The position numbers and the translations under genes were made by a program. From NCBI GenBank assembly GCA_944388565.1, contig CALXJG010000003.1, positions 409-64,408 of the forward strand: DNA of 64,000 bases. The letters run 5' to 3'. This stretch comes from an uncultured Clostridia bacterium (GTDB lineage Bacteria > Bacillota > Clostridia > TANB77 > CAG-465). The notes under the pieces were generated by a model that had not been told where the DNA came from, searched no databases, and was given only the letters and a program-made list of their open reading frames with translations. Shown piece by piece: positions 1-64,000 of this stretch (the stretch's first letter is position 1; every line of letters begins with the position of its first letter).

Positions 1-247
1 ACCAAGGTGTTAAATAATTTTTTTCATCTAAATCATTTTCAAATAAAGAAACAAATCCCACTAAATTATCATCATCAAGTAATATTAAAGTAGGAAACTT
101 TTCTAGTCTTAATTTTTCCTTTTCTACTTTCTTATTAAGCTTATCTTTTTCTTCTCCTTTTTCCCATGGTGTTCCCCACTCTTCATGGCAAATTAAAACA
201 AATTCTTCAATATACTTAATATTATCTTTTAAATAACATATTTTCAT
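1..247 (-). CDS. GNAT-type N-acetyltransferase, N-terminal part (runs off the window start)
   Basis: Manual minus-strand translation from the ATG at 245-247, with RBS AAAGGAG upstream: MKICYLKDNIKYIEEFVLICHEEWGTPWEKGEE...LVGFVSLFENDLDEKNYLTPW. It resembles the N-terminal half of GNAT proteins. It is absent from the ORF track because the window edge truncates it. Confidence 0.4.
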   Translation of the reverse strand, partial: MKICYLKDNIKYIEEFVLICHEEWGTPWEKGEEKDKLNKKVEKEKLRLEKFPTLILLDDDNLVGFVSLFENDLDEKNYLTPW

Positions 248-407
248 AGAACTACACTCCTTTTGTTTATTAATAATATACTAGAATTTATAAAAATAAT
301 TGTATTAAAAGATTATACATATAACAAATTATAAAACTATCTATTTATCTTCATGTATTTTATTTAACATTTTATTATTTTCTTTTTCTAACTCTTTTAA
401 ACTCTTT

Positions 408-1178
408 TTAGGTGTAGGTAAATCTTCTGGCATAGTTCCGTCCTGCTTGTTTAATTGCATTTCTAACTATTTTTCCAATTTTATTATGAGTATCGCAAGC
501 TTTCCTTTCAGTATCAACTTTATCTCTTTTTAATCTTGATTCTGTTTGCGTAATGCGAAACAAATTAGCTGCAAGTTCTTCACTTCCCATATTGTCTAGA
601 ATATCTTCTCTATATCTTAGACCTTTTCTTTTTGCAATATCATCAGCAGTTTCTCCATTATATAATCCTTTATATCCGCTATTATGAAATTTATCAAAAT
701 TTTTAACACCTGCATTTTTTGCAGTTTGATTAAGTGAGTAATTTCCCTTTCTTGTTAAATCTCTTTGATAAAATCTTTTTTCATCTTCTGTTAGCATACT
801 ATATTCTTTTTCACTTATTTCTTGCTTTCTAGTTTGAACTGCAAAATATGTTTGAGCAAGAGCAATTACTTTTTTTCTACTATCCCCATTTTGTGCTATT
901 AAATAACAAGCATAACGAGTTAATTTATAATCTAAAATTGTTTTTTCTGCCCCTTTAGGCATTTTTATCGTTTTACTGACGTCAGTAAAATGTTCAAACA
1001 CACTAATATCGCTATTTTGACACGACTTTTTAGCTTTATCAATTATTTTTTCAAAATTTTGCCAGTTTGAATATTGTAGAATCGGCATTAGCTCTCTAGC
1101 ATACCAATATTCAACTCCATTCTCATCAACATGTTTAATATTTTCAAAGAAATTATTATCTTCACTAATATTATTCAT
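408..1178 (-). CDS. dinD: DNA damage-inducible protein D (DinD) family protein, with a 3'-terminal frameshift
   Basis: 256-aa ORF. YARELMPILQYSNWQNFEKII, LTRYACYLIAQNGD, QTYFAVQTR and GSEELAANLFRITQTE align with E. coli DinD as I recall it. The conserved C-terminal GGTMPE(D/E)LPTP tail lies in another frame, open to a stop at 341. Confidence 0.8.
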   Translation of the reverse strand: MNNISEDNNFFENIKHVDENGVEYWYARELMPILQYSNWQNFEKIIDKAKKSCQNSDISVFEHFTDVSKTIKMPKGAEKTILDYKLTRYACYLIAQNGDSRKKVIALAQTYFAVQTRKQEISEKEYSMLTEDEKRFYQRDLTRKGNYSLNQTAKNAGVKNFDKFHNSGYKGLYNGETADDIAKRKGLRYREDILDNMGSEELAANLFRITQTESRLKRDKVDTERKACDTHNKIGKIVRNAIKQAGRNYARRFTYT

Positions 1179-1260
1179 TAATATAATTCTCCCTCCTTAA
1201 TTTTAACATTTATTCTTGATTACGATTCTCTTTTGTTTATTATCTATCTTTAATATTATG

Positions 1261-1430
1261 TTTGGGCAAAAACAATAACTATTTTCTACTACCTCTATTT
1301 TGTGCTATTAAATAACAAGCATATCAAATTGATTTATAATCAATTTGTTCTCTATAAGCTACTGAACCGATTTGCACCATTTTATTGACGTCAGTAAAAT
1401 GGTCAAACCCACTAGTATTAATATTTTTAG
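1261..1430 (-). pseudogene. Decayed partial copy of the internal dinD segment
   Basis: About 170 nt align by eye with 851-1017 of the neighbouring dinD. Shared strings include attttgtgctattaaataacaagcat and tgacgtcagtaaaatg. No intact frame remains. Confidence 0.7.
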
Positions 1431-1669
1431 AATTTTCTTTTGTTTCTTATCTACTGTTAGCATGTTATATTAATATAATACTCTCACCTCCAAGTAAGAA
1501 TATTATACAACATGAACATTTGTTTGTAAATGCTTTTTATCCTACTTTTCATCGCAAGTTTCGACAAAATTTAAAATTAGCTTAATTTTATATCATTTTT
1601 TTACAAAATAAATTTTTTCTATAACATAAAATAATAGACCTGGTACTATTAGTATCAAGTCTTTATATC

Positions 1670-1743
1670 TGGCAGGGGCACTAGGAATCGAACCCAGCTC
1701 TGGAGTTTTGGAGACTCTTATTCTACCGATGAACTATGCCCCT
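1670..1743 (-). tRNA. trnW: tRNA-Trp (anticodon CCA), with encoded 3' CCA
   Basis: The reverse complement reads AGGGGCATAGTTCATCGGTAGAATAAGAGTCTCCAAAACTCCAGAGCTGGGTTCGATTCCTAGTGCCCCTGCCA. Acceptor AGGGGCA pairs with TGCCCCT, the anticodon loop is CTCCAAA, and the T-loop is GGTTCGATTCC. Confidence 0.92.
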
Positions 1744-1816
1744 ATATATTACAATATTATCACAACAATAATATTGTAACATTTTTTTATTTTTTTTGCA
1801 AGTATTTATATTATTT

Positions 1817-2899
1817 TTATTCTTTTACTCCAAAAAATATTCCCATATCTCTTGCAGTCCTATAAACATCATTAGTATCTAAGTCCAAAATTCTTGCATC
1901 TCTTACTTTTGGAAACTTAGTTTTTACTAAATCACCTTCTTGTGCTCCAACTATAAACCCAGATCTTCCATCTGCAATAAGGTTCATAGCATAGTCACCA
2001 AGTCTAGCTCCAAGTATAATATCAGCTGTACAAGGTTCTCCACCTCTTTGAATATGTCCAAGAACAACTGGTCTTGATTCAACACCTGTTTTTTCTTCTA
2101 TTTGTCTTGATAATTTTTCTGCTATTCCGCCATATCTTTTTTGCTCAAAACTATCTTTTACAATTCTAGAAATAGTTTCATCTTTTCCTTTTTCTTTTGC
2201 TGCCTCAGATGCTGCAACTATTACATAACGTTTTCCGCCATCCATGATTTCTTTTACTTTTTCACACACAGCATCTAAATCATATTCTAATTCTGGTAAC
2301 AATATTATATCTGCACCAGCAGCAAAACCACCATATAAAGTTAAATATCCAGATGTTCTTCCCATCATCTCAACAACCATAACTCTTCTATGTGAATATG
2401 CAGTTGTTTTTACTTTACGTATAGCTTCTACTGCATTTTCTACTGCTGTTTGAAATCCAATAGTTGGATTACTTGCAATCATATCATTATCAATTGTTTT
2501 TGGTACGCCTATTGTTTGCATTCCATGTTCTTCTATTACTCTTGCTGAATCTAGTGTTCCATCTCCTCCAATTATAATCATACCATCTACGCCAATCTTT
2601 CTTAAAGCCTGTATTGATGGTTCAACCATATCTTCATAATGTACTTTTTTATCATCTACAGGATAATGGAATGGACACTCTTTATTTGAAGACCCTATTA
2701 TAGTTCCACCTTCAGTTTCAATATTATATACACTTTTTTTATCAAGTTTTACATAGTTTTTCTCAACAAACCCTTTATAACCATCCATTATACCAATTAT
2801 TTCTATATTCTTTTTTTGTGCAGACATAACTACTGCTTTTATTACACTATTAAGACCAGGACAATCTCCTCCCGCAGTCATTAATGCTACTTTCCTCAT
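1817..2899 (-). CDS. pfkA: 6-phosphofructokinase
   Basis: MTAGGDCPGLN, IGGDGT and MGR motifs. Start moved to the ATG at 2897-2899 (MRKVALMT), preceded by AAAGGAGTGAGAGG. The track ORF extends to 2938. Confidence 0.9.
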   Translation of the reverse strand: MRKVALMTAGGDCPGLNSVIKAVVMSAQKKNIEIIGIMDGYKGFVEKNYVKLDKKSVYNIETEGGTIIGSSNKECPFHYPVDDKKVHYEDMVEPSIQALRKIGVDGMIIIGGDGTLDSARVIEEHGMQTIGVPKTIDNDMIASNPTIGFQTAVENAVEAIRKVKTTAYSHRRVMVVEMMGRTSGYLTLYGGFAAGADIILLPELEYDLDAVCEKVKEIMDGGKRYVIVAASEAAKEKGKDETISRIVKDSFEQKRYGGIAEKLSRQIEEKTGVESRPVVLGHIQRGGEPCTADIILGARLGDYAMNLIADGRSGFIVGAQEGDLVKTKFPKVRDARILDLDTNDVYRTARDMGIFFGVKE

Positions 2900-2953
2900 A
2901 AAACCTCTCACTCCTTTTAACTTATTATATCTTAGCATTAATTAAGATATTTT

Positions 2954-3631
2954 TCAATCACTTTTTAAGAATTCAAAAATAATTTTATTTATACTATTTA
3001 ATGCCTCTTGTAAAAATTCTCTAAATTCTTTTTTACTTCCTTTATCTGATATTGCACGAATCGCACAAAAATCAACATGATTTAATGCACATACGTGATT
3101 TATAGCAGCTGTTTCCATATCAACAGCAATAGCATTAAATTTATCTTTTAACAGTTCTTTAGTAGTACTTTCTTCAACAAATTTATCAGAGGAAGCAATA
3201 ACTCCAGTTATAGCATTATTATCTTTATTTGAAATATCATATATACTTTTTACTAACTTTTCATTACACTTTACTAATACTTTTTCAATTCCAAAAGTAT
3301 ACCCAAGTTCATATCCAAGAGCTGTTGTATCATTATCAAATTCAACCGTAGCACTACTTATAGCAATACCACCAATATCAAGTTTAGAACTAATGCCACC
3401 TGCAACTCCAACATTTAATATATATTTTATATCAAAATTTTCTATTAAAAGTTGTGTACATATTGCAGCATTTACTTTTCCTTCTAAACTTTGAACCAAT
3501 ACTACATCTTTATTATATAACTTTCCAATATAATATACAAATGGTCCAATTTTATTTTCTTTAATTTCTTGTAATTTATTAAGTAATAGAGCTATTTCTG
3601 ACTCCATTGCACCAATAATTCCAATATACAT
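2954..3631 (-). CDS. mtnN: 5'-methylthioadenosine/S-adenosylhomocysteine nucleosidase
   Basis: 225 aa. IGIIGAMESEI N-terminus and the VDMETAAI motif are typical of MtnN/Pfs. Confidence 0.85.
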   Translation of the reverse strand: MYIGIIGAMESEIALLLNKLQEIKENKIGPFVYYIGKLYNKDVVLVQSLEGKVNAAICTQLLIENFDIKYILNVGVAGGISSKLDIGGIAISSATVEFDNDTTALGYELGYTFGIEKVLVKCNEKLVKSIYDISNKDNNAITGVIASSDKFVEESTTKELLKDKFNAIAVDMETAAINHVCALNHVDFCAIRAISDKGSKKEFREFLQEALNSINKIIFEFLKSD

Positions 3632-3646
3632 ATTATTTCTCCCATT

Positions 3647-5032
3647 TTAATTATTTTTTATACTATTTTTTTCAATACTACTCATTCTTTCGCATGCATA
3701 TGAAAGTAAAATAGTTGGTAACTTTTTCTTACTATTTTTATCCTTTAACAAATCAACTATTTTCTTTGAATCTTTTTTATATACCTCTCTTAACACCCAT
3801 CCAATAGCTTTTTGAATCAAATGATTTTCATTATACATATGATTTTTACATATATCTATACAAAAATTAAGCTTATTATTTCTTGCCATAGTAAGTAAAG
3901 AGACTATACCAATCCTTTTTATCCAAATATTATCATTTTCAACAAATTTTAAAACTTCTTCCTTAGCTTTAGAAATGTTTATTGACATTAAATAAAATCC
4001 TAGAATATTTGGACCAGCTTCATCAGTTAAATCCCAATTATTTATATAACTTACATTGCTACACATAAAGTCTACTACATCTTTTATTTTATTATCCTCA
4101 TTTTTTGAGTAATATTTTTTTACAATATTAGACATGCAAAAAATTGCAAATCTTCTATAATCATGATAAATACTTGATATATATGGTGTAAGTGTAGTAA
4201 GATTAATATCTTTATACCATACTCTAGCTGCTTTTCTCATTGTTGGGACACTAATTCCAAGTAAAGTATCATTTTCTCCATACCCACCAGGAACTATCAT
4301 AAGTAACTTTTTATCAAATTCAAGATTGCCATCTTTTGGTAAATTTGTTAAATATTTTAATATATTAAGCTTTAGTAAATTATCTTTTGCGTCATTTTTA
4401 GTAAGGTAAGAGCCAACAACAAAACTATCTACATTAAGTGATAAAGGTGTTTCAATTGTTTCTAGATTTACTCCACCATCTACTTGTATTATTTTATCTT
4501 TAAATAATCTCCTTGCTATAGATATTTTTTCATTAGTATTATAAATATATGATTGACCTCCATATCCCGGTTCAACACTCATTATTAGTAATAAATCAAA
4601 CATATCAGAATATTTTTTTAACTCTTTAACATCTGTATTTGGTTTTATACTTACTCCTATTTTTAACTCTCTATTACATGTTTTATATAATTCTTTTTTT
4701 ATACTAATTAATCTATTTAATACAGCATTAAAATTAGAAATTTCATAGTGAATAGTAATAATATCTGTTCCATATTCAATTGCTTTATCAATATATTTAT
4801 CCCCAAGTGGTTTTTCTACCATTAAATGAGTATCAGTATAAAATCCCAAATTTTTTGCAGTTTTTATATATTTTAAATCTATACCTGTATTATTTACGAA
4901 TTTACCATCCATAACATCAAAATGAATCCAATTTTCAAAACAATCTTCATTTTTTTTATAAGTTTTTAATTCCTCTAAAAAATTAGGTATATTCTTCGCG
5001 TCTAAAATAGATATTGATATACTTTTTTGCAT
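3647..5032 (-). CDS. rpe: Fusion protein: ribulose-phosphate 3-epimerase domain plus AlkD-like DNA alkylation repair (HEAT-repeat) domain
   Basis: N-terminal ~225 aa carry HFDVMDGKFV, DTHLMV, MSVEPGYGGQ and VDGGVN (Rpe). C-terminal ~230 aa carry LGISVPTMRKAA, NNWDLTDEAGPNILG and QKAIGWVLRE (DNA_alkylation/AlkD-like). Start set at MQKS, preceded by AGAGGTGAT. Confidence 0.75.
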   Translation of the reverse strand: MQKSISISILDAKNIPNFLEELKTYKKNEDCFENWIHFDVMDGKFVNNTGIDLKYIKTAKNLGFYTDTHLMVEKPLGDKYIDKAIEYGTDIITIHYEISNFNAVLNRLISIKKELYKTCNRELKIGVSIKPNTDVKELKKYSDMFDLLLIMSVEPGYGGQSYIYNTNEKISIARRLFKDKIIQVDGGVNLETIETPLSLNVDSFVVGSYLTKNDAKDNLLKLNILKYLTNLPKDGNLEFDKKLLMIVPGGYGENDTLLGISVPTMRKAARVWYKDINLTTLTPYISSIYHDYRRFAIFCMSNIVKKYYSKNEDNKIKDVVDFMCSNVSYINNWDLTDEAGPNILGFYLMSINISKAKEEVLKFVENDNIWIKRIGIVSLLTMARNNKLNFCIDICKNHMYNENHLIQKAIGWVLREVYKKDSKKIVDLLKDKNSKKKLPTILLSYACERMSSIEKNSIKNN

Positions 5033-5036
5033 AGTA

Positions 5037-5948
5037 TCACCTCTTATATTTTTTATCATCAAGTTCTTTTAATTTATTATATATATACACATATCTTTCA
5101 TACCTTTTTTTATCGATAATACCTTCTTTAACTAATTTTTTAACTCTACAAACTGATATATCCTCATTAACATGCATGCAATCTTCATAGTCACATTTTA
5201 TATCTTTAAATTCTGGATAATAACTTGGTAGATTTTTATAATCTATATCATATAATTCATAACTTGAAAAACCTGGAGTATCTAAAATATATGTATTATC
5301 TTGTAAACTATATAATTTTACATACTTAGTAGTATGTTTTCCTTTATTTGTTTTTTCTCCTACTTTTCCTATTAATATATCTTCATTTTTACAACCTAAT
5401 ATTTCTTTTGTTATACTAGATTTTCCAACACCCGAATTACCAGAAAAAGCAGATACCTTTCCTCTTAATACTTCCTTTAATTTATCCATTCCTTCTTTTT
5501 TTACTGTACTTGTGTATATAACTTTAATACCTAAATTAGTATACACTTTCATTATATAGTTTAGTTCTTCTTTAGCTTCTTCTGTATTTTCTAAAAGGTC
5601 TGTTTTATTTACACATATAACTGGAGTTATATTTTTACTTTTACATAAAATAATTTGTTTGTCAAGTAATATATAATCTGGTGATGGCGATGCCACTGAT
5701 AACATTATTACAAGATTATCTATATTTGAAACTGGTGGCCTTATTAAACTGTTTTTACGTGGCAATACCTTTCTTATAGTGTATTTATCATAACTTTTGT
5801 TAAATTCAACCATATCACCAATCAATACACTATTTTTACTTTTAACATTCCCTGTTAATATAGCTTCATATTTATTATTATTCTTATCTTCTAATATATA
5901 TTTACCTAGTAAATTTTCAGTTACTCTTGCAGTAATAATTTTTTCCAT
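5037..5948 (-). CDS. rsgA: Ribosome small-subunit-dependent GTPase A
   Basis: 303 aa with circularly permuted GTPase motifs NKTDL, GNSGVGKSS and DTPGF, plus a C-terminal Cys/His zinc motif. Confidence 0.88.
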   Translation of the reverse strand: MEKIITARVTENLLGKYILEDKNNNKYEAILTGNVKSKNSVLIGDMVEFNKSYDKYTIRKVLPRKNSLIRPPVSNIDNLVIMLSVASPSPDYILLDKQIILCKSKNITPVICVNKTDLLENTEEAKEELNYIMKVYTNLGIKVIYTSTVKKEGMDKLKEVLRGKVSAFSGNSGVGKSSITKEILGCKNEDILIGKVGEKTNKGKHTTKYVKLYSLQDNTYILDTPGFSSYELYDIDYKNLPSYYPEFKDIKCDYEDCMHVNEDISVCRVKKLVKEGIIDKKRYERYVYIYNKLKELDDKKYKR

Positions 5949-6000
5949 AAATAACTCCTTTTTATATTATATATCTTACTATAAAATATACATTTTTGCA

Positions 6001-6039
6001 AGAAAAAGAAAAAAATCGGGGTGATTAATCACTCCGATT
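6001..6039 (-). terminator. Intrinsic terminator closing the giant-protein / 230-aa ORF unit
   Basis: Hairpin aatcggggtgat/atcactccgatt at 6014-6039, followed on the minus strand by TTTTTTCTTTTT. Confidence 0.7.
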
Positions 6040-6732
6040 CTAACCTACACCTTGCTTTTGAGATGGATCATTTGGATCTACCTTTACGTCAGGATTACTT
6101 TCATTAGTTGTTGGAATATAATATGCTATCTCTCCATACAATATATCATCTTTTACATAAAAAGCTATCTCATAATTTAACCTTTCTTCAAATAATGTTA
6201 TATAATGTACTGTACTTCCATCTTTTATATTCTCATATACACTTTTACTTGTATCTACTTCTCCATTTCCATCTTTTGTTCTATCATACTCTGATATAAG
6301 CTCTAAGTTTGTATAATTTAAATATTCTAAAGCCTTTTTCTTGTATTCATTCATACTACTTTCAATCTCTACTACATCTTTTTTACTTACATTCTTTTTT
6401 AGCACTGACCTTATAACATTTTTATACTCTATGCTATTATTTTCTCCAGTTGTTATATTTATATACTCAGACTTATAATCATAGAAATCAACTTTTGCTC
6501 CTCTTGCTTGATAATTCATATCTATATGAAATATCTCATAACTTGTTTCTTCAAACTTATCTTTTATAAATGTATTATCTACTAAGTTTATATTTGTCTC
6601 ATCTATTTTCTTTGGTTTTACAACAAAAAGAACAACAATTGCTATTATAGCTAAGACTATTATCAAAGTTATTATTAAATATATTTTTTCTATCTTCTTT
6701 CTTTCTATAGCCATTTTTTTACCTTTCTTCAA
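6040..6732 (-). CDS. Hypothetical single-pass membrane protein
   Basis: 230 aa. Basic N-terminus followed by a hydrophobic helix (IYLIITLIIVLAIIAIVVLFVV). It lies 38 nt downstream of the giant ORF. I recognise no family. Confidence 0.55.
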   Translation of the reverse strand: MKKGKKMAIERKKIEKIYLIITLIIVLAIIAIVVLFVVKPKKIDETNINLVDNTFIKDKFEETSYEIFHIDMNYQARGAKVDFYDYKSEYINITTGENNSIEYKNVIRSVLKKNVSKKDVVEIESSMNEYKKKALEYLNYTNLELISEYDRTKDGNGEVDTSKSVYENIKDGSTVHYITLFEERLNYEIAFYVKDDILYGEIAYYIPTTNESNPDVKVDPNDPSQKQGVG

Positions 6733-6770
6733 TAGCCTTTACTATATTCATAAAGGCTATTGAGTTTTTT

Positions 6771-9700
6771 TTAATTTAAATTTATATATTCACTTGATAC
6801 CCAGCCTGACCTTGTTCCATCTTCATAGTCAACATTATTTTTAGTATATACAGTTGGAACTGTTATATATACCCATAGCACTCCTGATGAACCATAATTT
6901 ACATATGCACAATTTGTTATTGTTGCTGTTGCATTTGTCTTTGCAAACCTGTTATATCCATCATAATTTACTCCTATGTTTGAGTATCCTGCTCCTGGTC
7001 CTTTTCTGATATTTAATGAGTTTCCTGTTGCTGTTACTTTACCTGTTTTGTTTAATGTCCACTGTGCATATAATGTTACTGTTCCACTTGTTGCTAAATT
7101 TGTTACAGACTGTCCATTTGAATATGATGTACTTGTTCCTGCTGAATTCCTATTCCAATTTTTAAATGTCCATCTTAATGTCTTTGAACCATAACTCATT
7201 GTATAATTTTTTACGAATCCATTTGCACGTAGAGCACTTGCTGTTCCATATCTATGTGTACTTGTTGCTGTACTTCCTCCTGTATTTCCGTTTCCGTTAT
7301 ATGCTACATAGTATGTATTTCCTGTTCTTGAGAAGTTTGCTGTTACTGTCCTTGCCCCTCCTGATATCATAGCACTTGATGGCGACCAACTTGAGAAGCT
7401 TGTCGAATATCCCGTTGCTGCTGTTGGACTTGCCGTTACTTTTCTTCCATCACCAAGAGTTAGTGTTGCTCCACTTGTCCAATATGAAGTACCATCTTTT
7501 ACAATCACACTACTTGCAGATGTTGTTCCATAACTTGTATTATTTCTTGCTATTGTTAGCGTATAGAAATTTATTGGTATATATGTTGTTGATGCTCCTA
7601 CAGTTCCACTTGCTGTATATGACAAATTTACACCATCTATTTGCAATCCATTTATTGACCAACTTGTTCCATATGGATGTACAGTCCAATAATCAGATAT
7701 ATAACCCTTGTTGCTTCCTCCGACTGTTAAATTCACTTTAATTCTACTACCCGTATAGCTTGCTCCATCTAAGCCTAGATTTAAATCTAGATAATAATTA
7801 TTTTTTTTCCAATATGCATATAACGTACGATTTCCTGTTGTAGTATATATATTATTGACAAAAATTCCATCAGCATTTACATATTGCGTTCCTGTGCCAT
7901 TTTGTCCAGTGTAATAACCTCCAAATGTATATCCTGTTCTTGATGGCTTAGTTATAGTATGACCATTAGTCAAAGGAATAGTTGCCGCCTCATTTTGGTA
8001 ATAATATACTGTTGCTCCATTTATCACTTTAGTTGTATTATAATAATACCAGACTGCTGTTGTACCCGCACTTGTTGCACTTTGATTATTTAAAGTTATC
8101 TTATATTTATTTGGTGTCCAATATGCATACAATGTACGATTTCCTGTTGTCATATATATATTATTGACAAAAATTCCATCAGCATTTACATATTGCGTTC
8201 CTGTGCCATTTTGTCCAGTGTAATAACCTCCAAATGTATATCCTGTTCTTGATGGCTTAGTTATAGTATGACCATTAGTCAAAGGAATAGTTGCCGCCTC
8301 ATTTTGGTAATAATATACTGTTGCTCCATTTATCACTTTAGTTGTATTATAATAATACCAGACTGCTGTTGTACCCGCACTTGTTGCACTTTGATTATTT
8401 AAAGTTATCTTATATTTATTTGGTGTCCAATTAGCTGTAAATGTTTTATTACCAGTATCACCTTTTTGAATTATATTTACTGGTATTGATGTTACATTTC
8501 CACCTTGTCTATAAAATTTAAACTTACTTACTACGGCTTTTGTACTACTAAAACTATCTATTGTAAATCCTACATTATATGTTCTTCCTTTCTCTAGATT
8601 TACCCTATAGCATAGTCTTTGAGAGTCTCTCGTTGTTCCATTTGCAGATATTGATATATAATATGTTCCTGTTTCTAAACTAGATGTATATGCAACATTA
8701 TATGTTCCTGGTGTAGTATGATGTGTTATATCTGTTATATAATTTAGATTCAAATCCCATAATTGTATTTTTACACTATTAAACTCATTACCAGATATAT
8801 TTTGTGTCATTGTATATACACCATTTGACTCTGTCATAGACACATTACCATTCATATTAATTATTACTGCTTGACTCGATAATCCATCTTGAGATTCTAC
8901 CCAACCATTAAATGTATATCCTGTTTTTGTTGGATTTTTTAAAGTAAAATCATTTGTTTTAGCAGTATATTCTTTTGGATTACCTGGATCTGTACCACCA
9001 TCTAGGTTGTATGTTATTTTAAATGTAGTTTGTTCCCACTGAGCATATAAAGTCACTGTACCGCCATTTTGATCTCTGCTATAATATGCACCTGAATCAT
9101 ATGATGTACCAGTTCCATCTGCCTTTGTGTTCCAATTTTTAAATGTATATCCCTCTCTTACAGGCTTTACACTTGATATATAGAAACTTGTTCCGTATGA
9201 TTTTATTTGTGGCTCTGGTGCTCCTGTTCCTCCATTTGCATCATATGCTACTGTATGTTGATAATTTCTCCATCTTCCATATAATGTTATATCTCTATCT
9301 GGCATTATAGAAGTTTCTTCTACCTTTGTTCCACCTACTGGTTCTGTATACCATCCATCAAAATTATATCCTGCTCTTGTTAATACAGGTAAAGTTCCAT
9401 ATTCATCTCCTGCTTTATACTCTTGAGTTGTATTTGTAGGTGTTCCTTCCATTAATTCTAATGAGTGTATATATAGTTCATCTCCAGCATTCCACTTATC
9501 ATCTCCGTTTAAATATACAACAAATGAATAATATCCATTTTCATCTGTCTTTGCTGTAAAGGTATGTGTATATTTTTTCCACTCTGTTGTTAACGTTTGA
9601 TTGCTAATCCATCCACCTTGTTCTGAACCTATAAACACACCAGTCTTATTGCTACTTGCTTTTACATATACACTCCATGTATATGTTTTTCCATCTGTTA

Positions 9701-12700
9701 ATTTTTCAAAAGGCACATAATATATTCCACCATGTTCAAATTCGTCTGATATAACTGCTTTTATATGATTACCATATTGTGCTGTTGGTTCGTTTCCTAA
9801 TGTAATACTAGCTTTCGAACCTATTGAACTCTGACTACCATATCTACTTAACATTGTTGTTGCAGTCCAAATATCTTCTAAATAGTTTTTATCAAATGTT
9901 ACTGTATATTTTTCTTTTATACTATCAATAACAATTTCTTTTTTAGCTATTTTTCCTACTAAGTTCTTTACATAGTAATAATATGTTCCATTTTCTGTTA
10001 CTTCAAAGGTTTCTGTTGTTGTCTTTTGTGGTTCTTCATATACTGTCCAGCCTTCTGTTGTAGCTTCTGTTATATTAGCATCTTTTGTAAACATATAGCT
10101 TCCTATATAACCTTCATTTTCTTTTGCTACTGCTTCTATAGTAGATACTCCATCTTCACTTGATACTTCTTCTAGTTTCTCTATTATTGGCTCTGTCCTA
10201 TCTATATAATTTATATTTACTTCTTCTTTTATTATATTTCCTGCTACATCTTTTATATATAGATAATATGTATTGTTCTCTGATACTGTAATCTCAAAGC
10301 TTTGCTCTTGTGTATTTGCTTCTAATGCTTGCCATCCTTCTGTATCTGCTGTTACATTTGCATCTGTACTTAACATATATCCTGATAATCCTGATAATTC
10401 ATCTATTGCTTTTATTGTTAGTACTACATCTTTATCTGTCCAATATAGCGTACTATAATTTAATTCTCTTAATATTGGGTTATCCTTATCTATGTTTGTT
10501 ATTGTTGCTGTTTTTGCCTCACTTATTTGGTTTACTTCATCTCTATATCTTGCATATACTGTTTTGTTTTCACTTATTTTTATTTCATATATTTGTGTAT
10601 TTTCAGTTTCACTTGTTGGAGTTATATCATTCCATATTTGTCCATCTTGACTAAATTGCCCTATAAGTCCATTTATTTTATTATATGTTACTCTTACTAG
10701 TACATCTTCATTTGTCCATGTTGATGGAATTATTTCTATTGTTATATTCCCTTCTGCTGGTTGCATTTCTTCTGTGGTTATTGTTGCTACTTGTGACTCT
10801 GATTCATTTCCTGCCATATCTGTTACTTTTGTTTTTACATCATATTTTTTCCCACTTACTATTCCTAAGAATTCATATGTTAAACTTTTTGCATCTATCC
10901 ATTCTCCCCATGTATCACTTTCACTTTCTTTTATTGCATATTTTATACTTTCTTCATTTATTCCACTATTTGCATCTGTTTGTTTTAATGTTGCCTTTAT
11001 TATATATGTTGTTGACTCTAACACTGGGGCATCTGTTGTTGGTGGTGTATTATCTATTTCATATACCTCTGAAACTACTACTACCTTATTTCCTGCTTTA
11101 TCTTTTACTCTTATTTGTAAATATACATCTTCTGTTGTATTATTTCTTGTTAATGTTCCTCCATTTTCTACTGTTGCTGCATTATCCCATGTAGTATCAT
11201 CTTCACTTATCTTTTCTTTTGATAATACCCATTGATATTTTATTTCATCTATTCCACTCATTCCATATTCTGCATTTGCTTCTACATCTAATGCTTGTAC
11301 ATTTACTTCTACTTCTTTTGTATTTATCTTTCCATTTGGTTCTATTGTTATTTCTTGTGGTATTAATTTATCTATATTTCCTATGTCAATGCTTGCTGTT
11401 ACTTTATTTCCTGCTGCATCTGTTGCTTCCGCATATACTGTTGCATTCTTTTCTACTACAATCTCTGTAGCATTTGGAGTTGTTAATCCTCCAATTCCTG
11501 CTATTTGATTATATTTTAGATTTGCTCCATATGTTATTTTTACTGTTACATTTTGATTTGTCCATCCTGTAATATCTGGTGTCAATGTTATTTTATTTGC
11601 ATCACTTACTTCATCATTTACTACAAATGCTTGTGATTTTATTGGATCTGGTGATGTTATGTTTCCTGCATTATCTTGAGCTTTTACATATAAATACCAT
11701 GTTCCTTTAGTTGCATCTTCAAATGTTAACTCTGCTCCACTTCCAAAGTTTTCATAGCCTGTAGTTGGAGCACTTTCACTTGTGCTCCATACATACATCA
11801 AGCTATCAGTTTTTATTCCACTTTCTCCTATATCATTTACTGTTACTGTTGCTTTTAATGTTGCTTTTTCTCCTCCTGTTGGTAATACATATTCGCCTCC
11901 ATTTGGTTCTATTACTACTGTTGGTGCTACTTTATCTATATTATTTATGTTTATACTTTCTTTCTTTATATTTCCAGCTACATCTTTTACATATATATAA
12001 TATAGTCCATTTTCTCTTACTTCTACTTTTCTACTTATTTCTTCAGTTGTTCTATCAATAGTCTCCCATCCATTAGAATTTACATCCAAATTTCCATTTT
12101 GGCTTATCATGTATCCATTTATTCCACTTAAGTTATCTTGCATTACTATTGTTATTTCTACATTCTCATTTGTTTGCTCTGTTTTTGATGGATTTATTTG
12201 TTTTATTTCTGGTAAAGCTTTATCTATATTTGTTATTGTTATACTTCTTATTTTACCTGTTTGTCCATTTACATCTTTATATCTTACATATATTGTTCTA
12301 TTTTCTCCTACATATTCAACTTGGACATTTGATTTTCCTTCTTCTGTTACATCTTTAAAGCTTATTCCATCCTCACTATATTGACCTATTAATCCTGGTA
12401 CTGCTGGGAATGTCATTGTTAGTTTTACATTTTGATTTGTCCATCCTGTTGGTTCTATCTCTACTTTTATATCTTCTTCTGTTGTTATTTCACTTACATC
12501 TCTTACTTCACTATATTCTTTTATATTTCCTGCTATATCTTCTATTTCTACTCTTATTTCATATTCTACGCCTTGTAGTAATCCTTCATATTCATAGCTT
12601 ATATCTTCTTCTATACCTTCTTTTGTTTCTTTTAATACTCCGTCTAAATAAAATTTATAACTCTTTATTCCACTTAAATTATCTACTGCGTTTCTTATAT

Positions 12701-13712
12701 CTACTACTATACTATTTGTTGTTGATGACGCTGTTATATTTCCTGTTGGTGCTTCTTTATCTATATTTATTTTATGTATTTCAGTCTTTGTATTTGTTCC
12801 ATCTGTTGTTTTTACTATTAATTCTGTTTTTCCTTGTCCACTTATTGTAGTTTCTCCTGTTTGCTCTTGTGAAGTATTTGCTCCTGTTAATTCATATGTT
12901 GTTTGTCCTGTTTCACTTTGATGTATAGCGATATATATATCTTTGTTTGTCCATGTTTCTTCTTCATATATATCTCCTGCTTTATTTCCTTCTCTTATCT
13001 CTACTGTTCCAAGTAATAGTTCTTTTGTTACTAATCTTTCTACTCCTGACTCTTTTTTACTATTTCCACTTGAAGCTTCTACCTTAACTTCATATGTTGT
13101 ATTTTCAGTCATCCCTTTTATTTGGTATATTGTTTCATATGATACTTCACTTTGCCATGTAGCTCCATTATCTTTACTATACTTATATGTGTACTTTACT
13201 CCTGGCTTTTCTTCAATTCCTATTTCTATCCTTGCACCATTTGTTGTTACATTACTTACAAAGATTCCCTCTATATCTGGTATTTCTACATTTCCTGGTA
13301 TTATATATCCCATCTCTATTGCTAGTTCTTTTACATGTTCATCATCACCAGCATATATCATACCATCCTTACTTGCTATAAATCCCATCTGTGCATATTC
13401 TTCTGGTACTATATCTGCGAAATCTTCTTCTGTTATTTTACTTTTATCTCCTAGTTTATCATGCATTAAATCTGATAGTCTGGCTTCTTGGCTATTTAAC
13501 ATTGCCATCATATCCGATTTCATTACCACATCATTTGCATTATCAAAAAGATCTTGATTTATTACCATTGTTATTACTGCTGTTGCCAGTATTAACATTA
13601 TTATTAATATTATTATTAAAATTAATAAGCTAATTCCTTTATTTCCTTTTGCGTTATTTCCGTTCCTTTCTTTTTGTAAATTATTACTTCTCCCAAATGT
13701 TTTTCTAATCAT
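6771..13712 (-). CDS. Giant (2313 aa) multidomain cell-surface protein with N-terminal TM anchor, Fn3/Ig-like repeats, a CBM-like module, Listeria-Bacteroides (Flg_new) repeats and C-terminal SH3b
   Basis: Uninterrupted ORF with RBS GGGAGG. Recurrent D(V/I/T)AGN...IDK..P Ig-like modules. GY(T/N)F.GW...LYA.W repeats are typical of Listeria-Bacteroides repeats. The C-terminus GKVTATGNSLNIRKGPGAGY...GWVSSEYI is SH3b-like. Confidence 0.85.
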   Translation of the reverse strand: MIRKTFGRSNNLQKERNGNNAKGNKGISLLILIIILIIMLILATAVITMVINQDLFDNANDVVMKSDMMAMLNSQEARLSDLMHDKLGDKSKITEEDFADIVPEEYAQMGFIASKDGMIYAGDDEHVKELAIEMGYIIPGNVEIPDIEGIFVSNVTTNGARIEIGIEEKPGVKYTYKYSKDNGATWQSEVSYETIYQIKGMTENTTYEVKVEASSGNSKKESGVERLVTKELLLGTVEIREGNKAGDIYEEETWTNKDIYIAIHQSETGQTTYELTGANTSQEQTGETTISGQGKTELIVKTTDGTNTKTEIHKINIDKEAPTGNITASSTTNSIVVDIRNAVDNLSGIKSYKFYLDGVLKETKEGIEEDISYEYEGLLQGVEYEIRVEIEDIAGNIKEYSEVRDVSEITTEEDIKVEIEPTGWTNQNVKLTMTFPAVPGLIGQYSEDGISFKDVTEEGKSNVQVEYVGENRTIYVRYKDVNGQTGKIRSITITNIDKALPEIKQINPSKTEQTNENVEITIVMQDNLSGINGYMISQNGNLDVNSNGWETIDRTTEEISRKVEVRENGLYYIYVKDVAGNIKKESININNIDKVAPTVVIEPNGGEYVLPTGGEKATLKATVTVNDIGESGIKTDSLMYVWSTSESAPTTGYENFGSGAELTFEDATKGTWYLYVKAQDNAGNITSPDPIKSQAFVVNDEVSDANKITLTPDITGWTNQNVTVKITYGANLKYNQIAGIGGLTTPNATEIVVEKNATVYAEATDAAGNKVTASIDIGNIDKLIPQEITIEPNGKINTKEVEVNVQALDVEANAEYGMSGIDEIKYQWVLSKEKISEDDTTWDNAATVENGGTLTRNNTTEDVYLQIRVKDKAGNKVVVVSEVYEIDNTPPTTDAPVLESTTYIIKATLKQTDANSGINEESIKYAIKESESDTWGEWIDAKSLTYEFLGIVSGKKYDVKTKVTDMAGNESESQVATITTEEMQPAEGNITIEIIPSTWTNEDVLVRVTYNKINGLIGQFSQDGQIWNDITPTSETENTQIYEIKISENKTVYARYRDEVNQISEAKTATITNIDKDNPILRELNYSTLYWTDKDVVLTIKAIDELSGLSGYMLSTDANVTADTEGWQALEANTQEQSFEITVSENNTYYLYIKDVAGNIIKEEVNINYIDRTEPIIEKLEEVSSEDGVSTIEAVAKENEGYIGSYMFTKDANITEATTEGWTVYEEPQKTTTETFEVTENGTYYYYVKNLVGKIAKKEIVIDSIKEKYTVTFDKNYLEDIWTATTMLSRYGSQSSIGSKASITLGNEPTAQYGNHIKAVISDEFEHGGIYYVPFEKLTDGKTYTWSVYVKASSNKTGVFIGSEQGGWISNQTLTTEWKKYTHTFTAKTDENGYYSFVVYLNGDDKWNAGDELYIHSLELMEGTPTNTTQEYKAGDEYGTLPVLTRAGYNFDGWYTEPVGGTKVEETSIMPDRDITLYGRWRNYQHTVAYDANGGTGAPEPQIKSYGTSFYISSVKPVREGYTFKNWNTKADGTGTSYDSGAYYSRDQNGGTVTLYAQWEQTTFKITYNLDGGTDPGNPKEYTAKTNDFTLKNPTKTGYTFNGWVESQDGLSSQAVIINMNGNVSMTESNGVYTMTQNISGNEFNSVKIQLWDLNLNYITDITHHTTPGTYNVAYTSSLETGTYYISISANGTTRDSQRLCYRVNLEKGRTYNVGFTIDSFSSTKAVVSKFKFYRQGGNVTSIPVNIIQKGDTGNKTFTANWTPNKYKITLNNQSATSAGTTAVWYYYNTTKVINGATVYYYQNEAATIPLTNGHTITKPSRTGYTFGGYYTGQNGTGTQYVNADGIFVNNIYMTTGNRTLYAYWTPNKYKITLNNQSATSAGTTAVWYYYNTTKVINGATVYYYQNEAATIPLTNGHTITKPSRTGYTFGGYYTGQNGTGTQYVNADGIFVNNIYTTTGNRTLYAYWKKNNYYLDLNLGLDGASYTGSRIKVNLTVGGSNKGYISDYWTVHPYGTSWSINGLQIDGVNLSYTASGTVGASTTYIPINFYTLTIARNNTSYGTTSASSVIVKDGTSYWTSGATLTLGDGRKVTASPTAATGYSTSFSSWSPSSAMISGGARTVTANFSRTGNTYYVAYNGNGNTGGSTATSTHRYGTASALRANGFVKNYTMSYGSKTLRWTFKNWNRNSAGTSTSYSNGQSVTNLATSGTVTLYAQWTLNKTGKVTATGNSLNIRKGPGAGYSNIGVNYDGYNRFAKTNATATITNCAYVNYGSSGVLWVYITVPTVYTKNNVDYEDGTRSGWVSSEYINLN
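7809..8426. repeat. Near-perfect tandem duplication, 2 x 309 nt, inside the giant ORF
   Basis: 7809-8117 and 8118-8426 differ at only 4 positions, all within the first ~40 nt. Each copy encodes a 103-aa unit, WTPNKYKITLNNQSATSAG...GNRTLYAY. Confidence 0.95.
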
Positions 13713-13807
13713 ATATTAGCCTCCCACAAAATACTATCATTCGTTTTAAATTATATCATCTTTTTATATAAATTTTCAATAGTTTTTTAAGAAAAAATGC
13801 ACAAAAA

Positions 13808-13830
13808 ATACGGGCTAATTTTACCCGTAT
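13808..13830 (-). terminator. Intrinsic terminator upstream of the giant-gene promoter
   Basis: atacggg-ctaatttta-cccgtat hairpin, followed on the minus strand by TTTTTTGTGCATTTTTT. Confidence 0.55.
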
Positions 13831-13844
13831 TATGACACACAGTA

Positions 13845-14095
13845 TTTCATATTATTTTCCAGAAAAACCTCTTTGGTTTTACTATATAATTGTCCAGCTA
13901 GTGTTTTATTGTGTACTAAAACTATTGTTAGCTTTTGTACTTGCTAAATAATATTTTACATAGTAAAAGTTCTTCCATAACCTGTAACTCCAAGTAAAGT
14001 CTGGTATTTCTTTCCTTCTTTTATTCCATTAGACAAGTATTCTACTCTCTTAGGTGGCCACCTGCTGGCTTGTAATCCGATACTAATTGGAACAT
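13845..14095 (-). pseudogene. uvrB: uvrB 5' fragment, copy A (decayed)
   Basis: Minus-strand reading gives [12 protein letters not shown]..., [68 protein letters not shown]. This is the UvrB N-terminus including the Walker A region, interrupted by stops and a frameshift. Confidence 0.8.
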
Positions 14096-14119
14096 TATTG
14101 CTCTACTTTTTAACTTCTT

Positions 14120-14693
14120 TTTTTGCAAACTGCTTATTTATATTCTCATCATTGATTATTATAGTTTTAATTATTCCCATTCCTTTTTTATAAGATGTTT
14201 CAATTACTTCTAATGTTTTTCTTATGCACAAATTTGGTCATAAACTTTTTTAAAATCTCATATTTTATAACCTCACAATTCTCCAATCCTTTAACATGCT
14301 CTCTATCAATAAACTTTTTTAAAGGATATTCTTATTTTTGTATTTCTTTATTAATTCATCTAAGAATTCATATATCCTATTACAAAATTTTTTCATAGGC
14401 TCTATACCATAAAAATCTACGTTTTTATTATAATTCCATATATCATTTACTTCTGTATTAATCTCTTTTAATTTTTTTCTATCTTCTTTGGTTATACCTT
14501 CACTCTTACCAAATCCTATTTTCATTAATCTATTGTCTTGTATAATAGTAACCATAAACTTCTTATTAATAATTTCAGTCGTTTCTTTTGCCTAACTTCT
14601 CCCTGTTTTATTTAATTCTACATCAGTTTATATTTGAAATTTACCAAGAACATTCCAGTCGGTTTGTACATGTCTAGTTACTATAATTTTCAT
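14120..14693 (-). pseudogene. Histidine phosphatase (phosphoglycerate mutase-like) family pseudogene
   Basis: From the ATG at 14691-14693: MKIIVTRHVQTDWNVLGKFQI*TDVELNKTGRS*AKETTEII... carries the RH.QT.WN signature with in-frame stops. The track ORF 14319-14555 is an internal piece of it. The 3' limit is approximate. Confidence 0.7.
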
Positions 14694-14762
14694 ATAATAT
14701 TTCTCACTTGCACATAAAGCAATTCATAAGCACCAATTTTATACTTGAATATTATAATACAT

Positions 14763-16061
14763 TTATTTAAGTACATTCCAGTGTCCATTTTTATTTGCTC
14801 CTATACGTTTAATATACTCTTTATTCTTTAAGGAACGCAAAATTTTATTAATATAGGATTCACTATAATTAGTTAATTTCATAAAATCACTAGTTTTATA
14901 AGTATTATTATCTTTTATTAAAGATAATATTTTGATTTCTGATTCATTTAGATCTAAATATATACTTTCCACGTTAATGCCATCCAATAATTTTTTGTTA
15001 AGTGGTAAAGTAACAATCACAGTGTGCTCACTAATATAAAAAGCTTTCTTTCCATAATTTTTAACTATCAGTGGAATACCATGCCCGGTTTGATCGATAT
15101 AATCTAAATCCGAGAAAATTTTCAACAGCTTTTTATTAATAGGTTTTGAAACTCCTGCAAAAAAGTCTTCTTTTGTTAATGCTGATGGTAAGCCTCCATT
15201 TGATACAATTTCTATTCTATCATCATATATATAAACAGCAGGTGGAATTTCTTCAGACCACTTTGTGTGGATACAAGCATTTAGCCATGCTTCTTTAAAA
15301 GAACTAAAATCAAAGTATTTTTCTTCTTTTCTTTGAATTCCTCCAACTTTTACTTTTGTTTCATTTATGCTTTCCATATATTCTAAAACATTATTAACAG
15401 ATAACAACAAACATTTTCCACCATATTCAGTTCTTTTCAACATTACTGCTTTGTCTAATCCCGCAAAAGTCACTACTTTAATAGATATATCATTAGAGTC
15501 TGCTAACAACTCAGCCATAAAATTATATTTACCATCATTTGTCTTTAATCCTAAATTATCCTCAAATTTTTCATTATTAATTCTAATATCGTTCGATATA
15601 TATAATCCTTTTAACATCTTAAATGTTAGATTTTGATTAGATGCTAATTTATTAACTATATAATCTGGTTCTCCCTCTCTATTTATTAATGCTTTTAACA
15701 TTTCTGGAGAAAGTCCTCTATCCTCATCGAATGATCTACTATAATATTTTCCAAATGCTGAATATGGAATATCATTTCCCTTTGCAAACACTTTAATAAC
15801 CTTTTTGTCTCCTATCAATTCTAATGCTATATTAGGAATTATTTGCGGTTTTATGCCTTCAGCTATCTTTCTTGATATATCTCTTAAAGTATTTTCATTT
15901 AAATCTTTTTGTCCTATTACGTCTCCATTGTTTTTTACTCCAAAATATACTGTTCCTTCTCCATGTTTATTCAACATAGCTGATAATGATATTACTCCTT
16001 CAATAATTTCGCTTGTACTCTTTTTAAATTCTACTTTTTCTGTTTCCATTCCTAAATTCAT
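14763..16061 (-). CDS. AlbA_2 (Schlafen-like) DNA-binding domain protein with C-terminal winged-HTH; often mis-annotated as RecG-like
   Basis: 432 aa. The N-terminus ETEKVEFKKS....GEGTVYFGVKNNGDVIG is typical of AlbA_2/divergent AAA-4 proteins. The C-terminal IKRIGANKNGHWNVLK is a wHTH module. Confidence 0.6.
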   Translation of the reverse strand: MNLGMETEKVEFKKSTSEIIEGVISLSAMLNKHGEGTVYFGVKNNGDVIGQKDLNENTLRDISRKIAEGIKPQIIPNIALELIGDKKVIKVFAKGNDIPYSAFGKYYSRSFDEDRGLSPEMLKALINREGEPDYIVNKLASNQNLTFKMLKGLYISNDIRINNEKFEDNLGLKTNDGKYNFMAELLADSNDISIKVVTFAGLDKAVMLKRTEYGGKCLLLSVNNVLEYMESINETKVKVGGIQRKEEKYFDFSSFKEAWLNACIHTKWSEEIPPAVYIYDDRIEIVSNGGLPSALTKEDFFAGVSKPINKKLLKIFSDLDYIDQTGHGIPLIVKNYGKKAFYISEHTVIVTLPLNKKLLDGINVESIYLDLNESEIKILSLIKDNNTYKTSDFMKLTNYSESYINKILRSLKNKEYIKRIGANKNGHWNVLK

Positions 16062-16090
16062 ATTTTCCCTCCGAAGTATAAAATAATTTT

Positions 16091-16146
16091 ACTTTATTCT
16101 ATACTTTATTCTGTACTTTATTATATACTTTATTCTATACTTTGTC
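16091..16146. repeat. 12-nt tandem repeat, ~4.6 copies, upstream of the AlbA_2 ORF
   Basis: actttattctat / actttattctgt / actttattatat / actttattctat / actttgtc, beginning 30 nt upstream of the start codon at 16061. Confidence 0.9.
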
Positions 16147-16307
16147 AAATTTTTTAATGAAATTATGTTATCTTACACGAATTGGGGCATATTTTCTGTT
16201 TGTTTAGCTTTATTTTGTTTTTTTAGGCTTATTTAGTCATTTTTTTAGTAAATTAAATAAAACTAAAAGGGATTAGAAGTGGCTATTTAAAGCTATTTGT
16301 GTAGTTA

Positions 16308-16589
16308 GTCATTCTAACTAACAAAGTATTTCACATTATTTTCTGGAAAAACCTCTTTAATTTTACTATATAATTGTCCTGCTAATGTTTTATTTTATAC
16401 TAAAACTATTGTTAGCTTTTGTACTTGCTAAATAATATTTGACATAGTAAAAGTTTTTCCAGAAACTGTAACTCCAAGTAAAGTCTGGTATTTCTTTCCT
16501 TCTTTTATTCCATTAGATAAGTATTCTACTCCCCTATGTGGTCACCTGTTGGTTTGTAATATGACACTAGTTTGAACATATTTTCTAGT
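16308..16589 (-). pseudogene. uvrB: uvrB 5' fragment, copy B (decayed)
   Basis: Minus-strand reading gives [14 protein letters not shown]..., [70 protein letters not shown]. It is a direct repeat of copy A. Confidence 0.8.
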
Positions 16590-16754
16590 ACATATTATTT
16601 ATATCATATTTTAATTAAAAAATATATTTAAAGATAACATCTGACTAATACTATCCCATTACAATTTTTACACATTATAAAATTACAACATACTTTTTTA
16701 GAAATTCATTTTTTGACTTCTATTATATGTTTCTAGTGCTTTAGTTTGAATTTC

Positions 16755-17088
16755 TTATATATGCTTATTGCAAAAGTGATATTGACTAATTAGAATTTGC
16801 TTATATTTTTCACTTTCTTTATTTATATCAAAATTTATAAGTTCAGTATCATCTACTTGAATCATATTATTAAAACCTAACATACCATATTTATCATCGT
16901 ACATTTTAAATATAAATATATTATTTTTTAGTTTTTGGTGTGCTAGTCTTGGATTGTTCTAGTGGTACAAAATAATTAAAGCCATTTACTTTCAATATAA
17001 TTCCTAAATATGCTCTTTTTTCAGTATATTCATCTTCTACTACCATAACTTTAAATTCTTTTGAGTAGGTTTTTCTCTTATTTCCCAT
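16755..17088 (-). pseudogene. ToxN/AbiQ-family (type III) toxin pseudogene
   Basis: Frame 1 gives MGNKRK...RAYLGIILKVNGFNYFVPLEQSKTSTPKTKK*. A shifted frame continues IFIFKMYDDKYGMLGFNNMIQVDDTELINFDINKESEKYKQILISQYHFCNKHI*. This is collinear with the intact toxin at 40696-41136 (FIGILFKIENCEYFAPLSSPKPKH, LGAVNFNNMIPV, EQKYQKMLIEQLDWLNAHY). It is frameshifted and 3'-truncated. Confidence 0.65.
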
Positions 17089-17096
17089 AAAAATAC

Positions 17097-17143
17097 CCCC
17101 TTAAAGTATACACCTCTTTTTTATTAGTGTCTACTTTAAGGGG
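17097..17143 (-). terminator. 17-bp hairpin directly upstream of the ToxN pseudogene start
   Basis: ccccttaaagtatacac / gtgtctactttaagggg with one mismatch. On the minus strand a TATTTTT tract follows, then the ATG at 17088. Confidence 0.6.
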
Positions 17144-17381
17144 TAGAGTTCAAACTTTCGCTCCTACTCTTTTAAATATCCTATTTTATGCCATTAATAA
17201 CAAGCAGCTAAGAATTTTCTCTTTGCACATTCCCTACTTCAATACTATTTGCTAATATTAGGCTAGGGATTTCCTTATATAATATTTTGTATATTACTAT
17301 ATTATTTTCATTTCTTTTTTATAATTTCTAATATATCTTTTAACTTTCTAGTAATAATTGTGCTTGTGATTAGTCATATTT

Positions 17382-19832
17382 TTATCTATTTCTATTATTA
17401 TTGTTATCCTCATCATCGCCATATATATCTACTTCATCATCTGGATCAGTAGGTGTGTTTTCTTCTTGATCCTTTGTATTTTCGTTATGTACATTACAAG
17501 TTTGAGTTGGTAACATATATGACCAGTCACTTGGTTTTATTGCAGGTACCCCATCTCTTGTAATAAATGATCTTTCTTCTACATTTGGGCAATACTCATT
17601 TGCTATAAGATTTGTATCTTTACAAATTCTAACAAGTTTATGAATATTACATGTATCAGTTGGAATTGAATCCTTAGCAACTAAATCTGTACCAGTTTGA
17701 TCTCCTCTTGGATCTCTTCTACAAGCATCAGTTGCAACTAATCCTGAAACCTTACATAAAGGAGCAGTAGTAACAGTATTTGGTCTTGTAAACTGTTTAA
17801 CTTCTTGACCTTCACTTATTGCATTTGCAACAACATTAAACAAATAAACTGAAGTATAAGGATAACTACCTATTTTTCTATATCCAATAGGTTTAGCACC
17901 GTCCTGATAATCATAACCATTCCAACATGCTATTGTATAATATGGTGTATAACCACAGAACCATTGATCTATATCGTTATCAGTATTACCTGTCTTACCA
18001 GCAACTGCCATACCATTTTTCATTCTTACATATCCTGCAGCAGTACCAGTTTTAACAACTTCTTCTAAACAACTAGTTAACATGTAAGCTGTTGATTCTT
18101 TCATAACAACTTTAGCTGTTGAACTATTGTTATTTAATATTTCTTTACCATCCTTATCAACTACTCTAGTATATAATTTTGGTTCTACATAAACACCTTG
18201 ATTAGCTATAGTAGCATAAGCATTTGCCATTTCAAGAACAGTTGCACCTTTAGTTAATCCACCTATAGAGAAAGAGTAACTTTCATCATTCTTTGATGGA
18301 TTTTCTTCTGCTGTAACTAAGTTCTTAAGTCCCATGTTTTTAGCAAACGTAATTGCATAACTTGGATCTACTTTCATATATGCTCTAATAGCAGGTAGGT
18401 TCATAGATCTTGCTATAGCGCTTCTTACTGTTACATAACCGTTAAAATAACCATAATAGTTTCCTGGTCCATTTTGTACATTTACAAGTTGTGAATCATC
18501 TATCCCTGCGCCAGGTGATAATTTTCCAAGTTCAAAGGCTGGACCATATGCACCTATTGGTTTCATACAAGAACCTGGTTGTCTTGGTTCATCAGTTGCT
18601 CTATTTAACACTAAAGCTCCTGTTTTTTCACCAGCGCCACCAATTAATCCAACAACATTTCCTGTTGATTGTTCCATTACTACCATAGCAGATTGCATAA
18701 ATTTACCATCTCTATCTGTATAGAAAAGTCTATCGTTATCATATGCATCATCTATAGCTTTTTGAACTTTTTGGTCCATTGGTGTATATATTTTAAGACC
18801 GCCACCATATAGTTTTTGTTTTGCAAGTCCTTCGTCATATCCCTTTTCTTCCATTAGATCTTCTAGTACTGCATTATATACCGCATCTACATAATAGCTT
18901 TGAACAGCACCAGAACTTGTATTGCTAGCTTTCTTAAATTCAACATTATAATTAACAGCCTCATCATGTTGTTCCTTAGTTATTTTTCCAAGTTCTAACA
19001 TTTTATTTAAAACAACTTTTTGTCTATCTAATAATTTTTGTTTTTGTTCTTCGCCTGCATACGGATTAGTAGCCTCAGGTGATTGTATTGCGGCTGCTAA
19101 TATTGCCGATTCAGCCAAATTAATTTCATTTACAGGCTTACCAAAATAAGTTTCAGCTGCAACAGCTACACCATAAGAACTTTCACCTAAGTATATTGTA
19201 TTAAGATATGCTACTAATATCTCATCTTTATTCATCATTTTCTCTAATGTTAACGCTCTATACCATTCTCTAATTTTTCTAGTCCATGAAGAAGATTTAT
19301 CATCAGTAACATTCTTTACTAATTGTTGTGTTATTGTACTACCACCGAAATTAGATTTTCCACCATTTAATATATACGTTACAATGGCACCTAAAGTTCT
19401 TTTTACGTCAACACCTTTATGACTATAAAATCTTTCATCTTCAATTGAAACAACAGCATCAATCAAAGTTTGTGGTAAGTCTTTATATTCAACAAGTACT
19501 CTATTTTCAAGTCCAGAAAAAGAACCGATTTGTTGTCCATCTTTATCATAAACAAAAGATGTTAAAGAATAGCTTTGAATATCCTCTAAATCTACACTAT
19601 CTGTTTTATCTATTATTCCTGTAACAACACCTAAAACTATACCTGCACCTACTATAAATAATGCTAATAACACAAATAGGCATATTCTAAATATTTTCCA
19701 TCCTTTTTTATGATTTTTCTTCTTTTTCTTAGAATTTTGATCACCATTATTTATTAGATCTTTATCTACCTTTCTTACTTTTCTTACCTTTGAAGTATCG
19801 TTTCTTTTTTGTTTATTTGTTTTTTTCTCCAT
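17382..19832 (-). CDS. Class A penicillin-binding protein (transglycosylase/transpeptidase, PBP1A family)
   Basis: Lys-rich N-terminus plus a TM helix. The GT51 motif EDERFYSHKGVD and RKIRE are present, as is a transpeptidase domain (SCMKP). Start set at MEKKTNK, preceded by AGAGGTGAAAAA. Confidence 0.88.
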   Translation of the reverse strand: MEKKTNKQKRNDTSKVRKVRKVDKDLINNGDQNSKKKKKNHKKGWKIFRICLFVLLALFIVGAGIVLGVVTGIIDKTDSVDLEDIQSYSLTSFVYDKDGQQIGSFSGLENRVLVEYKDLPQTLIDAVVSIEDERFYSHKGVDVKRTLGAIVTYILNGGKSNFGGSTITQQLVKNVTDDKSSSWTRKIREWYRALTLEKMMNKDEILVAYLNTIYLGESSYGVAVAAETYFGKPVNEINLAESAILAAAIQSPEATNPYAGEEQKQKLLDRQKVVLNKMLELGKITKEQHDEAVNYNVEFKKASNTSSGAVQSYYVDAVYNAVLEDLMEEKGYDEGLAKQKLYGGGLKIYTPMDQKVQKAIDDAYDNDRLFYTDRDGKFMQSAMVVMEQSTGNVVGLIGGAGEKTGALVLNRATDEPRQPGSCMKPIGAYGPAFELGKLSPGAGIDDSQLVNVQNGPGNYYGYFNGYVTVRSAIARSMNLPAIRAYMKVDPSYAITFAKNMGLKNLVTAEENPSKNDESYSFSIGGLTKGATVLEMANAYATIANQGVYVEPKLYTRVVDKDGKEILNNNSSTAKVVMKESTAYMLTSCLEEVVKTGTAAGYVRMKNGMAVAGKTGNTDNDIDQWFCGYTPYYTIACWNGYDYQDGAKPIGYRKIGSYPYTSVYLFNVVANAISEGQEVKQFTRPNTVTTAPLCKVSGLVATDACRRDPRGDQTGTDLVAKDSIPTDTCNIHKLVRICKDTNLIANEYCPNVEERSFITRDGVPAIKPSDWSYMLPTQTCNVHNENTKDQEENTPTDPDDEVDIYGDDEDNNNNRNR

Positions 19833-19864
19833 TTTTTCACCTCTAATATACTTAAAGATATCAT

Positions 19865-20236
19865 TTACCAATTATAAAATATGTCTTGAAACTCAGCTCT
19901 GATACTAAGACTTATTTTTAAAGCCTTTTTTACCTTCTCCATTATTTCTGTATCAAACTCACCTATTTTTTCTTTTAGCCTTGATTTATCCAAAGTTCTA
20001 ACTTGTTCTGTTAAAATTATAGAATCTTTAGGTAAACCGTATTTTTCTTTTAAAACTGGTATATGAGTAGGTAACATTGGCTTTTTTTGAGTAGTTATTG
20101 CAACTACTATAACTGTTGGACTAAATTTATTTCCCAAATTGTTTTGCACAATTAATACTGGTCTTATTCCATCTTGTTCACTACCAACAACTGGACTTAA
20201 GTCAGCATAGAAAATATCTCCTCTTTTAATTACCAA
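19865..20236 (-). CDS. mazF: MazF/PemK/EndoA-type mRNA interferase toxin (TTG start)
   Basis: 123 aa. VIKRGDIFYADLSPVVGSEQDGIRPVLIVQNNLGNKFSPTVIVVAIT closely matches B. subtilis EndoA (NdoA) as I recall it. Confidence 0.85.
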   Translation of the reverse strand: MVIKRGDIFYADLSPVVGSEQDGIRPVLIVQNNLGNKFSPTVIVVAITTQKKPMLPTHIPVLKEKYGLPKDSIILTEQVRTLDKSRLKEKIGEFDTEIMEKVKKALKISLSIRAEFQDIFYNW

Positions 20237-20271
20237 AATTATCCCCTACTTCCATATATTATACACTAAAT

Positions 20272-21015
20272 TTAAGAAAAAGCAAATATTTTTTCGTCAA
20301 AATCCGCATTTATATCAAATTTAGTAAATATTATATCTGCCCAAGTTTTACCATCTACAGTATATACAATATACTCAAGTGGCATAAGGCTATCTTTATC
20401 TAAGACTAATTCAAATGATAAAATTTTCATTCCAGAATATGTAATTTCTTTATAATCATTACATATCTTGCAATTACTATCAGAATTATTATTTAAAATA
20501 ATGCTATAATTTACTTTATTATCTATCTCTTCAACTTTTATCTTACAGCAATCTCCTTTGTTATCTGTATTATTAGCATCAGCAATTCGTTTAAATAACT
20601 CTAAAAATGTGGATATACTTGCTACATTTTTTCTATCTACAATATAATCATTTAACTTCATATAATTTAACTGTGAATCTGACTTAATAGATAACGAATT
20701 ATTTGCTATTATATATGTAAAATTAATTCCATCATTATTGGTTTCTATTCTAAAGTTATAATCATCATCAGATTTTTTGTTATACCATTCTTTCATATAA
20801 TATCTATTTTGGTTTTTATTACTATATACATTTAATTCATATTCTGTATAATATGAATTTAAATTTATAAAATCCTCTTTATTAATTTTTACTATTTCAT
20901 CAGATATAGTAAATACAGATGCAAAAGTTATAACTATTAAGGATATCGCTATAAGTATAGCAATAGAAATTACAATCCATAATCTTTTATTTTTATATAA
21001 ATTTAATATATACAT
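20272..21015 (-). CDS. Hypothetical membrane-anchored protein (possibly LolA-fold / DUF4367-like)
   Basis: 247 aa. N-terminal TM helix followed by a beta-rich Asn/Tyr-rich domain. The family assignment is tentative. Confidence 0.4.
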   Translation of the reverse strand: MYILNLYKNKRLWIVISIAILIAISLIVITFASVFTISDEIVKINKEDFINLNSYYTEYELNVYSNKNQNRYYMKEWYNKKSDDDYNFRIETNNDGINFTYIIANNSLSIKSDSQLNYMKLNDYIVDRKNVASISTFLELFKRIADANNTDNKGDCCKIKVEEIDNKVNYSIILNNNSDSNCKICNDYKEITYSGMKILSFELVLDKDSLMPLEYIVYTVDGKTWADIIFTKFDINADFDEKIFAFS

Positions 21016-21184
21016 ATAATCTCTCCTATAAATATACTAATATATATGTTTAATGATATTTATATATGAAGAAAACGACATCAACTTACATTATCATTTA
21101 TTCCTACTATTTATATTACACATAATTTTACAAGTAATATTTAAATAATTTATAAATATAATTAAGTAAGAATGGTGATTAATT

Positions 21185-21967
21185 ATGTATATGATTCTTA
21201 CGAAAAAAAATATTGTTTTTATTATACTTTCATTAGCACTTATAATTGGATTTACTTTTGCGTGTAAACATTTCATATCAGCTTCCAAAAATACGAATTG
21301 GGGATTATCTTTTAAAAAGCAAGGTGAAAGACCAACTGGTAATGCAACACCCGAATACTTAAAAGAATTTAATTCATACTTTATAGCTCCAGAAGGTAAC
21401 AAAAAAATATATATAACATTTGATGCTGGCTATGAGGCAGGATATACACCTAAAATACTAGGAGTTTTAGAAAAACATAATGTAAAAGCTACATTCTTTG
21501 TAGTTGGAACTTTAATGAAATCAAATCCAGAATTAATAAAACAAATAGATGATGAAGGACATATTGTTGCTAATCATTCTATGCATCATCCAAATATGTC
21601 AAAAATGTCTACGATGGAAGATTTTAAAAAGGAAATCGAACCCGTTGAAGAACTATATAAAGAGATTACTGGTAAAGACATGAAAAAATTTTATAGACCG
21701 CCACAAGGGATTTTTAGTGAAACGAATTTAAAAATGGCAAACGAACTTGGGTATAAAACGATATTTTGGAGTTTGGCATATGTAGATTGGCATAAAGATA
21801 AACAGCCTTCAAAGGAAGAGGCATTAAATAAAATAATGTCAAGAATACATGATGGTGCAATTATATTATTACATAGTACTTCAAAAACAAATTCAGAAAT
21901 ACTTGATGAACTTCTTACAAAACTTGAAAAACAAGGTTATACATTTGGAACATTAGAAGAGTTATAA
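21185..21967 (+). CDS. pdaA: Polysaccharide deacetylase, PdaA-like (spore cortex delta-lactam de-N-acetylase)
   Basis: 260 aa with NodB-domain motifs TFDAGYE, NHSMHHP, RPPQG and LLHS, plus an N-terminal signal/anchor. Confidence 0.8.
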   Translation: MYMILTKKNIVFIILSLALIIGFTFACKHFISASKNTNWGLSFKKQGERPTGNATPEYLKEFNSYFIAPEGNKKIYITFDAGYEAGYTPKILGVLEKHNVKATFFVVGTLMKSNPELIKQIDDEGHIVANHSMHHPNMSKMSTMEDFKKEIEPVEELYKEITGKDMKKFYRPPQGIFSETNLKMANELGYKTIFWSLAYVDWHKDKQPSKEEALNKIMSRIHDGAIILLHSTSKTNSEILDELLTKLEKQGYTFGTLEEL

Positions 21968-21975
21968 TAATTCTT

Positions 21976-22206
21976 CTTTTACAACTGTGCTTACTTTTTA
22001 TCATTTTGTAGCACAATTGTAAATATATCGTATGTAATTTTATAAAATATAAAAAAAATAGTATGTAAATTGGAATAATCCAAAGTTACATACTATTTTA
22101 TTTTTCGTTAGTTAAAAAGTTATATTCTGCTCTTTTGTTAATTTATCGTTAATATATTATGTAATGCAGTGTTTTTGTATCCTTGAAGTTTAAAAGTTGT
22201 AGATCT
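21976..22206. repeat. Direct repeat, left copy, containing a decayed duplicate of the prkC 3' end and terminator
   Basis: Aligns by eye with 23637-23871. The distal ~100 nt read STTFKLQGYKNTALHNILTIN*QKSRI on the minus strand, against the genuine PrkC C-terminus STTFELQGYEKATLHIYINDKLTKEQNITF. Confidence 0.85.
22058..22096. terminator. Bidirectional hairpin terminator (pdaA side)
   Basis: atagtatgtaa-attgga-ataa-tccaaag-ttacatactat, flanked by an A-run and a T-run. Confidence 0.7.
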
Positions 22207-22211
22207 TATTT

Positions 22212-23045
22212 TTAATTTTCATATAATATTTTATTTACTTCAGATATTGAAGTAATTACTTCCTTAAACTTTATATTTTTTGCATATTGATACTTTTGTG
22301 AATACAATTCCCATAAGTTTTCTAAAAAATCACTTTTTCCTATCTCAGTAATAACTTTACTTGTACTTTGTAAATCTGTATTTCTTTTATAAAATGTTTT
22401 TTCAATAGCAATTTTTAAATTTTCTTTTGAAAATTCTTTATATTTCATTAAATAGTACAAATCATAATAATCTTTCATTCTACTATTTAATATCCCCTTT
22501 GATATTACTGTTTGAAACTTTTCTGCTATAATACTTTCTATATTATAAGCCATTATCTTTAAACTTCTATTTTCAAACATCATTTTATAATCATATTCTA
22601 TCTCTCTTGGCGTAATTAAATCACCAGTTGCAACATCTATACTTAAATTTATTCTAAGATTGTCAAATCTTGCTAGTAAATAATATTTTAATCCACCATA
22701 GTCATCCTCTTCTCGTATTGGTTTAGAATTTTTTACTTCAAACTTTACACCATCACCTATTTCTATATTTAGGATTTCGTTTAACACTTCATATAATTTT
22801 TCATCTGTTAAACTTATACCTTTTATACAAGTATCCATATCCATTGTAGTTCTGGTATCTATCCCCATTATTGAAGATAATAGCATTCCACCTTTTAAAA
22901 TAAAATTATTTTTATATTTTGAAATAGATAATCTTTCTAGTATTCTTTCAAACATATAATTTTGTAATATTTCATTTACTGTAACATTATACTTTACTGC
23001 TAAAGTTCTTGATTTATCTATTAAACTTCTAGCATTTTTAATCAT
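22212..23045 (-). CDS. abiEii: AbiEii/AbiGii-family nucleotidyltransferase toxin (type IV TA)
   Basis: 277 aa. FILKGGMLL and TMDMD nucleotidyltransferase motifs typical of DUF1814/AbiEii. It overlaps the upstream AbiEi ORF by 4 nt. Confidence 0.8.
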   Translation of the reverse strand: MIKNARSLIDKSRTLAVKYNVTVNEILQNYMFERILERLSISKYKNNFILKGGMLLSSIMGIDTRTTMDMDTCIKGISLTDEKLYEVLNEILNIEIGDGVKFEVKNSKPIREEDDYGGLKYYLLARFDNLRINLSIDVATGDLITPREIEYDYKMMFENRSLKIMAYNIESIIAEKFQTVISKGILNSRMKDYYDLYYLMKYKEFSKENLKIAIEKTFYKRNTDLQSTSKVITEIGKSDFLENLWELYSQKYQYAKNIKFKEVITSISEVNKILYEN

Positions 23046-23626
23046 ATAATTGCCTCCATATAATTTTTAACCATATCATATATATCCATTTTTTTCGCAT
23101 ATTCAAACATTTTACTTGCACTAAATTCTTTACTCTTAATACATTTTTTTATAGCTTTATTTCTTATCTCAATATCTAAACTATCTTTATCTTTTATAAT
23201 GTCACATAACGTTCTTTCTAAATTATATATTTTTACTTTCATTCCTTGTGATGATTTTTTTTCTATAACCCCCAAATCATATAGTTTTTTATTAACTTTA
23301 TATACATTCACTAAATCTTTGAATCTATGAGGATTATATTCCCTATATACTGTAACATCCATTTTCATTGGAGTTCTTTCTGTCATTTCATAAAAATATA
23401 GAGCTGTATTATGAGAAAATATAGCTTTAGGATATTTTAATTGAAATAAATAATATTCATCATATTTAAAATATTTTGTTACATATATTCCTCTATTAAT
23501 TCTTTCAATAGTCCCTTCTTTCTCCATTTTTGATAAATATCCCCTAGATATTCCACTTTTCTCTAATTGTATAGGGGTTATTATCCCGTTATTTTTTCTC
23601 ATTATTTTTAAAATTTTATCGTCCAT
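23042..23626 (-). CDS. abiEi: AbiEi-family antitoxin / transcriptional regulator
   Basis: 194 aa. The N-terminal wHTH NNGIITPIQLEKSGISRGYLSKMEKEGTIERINRGIYV is characteristic of AbiEi_4. Confidence 0.8.
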   Translation of the reverse strand: MDDKILKIMRKNNGIITPIQLEKSGISRGYLSKMEKEGTIERINRGIYVTKYFKYDEYYLFQLKYPKAIFSHNTALYFYEMTERTPMKMDVTVYREYNPHRFKDLVNVYKVNKKLYDLGVIEKKSSQGMKVKIYNLERTLCDIIKDKDSLDIEIRNKAIKKCIKSKEFSASKMFEYAKKMDIYDMVKNYMEAII

Positions 23627-23636
23627 ACTATTCCCC

Positions 23637-23871
23637 TCTTTTACATTCGTGCTTACATTTTATCATTTTGTAGCACAATTGTAAATATATTGTATGTAAT
23701 TTAATAAAATATATTTAAAAAATAGTATGTAAATTGGAATAATCCAAAGTTACATACTATTTTATTTTTTGTTAGTTAAAAAGTTATATTCTGCTCTTTT
23801 GTTAACTTATCATTTATGTATATATGTAATGTCGCCTTCTCATAACCTTGAAGTTCAAAAGTTGTAGATTT
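23637..23871. repeat. Direct repeat, right copy (functional prkC 3' end plus terminator)
   Basis: Counterpart of 21976-22206. It includes the prkC stop at 23776 and its last ~32 codons. Confidence 0.85.
23722..23760 (-). terminator. prkC terminator hairpin
   Basis: Same hairpin as 22058-22096, followed on the minus strand by TTTTTTAAA. Confidence 0.7.
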
Positions 23872-25797
23872 TGTTTCAGGATCAAAAGATTCTGTATATA
23901 CAGTATTAGTAGCACCACCATCAACACTTGCAGTTACTTTTACATTTATTTTTTCTACATCTAAAGGTGTTCCTCCTTGTAATTCAAGTAAATCTAAAGT
24001 TATCTTCTTAGTTATAACTAATCTATTTACAGTTATCTCTACTAAAGTTCCTTCTTTTAAAGATTGATTTTGTGGATAGCTTTGAGATATAACAACCCCA
24101 TTACTCTTTGTATTATCTTCACCATACTTTACACTAACAGTAAGCTTTAGTCCTTCTAATGTTTCCTTTGCTTGTTGTTCAGTTTGGCCAAGTACTGAAG
24201 GCATTACAACATCTTCTTTTCCATCACCTTTGCTTACGCTTAGTTTAATTGTACTTCCATATGGTAAACTTTCTCCTGCTTTTTTATCTTGTGATATAAC
24301 AATCCCAGCTGTTACTTTTTCATTTATTACTTCTTCTATATCAAGAACAAAACCTAAAGTATCTTGTAATTCATATCTTGCAATTTTAATATCTTTTCCT
24401 TCAACGTCAGTAACTTCAACCATTCTTGGTCCTTTACTTACAACAACATAGATCTTTTTATCAGTTGTTTTTGTACCTTTTTCTGGTGTTTGTGATATAA
24501 TATATCCCTCTAGTATATCAGTGTTATATTCTTCACTATCTTGTAATATTTCTATATTTTGTGATTTATACATTTCAACCATTTCATCAAAATTCTTATT
24601 TACTAAATCTGGTACTTCTATTTCAATATTTTGATTATTATTATTTCCACTATTTAATTTAATAATAATAACTGCTGCTATAGCAATGATTATAACTGCT
24701 ATTATAGCAGATATAATTATTATTTTCTTCTTTCTTTTTTTCTTTTGCTCTGGAGTTAATTCCTTTTCTTCATCATCATCTTCCAGATTTTCTTCTTTTA
24801 AAGTCCTATCTTTTGCTGTAGAAACATTTGCAGCTCTTGCCTGTCTTGTTCTTAAATTGGGTACTTTATTTGCTGTATCCACATTAGACAATACAGGTAT
24901 AACTTGTGTAGCGCCAGCTTCAACAAAAGATTCTGGTCTTTCAATAAGAGCATTTGGTTTTAAAAGTGCTTGTGATATATCTTGTAATAGTTCTGTAGCA
25001 GATTGATATCTTGTAGCAGTGCTTTTTTGCATTGCTTTAAGTATAATTTGATTTAATGCAGGTGATATATTTGGATTAACAAGTATCGGTTCAACAGGCT
25101 CTTCTTGTATTTGTTTTAATGCAACTGATACTGGTGAATCACCATCAAAAGGAAGCTTACCAGTAGCCATTTCATACATAACAATACCTAAAGAATACAA
25201 GTCTGATTTTTCATCAATATATCCACCTTTTGCATGCTCTGGCGAAAAATAATGGACAGAACCGACAGTACTACCAAAACTAGTTATTGTTGCACTACTT
25301 GTAGTTGTTATCTTTGCTATCCCAAAATCAGTAACTTTTGCTACCATATTTTGATTTAATACTATATTATGTGGCTTTATATCCCTATGAATTATATGAG
25401 CCTTATGTGCTGCTTCTAAAGCTGATGCTATTTGTGCAGCAATTTTTAAAGTAAGATCATTTGAAAGAGCTCCATGTTCTTCAATATAATCTTTTAAAGT
25501 TTTTGTCTCTAATAATTCCATAACTATATAATTTATATTGCCTTCATCTTCATGCCCAACATCATATACGGATACAATGTTTGGATGTGTTAGTGCTGCA
25601 GCAGATTGAGCTTCAGTTTTAAATCTATTTACAAAAGTTTCATCTTTAGCGTATTCAGGTTTTAAGACTTTTATTGCAACAAAACGGTTTAATAATTTAC
25701 ATCTTGCCTTATACACATATGCCATTCCACCTTCGCCTATTTTTTCTAATATTTCATATCTTGAAGATAATACTCTACCAATTAAATCCATAATCAT
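23776..25797 (-). CDS. prkC: Ser/Thr protein kinase with extracellular PASTA repeats
   Basis: 673 aa. Kinase motifs HRDIKPHN and DFGIA, a Lys-rich linker plus TM helix, and three PASTA-like repeats. Confidence 0.9.
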   Translation of the reverse strand: MIMDLIGRVLSSRYEILEKIGEGGMAYVYKARCKLLNRFVAIKVLKPEYAKDETFVNRFKTEAQSAAALTHPNIVSVYDVGHEDEGNINYIVMELLETKTLKDYIEEHGALSNDLTLKIAAQIASALEAAHKAHIIHRDIKPHNIVLNQNMVAKVTDFGIAKITTTSSATITSFGSTVGSVHYFSPEHAKGGYIDEKSDLYSLGIVMYEMATGKLPFDGDSPVSVALKQIQEEPVEPILVNPNISPALNQIILKAMQKSTATRYQSATELLQDISQALLKPNALIERPESFVEAGATQVIPVLSNVDTANKVPNLRTRQARAANVSTAKDRTLKEENLEDDDEEKELTPEQKKKRKKKIIIISAIIAVIIIAIAAVIIIKLNSGNNNNQNIEIEVPDLVNKNFDEMVEMYKSQNIEILQDSEEYNTDILEGYIISQTPEKGTKTTDKKIYVVVSKGPRMVEVTDVEGKDIKIARYELQDTLGFVLDIEEVINEKVTAGIVISQDKKAGESLPYGSTIKLSVSKGDGKEDVVMPSVLGQTEQQAKETLEGLKLTVSVKYGEDNTKSNGVVISQSYPQNQSLKEGTLVEITVNRLVITKKITLDLLELQGGTPLDVEKINVKVTASVDGGATNTVYTESFDPETKSTTFELQGYEKATLHIYINDKLTKEQNITF

Positions 25798-25807
25798 TTT
25801 CTCCTTT

Positions 25808-26545
25808 TTATAGTTCTATAACTATAGCAGTAATGTTATCGATACCGCCATTATTGTTCGCTGTATCAATTATTTTATCAGCTAAATCATCTAAACTATT
25901 TTTTTCAAACAAGTTTAACAATTCATCTGTAGAAATAGTATTAGTAACTCCGTCAGAACAAAGTAACAAATATCCACTTTTTACGTCTAATGTTTTTACT
26001 TCGGCTGATATATTTTTTACTATTCCAACTGCTTTTGTTAAAACATGTTTCTGAGGATGAGTTTTTGCTTCTTCCTCTGTTATAACTTTTGTTTTTATTA
26101 ATTCATTTACATATGTGTCATCAATTGTAACTTGTTCTATACGAGAATCTTTTGGTGAAATATAATATATTCTACTATCACCTACTGATAAGTAAAACAA
26201 CTTATTTTTTACTTGCAACACTACAACAATTGTAGTTCCCATTCCTTTATATCTTTCATCCGTTTTCTCTATTTTATAAATCTCATCGTTTGCAAGCAAA
26301 AGAGAAACATTTAATATGTTTTTTATTTTTTGCTCACTAGCATTTACTAATACTTTTTTGCTTTCTTCAATATAGCTAGAAACTTTCTTTACAAGTACAT
26401 TACTTGCAATTTCGCCACCTTCGTAGCCACCAAGTCCATCTGCTACTATAAATAAAGCTAAATCTTTATCAAATATTTTTGCAAAAAAACTATCTTCATT
26501 ATTTTTCCTTTTTTTGCCGACATCTGTTTTAGCTACAAATCTCAT
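25808..26545 (-). CDS. prpC: PP2C-family Ser/Thr phosphatase (Stp/PrpC)
   Basis: 245 aa with NEDSF, ADGLGG, SDGV and DNIT motifs. It lies immediately upstream of prkC. Confidence 0.9.
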   Translation of the reverse strand: MRFVAKTDVGKKRKNNEDSFFAKIFDKDLALFIVADGLGGYEGGEIASNVLVKKVSSYIEESKKVLVNASEQKIKNILNVSLLLANDEIYKIEKTDERYKGMGTTIVVVLQVKNKLFYLSVGDSRIYYISPKDSRIEQVTIDDTYVNELIKTKVITEEEAKTHPQKHVLTKAVGIVKNISAEVKTLDVKSGYLLLCSDGVTNTISTDELLNLFEKNSLDDLADKIIDTANNNGGIDNITAIVIEL

Positions 26546-26603
26546 TAATTCACCTCAAATTATATATATATTATATCAAAAGTCAAATAAATTTCAATAC
26601 TTA

Positions 26604-27647
26604 TTATAAATTCTTATCTATATATTTTTTTCTTAATTGTCCACAAGCTGCATCAATATCAGAACCTAGTTCACGTCTAACAGTTGTAACTATACCACAT
26701 GAGTTTAAAGTATTCATAAAACTTTCTATTGACTTTTCAGTTGCCTTTTTATATTCTTTTTCTTTTATTTCATTAACTGGAATTAGATTAACATGAGCAA
26801 TCATTCCTCTTAATAGTTTAACAAGTCCCATAGCATCTTCATATGTATCATTTTTACCATATATAAGTGCATACTCAAAACTAATTCTTCTTCCTGTTAC
26901 TTTAATATAATATCTACATGCGTCTAGTATTTCTTTTATACTATATCTATTTGCAATTGGCATTATTTCTTTTCTTTTTTCATCAGTTGTTGCATGAAGA
27001 GAAATAGACAAAGTGCATTGTATATTCTCATCTGCAAGTTTGTATATATTAGGAACTAAACCACAAGTAGATAAACTTATATGTCTTGCTCCAATATTTA
27101 ATCCCATTGGATGATTTATTAATTTTATTGATCTTATAACATTATCATAGTTATCTAAGGGTTCACCTATTCCCATATATACAATGTTTGATATTCTTTC
27201 TTTTGTATATCTTTGTACTGTTTGTATTTGTCCTTCTATTTCACTTCCAGTTAAACTTCTTTCAAAACCTTCTTTTGTAGATGCACAAAATTTACAACCC
27301 ATTTTACATCCAACTTGAGTAGATACACAAATTGTATTACCATGATTATATCTCATAAATACAGATTCTATCGCACAATTATCTTGTAATTTAATTAAAA
27401 ACTTCATTGTACCATCTTTTTTTGATACTTGTGCTTCAATTATATCCATATTTAATATATATGCAGAAGCTTTAAGTTTTTCCCTTAAAGATTTAGAAAT
27501 ATCTGTCATTTCATCAAAACTTGTAACTCCAATCTTATGAAGCCATTTATATATCTGTTTTGCGTGAAATTTCTTTTCACCTATTTTTTCTATATATTCT
27601 TCTAGTTCTTCTAATAATAAATCGTTTATATTTATTTTATTTTCCAT
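26604..27647 (-). CDS. rlmN: 23S rRNA/tRNA (adenine-C2)-methyltransferase, radical SAM
   Basis: The [12 protein letters not shown] radical-SAM cluster and IPVN are present. Start set at MENKINI, preceded by GGTGAGAAA. Confidence 0.9.
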
Positions 27648-27767
27648 TTTCTCACCTAACATATTAATAATACTACAAAATACCCTTTTTTTCAAGTAAA
27701 TATAAATAGAAAATAATATATATATAATATAACATAAGCCACTTCAAAAAATTGAAGTGACTTTTTA

Positions 27768-29168
27768 TTAATTTAAAGCATTTACTAATTTTTTAAAAAG
27801 ATTTCCTCTCTCCTCAAAATTCTTATACATATCAAAAGATGCACTAGCTGGAGACATTGCAACAATATCACCAGATTTAGCTATAGAATTTGCATATTCT
27901 ACACAACTTTTTAAATTATCAAACCTTTTAATATCTATTTTTTCATTATTATTGTTATTATTTAATTCTTTTTTAACTGCATTTTCTATTTTATCAGAAG
28001 TATCACCAACAAGTATTAAAGATTTTACCTTTTCTAAAATACATTCTCCCATAACATCATAATCTATATGTTTATCATAACCGCCTGCAATAAGAATAAT
28101 TTTCTTATCAAAAGCTTTTAATCCTGCCATTGTACGAGTAGGTGTGCTAGCTATAGAATCATTATACCATTTAACGCCATTTATTTCTTTAATAAATTCC
28201 ATTCTATGCTCTACTCCACTAAACTCCTTTATAACTTCAACTATATTTTCTACTTTTACTAATCCCCATACCACTGTTATTGCAGTACATATATCTGCAA
28301 CATTATGCATTCCTATAAGTTTCATATATGAAATAGGACAAATTTCAATATCCTTTCCATCTTCACTATAATAAAATTTATTGTTTTTGCAATATGCTCC
28401 ATTTTCAACTTTTTCTTTTATACTAAATTTTCGTATAATTCCATTTTTATTTGTAATTTTTGCGAGTTGTTCATTTTTCTTGGTATACATATCATCTTCA
28501 TTAAATACTACGATATCATTTTCTTTTTCAAATAAAAATATCTTTGTTTTGGCAGATATATATTCCTCATAGCTTCTATGATAATTTAAATGATTTGGTG
28601 ATATATTAGTTATAGCTGAAATATTTGGGCTTTGTTTCATAGTCATAAGCTGGAAACTACTTAATTCTAAAACTGCTATATCATCTTTTTTTATATTATC
28701 AATCTCAGCAAATAGCGGTATTCCTATATTTCCACCAAGCCAAACTTTATATCCTGCTTTTTCTAAAAATTTTGAAACTATAGTAGTAGTTGTTGTCTTA
28801 CCATCACTACCAGTTATTCCAATAATTTTACAAGGACATAATTCCATAAAAAGTTCTATCTCTGATGTAAGTACTACTCCACTTTTTTGAGCATCTTCTA
28901 TTTCCTTTATAAAAGGTTGAATCCCCGGTGAACGTAATATATAGTCCATATCATTTAAATTTTTTAGGTTATCTTCTCCTAACATAAAAGTTATATTATT
29001 AAGCTTTTTTAATCTTTCATCAATTTGTGTCTTTATATCATGTGCATATATAATAGCACCTAATCTATGTAAATATTCGATAGCTGGTATATTACTAATA
29101 CCAAGACCTAATACTGCGACTTTTTTTCCGTTTATATTACTTTTAAATTCTTCTAATTTAGTATTCAT
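27768..29168 (-). CDS. murD: UDP-N-acetylmuramoylalanine--D-glutamate ligase
   Basis: 466 aa with an N-terminal Rossmann motif (VLGLGISN) and ITGSDGKTTTT. Confidence 0.88.
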   Translation of the reverse strand: MNTKLEEFKSNINGKKVAVLGLGISNIPAIEYLHRLGAIIYAHDIKTQIDERLKKLNNITFMLGEDNLKNLNDMDYILRSPGIQPFIKEIEDAQKSGVVLTSEIELFMELCPCKIIGITGSDGKTTTTTIVSKFLEKAGYKVWLGGNIGIPLFAEIDNIKKDDIAVLELSSFQLMTMKQSPNISAITNISPNHLNYHRSYEEYISAKTKIFLFEKENDIVVFNEDDMYTKKNEQLAKITNKNGIIRKFSIKEKVENGAYCKNNKFYYSEDGKDIEICPISYMKLIGMHNVADICTAITVVWGLVKVENIVEVIKEFSGVEHRMEFIKEINGVKWYNDSIASTPTRTMAGLKAFDKKIILIAGGYDKHIDYDVMGECILEKVKSLILVGDTSDKIENAVKKELNNNNNNEKIDIKRFDNLKSCVEYANSIAKSGDIVAMSPASASFDMYKNFEERGNLFKKLVNALN

Positions 29169-29505
29169 ATTACCCCAATCTCCTTTTAGTTATATTATAT
29201 GATAAAAACTTTCATAATTCAATAACTAAAAGAACTTTTTAAAAATTTGATGAAATATTTGTCGTATTTATATTAACAATATTATTTTAAATATTTAATT
29301 TATTATAATATAACTGAATAAAACTAAATAATTTGGGTATAATAATTAGAAACAAATATGTTTAAATGTATATTTGTATAATTTCATAAATGATTTTTAA
29401 ACTTTAAGATAAAAACATTTTTGAGACTTTTTATCCTATGTTTTACTACAAATGTGCTATGTAAAAACATAATTAATATTGATATAATAAAAAAAGGTGA
29501 TAAAT

Positions 29506-29913
29506 ATGACAAATAATTTAAGAAGCAATGATCTATTAACGTTTGGAAATAATGTTAAAAATTACAGATTGCTAAAAGGCTTAACTCAAGAACAACTTGC
29601 TGAATCAATATCTATCTCTACTGTGCAACTTGGTAGAATTGAAAGTGGCAAGAATGCTTGTACTATTCAAATGGTGCTAAAGCTATGTGCAGCACTACTT
29701 GTTACACCAAATGATTTATTTTATGGTATAAATAGTATACCTTCTAGCAATGATGTAAATGCGTCTTTTAATAGTTTCATTAATACACATGATATACATA
29801 GTAAAGAAACTAGACAATTTTTAAAACATATATTAGATTATTTTCCTATCAAAGATATACAAAGTAAAGACTTTGAATCTTTTAGCATACCTAAAAAGGC
29901 TAGAAAAAAATAA
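29506..29913 (+). CDS. XRE-family helix-turn-helix transcriptional regulator
   Basis: FGNNVKNYRLLKGLTQEQLAESISISTVQLGRIESGK is an HTH_3 motif. ATG at 29506, preceded by AAAAGGTGA. Confidence 0.8.
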   Translation: MTNNLRSNDLLTFGNNVKNYRLLKGLTQEQLAESISISTVQLGRIESGKNACTIQMVLKLCAALLVTPNDLFYGINSIPSSNDVNASFNSFINTHDIHSKETRQFLKHILDYFPIKDIQSKDFESFSIPKKARKK

Positions 29914-30168
29914 TTATTATGTTCAATATAATTATATTACAACTAAATGTTAAAAAATGTCGAATTTTGTAAAAAAAGTAAAAAATAATTTCATTGTTTT
30001 TTATTAATCTGTTTACATTTGCATATCTATGTAACTAAAACAAAAGACTACATCTTTTTAGATGTAGCCTTTAACATGCCTATAAACTAATTCTAGTATA
30101 ATATGAAATATATTTTAAATACTATAACCAGCTTCTTAAATTCTTTTTTAATACTCTCTTTTAATGGT

Positions 30169-30384
30169 TTAGTCTCTCCCTGTTATCTCAACCTCATTAA
30201 GATCACCAGCATAATCATATGATATACAACAAGTTCCCTCTTTACATCCTGCCTTATTACCTTCTGAAGAGATATTTACCTTTATACTTTCTAGCCTACA
30301 TGTTGAATCATCAATACAATTGTGAAGACAATCTGTAACTCCACACATAATTTTTTGAGAGCATTTTGTATTTTTTTCTGACAT
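30169..30384 (-). CDS. DUF1540-like small Cys-rich protein
   Basis: 71 aa with two repeats of a C...C..N/C pattern (CGVTDCLHNC, CKEGTCC). Confidence 0.55.
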   Translation of the reverse strand: MSEKNTKCSQKIMCGVTDCLHNCIDDSTCRLESIKVNISSEGNKAGCKEGTCCISYDYAGDLNEVEITGRD

Positions 30385-30507
30385 TTAAATCATCTCCCAA
30401 TTTTATTATCTGTAATATAACTAACTTTTATAATGTAAATTTTTTGAAAAATAAAATATTATTGTAATTATATGAAAAAAGCCTCTTTAAAATAGAGGCT
30501 CTTTATG

Positions 30508-30600
30508 TTATTTTTCAACATGTTCTACTGTTTTAGCTATCACTTCATTTTTGTTTTGTTTAGAATTTTGTTTTGATTTATTCTTTGCTTTTTTACTCAT
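30508..30600 (-). CDS. Small basic 30-aa ORF (MSKKAKNKSKQNSKQNKNEVIAKTVEHVEK)
   Basis: Manual translation. RBS GGGTGAT lies 5 nt upstream. A hairpin (agcctct/agaggct plus T-run) at 30478-30506 sits just downstream on the minus strand. Confidence 0.4.
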   Translation of the reverse strand: MSKKAKNKSKQNSKQNKNEVIAKTVEHVEK

Positions 30601-30644
30601 TATTATCACCCAGTAATAGTATGTGAAAATAATAATCTTTTATT

Positions 30645-31097
30645 CTATATTTCTAAATTATTATTTTTATTTAGCATTAATTCAATTGCTTTTTGTGATA
30701 AATCAATACATCTAGAAATTTGTTCTTGCATTAATTTTCTTTTCTTCTTTCCAAATAAAGTACCTTTCATTTCATAATATAACACAGAATAATTTTCTTT
30801 AGCAGTTATAAATTCCTTAGTATTACAAGTATCAATATTTTGAGGTCCTTTTATTTCACATTCTCCAAGTAATTCTATTGCTCCATCATTTTTTACTTTA
30901 AATAATAATTTTCTATCAACAAATAGAAGAGACCTTTTATCATGTAAAGTATTTAAAATTAATATTTCATCCTTATATGGATAAACTTCTAATAGCCTTT
31001 CAAATTCGCCTAAATCTTCTTTAGTTTCTCCAATTTTTCCATCAACAACATATTTTAAACATTCTAACATTTTTTCTGCTCTTCTATCTGTAAGCAT
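30645..31097 (-). CDS. Hypothetical protein
   Basis: 150-aa ORF with RBS GGAGGCGGG. I recognise no family. Confidence 0.5.
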   Translation of the reverse strand: MLTDRRAEKMLECLKYVVDGKIGETKEDLGEFERLLEVYPYKDEILILNTLHDKRSLLFVDRKLLFKVKNDGAIELLGECEIKGPQNIDTCNTKEFITAKENYSVLYYEMKGTLFGKKKRKLMQEQISRCIDLSQKAIELMLNKNNNLEI

Positions 31098-31160
31098 ATT
31101 CCCGCCTCCATAATATAATTATAACATATATAAAGATTTAATGAAACAAATTTTATTAAA

Positions 31161-32795
31161 TTATTTTTTTGTTTTTACATTTTTAATACTATCTCTTAAT
31201 TTTCTATGATAAGTAATAGTAAATCTATGAACTTCATCTTGTAAAAAAGTTAAAAAATTAAGTATATTTTTATGATTAGTTAAATCTATTTCTTCTCCAT
31301 TAGAATCGATTAACCCTCTTGTTCTATGTTTATCATTTTTAACCATACCATATAAATTTGTCTCTTCATCTGCTTCTTTAAAAGCTTGCTTTACGGCTGA
31401 CATTTGAGTTTTACCACCATCAAGAAATATAACATCAGGAAGTGGCCACTCTTTTACATGTTTTAGTCTTCTTGATATAATTTCGTACATACACTTAGGA
31501 TCATCTTGAGTTTGTGTACTTTTTATTTTAAATTTCCTATACATCTTTTTATTTAATTTTCCATCTTCAAACCTTATCATACATCCAACAATATATTCAT
31601 TTCTTAGATTAGATATATCATAACATTCTATTGTATCTAAACCTTGCGAAAAACCTAAAAGTTCAGCTAAATCTTCCATAACATTATTTTTCTTATCTTC
31701 TATGTTAATATTAATGTTATTTTCAACCATTTTAATAAGATTAGACTTTTCTCCTCTTTTTGGACAAAATACTTCTAATTTTATCTCTTTACTTTTAAAG
31801 TAATCATTTAAAAGGTTTACTTTTTCATCTTCTAAATTAATATATACTTTTTTAGGCATATCTTCGTTTTCTAGATAATATCTAGTTACAATTTGTACTA
31901 ATGTATCTTCTAGTTCATTTTTCTCGAAATCATTTATTTCAATATTATCATTAAGTACTACTTTATAATTCCTTATTTTAAATATTTGTATATATAATGT
32001 AGAATTATTAGCAACATATCCAAATATATCTGTACTATTTTCATTTAAGTTTGAAACATTTTGTTTTTCTTTTAATTTATCTATATTCTCAATTCTTTCC
32101 TTTAAAATCTGAGCCTTTTCAAAATCAAGCTTTTCTATACATTCATCAATTTCCTTTTTTAAAATATCTTTAATTTCTGAATTTTTTCCTTGTAAAAATA
32201 ACACAATTTGATTTATCATATTTCTATATTGTTCTAAATTAATATCATTTATACATGGTCCTAAACATCTTCCAATATGATAGTATAAACATGGTGCTTT
32301 TAGTTTCTTTTTTTCCAAATTAACTTTACACCTTTTAACAGGAAATATTTGCTTTATTGCAAGTAAAGCTTGTCTCATAGCACCAACATTAGTATATGGA
32401 CCAAAATACATAGCACCATCTTTTTTCATCTTTCTTGTTACTATTATAGTTGGATAAGTTTCTTTTAAATTAATTCTAATGTATGGATATGTTTTATCAT
32501 CTTTTAGCATTACATTAAACTTAGGATTATTTTCTTTAATATAGTTACATTCTAAAGCCAAGGCCTCAACTTCATTATTTGTCACTATATATGATATATC
32601 TCTAATTAATGTAACCATTTTTTCAATTCTTGGCGTCTTATTATTTTTTTGAAAATATTGACGTACTCTTTTTCTTAAAGAAATAGCTTTTCCAACATAT
32701 ATTATTTTACCATTTTCATCTCGCATCATGTATATTCCAGGGTTGTATGGTAAATTAGAAACTATATTTTTTACATGTTCTGTTGGATAACTCAT
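31161..32795 (-). CDS. uvrC: Excinuclease ABC subunit C, lacking the C-terminal (HhH)2 domain
   Basis: GIY-YIG (PGIYMMRDENGKIIYVGKA), a UVR domain, and an EndoV-like domain ending in EVHRFTITYHRKLRDS followed by a stop. Start set at MSYPTEH. Confidence 0.85.
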   Translation of the reverse strand: MSYPTEHVKNIVSNLPYNPGIYMMRDENGKIIYVGKAISLRKRVRQYFQKNNKTPRIEKMVTLIRDISYIVTNNEVEALALECNYIKENNPKFNVMLKDDKTYPYIRINLKETYPTIIVTRKMKKDGAMYFGPYTNVGAMRQALLAIKQIFPVKRCKVNLEKKKLKAPCLYYHIGRCLGPCINDINLEQYRNMINQIVLFLQGKNSEIKDILKKEIDECIEKLDFEKAQILKERIENIDKLKEKQNVSNLNENSTDIFGYVANNSTLYIQIFKIRNYKVVLNDNIEINDFEKNELEDTLVQIVTRYYLENEDMPKKVYINLEDEKVNLLNDYFKSKEIKLEVFCPKRGEKSNLIKMVENNININIEDKKNNVMEDLAELLGFSQGLDTIECYDISNLRNEYIVGCMIRFEDGKLNKKMYRKFKIKSTQTQDDPKCMYEIISRRLKHVKEWPLPDVIFLDGGKTQMSAVKQAFKEADEETNLYGMVKNDKHRTRGLIDSNGEEIDLTNHKNILNFLTFLQDEVHRFTITYHRKLRDSIKNVKTKK

Positions 32796-32862
32796 AATAA
32801 TCCTCCTTATATACAGCAAAAGAGGGTCATATATACCCCCTTCATTATACAATTTTAATTAA

Positions 32863-33117
32863 TTACTCAGCCTCATTATATTTTTCAATAATAGCGTTTT
32901 GTATCATCTCTCTTGTTTCAGTGTTTATTGGATGAGCAATATCTTTGAATTCTCCGTTTGGAGTTTTTTTGCTAGGCATAGCTATAAATAGTCCTTTATC
33001 ACTTTCGATAACTTTGATGTCATGTATAACAAAAACTTCGTCAATTGTTATAGATGCTATAGCTTTCATCCTATTTTGAGAATTAATTTTTTTAACTCTA
33101 ACGTCTGTTATTTGCAT
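32863..33117 (-). CDS. spoVG: Septation protein SpoVG
   Basis: 84 aa. [11 protein letters not shown]....[21 protein letters not shown]...FIAMPS. Confidence 0.92.
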
Positions 33118-33252
33118 ATTAGTACACCGCCTTCCCTAAACGTATATCTATATTATTGCACAATAAATTTTCAAAGTCAATACCTTGTTTACAATAAAAT
33201 CCAATTTTTTCACAATATTCCAGTATTCGACAATACTCGACAAAAATACTAA

Positions 33253-33939
33253 TTACATATATAATATACGTGTTCTTTTTATTTCAAATTCAATATTTTC
33301 ATCGATAAACTCTTTATAACCAGATAAAACAAATTCTGGTTTTAAATTAGTTCTAGAGCCAGTCGCAACTGTTATTTCAAGTTTTCCATCTAATGTAAAC
33401 TCATAATTTATAATTTGTGTTTTTACATCGATTCTCTCCATCCTATTTTTAGATTTCTTTAGTACCAATATATTTCTTTGAGATAAATATTTTTCCATAT
33501 CTCTTTGGTATTTTGCTTTTATATTTTCAATTTCTTTTAAGTTCTTACCTTCTAATTTTTCTTTTGGGTATATAAAAGTTATAAGGTAAGTAGCAGCATA
33601 AACTCTAGACATTAGAGCTTTTTCATTTAAATCAACATATTCTGCTGAAAGTATTGTAATTCCACTTGGTAAAACTTTATTTAACTCTTTTATAAAATAA
33701 GGTGGATCTAACTCTTCTGTTAAAACTATATCAAATATCTCACCTGTGCTTTCAATCCCAACAGATAATGGATGTGCAAATGTTATTTCTGGTCTTGGAT
33801 TAAATCCTTTAGAATATTCTACTGATATTCCTGCCCTTATTAGTGCTTGCTGAATCACTTTTAAAGTGTCTAGATGAGATAAATATATTGCTTCTTTTGA
33901 TTTACTATATGTAACACGTAATTTTTCCATTTTTTTCAC
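33253..33939 (-). CDS. TIGR03936-family (DUF2344) radical-SAM-associated protein
   Basis: 228 aa. YLSHLDTLKVIQQALIRAGISVEYSKGFNPRPEITFAHPLSVG. Confidence 0.65.
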   Translation of the reverse strand: MKKMEKLRVTYSKSKEAIYLSHLDTLKVIQQALIRAGISVEYSKGFNPRPEITFAHPLSVGIESTGEIFDIVLTEELDPPYFIKELNKVLPSGITILSAEYVDLNEKALMSRVYAATYLITFIYPKEKLEGKNLKEIENIKAKYQRDMEKYLSQRNILVLKKSKNRMERIDVKTQIINYEFTLDGKLEITVATGSRTNLKPEFVLSGYKEFIDENIEFEIKRTRILYM

Positions 33940-34027
33940 CTCAACCTGTTACGATTATACCACACATTTGCACAAAAAGCAAAAATTTGTCTAAAAAAAC
34001 ACAAAATAAATAATTATATAACACTAA

Positions 34028-34066
34028 AAAAATCGTTGATTACAATTGTAATTTCAACGATTTTTA
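34028..34066 (-). terminator. Hairpin terminator after the FAD oxidoreductase gene
   Basis: aaatcgttga-ttacaattgtaatt-tcaacgattt, flanked by A and T runs on both sides. Confidence 0.65.
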
Positions 34067-34076
34067 TTTTAGAAGG

Positions 34077-35303
34077 CTATCTATTTATTTTAAACATATT
34101 CATATCTTTTGTATATAATCCATGTATTGCATTTTTTAACATCTTTGCTCCAATAGCACTATATAATATCCCATTACTTCCAAATCCAAGATTGCAAAAA
34201 CAATTTGGCATATTAGGAATTTCATCAATTATTGGTAAATTATCTTTAGTACTCACAAATGTTGAACTATATGTATAGTCTATGGGGATATTATCTTGAG
34301 TATTAAATATTCTTAACATTGAATTATACAATCTTTTGTATTTATCTGATGAAAAATTCTCCATATATTTATCATCCATAAATCTAGGTGTATACTTAGC
34401 ATTTTCGCCACTAAATATAATTCTACCATTATTATCAAATCTTATATAATGGTATGGATCTAAACTATCTCTTGCTGTAAAATTAATTTTTCTATCACTT
34501 AAGTATTCTTGATCTATAAGTGGTTTTGATACAAGTGTAAAAGTTTTGTATAAGTCTACATTTATATTTCCTAAATATTTTAATGTATCTATACCAGAAG
34601 TAAAAATAACATTTCCTGCAGTTATTTTAAAATCATTATTTGTTCTACATTCAACAAAATCATACATTGGTGTACATTTTTTAACTTCTGTATTTTCATA
34701 TATTCTAACATTTTTAAAAGTAGATAAATATTCAAAAAGTCCTTGTGTAAACATATATGGATTTATAATTCCACTAGCATTTTTTGTAAGAATTGCACTA
34801 GATACATTTAATATATTATGTGAATCTAATAAAGCTGCATCAAACCCAGCCTTTTTTCTTACTTCAAATTCTTTTGACATATTTGATTTTTGCATATATT
34901 TATTTGTAAAATATATAGCATCTTGTCTTTTATACCCTGTGTTTTTATCAAATTCTTTATCTATTTCTTCAATTATATCTATACCATTTAAACATAATTT
35001 ATATATTCTTTCTGCACCTTTTACACCTAAAATTTTCTCTAGTTTATACATATCCATATCAGACTGATATTCTAAAATAGCTGGTGCTGTTAATGTTGTT
35101 CCATATCCTATTATATTTTTTTCTACTACAGTTACTTTAACTCCTTCTTTAGCTAAGAAATATGTAGTAAGTGCACCTGTTATACCTCCACCTATAACTA
35201 ATACTTCTGTAGATATATCATTTGTTAAATATGGATATATTTTTTGTATTTTTGTTTTCTTTTTCCAATATATTTCACCATCTGTTTTTTGCACAAAATT
35301 CAC
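34077..35303 (-). CDS. FAD-dependent oxidoreductase (DAO family)
   Basis: 408 aa. VLVIGGGITGALTTYFLAKEGVKVTVVEK is a dinucleotide-binding fold. Confidence 0.75.
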   Translation of the reverse strand: MNFVQKTDGEIYWKKKTKIQKIYPYLTNDISTEVLVIGGGITGALTTYFLAKEGVKVTVVEKNIIGYGTTLTAPAILEYQSDMDMYKLEKILGVKGAERIYKLCLNGIDIIEEIDKEFDKNTGYKRQDAIYFTNKYMQKSNMSKEFEVRKKAGFDAALLDSHNILNVSSAILTKNASGIINPYMFTQGLFEYLSTFKNVRIYENTEVKKCTPMYDFVECRTNNDFKITAGNVIFTSGIDTLKYLGNINVDLYKTFTLVSKPLIDQEYLSDRKINFTARDSLDPYHYIRFDNNGRIIFSGENAKYTPRFMDDKYMENFSSDKYKRLYNSMLRIFNTQDNIPIDYTYSSTFVSTKDNLPIIDEIPNMPNCFCNLGFGSNGILYSAIGAKMLKNAIHGLYTKDMNMFKINR

Positions 35304-35402
35304 CTCTTTTAGTATTTTTAACCTTTTTTGGTAAATTTATACATAAAGTTTTATTTGAATAAATTATATTTTTTTACACAAAATAAAAATGAGGTGAAAA
35401 AT

Positions 35403-36341
35403 ATGTATATCTCAAGAAAAAGATTGCTAATTATGTCAATAACGATACTAATGATGTTATTACTTTCAAAAATTTTTGGCTATGCTAGCAACACATTTGA
35501 TACAAAATTTGGTACTTTAACTGAAAGAGTAAATTTTAGAAAAACTGCAAATACAGAAAGTTCAAGTATTATCCGTACATTACCTCAAAATACCAAAGTA
35601 AAATTAGTAGGTGATATTGATAACTTTTATATAGCTTTTTTAGACAATAATGAAGTAGGACTTATATCAAAAGATTATACTAATATAAACGAAAACTCAA
35701 TAGATACATTTGAAGCATATAAAAAACTTGATAAATTTATGGCTGAAGTAATTAACAACGGTACTAATTTAAGAGGTGGCCCAGGAACAAATTATTCTAT
35801 TTATTCTACTTTACCACTAGGTGTAAAAGTTCAAGTTATTGGTAGTATTAATGATTGGTATCTAGTAATAACACCAAATAATACGGTTGGAATGATAAGA
35901 CAAGATTTACTAAAGAAATCTGAAAACGAAGAAAATAATAATGATACTTCATCTACGTTGCCAAACACAGCTGAAACTGTATTAAGCCTAATCAATGAAG
36001 AAAGAAAAGCACAAGGTATCACACCTTTGCAAATAGATGATTTATTAAATAGTACAGCTCAAACAAAAGCAACTGATATGGTTAAAAATAACTATTTTTC
36101 ACATGAGTCTCCAACTTATGGTTCACCTTTTGAAATGATGCAAAATGCAGGTATTACATATAGAACAGCAGGTGAAAATATAGCCGGGAACCCAAGTGTT
36201 GAAAATGCTGTTAAATCATGGCTTGCATCTGAGTCACATAAACAAAACCTTTTATCAAACGCATACAACTATATTGGCATAGGCATTGAAGAAAGTCCTG
36301 CCTATGGTTATGTTATTGTTGCAATGTTCATTGGTAGATGA
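35403..36341 (+). CDS. Secreted protein with two SH3b domains and a CAP/SCP (YkwD-like) domain
   Basis: Signal/anchor, then two copies of (V/T)N(F/L)R....., then NEERKAQGITPL...YFSHESPTYGSPFEMM...AGENIA...SWLASESHKQNLL. Start set at MYISRK, preceded by GAGGTGA. Confidence 0.75.
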   Translation: MYISRKRLLIMSITILMMLLLSKIFGYASNTFDTKFGTLTERVNFRKTANTESSSIIRTLPQNTKVKLVGDIDNFYIAFLDNNEVGLISKDYTNINENSIDTFEAYKKLDKFMAEVINNGTNLRGGPGTNYSIYSTLPLGVKVQVIGSINDWYLVITPNNTVGMIRQDLLKKSENEENNNDTSSTLPNTAETVLSLINEERKAQGITPLQIDDLLNSTAQTKATDMVKNNYFSHESPTYGSPFEMMQNAGITYRTAGENIAGNPSVENAVKSWLASESHKQNLLSNAYNYIGIGIEESPAYGYVIVAMFIGR

Positions 36342-36395
36342 ACAAACTAGAGATGTATAATTAAGTTTATGCATCTCTAGTTATATATATAAGGG

Positions 36396-36821
36396 CTATA
36401 TTAACTTGAATTCTTTATCAGTTAATAGAAAAAGAGAATCTTTTTCGTAAGTTGAAGAAAGAAGTATCCTTTCTTCATTATTTAATAATATAGTTTTATA
36501 AAAATATTTTAAATTTGACTTATAACTAGTACCATGAGTTATTTCTTCTAAAACTATAACATCTACTATCTTACCTACTACATATTTGCTTTCCTTAAAA
36601 GTTAATTTAGAGTTTTCTTCATTTTCAACATATACTTTATTTTCTCCAAATGATACTCTTAGCGTTATTTCCTTATCATTTGGATTAGTTTTCTTATCTG
36701 TTATTATTCCTTCATTATCAACGTAAAACTTAACATCTTTAAATTCTATGTCAAATATAAATTTACAATATTCAGTATCATTTTTTTCTTTATATGTAAA
36801 GGCCTTCATTACTTTTTTCAT
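36396..36821 (-). CDS. Hypothetical protein
   Basis: 141-aa ORF with RBS AAGGAGGAAAA. I recognise no family. Confidence 0.5.
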   Translation of the reverse strand: MKKVMKAFTYKEKNDTEYCKFIFDIEFKDVKFYVDNEGIITDKKTNPNDKEITLRVSFGENKVYVENEENSKLTFKESKYVVGKIVDVIVLEEITHGTSYKSNLKYFYKTILLNNEERILLSSTYEKDSLFLLTDKEFKLI

Positions 36822-36922
36822 TATTTTTTCCTCCTTATCAACTTATATATACATATAATAACACAAGGAGTGTGTCGAAAAATGTAAAAAAAGCGAAACG
36901 TGTCGATTTTTTTTACATTTTA

Positions 36923-37783
36923 TTAACTTTTTATCTCATTTATAATACTTTTAGTAGTACGATATCCTAAATTTGCATACATATTTATATAATTCGACTC
37001 AAACATATTACATGAAGGAATAGAAAGAGAAATATTAAAGTCAGAATTTTTCACTTCTTCTTTATTTATTTCATCTCCCATTATATCAAGACTTTTTAAT
37101 ACAACACTTAACATACAATTTTCTCTATTACTTTTGTTATTATTAAAAGTTACTCCTATTACTTTATCAGCACCTAAAGCTTTTAATATTGAAACTGGTG
37201 TATTTAATCTAACTCCTCCATCGACTAAATTATACCCTTTATATCTTTTAGGTGAAAATATAGCTGGATAACTACAACTTGCCATTACAATTGAAGATAT
37301 ATTTCCTGAATATTCATAATTAACATTATTAAAACATTTTAAATCAGGATCTATTTTTATTACTTCTCTATTAGTAAAATAAATTATCTTACCACTGTTT
37401 ATATCTACTGTTGGTATAGCAAGTGGTATTTTTATTTGATTTATATTATATATTTTTTTCATTCCACAAGTATGTCTTATTACCATTTCTATATTTTCCC
37501 CATTTGCAAGAGATACATCTCTACTAATTGTATTATAAAAGTTAGTAACAAGTCTCATCAATACTTTTTTATCAAAACTAATTATTTGTTTGCAATACAT
37601 GTTAAATAAAGTTAGAATACTGTTTGGACTATAGCCAGCCGCATATAATGTTGCTACTATACTTCCACTACTTGTTCCAGATATGTAATCAACTTTTATA
37701 TTTTCTTCTTCTAAAGCTTGTAATACACCTATATGTGCAGCTCCTTTTACAAATCCACCACTAAGTGCAAGACCAATGGACAT
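36923..37783 (-). CDS. Patatin-like phospholipase
   Basis: SGGFVKGAAHIGVL, the GTSSGS nucleophile elbow, and the DGG catalytic Asp motif. Confidence 0.85.
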   Translation of the reverse strand: MSIGLALSGGFVKGAAHIGVLQALEEENIKVDYISGTSSGSIVATLYAAGYSPNSILTLFNMYCKQIISFDKKVLMRLVTNFYNTISRDVSLANGENIEMVIRHTCGMKKIYNINQIKIPLAIPTVDINSGKIIYFTNREVIKIDPDLKCFNNVNYEYSGNISSIVMASCSYPAIFSPKRYKGYNLVDGGVRLNTPVSILKALGADKVIGVTFNNNKSNRENCMLSVVLKSLDIMGDEINKEEVKNSDFNISLSIPSCNMFESNYINMYANLGYRTTKSIINEIKS

Positions 37784-37944
37784 AGTACACCTCCAAAATT
37801 ATATTAGTGTATTATATGTATAAAGTAGGATATATGTGTTTTGTAAGTATATAATGTTTTCTTTAATTATGTAAATACACTAAAATATAACTTTTTTCAT
37901 TTAATATATTAAATAAAAAATATTTCTTGAAAGGAGGCAATGAC

Positions 37945-38511
37945 TTGATAAATCTAATAAGTGCTTTTTTATTTAGTTTTTCAGCAAATCTAGATAATAT
38001 AGCAATTGGAGTTTCATATGGTGTAAAAAATATACATATAACTATATGCAAAAATATAATTATATCCTTTTTTACTAGTATTTTTACTTTTTTCTCTATG
38101 TTTCTAGGTAATTATTTTGCAATGTTTTTATCAGAAAATTTAGCAAATAAAATTGGAGCTACTTTATTAATAATTATAGGAACATATTCGCTATTTAAAG
38201 AAGTTATAAAAAGAAAAAAAACAATTAATAATTTAGATAATAAAAATAGTAGTATTAAATTTATTGGATTAAAAGAAACTGTAAGTTTAATACTTATTCT
38301 TTCTATAAACAATATAGCTGCAGGGGTTGCTGCAAGTGTTGCTGGTATTAATATTATATTTACTTTTATTTTTACATTTATATTTAGTTTTTTGTTTTTA
38401 GTACTTGGAAATAGAATTGGAAAAAAAGCAATTAGTAATAATTTTATAGAAAAATATTCAAATATAATATCATCTTTAGTATTAATATTTATTGGTTTAA
38501 TTGAAATATAA
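37945..38511 (+). CDS. ytaF: Sporulation membrane protein YtaF / MntP-like
   Basis: Multi-TM protein with a SANLDNIAIGVSYG motif. TTG start at 37945, 7 nt after GAAAGGAGG. Confidence 0.65.
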   Translation: MINLISAFLFSFSANLDNIAIGVSYGVKNIHITICKNIIISFFTSIFTFFSMFLGNYFAMFLSENLANKIGATLLIIIGTYSLFKEVIKRKKTINNLDNKNSSIKFIGLKETVSLILILSINNIAAGVAASVAGINIIFTFIFTFIFSFLFLVLGNRIGKKAISNNFIEKYSNIISSLVLIFIGLIEI

Positions 38512-38582
38512 TATCCTGTAAACTCTTTTTTGAATATAACATGATGTAAAATCATATAATTTTTAAAGGAGAGTGATAAATT

Positions 38583-39827
38583 ATGAACCCATTTGACTTA
38601 AAACCAATGAAAATTGATGACAGTATAATGAACTGGAAGGAAATGTATCCTTGTTCATATAATAAATGTGATGTAAACCCATATACTAAAACTCGTATTA
38701 TTCTTATGAATGGAACTGAGTTTGAGGCTAACTCATTCTCACATCAATTTTCCAGACATTGTAATGATAATGACCTTCGTAGAGAAATAGCTTTAACAAG
38801 AAGAATTGAACAACAACAACAAAAAAAGATACAAGATTTAAAACCAATAAATGAAAATATACTTGAAACTACCATATCTTATGAACAACTTGCAGTTGAT
38901 TTAACAGCAAGACTGGCACAAAATGAGCCAGATGAATATGTAAAAAAGTCTCTAGATTTTGCATTACTTGAAGATTTTGATCATTTATATAGATACAGTG
39001 ATTTACTCGAAATGGAATATAAAATATTACCAGAAAAATTAGTTGGTAGATATACTGAAATAATGCCTGGAAGACCTACTATTTCACATCATAGACATCC
39101 TTTCGATTCAATAAGAAGGCATATAAATAAAGATGCATCACTTATAACAAAACTTAATATAAATATAATAACTGCTGCAGAACAACAAACAATGAACTAT
39201 TATATGAATATTGGAGGGTTTTATACTTCTGATCTTGGAAGAAGATTATATCAAGAAATCGGAATGGTTGAAGAAGAACATGTTTCTCAATATGAAAGTT
39301 TAAAAAATACTAATGAAACTTGGTTAGAAAGATTATTAATGCATGAATATACTGAATGTTACCTATATTATTCTTGTCTTAATGATGAAACTGATCCATA
39401 TATAAAAAAGATATGGGAAATGTTTTTTGAATTTGAAGTAGCACATCTTCATAAAGCATGTGAACTTTTAAATAAGTATGAAAATAAAGAGTGGCAAGAA
39501 GTTATACCAAATGGAGAATTTCCAAAACTTCTTTTGCTTGGCCCAAATATAGAATATGTTCGTAATATATTAAAAAATACTGTTAATTGTACTGCTGTAA
39601 GAGAAGAATATGCTTCAGTTAATGAATTACCAATGGATTTTGATTTCTTTAAATATCAAGAAATTGTTAATAATAATGTTTGCTGTGTTCCTTCACATAA
39701 TGTAATTGAACAATATATTTGTAAAAATGGTATAGATTATAGATTTGAAGTAGCACCAAACCCTATAATTAAGTTACAAGATCGTATGTGTGATAATGTA
39801 TGTGTAGGAAGAGAACCACTTTGCTAA
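38583..39827 (+). CDS. Hypothetical protein, possibly ferritin-like / di-iron four-helix-bundle superfamily
   Basis: 414 aa. Spaced E...ExxH-like motifs (LLEDFDH, AAEQQT, VEEEHVSQYE), with Cys-rich N- and C-termini. Confidence 0.35.
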   Translation: MNPFDLKPMKIDDSIMNWKEMYPCSYNKCDVNPYTKTRIILMNGTEFEANSFSHQFSRHCNDNDLRREIALTRRIEQQQQKKIQDLKPINENILETTISYEQLAVDLTARLAQNEPDEYVKKSLDFALLEDFDHLYRYSDLLEMEYKILPEKLVGRYTEIMPGRPTISHHRHPFDSIRRHINKDASLITKLNINIITAAEQQTMNYYMNIGGFYTSDLGRRLYQEIGMVEEEHVSQYESLKNTNETWLERLLMHEYTECYLYYSCLNDETDPYIKKIWEMFFEFEVAHLHKACELLNKYENKEWQEVIPNGEFPKLLLLGPNIEYVRNILKNTVNCTAVREEYASVNELPMDFDFFKYQEIVNNNVCCVPSHNVIEQYICKNGIDYRFEVAPNPIIKLQDRMCDNVCVGREPLC

Positions 39828-39859
39828 ATGCTAAAAGGTAAGCTTTTTAGGCTTACCTT

Positions 39860-40294
39860 TTAATTATTTACAAGAAAACTTATTTCATATATAAAAAATA
39901 ATATAAATACAATCACATGTATAACTATATCAAATATTATTATTCTTTTTAAGTTTTTTATATTATTTCTTTTAATTTTAATTATTAAGAATATTCTAAA
40001 TAAAAATTCAAATATAACAAATAAAATCATATATCCAAAAGGACAAAGAATATATGATGGATCTTCAAATACTTGTTTTATATTTGCAATATACCTTGTT
40101 CCACCACAAAGAGGACAATCCTTACCTGTTACTTTTTTATATACACATGTTGTAAGTATTGGAGAAATATGCGACATTAATTTTGCAAAAATAGGGAAAA
40201 AAATTACATATATTGACAATAACAACATAGTTATATTTAAATACATGTAATTTTTAATATTTCTTTTTTTACTAATCAATATTATATATTCCAA
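39860..40294 (-). CDS. DUF2752-like membrane protein
   Basis: The GKDCPLCGGTR motif followed by TM helices. The start codon is uncertain. Confidence 0.55.
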   Translation of the reverse strand: MEYIILISKKRNIKNYMYLNITMLLLSIYVIFFPIFAKLMSHISPILTTCVYKKVTGKDCPLCGGTRYIANIKQVFEDPSYILCPFGYMILFVIFEFLFRIFLIIKIKRNNIKNLKRIIIFDIVIHVIVFILFFIYEISFLVNN

Positions 40295-40590
40295 TCATAA
40301 TCTTCCATATTGTCTTGTAATTGATTATTTATTTCTTGTTGTAATGTTTGATCACTAAAAGCTACTCCAAAAACGAATAACCAGAAAGTAATTATGATAA
40401 GAGAAATTGCTGTTAAAACAGTTCCTGCAATAGCCATCCCTCTTGGTTCTTTCTTTTTAGTTTTTAAGACAATATCTACAATACCAAGAATTAATCCTAT
40501 TATAGCTGGAAAATATGCTATCGCTCCACATAATGGAATAAAACCAACTATTATAGAAATGATTCCTAAAATTAATGCTGCAACTCCCAT
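40282..40590 (-). CDS. DUF4190-like small membrane protein
   Basis: 102 aa. GVAALILGIISIIVGFIPLCGAIAYFPAIIGLILGIV. Confidence 0.55.
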   Translation of the reverse strand: MGVAALILGIISIIVGFIPLCGAIAYFPAIIGLILGIVDIVLKTKKKEPRGMAIAGTVLTAISLIIITFWLFVFGVAFSDQTLQQEINNQLQDNMEDYDWNI

Positions 40591-40695
40591 ACAAAACTCC
40601 TCCTTACATACTTATATTATATACTATACAAATAATAATGTCAATTACAAATAACATTATTTTTGCTATAGAAATTAAAATTTTACAAAAATTAA

Positions 40696-41136
40696 TTAAG
40701 GTATATACTCTTTACATTTTTCTTCTAAAAGTTTAAAATTACAGCATCTTATTTTTATGTTCTTTGGTAATTTATCATTAATATAAAGATTATATAATTT
40801 AAAAGATTTACTTTTTATTTGTCTATAATGGGCATTTAACCAATCTAATTGTTCAATTAACATTTTTTGATATTTTTGTTCTGATTCATTAAAAGCTGGT
40901 TTATTTAAATTTACTATAGCATAATTATTTTCTCTAACTGGTATCATATTATTAAAGTTTACTGCGCCTAACTCTCCATCTTTTATTTTAAGAAAGTCTA
41001 TAGTAGCTTTCATAGTTTTATGTTTTGGTTTTGGACTAGATAAAGGTGCAAAATATTCACAGTTTTCAATTTTAAATAATATACCAATAAATGGTCTTAA
41101 TTCTTTTTTATTTTTATACATATAATAAAAACACAT
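40696..41136 (-). CDS. toxN: Type III toxin-antitoxin system ToxN/AbiQ-family endoribonuclease toxin (short N-terminus)
   Basis: 146 aa. RPFIGILFKIENCEYFAPLSSPKPKHK and LGAVNFNNMIPV are motifs I recognise from ToxN/AbiQ. It is preceded by a repeat array and a terminator. Confidence 0.8.
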   Translation of the reverse strand: MCFYYMYKNKKELRPFIGILFKIENCEYFAPLSSPKPKHKTMKATIDFLKIKDGELGAVNFNNMIPVRENNYAIVNLNKPAFNESEQKYQKMLIEQLDWLNAHYRQIKSKSFKLYNLYINDKLPKNIKIRCCNFKLLEEKCKEYIP

Positions 41137-41165
41137 AAAGATTAGAGGTTATTCCCCTAATCTTT
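41137..41165 (-). terminator. Hairpin between the antitoxin repeats and the toxin start
   Basis: aaagattagagg-ttatt-cccctaatcttt. On the minus strand its end abuts the toxin ATG. Confidence 0.7.
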
Positions 41166-41168
41166 ATC

Positions 41169-41275
41169 TTTTTTAAGTTCCAATTTATGGCTGGATACAC
41201 CGCTTTTTTTAAGTCCCAATTTATGGCTGGATACACCGCTTTTTTTAAGTCCCAATTTATGGCTGGGTTCACCAC
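41169..41275 (-). ncRNA. toxI: ToxI-like type III antitoxin RNA: three tandem 36-nt repeats
   Basis: Units are 41169-41203 (35 nt), 41204-41239 and 41240-41275. The transcribed-sense unit is GCGGTGTATCCAGCCATAAATTGGGACTTAAAAAAA. Confidence 0.75.
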
Positions 41276-41345
41276 TTTTTTCTACTATTAAGTAGTAATA
41301 ATATTATATGTAATAAAATTTATAAATACTACTATTTATAGTAAT

Positions 41346-41373
41346 ATTATATCATATTCTTTATTTTTTTCAA
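41346..41373 (-). promoter_or_regulatory. Putative sigma-A promoter of the type III TA locus
   Basis: Minus strand reads TTGAAA, 16 nt, TATAAT, with a TG extended -10. It lies ~65 nt upstream of the repeats. Confidence 0.5.
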
Positions 41374-41408
41374 TCGCTTTTATAAGATTTTATGTTTTCT
41401 AGTATATA

Positions 41409-42329
41409 TTACTCCTGCTCCATAAGAACTGGTATTATTTGTTTCTTACGTGAAACAACTCCTTTTAAGAAAGCAGTATTATTTTCTAATTTAACATTAT
41501 ATGCAGACTCTGTTATGTATGCTTTTTTACCTAATACTATAGCTTGTGAATTGCTATTTATTATATCAGTTATTGCAAAAAAGAATATATCTAAATTCTT
41601 TTCTTCAATTACTTTTTTCATTTCTTCTTCTATTTTATCTTTTCTTTTCATCATATCTTCTATAGATGCTGTATTTACTTGAGCTATTATAGCTTTTGAA
41701 TTTTTTAGCATAACTTCTTTTGCATCTAAGTTAATTAATTCTAATTCAGTTAAATCAGATAAGTCTGTTCCAGCTTTTAACATTTCTAATCCATATTTTT
41801 CCACATCAATATTTGCGATACTTGCTAAATCTTTAGCAGCTAATTTATCATCTTCTGTGCAAGTTGGTGATTTAAATAATAATGTATCAGAAATTATAGC
41901 ACTAAGCATTAATATAGCTTCTTTTCTTTCTATTTGCATATTATTTCTTTTAAATTCTTTATATAATATAGTTGATGTACAACCAACTGGTTCTGCTAAA
42001 TAATATAATGGTTCTGCTGTCTTAAATTCACAAATTCTATGATGGTCTACTACCTTTTTTATTTTTGCATTTTCTATATTATTAACACTTTGTGTAAATT
42101 CATTATGGTCTACTAATATAACTTCTTGTTCATCATCTATACTTTCTATATATCTAGGTTCTTCTATATTAAGATAATTTAATACATATTTTGTTTCTTT
42201 GTTTATATTTCCAAGTCTTACTGCTTCTACATCTAACCCATTATTTTTTTCAAATTTTTCTTTTACTAAAGCTGAACATATACTATCTGTATCAGGATTT
42301 TTATGTCCAAAAACTAATATTTTACTCAT
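41409..42329 (-). CDS. ppaC: Manganese-dependent inorganic pyrophosphatase (family II, DHH)
   Basis: 306 aa with FGHKNPDTDS, VDHH and DHHR motifs. Confidence 0.9.
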   Translation of the reverse strand: MSKILVFGHKNPDTDSICSALVKEKFEKNNGLDVEAVRLGNINKETKYVLNYLNIEEPRYIESIDDEQEVILVDHNEFTQSVNNIENAKIKKVVDHHRICEFKTAEPLYYLAEPVGCTSTILYKEFKRNNMQIERKEAILMLSAIISDTLLFKSPTCTEDDKLAAKDLASIANIDVEKYGLEMLKAGTDLSDLTELELINLDAKEVMLKNSKAIIAQVNTASIEDMMKRKDKIEEEMKKVIEEKNLDIFFFAITDIINSNSQAIVLGKKAYITESAYNVKLENNTAFLKGVVSRKKQIIPVLMEQE

Positions 42330-42345
42330 ATTTAATTCTCCCCTT

Positions 42346-42948
42346 CTATTTAAATTTTTGCTCTTGCTTTGTAAGTATTCTATATATACTACTTCTATGT
42401 TTAAACATTACAATAGCTTCTGCAATTAAAACAGCAACTATATAATCATAACGGTTTACAAAAGAAATAATTAAGTATAATATGGAACCTGCTAGTGTCC
42501 CCATTGATACTGTCTTAGTAAATAATAGTACAAGTAAACCTGCAATTATACATATAACAGCATTTGTTGGATCAAATATAGCTACTGTAGTTATCCCTAC
42601 TATAACACCTTTTCCACCTCTAAATCCATAATATATTGGAAAACAATGTCCAATAATAGAAGCCAATATAAATATTGTTTTAAAAGTTGTATCCACACTA
42701 TTACCAAATAATTTTGATATCAAAAGCATTATAAAAAAGCTTACAAAAACTTTTACTTCATCAAGTATAATTACTAATATACCTAGTGGTGTACCTAATA
42801 CTCTCATAGCATTAGCAGTACCAGCATTGCCACTACCAAGCTTTCTTATATCTTCTCCTGTTTTTCTTTTACATATTTCTATAGCTGGATTTATACTACA
42901 TATAAAATATACAATAAGAAATGTTAAAACTGTATATAAATTAATCAT
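42346..42948 (-). CDS. plsY: Glycerol-3-phosphate acyltransferase PlsY
   Basis: GSGNAGTANAMR and GGKG motifs in a multi-TM protein. Confidence 0.88.
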   Translation of the reverse strand: MINLYTVLTFLIVYFICSINPAIEICKRKTGEDIRKLGSGNAGTANAMRVLGTPLGILVIILDEVKVFVSFFIMLLISKLFGNSVDTTFKTIFILASIIGHCFPIYYGFRGGKGVIVGITTVAIFDPTNAVICIIAGLLVLLFTKTVSMGTLAGSILYLIISFVNRYDYIVAVLIAEAIVMFKHRSSIYRILTKQEQKFK

Positions 42949-42953
42949 ATACT

Positions 42954-44279
42954 CTACTCCTTTTCACCTTTTTCTCTTATTATCATATGTATTGGAGTAC
43001 CAATAAATCCAAATTGTTTTCTTAAATGATTCTCTATATATCTAACATATGAAAAATGCATTAGTGGCTTTGAATTAACAAATATTACAAAAGTAGGTGG
43101 TCGTATACTTACCTGTGTCATATAATATATTTTTAATCTTCTACCTTTATCTGATGGTGGTTGTGTTATTGCTATAGCCTCAGATAAAGTATCATTTAAT
43201 AAGCCTGTAGGTACTCTTAAAGCATTTTGCTCATTTACCTTATTTATCATTTCAAATATATTATTTACTCTTTGCCCTGTCATTGCAGATATAAATATTA
43301 TAGGTGCATATGAAAGATAAGCTAGTTTTTCATATACTTTCTTTTTATATACTGCCATTGTATTTGTTTCTTTTTCAACCAAGTCCCATTTATTTATAAC
43401 TATAATAACACCTTTTCCTGCCTCATGTGCAAGACCAGCAATTTTTTCATCTTGTTCTGTTACACCCTCTGTTGCATCTATCATAATTAAACATACATCA
43501 GCTTTTTCTATGGCGTTCATTGCTTTTAAAACAGAATACTTTTCTAGAGTATCATATACTTTATTTTTTCTTCTAATTCCAGCCGTATCAACAAAAATAT
43601 ATTTTCCATACTTATTCTTAAAGCTAGTGTCAATAGAATCCCTCGTTGTTCCAGCTATGTCTGATACTATAACTCTGTCTTCGCCCAATATTTTGTTAAT
43701 TAAAGAAGACTTACCAGCATTTGGCTTACCTATTATAGCAACTCTAATAGTTTCTTCATCTTCTATTTCATTTTCTACATTATCAAATTTATAGTAAATT
43801 TCATCTAGAAGTTCACCTATTCCAAGTTTTCCATTCGCTGATATAGGAATTGGATCACCAAGTCCTAAATTATAAAACTCATATAGTTCCATAGGCGGTT
43901 TACCTACTCTGTCACATTTATTACATACAAGTATAACTGGCTTTTTAGTTTTTCTTAACATTTCCGCTACTGCAAGATCAGATTGTGTAACACCTGCTTT
44001 TACATCTGTTATAAATACTATAACATCTGCTATATCCATAGCAAGCATAGCCTGTCTTCTCATCTGTTTTAAAATAATATCATCTGATTCTAGCTCTATT
44101 CCACCAGTATCAATTATTTGAAAAGTAGTACCTCTCCATGTACAATCTGCATAAACTCTATCCCTAGTAACGCCTGGTACATCTTTTATAATAGATATTT
44201 TCTCACCTGCAAATACGTTAAATAATGTAGATTTACCAACATTAGGTCTACCAACAATTGCTACAACTTTCTTTGCCAA
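42954..44279 (-). CDS. der: Ribosome biogenesis GTPase Der (EngA)
   Basis: Two G domains (GRPNVGKST and GKPNAGKSS) plus a KH-like C-terminus. Confidence 0.92.
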   Translation of the reverse strand: MAKKVVAIVGRPNVGKSTLFNVFAGEKISIIKDVPGVTRDRVYADCTWRGTTFQIIDTGGIELESDDIILKQMRRQAMLAMDIADVIVFITDVKAGVTQSDLAVAEMLRKTKKPVILVCNKCDRVGKPPMELYEFYNLGLGDPIPISANGKLGIGELLDEIYYKFDNVENEIEDEETIRVAIIGKPNAGKSSLINKILGEDRVIVSDIAGTTRDSIDTSFKNKYGKYIFVDTAGIRRKNKVYDTLEKYSVLKAMNAIEKADVCLIMIDATEGVTEQDEKIAGLAHEAGKGVIIVINKWDLVEKETNTMAVYKKKVYEKLAYLSYAPIIFISAMTGQRVNNIFEMINKVNEQNALRVPTGLLNDTLSEAIAITQPPSDKGRRLKIYYMTQVSIRPPTFVIFVNSKPLMHFSYVRYIENHLRKQFGFIGTPIHMIIREKGEKE

Positions 44280-44355
44280 TCCTATCGCCTCCTTATGTAT
44301 AGAAAAATAGCTTTATATATTTTAACATTTTTTACTAGATTTGTCAAAATAGTAC

Positions 44356-45423
44356 TTATACTATCTTTCCACCACCAATTACTATATCATCATCATAAAA
44401 TACAATTGCTTGACCTGGTGTTATAGCCATTTGTGGTTCATCAAATATTACTTTTAATAAATCATTTTTTCCTTCTACACTATATACTGTTGCACTAGCC
44501 TCTTTAGCAGCGTATCTTATCTTTGCTTTTACATTAATGCTATTTGTTATATTATCAATTGCAAGTAAATTTAAATCATTAACAAAAGCTTCTTTAGAAT
44601 AAGTATTTTCTTTTTGACCAACTATTACTTGATTATACTTTTTATCTAACTTAATAACATATAGAGGTTTATCATTTTGTATCCCAAGTCCTTTTCTTTG
44701 ACCTATAGTATAATTAATTAATCCCTTATGTTGTCCCCTAACATTTCCTGAAATATCTACAATATTTCCAGGTTTTATGCAATTTTTACTTTCTATATCA
44801 TTTACATTTTCCTTTAAAAAATTTGAATAATCATTATCTGGTATAAAACATATCTCTTGACTATCTGGCTTATTTGCGACAATAAGTCCATTTTTTATAG
44901 CGATATTTCGTATATCATCCTTACTTTCAAAAGATTGCAATGGAAATATTATATGCTCTATTATTTCTTTAGGAATATTGTATAAAACATATGATTGATC
45001 CTTTTTTATTGAATCTGATTTTTTTATTACATACCTTTTATATTTTTCACTATAGCAAGTCTTAGCATAATGCCCTGTAGCAATATAATATGCTCCAAGT
45101 TCCTTTGCTTTTTCCCACATCATTCCAAACTTTAAATATCTATTGCATTCAATACATGGATTTGGAGTTTTAGCGTCTAAATATTTATTAATAAAGTCAT
45201 CTATTACATATTTTTTAAACTCCTCTTTGTAATTTACAACGTGATGTTCTATCCCAAGTTTATCACATACTTTCTTTGCATCTTCTACTGTCTTGTTATC
45301 ATCACACCAAAGTTGCATTGTAATTCCTATTACCTCATATCCTTTTTCTTTAAGTAATAAGGCTGAAACAGAGCTATCAACACCGCCACTCATACCAAGT
45401 AATACTTTCTTTTTATCCAACAT
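44356..45423 (-). CDS. mnmA: tRNA-specific 2-thiouridylase MnmA
   Basis: GMSGGVDSSV PP-loop, the NPCIECN motif and DQSY. Confidence 0.9.
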   Translation of the reverse strand: MLDKKKVLLGMSGGVDSSVSALLLKEKGYEVIGITMQLWCDDNKTVEDAKKVCDKLGIEHHVVNYKEEFKKYVIDDFINKYLDAKTPNPCIECNRYLKFGMMWEKAKELGAYYIATGHYAKTCYSEKYKRYVIKKSDSIKKDQSYVLYNIPKEIIEHIIFPLQSFESKDDIRNIAIKNGLIVANKPDSQEICFIPDNDYSNFLKENVNDIESKNCIKPGNIVDISGNVRGQHKGLINYTIGQRKGLGIQNDKPLYVIKLDKKYNQVIVGQKENTYSKEAFVNDLNLLAIDNITNSINVKAKIRYAAKEASATVYSVEGKNDLLKVIFDEPQMAITPGQAIVFYDDDIVIGGGKIV

Positions 45424-45431
45424 ATCTTCTC

Positions 45432-45899
45432 CTATTTTTCATTTTTTATTGTATATTTATATTTTACTTTAGCTTTTACACAATTTTTACATTTTTGACT
45501 ATCAGGATTATACTCACAATCTAATTTATCTACATCAATTATTGTCTTTATATAGTCTTCAAACTTTTTAATAGTGTCTTCAGATATAGCATATTTCATA
45601 GTACTTGCTTCTTTATCAGCAACTTCTTCTTTTACTTCTAAAACCTGTACTAAAAAAGCTTTTAATATTTCATGTCTTTTTACAATTTGTTTTGCTTTTT
45701 CAATTCCTTTTTTAGTTAAAAGTATATCGCCATAACTTTCATATTTAATTAGTCCTTCTTCTTTTAAAATTTTTATAGCTCTATTAACACTTGGCTTACT
45801 ACATGAAAGCTCTTTAGCAATATCAGTTACTCTTGCTGACGAAGTTTTTGCTATTAATGTATATATTGTTTTTAAATATTCTTCTAAAGTAGCACTCAT
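45432..45899 (-). CDS. DtxR/MntR-family metal-dependent transcriptional regulator
   Basis: LEEYLKTIYTL...ARVTDIAKELSCSKPSVNRAIKILKEEGLI. Confidence 0.8.
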   Translation of the reverse strand: MSATLEEYLKTIYTLIAKTSSARVTDIAKELSCSKPSVNRAIKILKEEGLIKYESYGDILLTKKGIEKAKQIVKRHEILKAFLVQVLEVKEEVADKEASTMKYAISEDTIKKFEDYIKTIIDVDKLDCEYNPDSQKCKNCVKAKVKYKYTIKNEK

Positions 45900-45915
45900 A
45901 AAGACTCCTCCACTT

Positions 45916-46173
45916 TTATTTATTCTTACTTTTCTTTTTCTTTTCTTCTTTACTTATGTAATTTGCAGACTTAATTGCCTCTCTATCTTCTTTTGTTAAT
46001 TTGATATTTTGATTGTTATATTTATTACTAATTAAATAAAAGATGATAGTAATAACAAGCATAATTGTACATATTACCATATCTTTTTTGGTTTCAATTG
46101 CAAATAGTGCAGTAAATAAAGTCATAATAGCAAGAATTAAAGTTAAATAATTGAATGCTTTTTGCTTTAACAT
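45916..46173 (-). CDS. Hypothetical small membrane protein
   Basis: 85 aa with two hydrophobic helices and a Lys-rich tail. Confidence 0.45.
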   Translation of the reverse strand: MLKQKAFNYLTLILAIMTLFTALFAIETKKDMVICTIMLVITIIFYLISNKYNNQNIKLTKEDREAIKSANYISKEEKKKKSKNK

Positions 46174-46184
46174 TAAAATCCCTC

Positions 46185-47009
46185 CTATAAAGCTATTACA
46201 TTATTACACAAATCAAAATAACTAATTATTTCAGCATATAACAAATTATTTTTCTCATAATGCATAAAATGACTAGCTAGTCCCATATTAATAAGTTTCG
46301 AGTTTTTAAAATATTTCTGAAGCAATTGATTATTTTTCTTTGTATTATTTTTACATATTAAAAGTCCTTTATTTATTTCTTTTTCTCTTAAAGAATTCTC
46401 TAGTAACTGCATGTCCTTTCTTACATTCTTTAATTCATCTAGCTGGTCATAATTTGGTAATTTATTTGATATAATTTTCTTTCCCTCATCCTTTATATAT
46501 TTAGGTATTCTCCTATTATCATATAAAAAACTTGCAAGTCTCATATCATATTTTATCTTAAGTCTAGTATTTCTAAAAGTATAATATATATAGTTTAATA
46601 TTTTATTTATAAATAAAGAAAATGTATTTATTTTTTCACTATCTATTAAAACAATACCTTTTAAATTCAATTTCTTAGCTAAACTTAATGCATGTAAGCT
46701 TGCAATAGAATGACCTATAAATATTGTTTTTTCTTCTTTTATGTTAATTTTTCTAAATAGTTCTATTGTTTCATTAGTTATATTTTCAATATTTCTTTTC
46801 CTTTGTACTATATCGCTATTTCCATAGCCAAACCTATCAATAATAATACATCTACAATTATTACTTAGTTTATTTGCAAGTTCATACATGTCAGCAAGTG
46901 GAAATGGAGTGCCAAATCCTGAAGAAAAGACACATGTTATTTCACCCTGACCTTGCTCATAATAGCACATTTTATTACCTAAAATTTCTATTACTTCTCT
47001 TTTAAACAT
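46185..47009 (-). CDS. Alpha/beta hydrolase fold protein
   Basis: 274 aa with a GHSIAS nucleophile-elbow-like motif. Confidence 0.6.
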   Translation of the reverse strand: MFKREVIEILGNKMCYYEQGQGEITCVFSSGFGTPFPLADMYELANKLSNNCRCIIIDRFGYGNSDIVQRKRNIENITNETIELFRKINIKEEKTIFIGHSIASLHALSLAKKLNLKGIVLIDSEKINTFSLFINKILNYIYYTFRNTRLKIKYDMRLASFLYDNRRIPKYIKDEGKKIISNKLPNYDQLDELKNVRKDMQLLENSLREKEINKGLLICKNNTKKNNQLLQKYFKNSKLINMGLASHFMHYEKNNLLYAEIISYFDLCNNVIAL

Positions 47010-47042
47010 TTTATCCTCTTTCTTATATAATTTAAAATTAAT

Positions 47043-47618
47043 CTATTTTATATTTTTATTTCTTATATAATCTCCTTTAAATTCGTGTTCTAGTATATCC
47101 ATATGTAATTTATCATAGTATTTGCCATTTAAAAATATTTCTTCTCTACTACGTCCAGTATCTTTAAAACCACATTTTAAATAACATTTATGAGCTCGTT
47201 CATTTATAGCTAAAAGAGATAATCTTATGCTATGTAAGTTAAGATACTTAAATCCATATTCTAATAACAAATTTATTGCCTCTACACCATATCCATTATT
47301 TCTGTATTTGTCATCACCTATAAATATACCAAGAACTGCACTTCTTTCAATCCAATTAAAATGTTCCAAACCTATTGCACCTATTAATGTATTACCATCT
47401 AAATCAATAATATCAAAATTTCTATTATCATTATTTTTAGCTGATTTTTCTATCCATTCCTTTTCTCCTAATAATGTTACTATATGTCCACTTCTTCCAG
47501 TATAATCAGTTACATTAAAATCATTCATCCAATTTGTATATTTTTCAATATCTTCATCTAAAATACTTTTTGGTGATAAATATATTCTATCTCCAAGTAA
47601 TTTCTTAAAATATTTCAT
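47043..47618 (-). CDS. GNAT-family N-acetyltransferase (RimJ/RimL-like)
   Basis: 191 aa. YRNNGYGVEAINLLLEYGF...HKCYLKCGFK. Confidence 0.75.
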   Translation of the reverse strand: MKYFKKLLGDRIYLSPKSILDEDIEKYTNWMNDFNVTDYTGRSGHIVTLLGEKEWIEKSAKNNDNRNFDIIDLDGNTLIGAIGLEHFNWIERSAVLGIFIGDDKYRNNGYGVEAINLLLEYGFKYLNLHSIRLSLLAINERAHKCYLKCGFKDTGRSREEIFLNGKYYDKLHMDILEHEFKGDYIRNKNIK

Positions 47619-47739
47619 AAATTATCTCCTAACTAAAATTTAAATAGTAATTCTTAAATGTATAAACTTATTATATTCTTCTGTATTTCTTTGGTATAAA
47701 TATACCATAATATAGTTTAAAAAACAAGTGTTAGATACA

Positions 47740-48837
47740 CTAAACATTTACAATATTATTAATATCTTCTATTTCTTTATTTATCTTAGCTACATTACAA
47801 CCTTTTATTTTTTCTTTATCATCTAAATTATATTTTTCTTTTAATTTTAGAATTCTTTCTACAGATTTATCAATCATATTAATATCAATTTTACCTTTTG
47901 ATATCCTATTTATAACATTCATAATAGCAAGCTCTTCACTAATTCTGCCAAATCTAAACATTATAATATCATTTCCTACTTCAAAAGCTCTCCTAACTGA
48001 ATAAGATTTACCGTATATATATCTTACTGCTCTCATCTTAAGATCATCTGTTATTATGACACCATCAAATTTATATTTTTCTCTTACATATTTTTGTATA
48101 AATTCCTTACTTAGTGATGCTGGATACGTCTTATTTACATCTTTTACAATAATATGACTTATCATCATTGCATCAGCTCCATCTTCTATAGCTTTTATGA
48201 AAGGTATGAAGTCTTCTTTTTCAAGCAAATCAATACTTTTTACTGATGGTAAGAATAGATGTGAATCAATTCTAGTAGCACCATGCCCAGGGAAATGCTT
48301 TATAACTGGAATAACATTTTCTTCTTGAAGTGTTTTCATTACTTGTATACCAAATTTTGATACCTCTTCTTTATTTTCGCCATAACATCTATCACCTATA
48401 GCATGATTTAGTTCAAATCTTCTTATATCTAAAACCGGTGAAAAATCCATGTTAAATCCTGACTGTCTTAACATTTTACCTGTTATCTTAGCTGAACTTT
48501 TTACAACTTCAATATTTTTTGAAGATGATATTTTACTTGCAGATGCTAGATTTTTAAACTCTAGTGGCATTCTATTTACTCTTCCACCTTCTTGATCTAC
48601 TGATATAAATAATGGAATTTTATTTTTAGAATTAAGTTCTTTTAATTCATTTATAATGTTTAATAATTCCTCATAACTTACATAATTATCTCTATATAAA
48701 ATTACTCCACCAATTTTATACTTTAATATCATTCTTTTTGTTCTATCAGTTATTTTATTACCTTCAATTCCTATCATTATTTTTTGGCCAATTTTTTCTA
48801 TTAAAGTTAAGTCATCTACATTTATCTTTTGTTTCAT
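47740..48837 (-). CDS. nagZ: Glycoside hydrolase family 3 beta-N-acetylhexosaminidase
   Basis: DQEGGRV, KHFPGHG and ITDDL motifs. Confidence 0.85.
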   Translation of the reverse strand: MKQKINVDDLTLIEKIGQKIMIGIEGNKITDRTKRMILKYKIGGVILYRDNYVSYEELLNIINELKELNSKNKIPLFISVDQEGGRVNRMPLEFKNLASASKISSSKNIEVVKSSAKITGKMLRQSGFNMDFSPVLDIRRFELNHAIGDRCYGENKEEVSKFGIQVMKTLQEENVIPVIKHFPGHGATRIDSHLFLPSVKSIDLLEKEDFIPFIKAIEDGADAMMISHIIVKDVNKTYPASLSKEFIQKYVREKYKFDGVIITDDLKMRAVRYIYGKSYSVRRAFEVGNDIIMFRFGRISEELAIMNVINRISKGKIDINMIDKSVERILKLKEKYNLDDKEKIKGCNVAKINKEIEDINNIVNV

Positions 48838-49030
48838 ATTAAACAGCCCCTTTTATTCTTTTATATCATATTTGTAAATAAAATTCAATCTATAAAATAC
48901 AAGAACAAAATTAATATATAATTAAAAAAATATTAAGATTTTTACATTATAAAAATTATAATTATTATCTCTTATCAATTTTAAGAAATCACTTTTCTCC
49001 ATCTTATGTAATTTGAATATATGCATTTCA

Positions 49031-49059
49031 TTGACAATTAAACAAATGAGTGATATAAT
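49031..49059 (+). promoter_or_regulatory. Consensus sigma-A promoter
   Basis: TTGACA (49031-36), a 17-nt spacer, then TGATATAAT (extended -10, TATAAT at 49054-59). Confidence 0.65.
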
Positions 49060-49085
49060 TTATACGATGTGTTTTATACTAAATT

Positions 49086-49132
49086 CAATTTAATTAAGTT
49101 GAATGGCTATAATTTTAATTAAATTGTTTTTT
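49086..49132 (+). promoter_or_regulatory. Leader hairpin plus T-tract (possible attenuator) in the ~140-nt 5' UTR
   Basis: caatttaattaa ... ttaattaaattg followed by tttttt. An overlapping alternative pairing is attcaa/ttgaat. The stem is almost entirely A-T. Confidence 0.35.
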
Positions 49133-49205
49133 GTATATAACTTAAATAATATGCTAATATGCGGCACAAAAAGCATATAGCCCTATGGGCAGAAAGGACA
49201 CAATT

Positions 49206-49805
49206 ATGTATTACAAAGTCTATCTTGCAAAAGAAATTGATCCATGCTATGATCGAATATATCTTCTTACTGATATGGAAGGATATATGACTGCAGAGTT
49301 TCTCGTTTCTAAGTCTTTTAATAAAGCTGGTGCTTATTTAAGCATTACTCCTAATCTTAATCTTCCTGTTGTTAAGATTAGCGAAGATATTTTAGAATCA
49401 GATTTTACGCAGGTTAATTTTTCAAAAGATGATTTTGTAGGTAACTACATAGAATTCTTTTTCAACAATTACTTACTAAGATATTTTGATGGAAAAGGAA
49501 TTTATAGTAAAGCAAGAGATATACGTAAACGAACTTCTACAAGTTGGAAAATGGCATTTTTATATGCACATATCCAATCTGAAGAAGTATTAAATGAAGT
49601 GTTAGAAGAAATTAGAGAAATTTATATTTCACGCCATTTTACAGATACTGAAATCAACACTCTGTTAAATGGTAATCTGTATGAGAAGAAATTTATCATA
49701 CGAAACATTATCTCTAGTAAAGCTTTTAATGCTATGGAAGTTCAGACCAGAGGAAATAAGTACATTACTGCTTTGGTGCATGAACTCTTAAGATGTACAT
49801 TATGA
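49206..49805 (+). CDS. Hypothetical protein (orphan, opposite strand to all neighbours)
   Basis: 199 aa from MYYKVYLAKE, with RBS GAAAGGA 7 nt upstream. I recognise no family. GC looks higher than the surroundings. Confidence 0.55.
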   Translation: MYYKVYLAKEIDPCYDRIYLLTDMEGYMTAEFLVSKSFNKAGAYLSITPNLNLPVVKISEDILESDFTQVNFSKDDFVGNYIEFFFNNYLLRYFDGKGIYSKARDIRKRTSTSWKMAFLYAHIQSEEVLNEVLEEIREIYISRHFTDTEINTLLNGNLYEKKFIIRNIISSKAFNAMEVQTRGNKYITALVHELLRCTL

Positions 49806-49835
49806 TTTTATGTATCTAAAAAATTAATTACAAAA

Positions 49836-49866
49836 ACAACCACTCCTTATTGAGTGGTTGTTTTAT
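49836..49866 (+). terminator. Intrinsic terminator of the orphan gene
   Basis: acaaccactc-cttatt-gagtggttgt followed by TTTTATTT. Confidence 0.8.
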
Positions 49867-49888
49867 TTATTATATATTTACTTAACAT

Positions 49889-50518
49889 TTATATCATAAT
49901 TTGACATACTATATCTTTATTTAAAAGTTCTTTAAAATTTGTAGCATCTTCTTTTGTTCCAACAATTTTACCATAATGTATTGGAACTGCTATTTTAGGT
50001 TTTATGATATTTACTAAATTTGCAGCTTCTTTATAATTCATAGTATAAGTTCCTCCTACTGGAACAAAAGCTACATCACATTTTACTTTCTTATTTTCCT
50101 CAGTTATATCAGTATCTCCTGCTATATAATAATGTGTTCCATTTATTTCTAAAATATATCCTATCCAGTTATTTTCTCTTGGATGAAATTTTTTATTTAC
50201 ATTATACGCTGGAATAGTTTTAAATTTTAATGAATAAATATTATATTCTTTATTTGGTTCTACAGTTATAACATTATCTTTTTTAAAGCCAGATTGTAAT
50301 ACCTCAGTTAATAAATCATTTGGTATAATTATAACTGTATTTTCTTTTACTACTTTTTGTATATCTTTTTTAGAATAATGGTCATAATGGCTATGTGTTA
50401 TCATTATTATATCTGCATCATTATAACAATCATCTATTTCAAAAGGATCAATATATATTGTTTTATCTTTGTTAAAAACAATACTACTATGACAAAGTAC
50501 CTTTATGCCTTCTAACAT
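49889..50518 (-). CDS. MBL-fold metallo-hydrolase
   Basis: 209 aa with the ITHSHYDH motif. Confidence 0.8.
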   Translation of the reverse strand: MLEGIKVLCHSSIVFNKDKTIYIDPFEIDDCYNDADIIMITHSHYDHYSKKDIQKVVKENTVIIIPNDLLTEVLQSGFKKDNVITVEPNKEYNIYSLKFKTIPAYNVNKKFHPRENNWIGYILEINGTHYYIAGDTDITEENKKVKCDVAFVPVGGTYTMNYKEAANLVNIIKPKIAVPIHYGKIVGTKEDATNFKELLNKDIVCQIMI

Positions 50519-50543
50519 ACAATACCTCCTTTATAATTATATA

Positions 50544-51143
50544 CTAATTAACATTTCTTACTATAAAGTCTACTACTAAGTCGTCATTTACTTTTTCATT
50601 TATATCTTTTTTCTCTTCTTCTGTAAGTTCCACAAAATACTTATTATATTTTGGATTAATAGATATAGAGTCTAAAGGATATCCTGGATTTCTTTTACTA
50701 GATACTTTATCGATAAAGTAAAAATCACCATTTTCCCACTTATATTCTTTTTTTGCTTTACCATCATATATTACCATTCCATATACCCATTTTGCAGTTA
50801 ATTTACCACCATTTTCTTTTACTAAATTAGTGTAATGTTCTATCATTTCTTCATCATTTAATTCTTTCCCATTTATTCTTCTTACATGAGTACCTGGCTG
50901 TTTTTCATAAGGTAATTCTTCTATAAATAGATTATTATCCATTCCAATAGTTGGTATATTTGTTACATCATAATATGCCTTTGCTTTTATATACGCATTT
51001 TCTAATGCATCTTTACCAGACTCATCAACATTAAGATTAATCCCAATATCTTTTAAAGTGATTAATTCTATATCTTTTTCCTTTAATCTATCATAATATT
51101 TTTTTATTTTTGCTGGATTTGTTGTTGCAAATAATACTTTCAT
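50544..51143 (-). CDS. Ham1/ITPase-like non-canonical NTP pyrophosphatase homologue
   Basis: FATTNPAKIKK and ESGKDALENAYIKA resemble Ham1-family motifs, but the protein is divergent. Confidence 0.45.
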   Translation of the reverse strand: MKVLFATTNPAKIKKYYDRLKEKDIELITLKDIGINLNVDESGKDALENAYIKAKAYYDVTNIPTIGMDNNLFIEELPYEKQPGTHVRRINGKELNDEEMIEHYTNLVKENGGKLTAKWVYGMVIYDGKAKKEYKWENGDFYFIDKVSSKRNPGYPLDSISINPKYNKYFVELTEEEKKDINEKVNDDLVVDFIVRNVN

Positions 51144-51169
51144 TTTTTACCTCCTCAAAATTAATTCTT

Positions 51170-51577
51170 CTATTCATTTTTTCCATCATAATTCCCAATA
51201 TTTAGATGACCTTTTGCTTTTATTGGTTTTTCAATTACTTCAATATTGTCTAATATCCAAGCATATCTGCCTTCTTTATAAATACCACAAATATATTCTT
51301 TATAATTATTCGTTTTCATGTTTTCTACATATTCTTTAGTCATATAAACACAATCTACTAAATTACATTTACAAATAATAGTCCCAAAATTTAATATACT
51401 TTCGCCTAAAAGCCCCATAAGTTCTTTATTTTGTTTCCATTCTTTTGGTACTTTTGTACTACTTGCATGTATATATAATTCTCCACGATATGATGTTTTG
51501 AAGGTTCGCGTTTCTATTTTCTTTTTACCTTCTTTAATTAAAGTTGCATATGGCTCTGTTAAACTTAATACTTTCAT
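51170..51577 (-). CDS. ASCH domain protein
   Basis: 135 aa. SLTEPYATLIKEGKKKIETR. Confidence 0.6.
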   Translation of the reverse strand: MKVLSLTEPYATLIKEGKKKIETRTFKTSYRGELYIHASSTKVPKEWKQNKELMGLLGESILNFGTIICKCNLVDCVYMTKEYVENMKTNNYKEYICGIYKEGRYAWILDNIEVIEKPIKAKGHLNIGNYDGKNE

Positions 51578-51597
51578 ATTTCTCCTAAATCTTTCTA

Positions 51598-52533
51598 TTA
51601 ATAATTAATAGTTCTTGTTAAATGATATGGCTTTAAATTCAAGCTCTTATTTCTTCCTTGAGTCCATATATAGTCATTAATATCAATTGAATAAAACTTA
51701 TTTTCTAACTTTTCTTTTATTGTATCAATTACTATAAGCATACTAGCTCTTATCTCCACCTCATACTCTGAATTTAACTCTATTTCTTTTTTATTATCTA
51801 TTATACTAGCTAGTTTATCGCTATATTCTAATATTCCTAAACCTCTCATTACTTGTGGAATTTTATAATCTGCACAACCTACTAAATGAGAATAATCTAC
51901 TTTTATATTTTCTTTTAATTCTCTTATATGTAATATATCTGATGTTAATAATTGTGCTAACTTATAAAAATAGACATTTTTGTTATTATATGTTCTTTCA
52001 TCTTTGAAATTTTTAAAATACTTTATAATAACTTCAAATAATTCTATATCAGTAGTAATATCTTTTATAAATGTATAAAAATTTCCATTCATTTTTTCGT
52101 TAGCTATTTTACTAACATTTTTTATAATATTATACCTTTCTTCAAATAGTGGAATTTCTACATTTCCTTTTAGTATTTTTTTAAATTCATCTTTTGTTAT
52201 ATTAGAAAAATCAGTACTATTATTATCTTTTACATATTTTAAAATAGCATATAATAAAGCAATACTTCCATCTTCTTTTCCATTATCTGTATCTATTGTC
52301 CATTTAGGATTTCCCCAAAACGAAAAGTCTATTGACTCATATACTAATAAGAAATTTATTATTGTTTCTACTTTTAAATCTAATAAATTATATGGAGAAA
52401 AACTTAACCAATGGCTAGTTTTTACATTTTTTATTGTATCTATAAATTCATCTAATTTAGTTTCATTTATTTTAACTGATTTTGAATTATTAACAACATA
52501 TTCACAACTTTTAATTATTTCATTTAACATCAC
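51598..52533 (-). CDS. Queuosine salvage protein (DUF2419 / Qng1-like)
   Basis: 311 aa. IDFSFWG and ADYKIPQVMRGLGIL motifs. Confidence 0.65.
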   Translation of the reverse strand: MMLNEIIKSCEYVVNNSKSVKINETKLDEFIDTIKNVKTSHWLSFSPYNLLDLKVETIINFLLVYESIDFSFWGNPKWTIDTDNGKEDGSIALLYAILKYVKDNNSTDFSNITKDEFKKILKGNVEIPLFEERYNIIKNVSKIANEKMNGNFYTFIKDITTDIELFEVIIKYFKNFKDERTYNNKNVYFYKLAQLLTSDILHIRELKENIKVDYSHLVGCADYKIPQVMRGLGILEYSDKLASIIDNKKEIELNSEYEVEIRASMLIVIDTIKEKLENKFYSIDINDYIWTQGRNKSLNLKPYHLTRTINY

Positions 52534-52879
52534 TACTTACTCCAATCTTTTAATTTTTTTATTGTTAATCTTCTATACTATCACATTTATCTCTATTATA
52601 ACATATCTTTTAAAAAAACAAAAGATTAATCATTTTTACTCTAATAATATTGCAAAGCCACCAATGAAAAAAAATCATTGGTGGCTTTAAAATTTACATT
52701 TTTGTAATAAGTAGTTTTTTAAAGAGTTTTATTCTCTAAGCAATCAATATACTATAATTACTCAGTTTCGTTTGTACTCTCTGTGCTTGTAGACTCGTCA
52801 GTATCTTCCTTCCTAAGTGCTCCAAGTCCAGCTCCAATTGCTTTAGAAATATCCTTTACTTCCTCTGTAACAGGACTTC

Positions 52880-54511
52880 TTACAATTTGAACTTTATCTT
52901 ATTTTCTTTTAACAATTTTTTATAATTATCATGCCATATTTTTCTTAAATTATTTCCTAAAGAAACATTATATTGTTGAATATATGAGTCATATATAATA
53001 TTATCATTTAGCGGTAACAATACTGTCTTTACAAATATAGGTAATTTTTGCTCTGGAATCATATCTCTTATTCGCTCTTCAAGTCCCTTAACATAATAAA
53101 TATTATAGTCATCTATAAACAATGCATATTCATCCTCATATTTGTATAAAACAAATTCTTTGTTAATCTTTTTTTCGTTCCACGACTTAATTATAGAAAT
53201 AAGTTCTTCGTTTAATTTATTTGAATTTTCTTTTAAATAATTTTTTATAATATTTGGATTCTCCCATAATTTATCCCTTATATCTATTAGTTCTTCTGAT
53301 TCTGCATCACAAATATCATCAAAATTTCTTAATTTTTTATTTATATTATATTTCTGATTGGTATAATCTAATAATAGATTTCTTAATGCAAAGAACATCA
53401 TACTATCTTCTTTTTTAACACAATCTTTGTGTTCTTTATTTCTAAAATCTACTTGTATAACTTTATTTAAACAGCAATTTTTGTATTTCTTCCCACTTCC
53501 GCAAGGACAAGGATCGTTTCTTCCAATCTTTGATTTTTTTCTTTCTTCTTTTACACTTGAATTTTCAAGTTGCATTTCAAGCAATTCATTTGGTGAATAT
53601 CCATATAAACTATAATGAGGTATATTATTGTGTAAATTCATTACCAATCGTAAATACTCTTTTGCCTCATCTATGTCTTTAAAATCAATCTTTATTAGCT
53701 CCATAAAATCGTTAACATCTATTTGTACAATGTTCATAATATACATTATCATTGTAATAGTTGCTTCCTTTGCAAATTCAACTTTCTTTTTCTTAAGAAA
53801 TTCTATTACTTCTCTTACTTCTCTTCTTTCAACTAAACTTTCGAAAATATTTCTATTTAACTCTTGCTTTGTATATTCTTTATAATATAAATCTCTTCTT
53901 TCACGTTCATATATAATTTCTTCAGGATTGCTTATTAAAGTTGTCATTAAATATATTTCATTGCCATTTTTAGTATCACCTATTATAATTTCATTCCTTA
54001 AGTCGATTTGCAAATTTATTAGTTGTATAAGATAGGACATATTTATATTATAATCTAAAAATTTATTTAACATATCTAGTAATTCATAATCCTTAATCAA
54101 TCCATATATATCTACTATATTAATTATCATGTCTACTATTATTTGATTCTTTTTTATGATCTTCTCATTCTCATTATTTATAAATTTAGCAAGTTTATTT
54201 TTCATCCCTTCATGGAACCTAATATGTATTTTATTATTATCTATAATTGACTCTTCAATTATTAAAATACTTTCTAAGAAATTAACCTCTAGTTCGTACT
54301 TTAAATTAACATCTATACCGTTTTCATCCTCTTTTGCAAGTCTTTTTATCAAATTATATATATCAGCATTTATAACAGTTGCCAATTGTTTAATATTTTT
54401 ATCATAAAATTGGTTTAATTTTTCTATTAATTCATCTTTTTTTAGCGATATTTTAGGAAATTCTCCTAGATAATTTAGTGCTTCTATTAATTTATTTTTT
54501 GTAACATTCAT
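52880..54511 (-). CDS. SEC-C motif domain protein, function unknown
   Basis: 543 aa with an internal GRNDPCPCGSGKKYKNCC SEC-C metal-binding motif. Confidence 0.7.
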   Translation of the reverse strand: MNVTKNKLIEALNYLGEFPKISLKKDELIEKLNQFYDKNIKQLATVINADIYNLIKRLAKEDENGIDVNLKYELEVNFLESILIIEESIIDNNKIHIRFHEGMKNKLAKFINNENEKIIKKNQIIVDMIINIVDIYGLIKDYELLDMLNKFLDYNINMSYLIQLINLQIDLRNEIIIGDTKNGNEIYLMTTLISNPEEIIYERERRDLYYKEYTKQELNRNIFESLVERREVREVIEFLKKKKVEFAKEATITMIMYIMNIVQIDVNDFMELIKIDFKDIDEAKEYLRLVMNLHNNIPHYSLYGYSPNELLEMQLENSSVKEERKKSKIGRNDPCPCGSGKKYKNCCLNKVIQVDFRNKEHKDCVKKEDSMMFFALRNLLLDYTNQKYNINKKLRNFDDICDAESEELIDIRDKLWENPNIIKNYLKENSNKLNEELISIIKSWNEKKINKEFVLYKYEDEYALFIDDYNIYYVKGLEERIRDMIPEQKLPIFVKTVLLPLNDNIIYDSYIQQYNVSLGNNLRKIWHDNYKKLLKENKIKFKL

Positions 54512-54587
54512 ACTCTACCCTTCCTTTACCAACAAAATTTCATATCTTTTTCTTCTTCTCCGATAAATAAAGATTGATATTTTCATA

Positions 54588-55748
54588 CTATTTCTTTATT
54601 ATTATAACTGGAACTTCCATTTCTTCTTTTGTTAAGCCACAATGAGTCGATTTTTTTATAGGTTTTCCCTCCGCTAAAAAAGTTTCCAATCTAATAATAC
54701 TTCCAGATATACCTAAAGCGACATAATTACCTATGAAATCATCTATTTTATAATGTTTTTCTCCAAAACCTAAAAAGTGATATTTGTTTAAAAATTCATC
54801 TTTTGTCATTAACCAAAATTCATCTTTAAATATTTTGTTAAAATTTTCTTCAAAAACATCTCTCATATTCTCTTTAACCCAAAAAGTTAAAACTCTTGAT
54901 TCTAATGAAGCTGGCATAATCAAACATTCTTGAATTTCTGGATAATCAAGAAGTGTATAAGCTTTTTCTATATCTTTGTGTCCGTGGTCTGCTGTTATTA
55001 TTAAAATTGTATCATCACTCATTTTATCGCACATATCTTTTATTTTATTTTCTGCTTCCATTAGAAATTCTTTTACTTCTTCTGACTCTACTCCATGTTT
55101 ATGTAATAGTCCATCAGGATTATCTGAATATGCAAATATAAATTTTTTGTCAGGATTATCACATAAATCTTGAATATTCATTATTAATTCATCTAGATTG
55201 TTCGCTCTTATACTTCTTTTTGCTCTTCTTTCAGCATATTCCGGCTCTATTTCATAAGCTTTAACATCTTTAGACGCTTTTTCTATTTGGTCAAAAATAG
55301 ATTCATAATTTACTATTGTTTTAAATACATCTATTAACGGTTTTTTTAGTGGTTCTCTCATGTATGATTCATTATGCGAAAACATATCTAAAGCTCGTCC
55401 ATATTCTTTAAAATATTGTGACCACGCAATCCATCCTGTTTCATATGGTGGTTTTCCAGAATAATATGTAGTTAATGCTGCCGTTGTGGTAGATGGATAT
55501 ACCGATGTTACACAATCTATTTGTTTATTCTTTAAATATCCATTTGGTAAATCTTTGTTTAATATATGTTCACCTAGACCATCTAATAATAGCAATATAA
55601 CATTTTTATATTCTTTTTGGTGTAAAATTTTATCTATTTTTTCTGATGATTTATGCTTTGTTTCTACATTATAATATTTCAAAATTGATGTTATTGTGCC
55701 TAATATACAATTATCATAATTTGGCATTATTATATTTTCTTTTTTCAT
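54588..55748 (-). CDS. Alkaline-phosphatase-superfamily protein (type I phosphodiesterase / nucleotide pyrophosphatase-like)
   Basis: LLLLDGLG, VYPSTTTAALTT and ITADHGH motifs. Start set at the second ATG (MKKENI). Confidence 0.7.
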   Translation of the reverse strand: MKKENIIMPNYDNCILGTITSILKYYNVETKHKSSEKIDKILHQKEYKNVILLLLDGLGEHILNKDLPNGYLKNKQIDCVTSVYPSTTTAALTTYYSGKPPYETGWIAWSQYFKEYGRALDMFSHNESYMREPLKKPLIDVFKTIVNYESIFDQIEKASKDVKAYEIEPEYAERRAKRSIRANNLDELIMNIQDLCDNPDKKFIFAYSDNPDGLLHKHGVESEEVKEFLMEAENKIKDMCDKMSDDTILIITADHGHKDIEKAYTLLDYPEIQECLIMPASLESRVLTFWVKENMRDVFEENFNKIFKDEFWLMTKDEFLNKYHFLGFGEKHYKIDDFIGNYVALGISGSIIRLETFLAEGKPIKKSTHCGLTKEEMEVPVIIIKK

Positions 55749-56160
55749 AAGCATGTCCTTTCAAAATATATTCTTGAATGTTTTGGATATGTATTATATA
55801 CTAAAAAAAATAATGAAATTAAACTATGTCATGGTATAACTGCATTTTGTAGTTATAATATATAATCTCAATATTGTTTTAAATCTTCTCGCATAATTTC
55901 AAGATAGTCCTTTTCTTTTTAACTATTTTATAATTTATTTTTATTTTTGTCAATTAAATTTTAATGATATAAAAAAAAGTAGATTTTCATACATAAATAA
56001 ATTAAAAAAATATTCATTTTTATATTGATATTAACAACAGAAGATTAGAAAACTTGTTTTTCTATGTGTTTACGAGATACACTCTGTATCTCTTTCCTGC
56101 CTTTTAGTAGTATTATTTAATTTTTTACTTTACAAAAATTTATGGAACGGATTTTTCAAT

Positions 56161-56256
56161 TTTTTCGTAATATAAAAATCTATATTACGAATTTTTTGAT
56201 TTTTTCGTAATATAAAAATCTATATTACGAATTTTTTGATTTTTTCGTAATATAGA
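56161..56256. repeat. 40-nt tandem repeat, ~2.4 copies; each copy carries a 10-6-10 perfect palindrome
   Basis: The unit is tttttcgtaatataaaaatctatattacgaattttttgat. Arms tcgtaatata/tatattacga lie at 56165-74, 56181-90, 56205-14, 56221-30 and 56245-54. Confidence 0.95.
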
Positions 56257-56322
56257 TTCTATCTTTTAAATTTCTATTTCAAAAATAAATCTATATATTT
56301 TTGAAATGCAAAAACTTGATTT

Positions 56323-56388
56323 CTACAATGAAAATTTTGCTTCTTTAATATATTCATTTATTTTTCTATAAAATTCTTTACTTTCCAT
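56323..56388 (-). CDS. 21-aa ORF (MESKEFYRKINEYIKEAKFSL), possibly a truncated gene remnant or a leader peptide
   Basis: Manual translation. A strong RBS, AAAGGAG, lies 9 nt upstream. Confidence 0.25.
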   Translation of the reverse strand: MESKEFYRKINEYIKEAKFSL

Positions 56389-56484
56389 CTATAGTTGCTC
56401 CTTTAATCCAATTGAAATTTTAATTAAATACTTTATTTGATCTCAAAATTTTGAGTTTTATGAAAATTCCTTTATATAAATATT

Positions 56485-56730
56485 TTAAATATTATTACTA
56501 ATATTATATTTTTTCATTAATTCTTTTGCTTTTTCAATTCCTTTTTCTGTTATATATGTAGACTTAGCTTTGTATGTACTTCCACCTATCATATTTTCAC
56601 TTTCTAATTTATTTAATATATCAAAATCATAACCTTTCCACGCTCTTTGATATTCTCCATGTGGTTCTCTTTCAGTCCATGATGTTAAATATAATAGTAA
56701 TAATGTTAATTCCTTTATTTGTTCTTCCAT
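56485..56730 (-). CDS. Small conserved hypothetical protein (DUF6429-like)
   Basis: 81 aa. LLLLYLTSWTE...AWKGYDFDILNKL. The family name is from memory. Confidence 0.45.
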   Translation of the reverse strand: MEEQIKELTLLLLYLTSWTEREPHGEYQRAWKGYDFDILNKLESENMIGGSTYKAKSTYITEKGIEKAKELMKKYNISNNI

Positions 56731-56732
56731 TT

Positions 56733-57503
56733 TTAAATCTCTCTTTCTATAAATTCTACAAATGTAGGTACTGTTTCTAATAGATATTTATAATCTTTAG
56801 CTACAAAATAAGCCTCTGATTCTGATCCCCATGAATATGTACCATTTATCTCAATATCTTTTGTTTTTGCTTTTGTAAATTTCTTTATTCCAATTAAATA
56901 ATCTAATAAATACTTATTATTTTCTTGTATTTCTTTAAGTATTTTTTTACACTTTCTGTAGTCTCCCCTTTTATAATACATTACTGCCAATGGAAACAAC
57001 ATAAAAGTTGAATCATCTGAATATTTATTATATATCTTTTCACATTCTTCAAATCTTTCAAGTACAGTATATAGACCAATAATCAAATACCTTACACCTA
57101 AATTGTCACTTTCACATAATTCTAATAATTCTTCGCCTTGTTTTATTGCTTCTGTATATCTACCTAATTCCATTAATGTCAACATATAACTATGTTTTGT
57201 TCTCATATATGGTCTTGTCTCCATTAAGCCCCAAAATATTCCTATGTTTTCTTTGTTGAAGTAATTCTCTTTTTCTAGATTAGTTTTTTCCTTATTTAAT
57301 GTTTCTTCATATTTCTTTAATTTTTTTATAGTATTAGTTTCATGTTTGGTAATAAAATTTTCTGCATCTATATTATTCGGATTTAATGCGAGTGCTTGTT
57401 TTGCTAATTTTATTGCTTTTGCCTTTATTGGTTCTTCATATGCCTCAAATAATAAGTCATCTGATTGTTCTCTTTTTATAAATTCTTCATCTTCAAAATC
57501 CAT
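56733..57503 (-). CDS. TPR-like helical repeat protein
   Basis: Helical-repeat composition. Start set at MDFEDEE, preceded by GGAGAG. It is tightly packed between the neighbouring genes. Confidence 0.5.
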   Translation of the reverse strand: MDFEDEEFIKREQSDDLLFEAYEEPIKAKAIKLAKQALALNPNNIDAENFITKHETNTIKKLKKYEETLNKEKTNLEKENYFNKENIGIFWGLMETRPYMRTKHSYMLTLMELGRYTEAIKQGEELLELCESDNLGVRYLIIGLYTVLERFEECEKIYNKYSDDSTFMLFPLAVMYYKRGDYRKCKKILKEIQENNKYLLDYLIGIKKFTKAKTKDIEINGTYSWGSESEAYFVAKDYKYLLETVPTFVEFIEREI

Positions 57504-57520
57504 ATTTTCACTCTCCATAA

Positions 57521-58174
57521 TTATTTTAAAATTTCCCAATATCCATTCTTATTAGCACCATTTCTTTTAATAATGTTTTTCTCTTTTAAATTTGATATAA
57601 CTCTATCAATTGTACTTTTGGATAAACTTGTTATCTTCTCTAATTCTTTTTTAGTAATATTTTTATTTTCTTTTATTAAATTAATTATTTTCATTTCATT
57701 ATTACTAAGATTTATCACCTCATTTATTACTTCATTTATTACCTCATTTTTGTTTTCATTAAAATATTTTACTAAAAAGTATTTTGTAAGTTTAGGTTCT
57801 TCTTTGTTTTCCCTTATAAATTCAACTTTATATCCACATTTTTTATAAAACTCGGGAGCTTGAAAATTGTATGTAGTTAAATTTATATTTTCAAAACCTC
57901 TACATCTAAAATAATCTTCTACTTTTTCTATGAGTTTACTTCCTATATGTTTATTACGATATTCTTCCAATATAATTAAATCTCCTATATGCACTTCTTT
58001 ATAATATGAATGTCCTGTTATTATACCGATAACTATATTATCTTCTCTTGCAACAAAATTAAATGGTGTATAGTTACACTTTATATTGTTTTTAGTCGCA
58101 TATTTATTAAATTCATCATCTATTAATTTATAAAAACTCTCATCTAAATTTTCAATATATTCAATATTCAACAT
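57521..58174 (-). CDS. GNAT acetyltransferase fused to a C-terminal winged-HTH module
   Basis: GNAT core (EEYRNKHIGSKLIEKVEDYFRCRGF), an (NEVI)x3 linker, then a wHTH ending IKRNGANKNGYWEILK. Confidence 0.7.
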   Translation of the reverse strand: MLNIEYIENLDESFYKLIDDEFNKYATKNNIKCNYTPFNFVAREDNIVIGIITGHSYYKEVHIGDLIILEEYRNKHIGSKLIEKVEDYFRCRGFENINLTTYNFQAPEFYKKCGYKVEFIRENKEEPKLTKYFLVKYFNENKNEVINEVINEVINLSNNEMKIINLIKENKNITKKELEKITSLSKSTIDRVISNLKEKNIIKRNGANKNGYWEILK

Positions 58175-58536
58175 TTTTTTATACTCCTATAAATTCTTTA
58201 TGCCAATATATTATCATAAAAGCCTAAAAAAAGAAAGTGCTTTTCCAAACACTTCCAATTAAGTTTTATCTATAAACATTAATTTATTTTTTCATTAATT
58301 TATACTACTTCGCATACCATATCAACTGCTACCGTTACCTTAATTTTATGATTTTCTACTCTTTTTATCTTATTTTTGCCTTTTCTCTCAAAACTAACAA
58401 AATCCTCAAAAACAGTAAATTCAACTATTGTATCTCATTTCTGAGAGATAACACCGCTACACACTCCACATGCAGTGTTTGCTTACAAAAAACACCTAGT
58501 CGTGCCTTGTATGTTGCTAAAAGACATCTTATTTTA

Positions 58537-59532
58537 TTAATCTTTTATTTCGATTTTTATTTCTTTATTTGCTTTTACTTTTGCATATCCACCTATAGGG
58601 AATGTGAAAATTGGAGTTGTATGTCCAAAATTAGCATTAATTATAATAGGAATATTACTTAATTCTTTTTTACTTTTAAAAATCTTTTCCCATTTTTCAT
58701 CATTCATTTCACAATTATTCTCTGCTCTACCAATCACAATGGCTTTTATATTTTTATTTTTGGCAGAATGCAAAAGCGATTGTAAATCCCTGTCAAATTC
58801 TTTATTAAATGTTTTATCTACTAATCCATCATCTTCAATAAATAATATTGTTCCTTCTAAATCTGGCATGTATTCTGTTCCTTGTAGTAGATTTAGGGTG
58901 CATAAGTTTCCTCCTATTATTCTGCCTTCCGCTTCTCCTTTATTTATTATTTTCATACCTTCATTTTTTATAAATGTTCTGTTTTCTTGGTTTTTAAACC
59001 AACTATCATTGCTCCATTCATCAGAACTTTCAATTTCAATGTTTTCAGATTGCATAAACATTTTCCTAAAATATTTTTCCGTATATTCAAATCCTTTTTT
59101 CATTCCAAAACTAGAAAAATGAGGTCCTGAATAAGTTATCATTCCTGTTTTAGCATAGATTGCATTTGTTAATGCGGTAATATCAGAAAAACCACAAATA
59201 ATTTTAGGATTTTCTTTTATTAAATCATAATCAATATAATCTAATATTTGATTTACGTTGTAGCCACCTATTACTGTTAATATAGCTTTTACATTTTTAT
59301 CTTTAAAGGCTTCGTGTAAATCTTCTATCCTATCTTCTATACTAGCACAGTTATAATCTTCTCCTATTGAATTTAAAACATTTTTCCCCAATGTTACTTT
59401 AAATCCTATATTTTCTAATCTTCTTTTTGCACTTTCTGTAACCTCATTACTTAATATACACATACTTCTAGAAGGTGCAATAACTCTTATTTCATCTCCT
59501 ATATTTATTTTTTTTGGAATAATCTTGTTCAT
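58537..59532 (-). CDS. S66-family LD-carboxypeptidase (MccF-like)
   Basis: 331 aa with GFSDITAL and an FGH motif near the C-terminus. Confidence 0.8.
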   Translation of the reverse strand: MNKIIPKKINIGDEIRVIAPSRSMCILSNEVTESAKRRLENIGFKVTLGKNVLNSIGEDYNCASIEDRIEDLHEAFKDKNVKAILTVIGGYNVNQILDYIDYDLIKENPKIICGFSDITALTNAIYAKTGMITYSGPHFSSFGMKKGFEYTEKYFRKMFMQSENIEIESSDEWSNDSWFKNQENRTFIKNEGMKIINKGEAEGRIIGGNLCTLNLLQGTEYMPDLEGTILFIEDDGLVDKTFNKEFDRDLQSLLHSAKNKNIKAIVIGRAENNCEMNDEKWEKIFKSKKELSNIPIIINANFGHTTPIFTFPIGGYAKVKANKEIKIEIKD

Positions 59533-59543
59533 TATTTTCCTCC

Positions 59544-60572
59544 TTATATTTCATCTTCTTCTATATCTTTCTTAACATAGTTCTCTAAATTTAATTCTTT
59601 CTTGAATTCTTCTTCGGTTGGCAAATATAATTTATATTTTGATGCGTAAATTTGATTATTATCTTCTGGTAAAGTATATTTTACAATTTGGTCGCTTTTA
59701 TCTGCACATAATACAATTCCTATTGGCGGATTATCTCCCTCGTTCATCATTTCTCTAGTATAGTAATTAACATACATTTGCATTTGTCCTAAATCTTGAT
59801 GTGTTAAATCTCCCAACTTTAAATCAATTATTACAAAACATTTTAATATATAATTATAAAATACTAAATCTATGAAGAAGTGTCTTCCGTCAAAAGTTAT
59901 TTTTTGTTGTCTTGCCACAAATGAAAATCCTCTGCCTAATTCTAATAAAAATTTTTGCAAATGGTCTATTATCGCTTGTTCTAAATCTTTTTCATAAAAA
60001 TTTGTTTTTCCCTCTAATCCTAAAAATTCTAATACATATGGATCTCTTATAATATTTTTAGGTTCTACTTTTTCTGGTAACCCTATTTCGTTTTTAATTG
60101 ACTCTTTATCTTGGCTTGCTAATAATCTTTCATAGTAAAAAGAATTTATTTGTCTTTTTAATTGTCGTACACTCCAATTAGATTTTACACATTCATCAGC
60201 ATAAAATTGTCTTACTTTTTCATCTTCTATTCTCATTAAAAGGTTATAATGAGACCAACTTAATTCGCTAGACAGTGTCTGGCGATTTGGAAAAGTACGA
60301 TAAAATTGTCTCATATTTTTTAAATTAGCAACTGTAAAACCTTTTCCAAATTCTTTGGTTAAGTGTTCTGATAAATATTCTAATAGCTTTTTTCCGTATT
60401 CTGCTCTATCATTTTCTCCACACGCTTTGTGTATTTCTTGTCCTATTTCCCAATATGCTTGTACCATTGCTGAATTAACAGCAGTATATACTTTTGATTG
60501 TGCTGTTAACACACTATTTCTAATTATTTTGTATGATTCCTCTGGTTGTATTGTTATTTGGTTATCACTCAT
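59544..60572 (-). CDS. YhcG-family (DUF1016) PDDEXK nuclease domain protein
   Basis: AVNSAMVQAYWEIGQEI, LSWSHY and the IDLVFYN...IIDLKLG PD-(D/E)xK core. Confidence 0.75.
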   Translation of the reverse strand: MSDNQITIQPEESYKIIRNSVLTAQSKVYTAVNSAMVQAYWEIGQEIHKACGENDRAEYGKKLLEYLSEHLTKEFGKGFTVANLKNMRQFYRTFPNRQTLSSELSWSHYNLLMRIEDEKVRQFYADECVKSNWSVRQLKRQINSFYYERLLASQDKESIKNEIGLPEKVEPKNIIRDPYVLEFLGLEGKTNFYEKDLEQAIIDHLQKFLLELGRGFSFVARQQKITFDGRHFFIDLVFYNYILKCFVIIDLKLGDLTHQDLGQMQMYVNYYTREMMNEGDNPPIGIVLCADKSDQIVKYTLPEDNNQIYASKYKLYLPTEEEFKKELNLENYVKKDIEEDEI

Positions 60573-60649
60573 AAAGTTCCTCCTTTTTTATTTCTACCTA
60601 GATTTTCATAACATTTAACATACTAATTGTCAATTTTTCACATAGTTAT

Positions 60650-60910
60650 TTATAGTGTTTTTATTTCTTGCATTCTTGAAATTATCTCATCTATATTATT
60701 TGTTATATTTAATTTATTCAAAAAATTTATTGCATTATAATGATAAGCATTATAAGTAGTTTCCTTTGAAATTTTATATATCAAATCTATAAAGTCATTT
60801 TTCTCTTCTTTTAATAAATTATTATATATCTTTATCATATAAAATTCATTGCTTTTCCTAACAAATTGATAGTCTGTAATTATTGACTTTAGTTTGTTTC
60901 TATTAGCCAT
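60650..60910 (-). CDS. Hypothetical protein
   Basis: 86-aa ORF. I recognise no family. Confidence 0.4.
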   Translation of the reverse strand: MANRNKLKSIITDYQFVRKSNEFYMIKIYNNLLKEEKNDFIDLIYKISKETTYNAYHYNAINFLNKLNITNNIDEIISRMQEIKTL

Positions 60911-61005
60911 ATTAAATTTATTCTTTATAAAATTTTAATCAATTTTATCATTTTTTAAGTCTTTTTAGGTGTTTCTTTGAGCAGCTAGAAACATCTCATT
61001 TTTCT

Positions 61006-62379
61006 TTATTTTTCAATAGATTCCTTTAACTTAAGAACAGACACACACTCAACGTGACTTGTATTTGGAAACATATCAACAGGAATAATACTACCTATAT
61101 CATACTCTCTCTCAAGTAATTTTAAATCTCTTGCAAGAGTAGCAGGATTACAACTAACATAGCCAATTTTCTTAGGTTTAAAATTTATTATATACTCTAT
61201 ACTTTTTAAATCTAAACCTTTTCTTGGTGGATCAACCACTATTACATCTGGTTTAATATTTCTCTCCTTAAATTCCTTTATTTTATCTTCTACGCTACCT
61301 GCTATATACTCAGCATTTTTTATATTATTTAATTTAATATTTAAATTTGCCATTTTTACAGCTTGTTCTTCTATTTCAATTCCATATATTTCTTTTACTT
61401 TGTCACTTAAGAAGATACCTATAGAACCAACTCCACTATATAAATCAAATAATACCTCATCACCTTTTAAATTCAAATTATCTTTTAATGTAGTATACAA
61501 AATTTCAGCTTGAATAGTATTGACTTGAAAAAAAGACTTTGGTGATATGTAATATTTATAATCGCCTATAGTTTCAGTTATATAATCATCACCATATATC
61601 TTTATAGTTTTATTGCCTAAAATCTCGTTTGTGTTACTCTCATTTAAATTTAAAAATATACCTTTTATATTATTATTAACTTTTAATAATTTTTTTACTA
61701 TCTTACAAAAGCGATTATCTTTTAACAAAGTAGAATTATTTACTATTATAACTATCATAATATCTCCTGTATGATAGCCTCTTCTTACAAGGATGTGACG
61801 TATATCACCAGTACTTTTTTCTTCATTATATCCTGTAAAGCCTTCAGTTAAAAGTAAGTCAAATATACTTTTTGAAAGCATGTCAATTACCCTATTTTGT
61901 ATAAAGCAACAATTATTTTTTACTATATCATGTGAACGTTTAGAATAAAATCCCATAACAGTATTATTTGATTTATCTACTCTTACGGGATATTGTACTT
62001 TATTTCTATAATAGTATGGCATACCCATACCAATAACATTTTCTACTCTTTTATAATTTACTTTTTGCTTTTTTAGTACATTTTCAACCATTTTATTTTT
62101 GAGTAGTAATTGCATATTATACTCAATATGTTGAGAGCTACATCCACCACATCTTTTAAAAACATCACATATAGGCTCTACCCTATATTTACTTTCATTG
62201 TATATATTTTCGACTCTTGCTATAGCATAATCTTTATTTACTTTTATAATTTTAGAAAGTACCTTCTCACCAATTATGGCTTCTGGTACAAATATAACTT
62301 TACCATCTTTTTTGGCAATACCTTCAAAAGATAATCCGTTATCAATAATTTCTAAATCTAAATATTCATTTTTATTCAT
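61006..62379 (-). CDS. 23S rRNA (uracil-5-)-methyltransferase, RumA/RlmD family
   Basis: TRAM domain, a CGGC Fe-S cysteine cluster, the SAM motif DLYSGVG and DPPRKG. Confidence 0.85.
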   Translation of the reverse strand: MNKNEYLDLEIIDNGLSFEGIAKKDGKVIFVPEAIIGEKVLSKIIKVNKDYAIARVENIYNESKYRVEPICDVFKRCGGCSSQHIEYNMQLLLKNKMVENVLKKQKVNYKRVENVIGMGMPYYYRNKVQYPVRVDKSNNTVMGFYSKRSHDIVKNNCCFIQNRVIDMLSKSIFDLLLTEGFTGYNEEKSTGDIRHILVRRGYHTGDIMIVIIVNNSTLLKDNRFCKIVKKLLKVNNNIKGIFLNLNESNTNEILGNKTIKIYGDDYITETIGDYKYYISPKSFFQVNTIQAEILYTTLKDNLNLKGDEVLFDLYSGVGSIGIFLSDKVKEIYGIEIEEQAVKMANLNIKLNNIKNAEYIAGSVEDKIKEFKERNIKPDVIVVDPPRKGLDLKSIEYIINFKPKKIGYVSCNPATLARDLKLLEREYDIGSIIPVDMFPNTSHVECVSVLKLKESIEK

Positions 62380-62387
62380 TAATCCAC

Positions 62388-63320
62388 CTATTTTATACTA
62401 TCTAAAATACTTTGTAATTTATTTGAATCATCTTGTAAATCTTCTAGTTTTACACCATATTCATTTTCTATATCATTTTTTAAATACGTTAAATTACAAA
62501 CACTCTCTTTATCATCATTTTTTAAATCAACAACTACTTCGTCAATAATTGGTTGCTTTATAAACACTATAATGCTACACTGTTTAGCCCACTTTTTGTA
62601 TTCATTAATATCAGTACTTTCATCAAATTCAGTAGATATATTCATGTTTACAACACTACCTTGGTTTGAATTAATAATTTCTGAATCAACTTTAGCTATT
62701 TTATCAATATATTTAAAATTTGTATTAGTATAATTTTGACTTTCTGCAAATATTCTAGTTGTTATAGTGTCTCCTGAAAATTCGCTTTCAATCTTTTTAG
62801 GCTCAGTAATATTAGTATCTATTTCATTATTGTTATATAACAAAGATGAAGGATACAAAAACAAATATGGTGCTGTAATAACTGCTAAAATAATAGCAAT
62901 TTTTTTCTTTGCTTTTTGATCTAGATCTACTTTCTTAAATGAAAGTTTTAAATTCATAAAATAAATTATTATTGCAGTAATTATTATAGCGATAAAAGTT
63001 ATAATTAATGACCATATATTACTAAATGGATTATATGCTAATGCAGAAATAATACTTGAATTTACCAAATTCGAAGGTAAAAGCTGTGTACATATAAGAA
63101 GTGCTGCACCGCACAAATCAGCCACAAATCCAATTATCCAAACTTTTAAAATTGTCTTTTTATACACATCTTTTATATTACTTATCTTTAATACTTTTAA
63201 TGATATTAATAATACAGCTGTATCAATTAAAAAATTAGCAGGCAATACTATTAACCAATACAATGGATAAAATATTAATAACCATATTGGAAATATAACA
63301 TTATATAATTTATCTTTCAT
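62388..63320 (-). CDS. Hypothetical polytopic membrane protein
   Basis: Start set at MKDKLYN, preceded by GGGGG. It has an N-terminal TM bundle and a soluble C-terminal domain. Confidence 0.55.
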   Translation of the reverse strand: MKDKLYNVIFPIWLLIFYPLYWLIVLPANFLIDTAVLLISLKVLKISNIKDVYKKTILKVWIIGFVADLCGAALLICTQLLPSNLVNSSIISALAYNPFSNIWSLIITFIAIIITAIIIYFMNLKLSFKKVDLDQKAKKKIAIILAVITAPYLFLYPSSLLYNNNEIDTNITEPKKIESEFSGDTITTRIFAESQNYTNTNFKYIDKIAKVDSEIINSNQGSVVNMNISTEFDESTDINEYKKWAKQCSIIVFIKQPIIDEVVVDLKNDDKESVCNLTYLKNDIENEYGVKLEDLQDDSNKLQSILDSIK

Positions 63321-63497
63321 AACAACCCCCCATAGTAAGCATAAATAATGCTTTTTTATATTATAACATATATAATAAAAAAATAGCAAGTAAATATAAA
63401 TTAAAATAATTTAAATATGTAACAATAAAAAATAATTTGAATATAGTATATTAAATTAAGAAAAAAATTCTTAATTAGCATTAAAGGAGTGTTATAT

Positions 63498-63632
63498 ATG
63501 TTGGGCAATGATAATCAATTCATATGTTTATTAATATTGATTGTCGTAATAGGCTTTCTTTATTCTAAAGGTAGAGCATCTAGACCACTGAACTTCGATA
63601 CCTTCTTTAGGTTAGATAGTTCAATCCCTTAA
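63498..63632 (+). CDS. 44-aa small membrane peptide (MLGNDNQFICLLILIVVIGFLYSKGRASRPLNFDTFFRLDSSIP)
   Basis: Manual translation. RBS AAAGGAG lies 8 nt upstream. Confidence 0.35.
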   Translation: MLGNDNQFICLLILIVVIGFLYSKGRASRPLNFDTFFRLDSSIP

Positions 63633-63665
63633 CTTGGGACTCAAGGCAAAGAGAGGTGAATCAAG

Positions 63666-63812
63666 ATGGAAGAAAGATGCGGATGTGGATGCGGATGTGG
63701 TAACAACTGCGGATGCGGATGTGGATGCGGTAATGGAATATTCGGTGGTGGAAACTGCTGCTGTATATGGATTATATTAATAATCATAGTTCTTTGCTGT
63801 TGCTGCTGCTAA
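63666..63812 (+). CDS. 48-aa (Cys-Gly)n / poly-Cys membrane peptide (MEERCGCGCGCGNNCGCGCGCGNGIFGGGNCCCIWIILIIIVLCCCCC)
   Basis: Manual translation. RBS AGAGAGGTGA lies 6 nt upstream and a terminator follows. It may belong to the tiny YjcZ-like sporulation peptide class (from memory). Confidence 0.5.
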   Translation: MEERCGCGCGCGNNCGCGCGCGNGIFGGGNCCCIWIILIIIVLCCCCC

Positions 63813-63847
63813 TATGCACAATATATAATAACTAGTACATAATAGTT

Positions 63848-63884
63848 AAAAGGTATTTTAGGATTTAACCTAAAATACCTTTTT
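63848..63884. terminator. Bidirectional terminator between the Cys-rich peptide ORF and uvrA
   Basis: aaaggtattttagg-atttaa-cctaaaataccttt followed by TTTT. Confidence 0.75.
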
Positions 63885-63886
63885 AA

Positions 63887-64000
63887 TTATTTTAATATTT
63901 TCTTTAAAAATTGACCTGTATAACTTGTTTCACATTTAGCAACTTGTTCAGGGGTACCAGTAGTAACTATAGTTCCACCATTATCTCCACCTTCTGGTCC
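63887..64000 (-). CDS. uvrA: Excinuclease ABC subunit A, C-terminal 37 codons (runs off the window end)
   Basis: Manual translation gives [37 protein letters not shown], the characteristic UvrA C-terminus. Confidence 0.85.

Follow-up and report, generated by a model that had tools for sequence, protein, structure and literature searches.

The DNA analysed here, referred to as the window, is a stretch of 64,000 nt from a gut Firmicute that has not been cultured and is known through metagenome assemblies. Between positions 40,696 and 41,373 its minus strand carries a promoter-like site, a short repeat array, a terminator-like hairpin and an open reading frame (ORF) of the ToxN family, flanked by ppaC and by a small membrane-protein gene. 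The features were delimited as follows:

41409..42329: ppaC, upstream of the array, family II pyrophosphatase-type protein with DHH and DHHA2 domains
41346..41373, minus strand: promoter-like site of the antitoxin array, with -35 TTGAAA, a 16-nt spacer and an extended -10 TGATATAAT
41282..41345, minus strand: AT-rich leader (about 64 nt) separating the promoter-like site from the first unit, with two short palindromes inside
41169..41275, minus strand: ToxI-like antitoxin array of three units (Tandem Repeats Finder and unit alignment)
41275..41240 (36 nt), 41239..41204 (36 nt) and 41203..41169 (35 nt), minus strand: the array units
41125..41167, minus strand: intrinsic-terminator-like hairpin and tail GTGTTTTTAT, with 14 pairs including one G-T and a 5-nt loop
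41106..41117, minus strand: deletion junction with a single copy of the 12-nt direct repeat ATAAAAATAAAA (DNA alignment with the intact locus L001)
40696..41136, minus strand: 146-aa ORF, a 5'-truncated toxN remnant (ORF list, profile and tblastn matches)
40282..40590: small membrane-protein gene, downstream of the toxN remnant

The site upstream of the array (41373..41346), previously described as a sigma-A-like promoter with TTGAAA and a 16-nt spacer, was present, matched 11 of 12 consensus positions and carried a TG extension. In DNA alignments it was identical in loci with an intact toxN, and the TTGAAA-16 nt-TGATATAAT site is a putative promoter; promoter-like sites overall were not enriched in this AT-rich stretch (12 found vs. 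9.3 expected). The leader gave a period-15 signal in Tandem Repeats Finder (41293..41350) and local hairpins in the RNA fold. For the array, the same program reported a period of 36 with 3.1 copies, 94% matches and a score of 198 (41169..41281). The three units of 36, 36 and 35 nt agreed with the preliminary description down to their differences: three substitutions in the promoter-proximal copy, and one substitution and one A fewer in the toxin-proximal copy. They followed the pattern G(C/T)GGTG-NNN-CCAGCC-ATAAAT-TGG(G/A)ACTT plus A6-7.

The hairpin had been assigned a 12-bp stem; it was indeed present, with the stem-loop proper at 41167..41135, but the stem comprised 14 pairs including one G-T. 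It was the sole terminator-like site in the region (0.2 expected) and recurred unchanged in the intact allele L001 at 2765..2797. The 146-aa ORF, reported to abut the hairpin and to carry the motifs FAPLSSPKPKH and NFNNMIPV, was found with both motifs, its ATG overlapping the final two stem bases, and the 3' stem and U-tract of the terminator provide this ATG together with codons 2-5. Regarding the neighbours, the assignment of ppaC to a pyrophosphatase-type protein held. Two small membrane proteins are encoded downstream, but the DUF4190 and DUF2752 domains that had been named for this pair both scored below their Pfam cut-offs (24.1 vs. 35 bits and 23.6 vs. 27 bits, respectively).

Analysis of the 146-aa ORF against the Pfam ToxN_toxin profile (PF13958), proposed earlier as a check on the family assignment, gave a significant match (1.5e-38, 132.9 bits, cut-off 25), and the PADLOC AbiQ model was matched at 6e-31. 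The ToxN chains in the PDB were matched at 6e-15 to 1e-12, with alignments beginning at ToxN residue 31-45, and the Pfam match spanned profile positions 25-159 only. No NCBIfam model matched the remnant or the full-length protein. The catalytic-site residues of ToxN are Lys33, Thr52, Ser53 and Lys55 (PMC8860590), and the alignment to 2xd0 placed R14, S33, S34 and K36 of the window ORF as their equivalents. Type III loci are defined by a promoter, tandem repeats, a terminator and a toxin in that order (PMC3401426). Given the ToxN_toxin match of the ORF and this gene order, the locus is therefore a member of the ToxIN/AbiQ type III toxin-antitoxin family, in agreement with the preliminary description.

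Two properties of the array that had been singled out as unusual turned out to be ordinary. Its three units compare with an average of approximately 3.2 in some 70 related loci, where the units are 35-36 nt long, belong to the same sequence family and end in A5-7, and with a published toxIN mean of 2.8 repeats (mean unit 38.1 nt, mean toxin 168 aa; PMC3401426). Published toxIN arrays range from 31 to 62 nt and from 1.9 to 5.6 copies (PMC3401426 Table 2), and the window array of 3.1 copies of 36 nt falls within these ranges. The A-tract at the unit ends is likewise the usual cleavage context of ToxN, which cuts at AA|AU, GAA|AU and AAA|AA in the three systems studied (PMC8860590); by analogy with these, we infer a ToxN cut site within the A-tract between units.

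Alignment of 89 distinct units led to a proposed H-type pseudoknot with helix 1 formed by GGU:GCC and helix 2 by (U/C)CCA:UGG(A/G). Across the 89 units, 98.4% of cells were paired under this model vs. at most 69.7% in any shifted register. One helix-2 pair was U:A in 69 units and C:G in 19, and another showed a single A:U to G:C change; helix 1 was invariant, so that covariation tests helix 2 only. The units are compatible with, without proving, a ToxI-like pseudoknot with single-stranded A-rich ends. No Rfam family matched the repeats in a permissive scan of 40000-42000 or in a gathering-threshold scan of the whole window, and weak matches to U3, snoRNAs and miRNAs were regarded as chance.

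A search for homologues of the toxin returned two kinds of protein nearly identical to it, one of 146 aa starting with MCFYYMY and one of 167 aa starting with MILNFKIVIVNSEYCDYLRRFDNKVSY. The 167-aa ToxN of a sister strain (P0007) and the window ORF were 100% identical over their shared 139 residues, with residues 8-146 of the window ORF corresponding to residues 29-167 of P0007; in tblastn, this part of P0007 matched the window at 41115..40699 with 100% identity. Both forms occupied the same chromosomal context, consisting of der, plsY, ppaC, toxN and a DUF4190-like gene.

Relatives were scanned with one genome per species (484 in total) and the best 80 of the 484 were inspected. By tblastn, 77 of these 80 best species-level homologues encoded ToxN without interruption, at about 167-170 aa and with an N-terminus homologous to that of P0007, and the copy in the closest species-level genome, an uncultured Clostridia metagenome-assembled genome, was 81% identical. 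Within the N-terminal 28 positions, 11 were conserved at 95% or more, among them YCDYLR. In the E. coli ToxN, the hydrophobic core is stabilised by Phe3, Tyr10, Ile11 and Leu14, and the fold has been described as depending crucially on the β1-β2 pairing (PMC8860590). An AlphaFold model of P0007 (pLDDT 77) resembled the structures of ToxN_Pa, ToxN_Ec, ToxN_Bt and AbiQ with TM scores of 0.71-0.73, and the full-length family profile aligned to ToxN_Pa residues 2-161. The complete ToxN fold, including β1 and α1, is present in the intact relative and absent from the window ORF. Judged from these sequences, the 167-aa form is ancestral and under constraint.

Two further observations were set aside. 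Homologues of 147-150 aa (P0026, P0067 and P0080) were considered as a natural short ToxN subfamily, which was rejected on the two that were inspected: P0026 and P0067 are +1 frameshifted genes in which the callers had restarted at an out-of-frame ATG. Approximately 10 seemingly disrupted toxN genes among the 80 species loci were an artefact of an ATG-only ORF survey, many starts being GTG or TTG.

Alignment of the DNA showed that the intact allele has 268 bp more than the window between the terminator and codon 28. L001 holds ATAAAAATAAAA twice, at 2815-2826 and 3083-3094, 268 bp apart, and the window and 11 other loci hold it once; the window copy (41117..41106) has flanks virtually identical to those in L001. 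Since the 268-bp gap is clean and bounded by the two ATAAAAATAAAA copies, it likely arose by replication slippage or microhomology-mediated recombination between the direct repeats. The segment lost comprised a spacer of about 175 nt bearing a promoter-like TTTACA-17-TATAAT (11/12 consensus), the native start codon with its ribosome-binding site AAAGGAGGAG, and codons 1-27 of toxN; a search of the window for the lost N-terminal codons, or for the coding part of the deleted segment, returned nothing convincing. In terms of the fold, β1 (residues 6-10) and α1 (residues 12-19) of the P0007 model were lost together with the conserved YCDYLR.

The start of the 146-aa ORF is of different origin. Its residues 1-7, MCFYYMY, are the terminator U-tract and the next bases read in frame, and an in-frame TAA lies four codons upstream of the remnant ATG. 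The 25 nt upstream of this ATG, ATTAGGGGAATAACCTCTAATCTTT, contained no properly spaced Shine-Dalgarno sequence, nor was one found for Met6; GGAGG-type ribosome-binding sites were found at neighbouring genes and at the native toxN start. The window toxin has no translation start of its own 3' of the terminator. The short N-terminus highlighted in the preliminary description is thus real, with 27 codons missing, but the short toxin is the product of a 268-bp deletion and a truncated remnant rather than a compact variant. The annotation of the toxN remnant should read pseudogene.

The deletion is real and common. The exact 146-aa product was indexed in 184 collection blocks vs. 82 for P0007, and all 12 deletion loci read, which stem from different samples and assemblers, share one junction. 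The deletion allele occurred on several flanking haplotypes that were also found with intact alleles, which recombination or recurrent deletion/slippage could each explain. That the allele is commoner than the intact one could, as a counterpoint to decay, reflect selection in favour of something different from simple loss.

Both partners varied among the deletion loci. The array had three units in five, two units in five and one unit in two of the 12 loci, counts to be read with the caveats that these loci are related by descent, hence non-independent, and that short-read assemblies can miscount tandem repeats. Core changes, either CCAGCC to CCTAGCC or ACTT to ATTA, were present in seven of the 12 and affected positions invariant across the family. 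The intact-allele loci had three clean units in five out of five cases. In the toxin, two of the residues affected by missense changes of the short allele, G39 (the cis-peptide Gly in ToxN) and C152, are conserved in 77/77. H60 (76/77) was replaced twice independently, by Q and by Y, and I128, which is otherwise always I, V or L, was replaced by K. The toxN remnant carried six nonsynonymous polymorphisms and one synonymous, a ratio that is inflated by the retrieval of half of the loci through variant proteins and was not relied on; polymorphisms in der and plsY were mostly synonymous. Overall divergence among loci was just 0.2-0.5% approximately, and the absence of stop codons from the remnant therefore carries little weight. 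This pattern is what relaxed constraint on both partners after toxin loss would be expected to produce.

Taken together, it is highly probable that the locus in the window is a ToxIN module in which the start of the toxin has been deleted, and which has decayed and is probably inactive. The family membership, the deletion with its junction and the parts it removed, the polymorphism and the erosion of the array were read directly from the aligned loci, and these sequences suggest that toxin function has been lost. In the intact allele, a promoter is followed by three ToxI-like units of 35-36 nt, the terminator, some 200 nt of spacer with the second promoter-like site, a strong ribosome-binding site and the 167-aa ToxN, a predicted endoribonuclease. 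The array would be transcribed from the upstream promoter, with most transcripts ending at the terminator, and ToxN would be made from read-through transcripts and perhaps also from the second promoter-like site. If it acts as the studied ToxIN enzymes do, ToxN would then cleave the array transcript within the A-tracts that separate the units, and single pseudoknotted units would bind and inhibit this toxin until phage infection upsets the balance. In the window, the deletion between the ATAAAAATAAAA copies took away this spacer with its promoter-like site, the ribosome-binding site and the first 27 codons including the ATG, and the remainder of toxN lies by chance in frame with an ATG of the terminator stem. 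The 146-aa ORF that results is only apparent: most likely it goes untranslated or, were it translated, its product could not fold. The array may still be transcribed. Because the remnant has neither translation signals nor a complete fold core, the module is most likely inert, which would leave the array free to decay.

Some properties of the locus run counter to complete inactivity. The remnant ORF is open and keeps the catalytic-site equivalents, and its identity with the intact allele over 139 codons makes residual activity possible. The antitoxin promoter and the three units are intact in the window, and read-through of the terminator would put the ORF on a transcript.

An alternative is that the toxin is dead but the ToxI array and its promoter have been kept by selection as an orphan antitoxin, which would serve as an anti-addiction or immunity RNA against a paralogous ToxN encoded elsewhere in the genome or an incoming ToxIN element. 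The promoter, leader and terminator, identical in deletion and intact alleles, the three units in the window and the frequency of the deletion allele would all fit such a role. Phages can escape ToxIN through expressed ToxI mimics, and free ToxI can thus be biologically active. We nevertheless consider an orphan antitoxin unlikely, since deletion-allele arrays have gone down to two or one units and are mutated at positions invariant in 89 distinct units, which indicates relaxed constraint. Moreover, the 64-kb window holds no intact ToxN of this specificity, its other ToxN-like sequence being a repeat-less pseudogene, and none of the phage records bears this repeat array.

Improbable, too, is an advantage of the deletion allele through a new role for the ToxI array or for a weakly expressed ToxN core without β1 and α1. 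If it were so, loss of the N-terminus and the translation signals might avoid phage-triggered or self-inflicted suicide, and the locus might supply either an immunity RNA, consisting of antitoxin alone, that counters incoming ToxIN elements, or a ToxI-binding protein that is not toxic.

The working abortive-infection module implied by the preliminary description is doubtful for the deletion allele on the sequences compared here. It would require a native 146-aa ToxN made from the ATG at the terminator foot, with read-through setting the RNA-to-toxin ratio. The strong ToxN_toxin and AbiQ matches, the open ORF with its catalytic-site equivalents and the spread of the allele over 184 blocks would be in line with this, and the hydrophobic CFYYMY might conceivably replace β1. 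The short form, however, derives from the 167-aa form by the 268-bp deletion, has no ribosome-binding site and places its ATG within a 14-bp stem, and the conserved β1/α1 segment with YCDYLR is gone. A full N-terminus was found in 77 of the 80 species inspected (the best of 484 relatives), the shortness of the homologues P0026 and P0067 is due to frameshifts, and array erosion and changes of invariant residues are specific to the deletion allele; a working compact module is accordingly very unlikely. An assembly artefact, or a rare mutation private to this sequence, can practically be dismissed as the source of the 268-bp gap, since the junction, despite lying in low-complexity A-rich sequence that is error-prone for assemblers, was the same in 12 loci assembled independently, from different samples and with different assemblers, and the exact protein occurred in 184 blocks and on several flanking haplotypes.

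Compared with characterised systems, the full-length family profile had its best PDB match in ToxN_Bt (4ATO; 1e-28, residues 10-171), the toxin of ToxIN from Bacillus thuringiensis pAW63. Both systems have a Gram-positive host and a short array, that of ToxIN_Bt comprising approximately three repeats of mid-30s nt. Cleavage by ToxN_Bt takes place in an A-run, AAA|AA (PMC8860590), similar to the A6-7 junctions of the window array. The two differ in that identity reaches only some 30%, the repeats are unrelated in sequence, and the window locus is chromosomal, between ppaC and a membrane-protein gene, with a toxin that lacks codons 1-27 as well as its translation signals. ToxIN of Pectobacterium atrosepticum pECA1039 (PDB 2XD0/2XDB/2XDD), the founding member, shows the same gene order (PMC3401426). 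It shares the 36-nt repeat length, and the fold of ToxN_Pa matches the P0007 model with a TM score of 0.71, but it is plasmid-borne and has more units than the three of the window. The ToxIN_Pa array consists of about 5.5 repeats, and the window ORF aligns with ToxN_Pa from residue 33 onward only. AbiQ/antiQ of Lactococcus lactis pSRQ900 (PDB 4GLK), a type III abortive-infection endoribonuclease system of a low-GC Gram-positive host with a short array, resembles the locus in that AbiQ is the PADLOC model matched by the window ORF; in sequence it is further removed, with matches at 5e-4 (remnant) and 8e-15 (family profile).

Blower et al. (2012; PMC3401426) reported type III loci in which a full repeat array accompanies only part of a toxin gene, the same state as that of the window locus. 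The examples named there were cptIN loci with toxins of 45-101 aa, whose origin was left open; in the present case, one species shows the intact allele as well as the exact junction and the erosion that came later. A single gut species with intact and deleted alleles, and with arrays at differing stages of erosion, thus offers a natural time series of type III decay. The result is also a correction, in that an ORF with the appearance of a new, compact ToxN proves to be a truncated gene, and the 146-aa "protein" has already entered many gene-caller and protein-database entries. The ToxIN subfamily to which the locus belongs is large and very uniform in uncultured gut Clostridia and Bacilli, with approximately 3.2 units of GCGGTGAATCCAGCC…TTGGAACTT-A6, and could be used for RNA-protein specificity experiments; it is nevertheless of a known kind, as are partial-toxin loci, which have been on record since 2012 (PMC3401426). 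A few records of phages of Clostridium, Clostridioides and Fusobacterium also contained ToxN homologues, with 34-46% identity.

Lesions in toxN were also found outside this species. In two other species, at loci L098 (1441-1540) and L100 (107-200), the gene carried a +1 frameshift near codons 26-28, which fell inside the A-rich TATAATAAAAAT stretch that forms one deletion endpoint in the toxN of the window. Gene callers nevertheless reported these frameshifted genes as 148- and 150-aa 'ToxN' proteins (P0026, P0067). Despite the frameshift, both loci retained their repeat arrays, with one unit of L098 mutated at an invariant C. Two further loci in species-level genomes (L052 and L087) showed an in-frame stop codon in toxN at approximately residue 105-111, the locus being otherwise typical behind or near it; these stop codons are additional, independent inactivations of toxN. 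The toxN of another related locus, L088, ended early, at residue 149.

Approximately 236 nt separated array and toxN in this species' intact alleles (L001-L005, 2798-3000), compared to 60-110 nt in most related species; the distance was also long at two other loci (L057 and L074). Unexplained long gaps of 232-340 bp have been described for other toxIN loci (PMC3401426). Because the extra sequence of the intact alleles contained a second promoter-like site, transcription of the toxin may be partly uncoupled from read-through of the terminator. An element of approximately 90 nt was present at two sites:

Window 1494-1585, minus strand: copy approximately 90 nt downstream of a tRNA (1673-1743) and upstream of a BRO-N-domain gene (408-1178)
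L001 2827-2912: copy within the spacer next to toxN in the intact allele, lost from the window by deletion

The copies shared approximately 85% identity, and the element contained a promoter-like TTTACA-17-TGTATAAT with a conserved TTTGTCGAAAYTTGCGATGAAAA box upstream of it. It may represent a dispersed promoter/operator module.

A second ToxN-family pseudogene, in which decay was further advanced than at the main toxN remnant, was present elsewhere in the window, with the following features around it:

14763-16061, minus strand: gene of a 432-aa protein; domains: Schlafen AlbA_2, HATPase_c_4 and, C-terminally, winged helix
16700-17088, minus strand: second ToxN-family pseudogene
16921-17088, minus strand: 55-aa ORF matching positions 15-60 of the ToxN_toxin profile (32.1 bits)
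17097-17143: 17-nt inverted repeat

An out-of-frame fragment of this pseudogene, MYDDKYGMLGFNNMIQV…, matched ToxN_toxin positions 74-119 (37.2 bits); stop codons separated the two matching pieces and also occurred past them. No tandem repeats survived upstream, where just the inverted repeat was found. The Schlafen AlbA_2 protein gene lay immediately downstream, and its product may belong to a small islet with a defence or regulatory role.

The leader of the window array (41293-41350, minus strand) held two short palindromes, TACTATAAATAGTA and CTACTTAATAGTAG, between the promoter-like site and the first unit, which Tandem Repeats Finder reported as a repeat of period 15. At loci L014 and L098, the equivalent leader position was occupied by a related palindrome, TTGCTAGAAATAGCAA.

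Immediately past the 3' end of the toxN remnant and upstream of the DUF4190-like gene, a sequence match to the perfect consensus promoter (TTGACA-17-TATAAT, 12/12) was located at 40616-40644 on the minus strand, and no terminator was detected between the remnant and that gene. In one deletion-allele strain (L006, 3547-3756), the DUF4190-like gene downstream of toxN was called as 69 aa vs. 102 aa, which suggests that it, too, is damaged.
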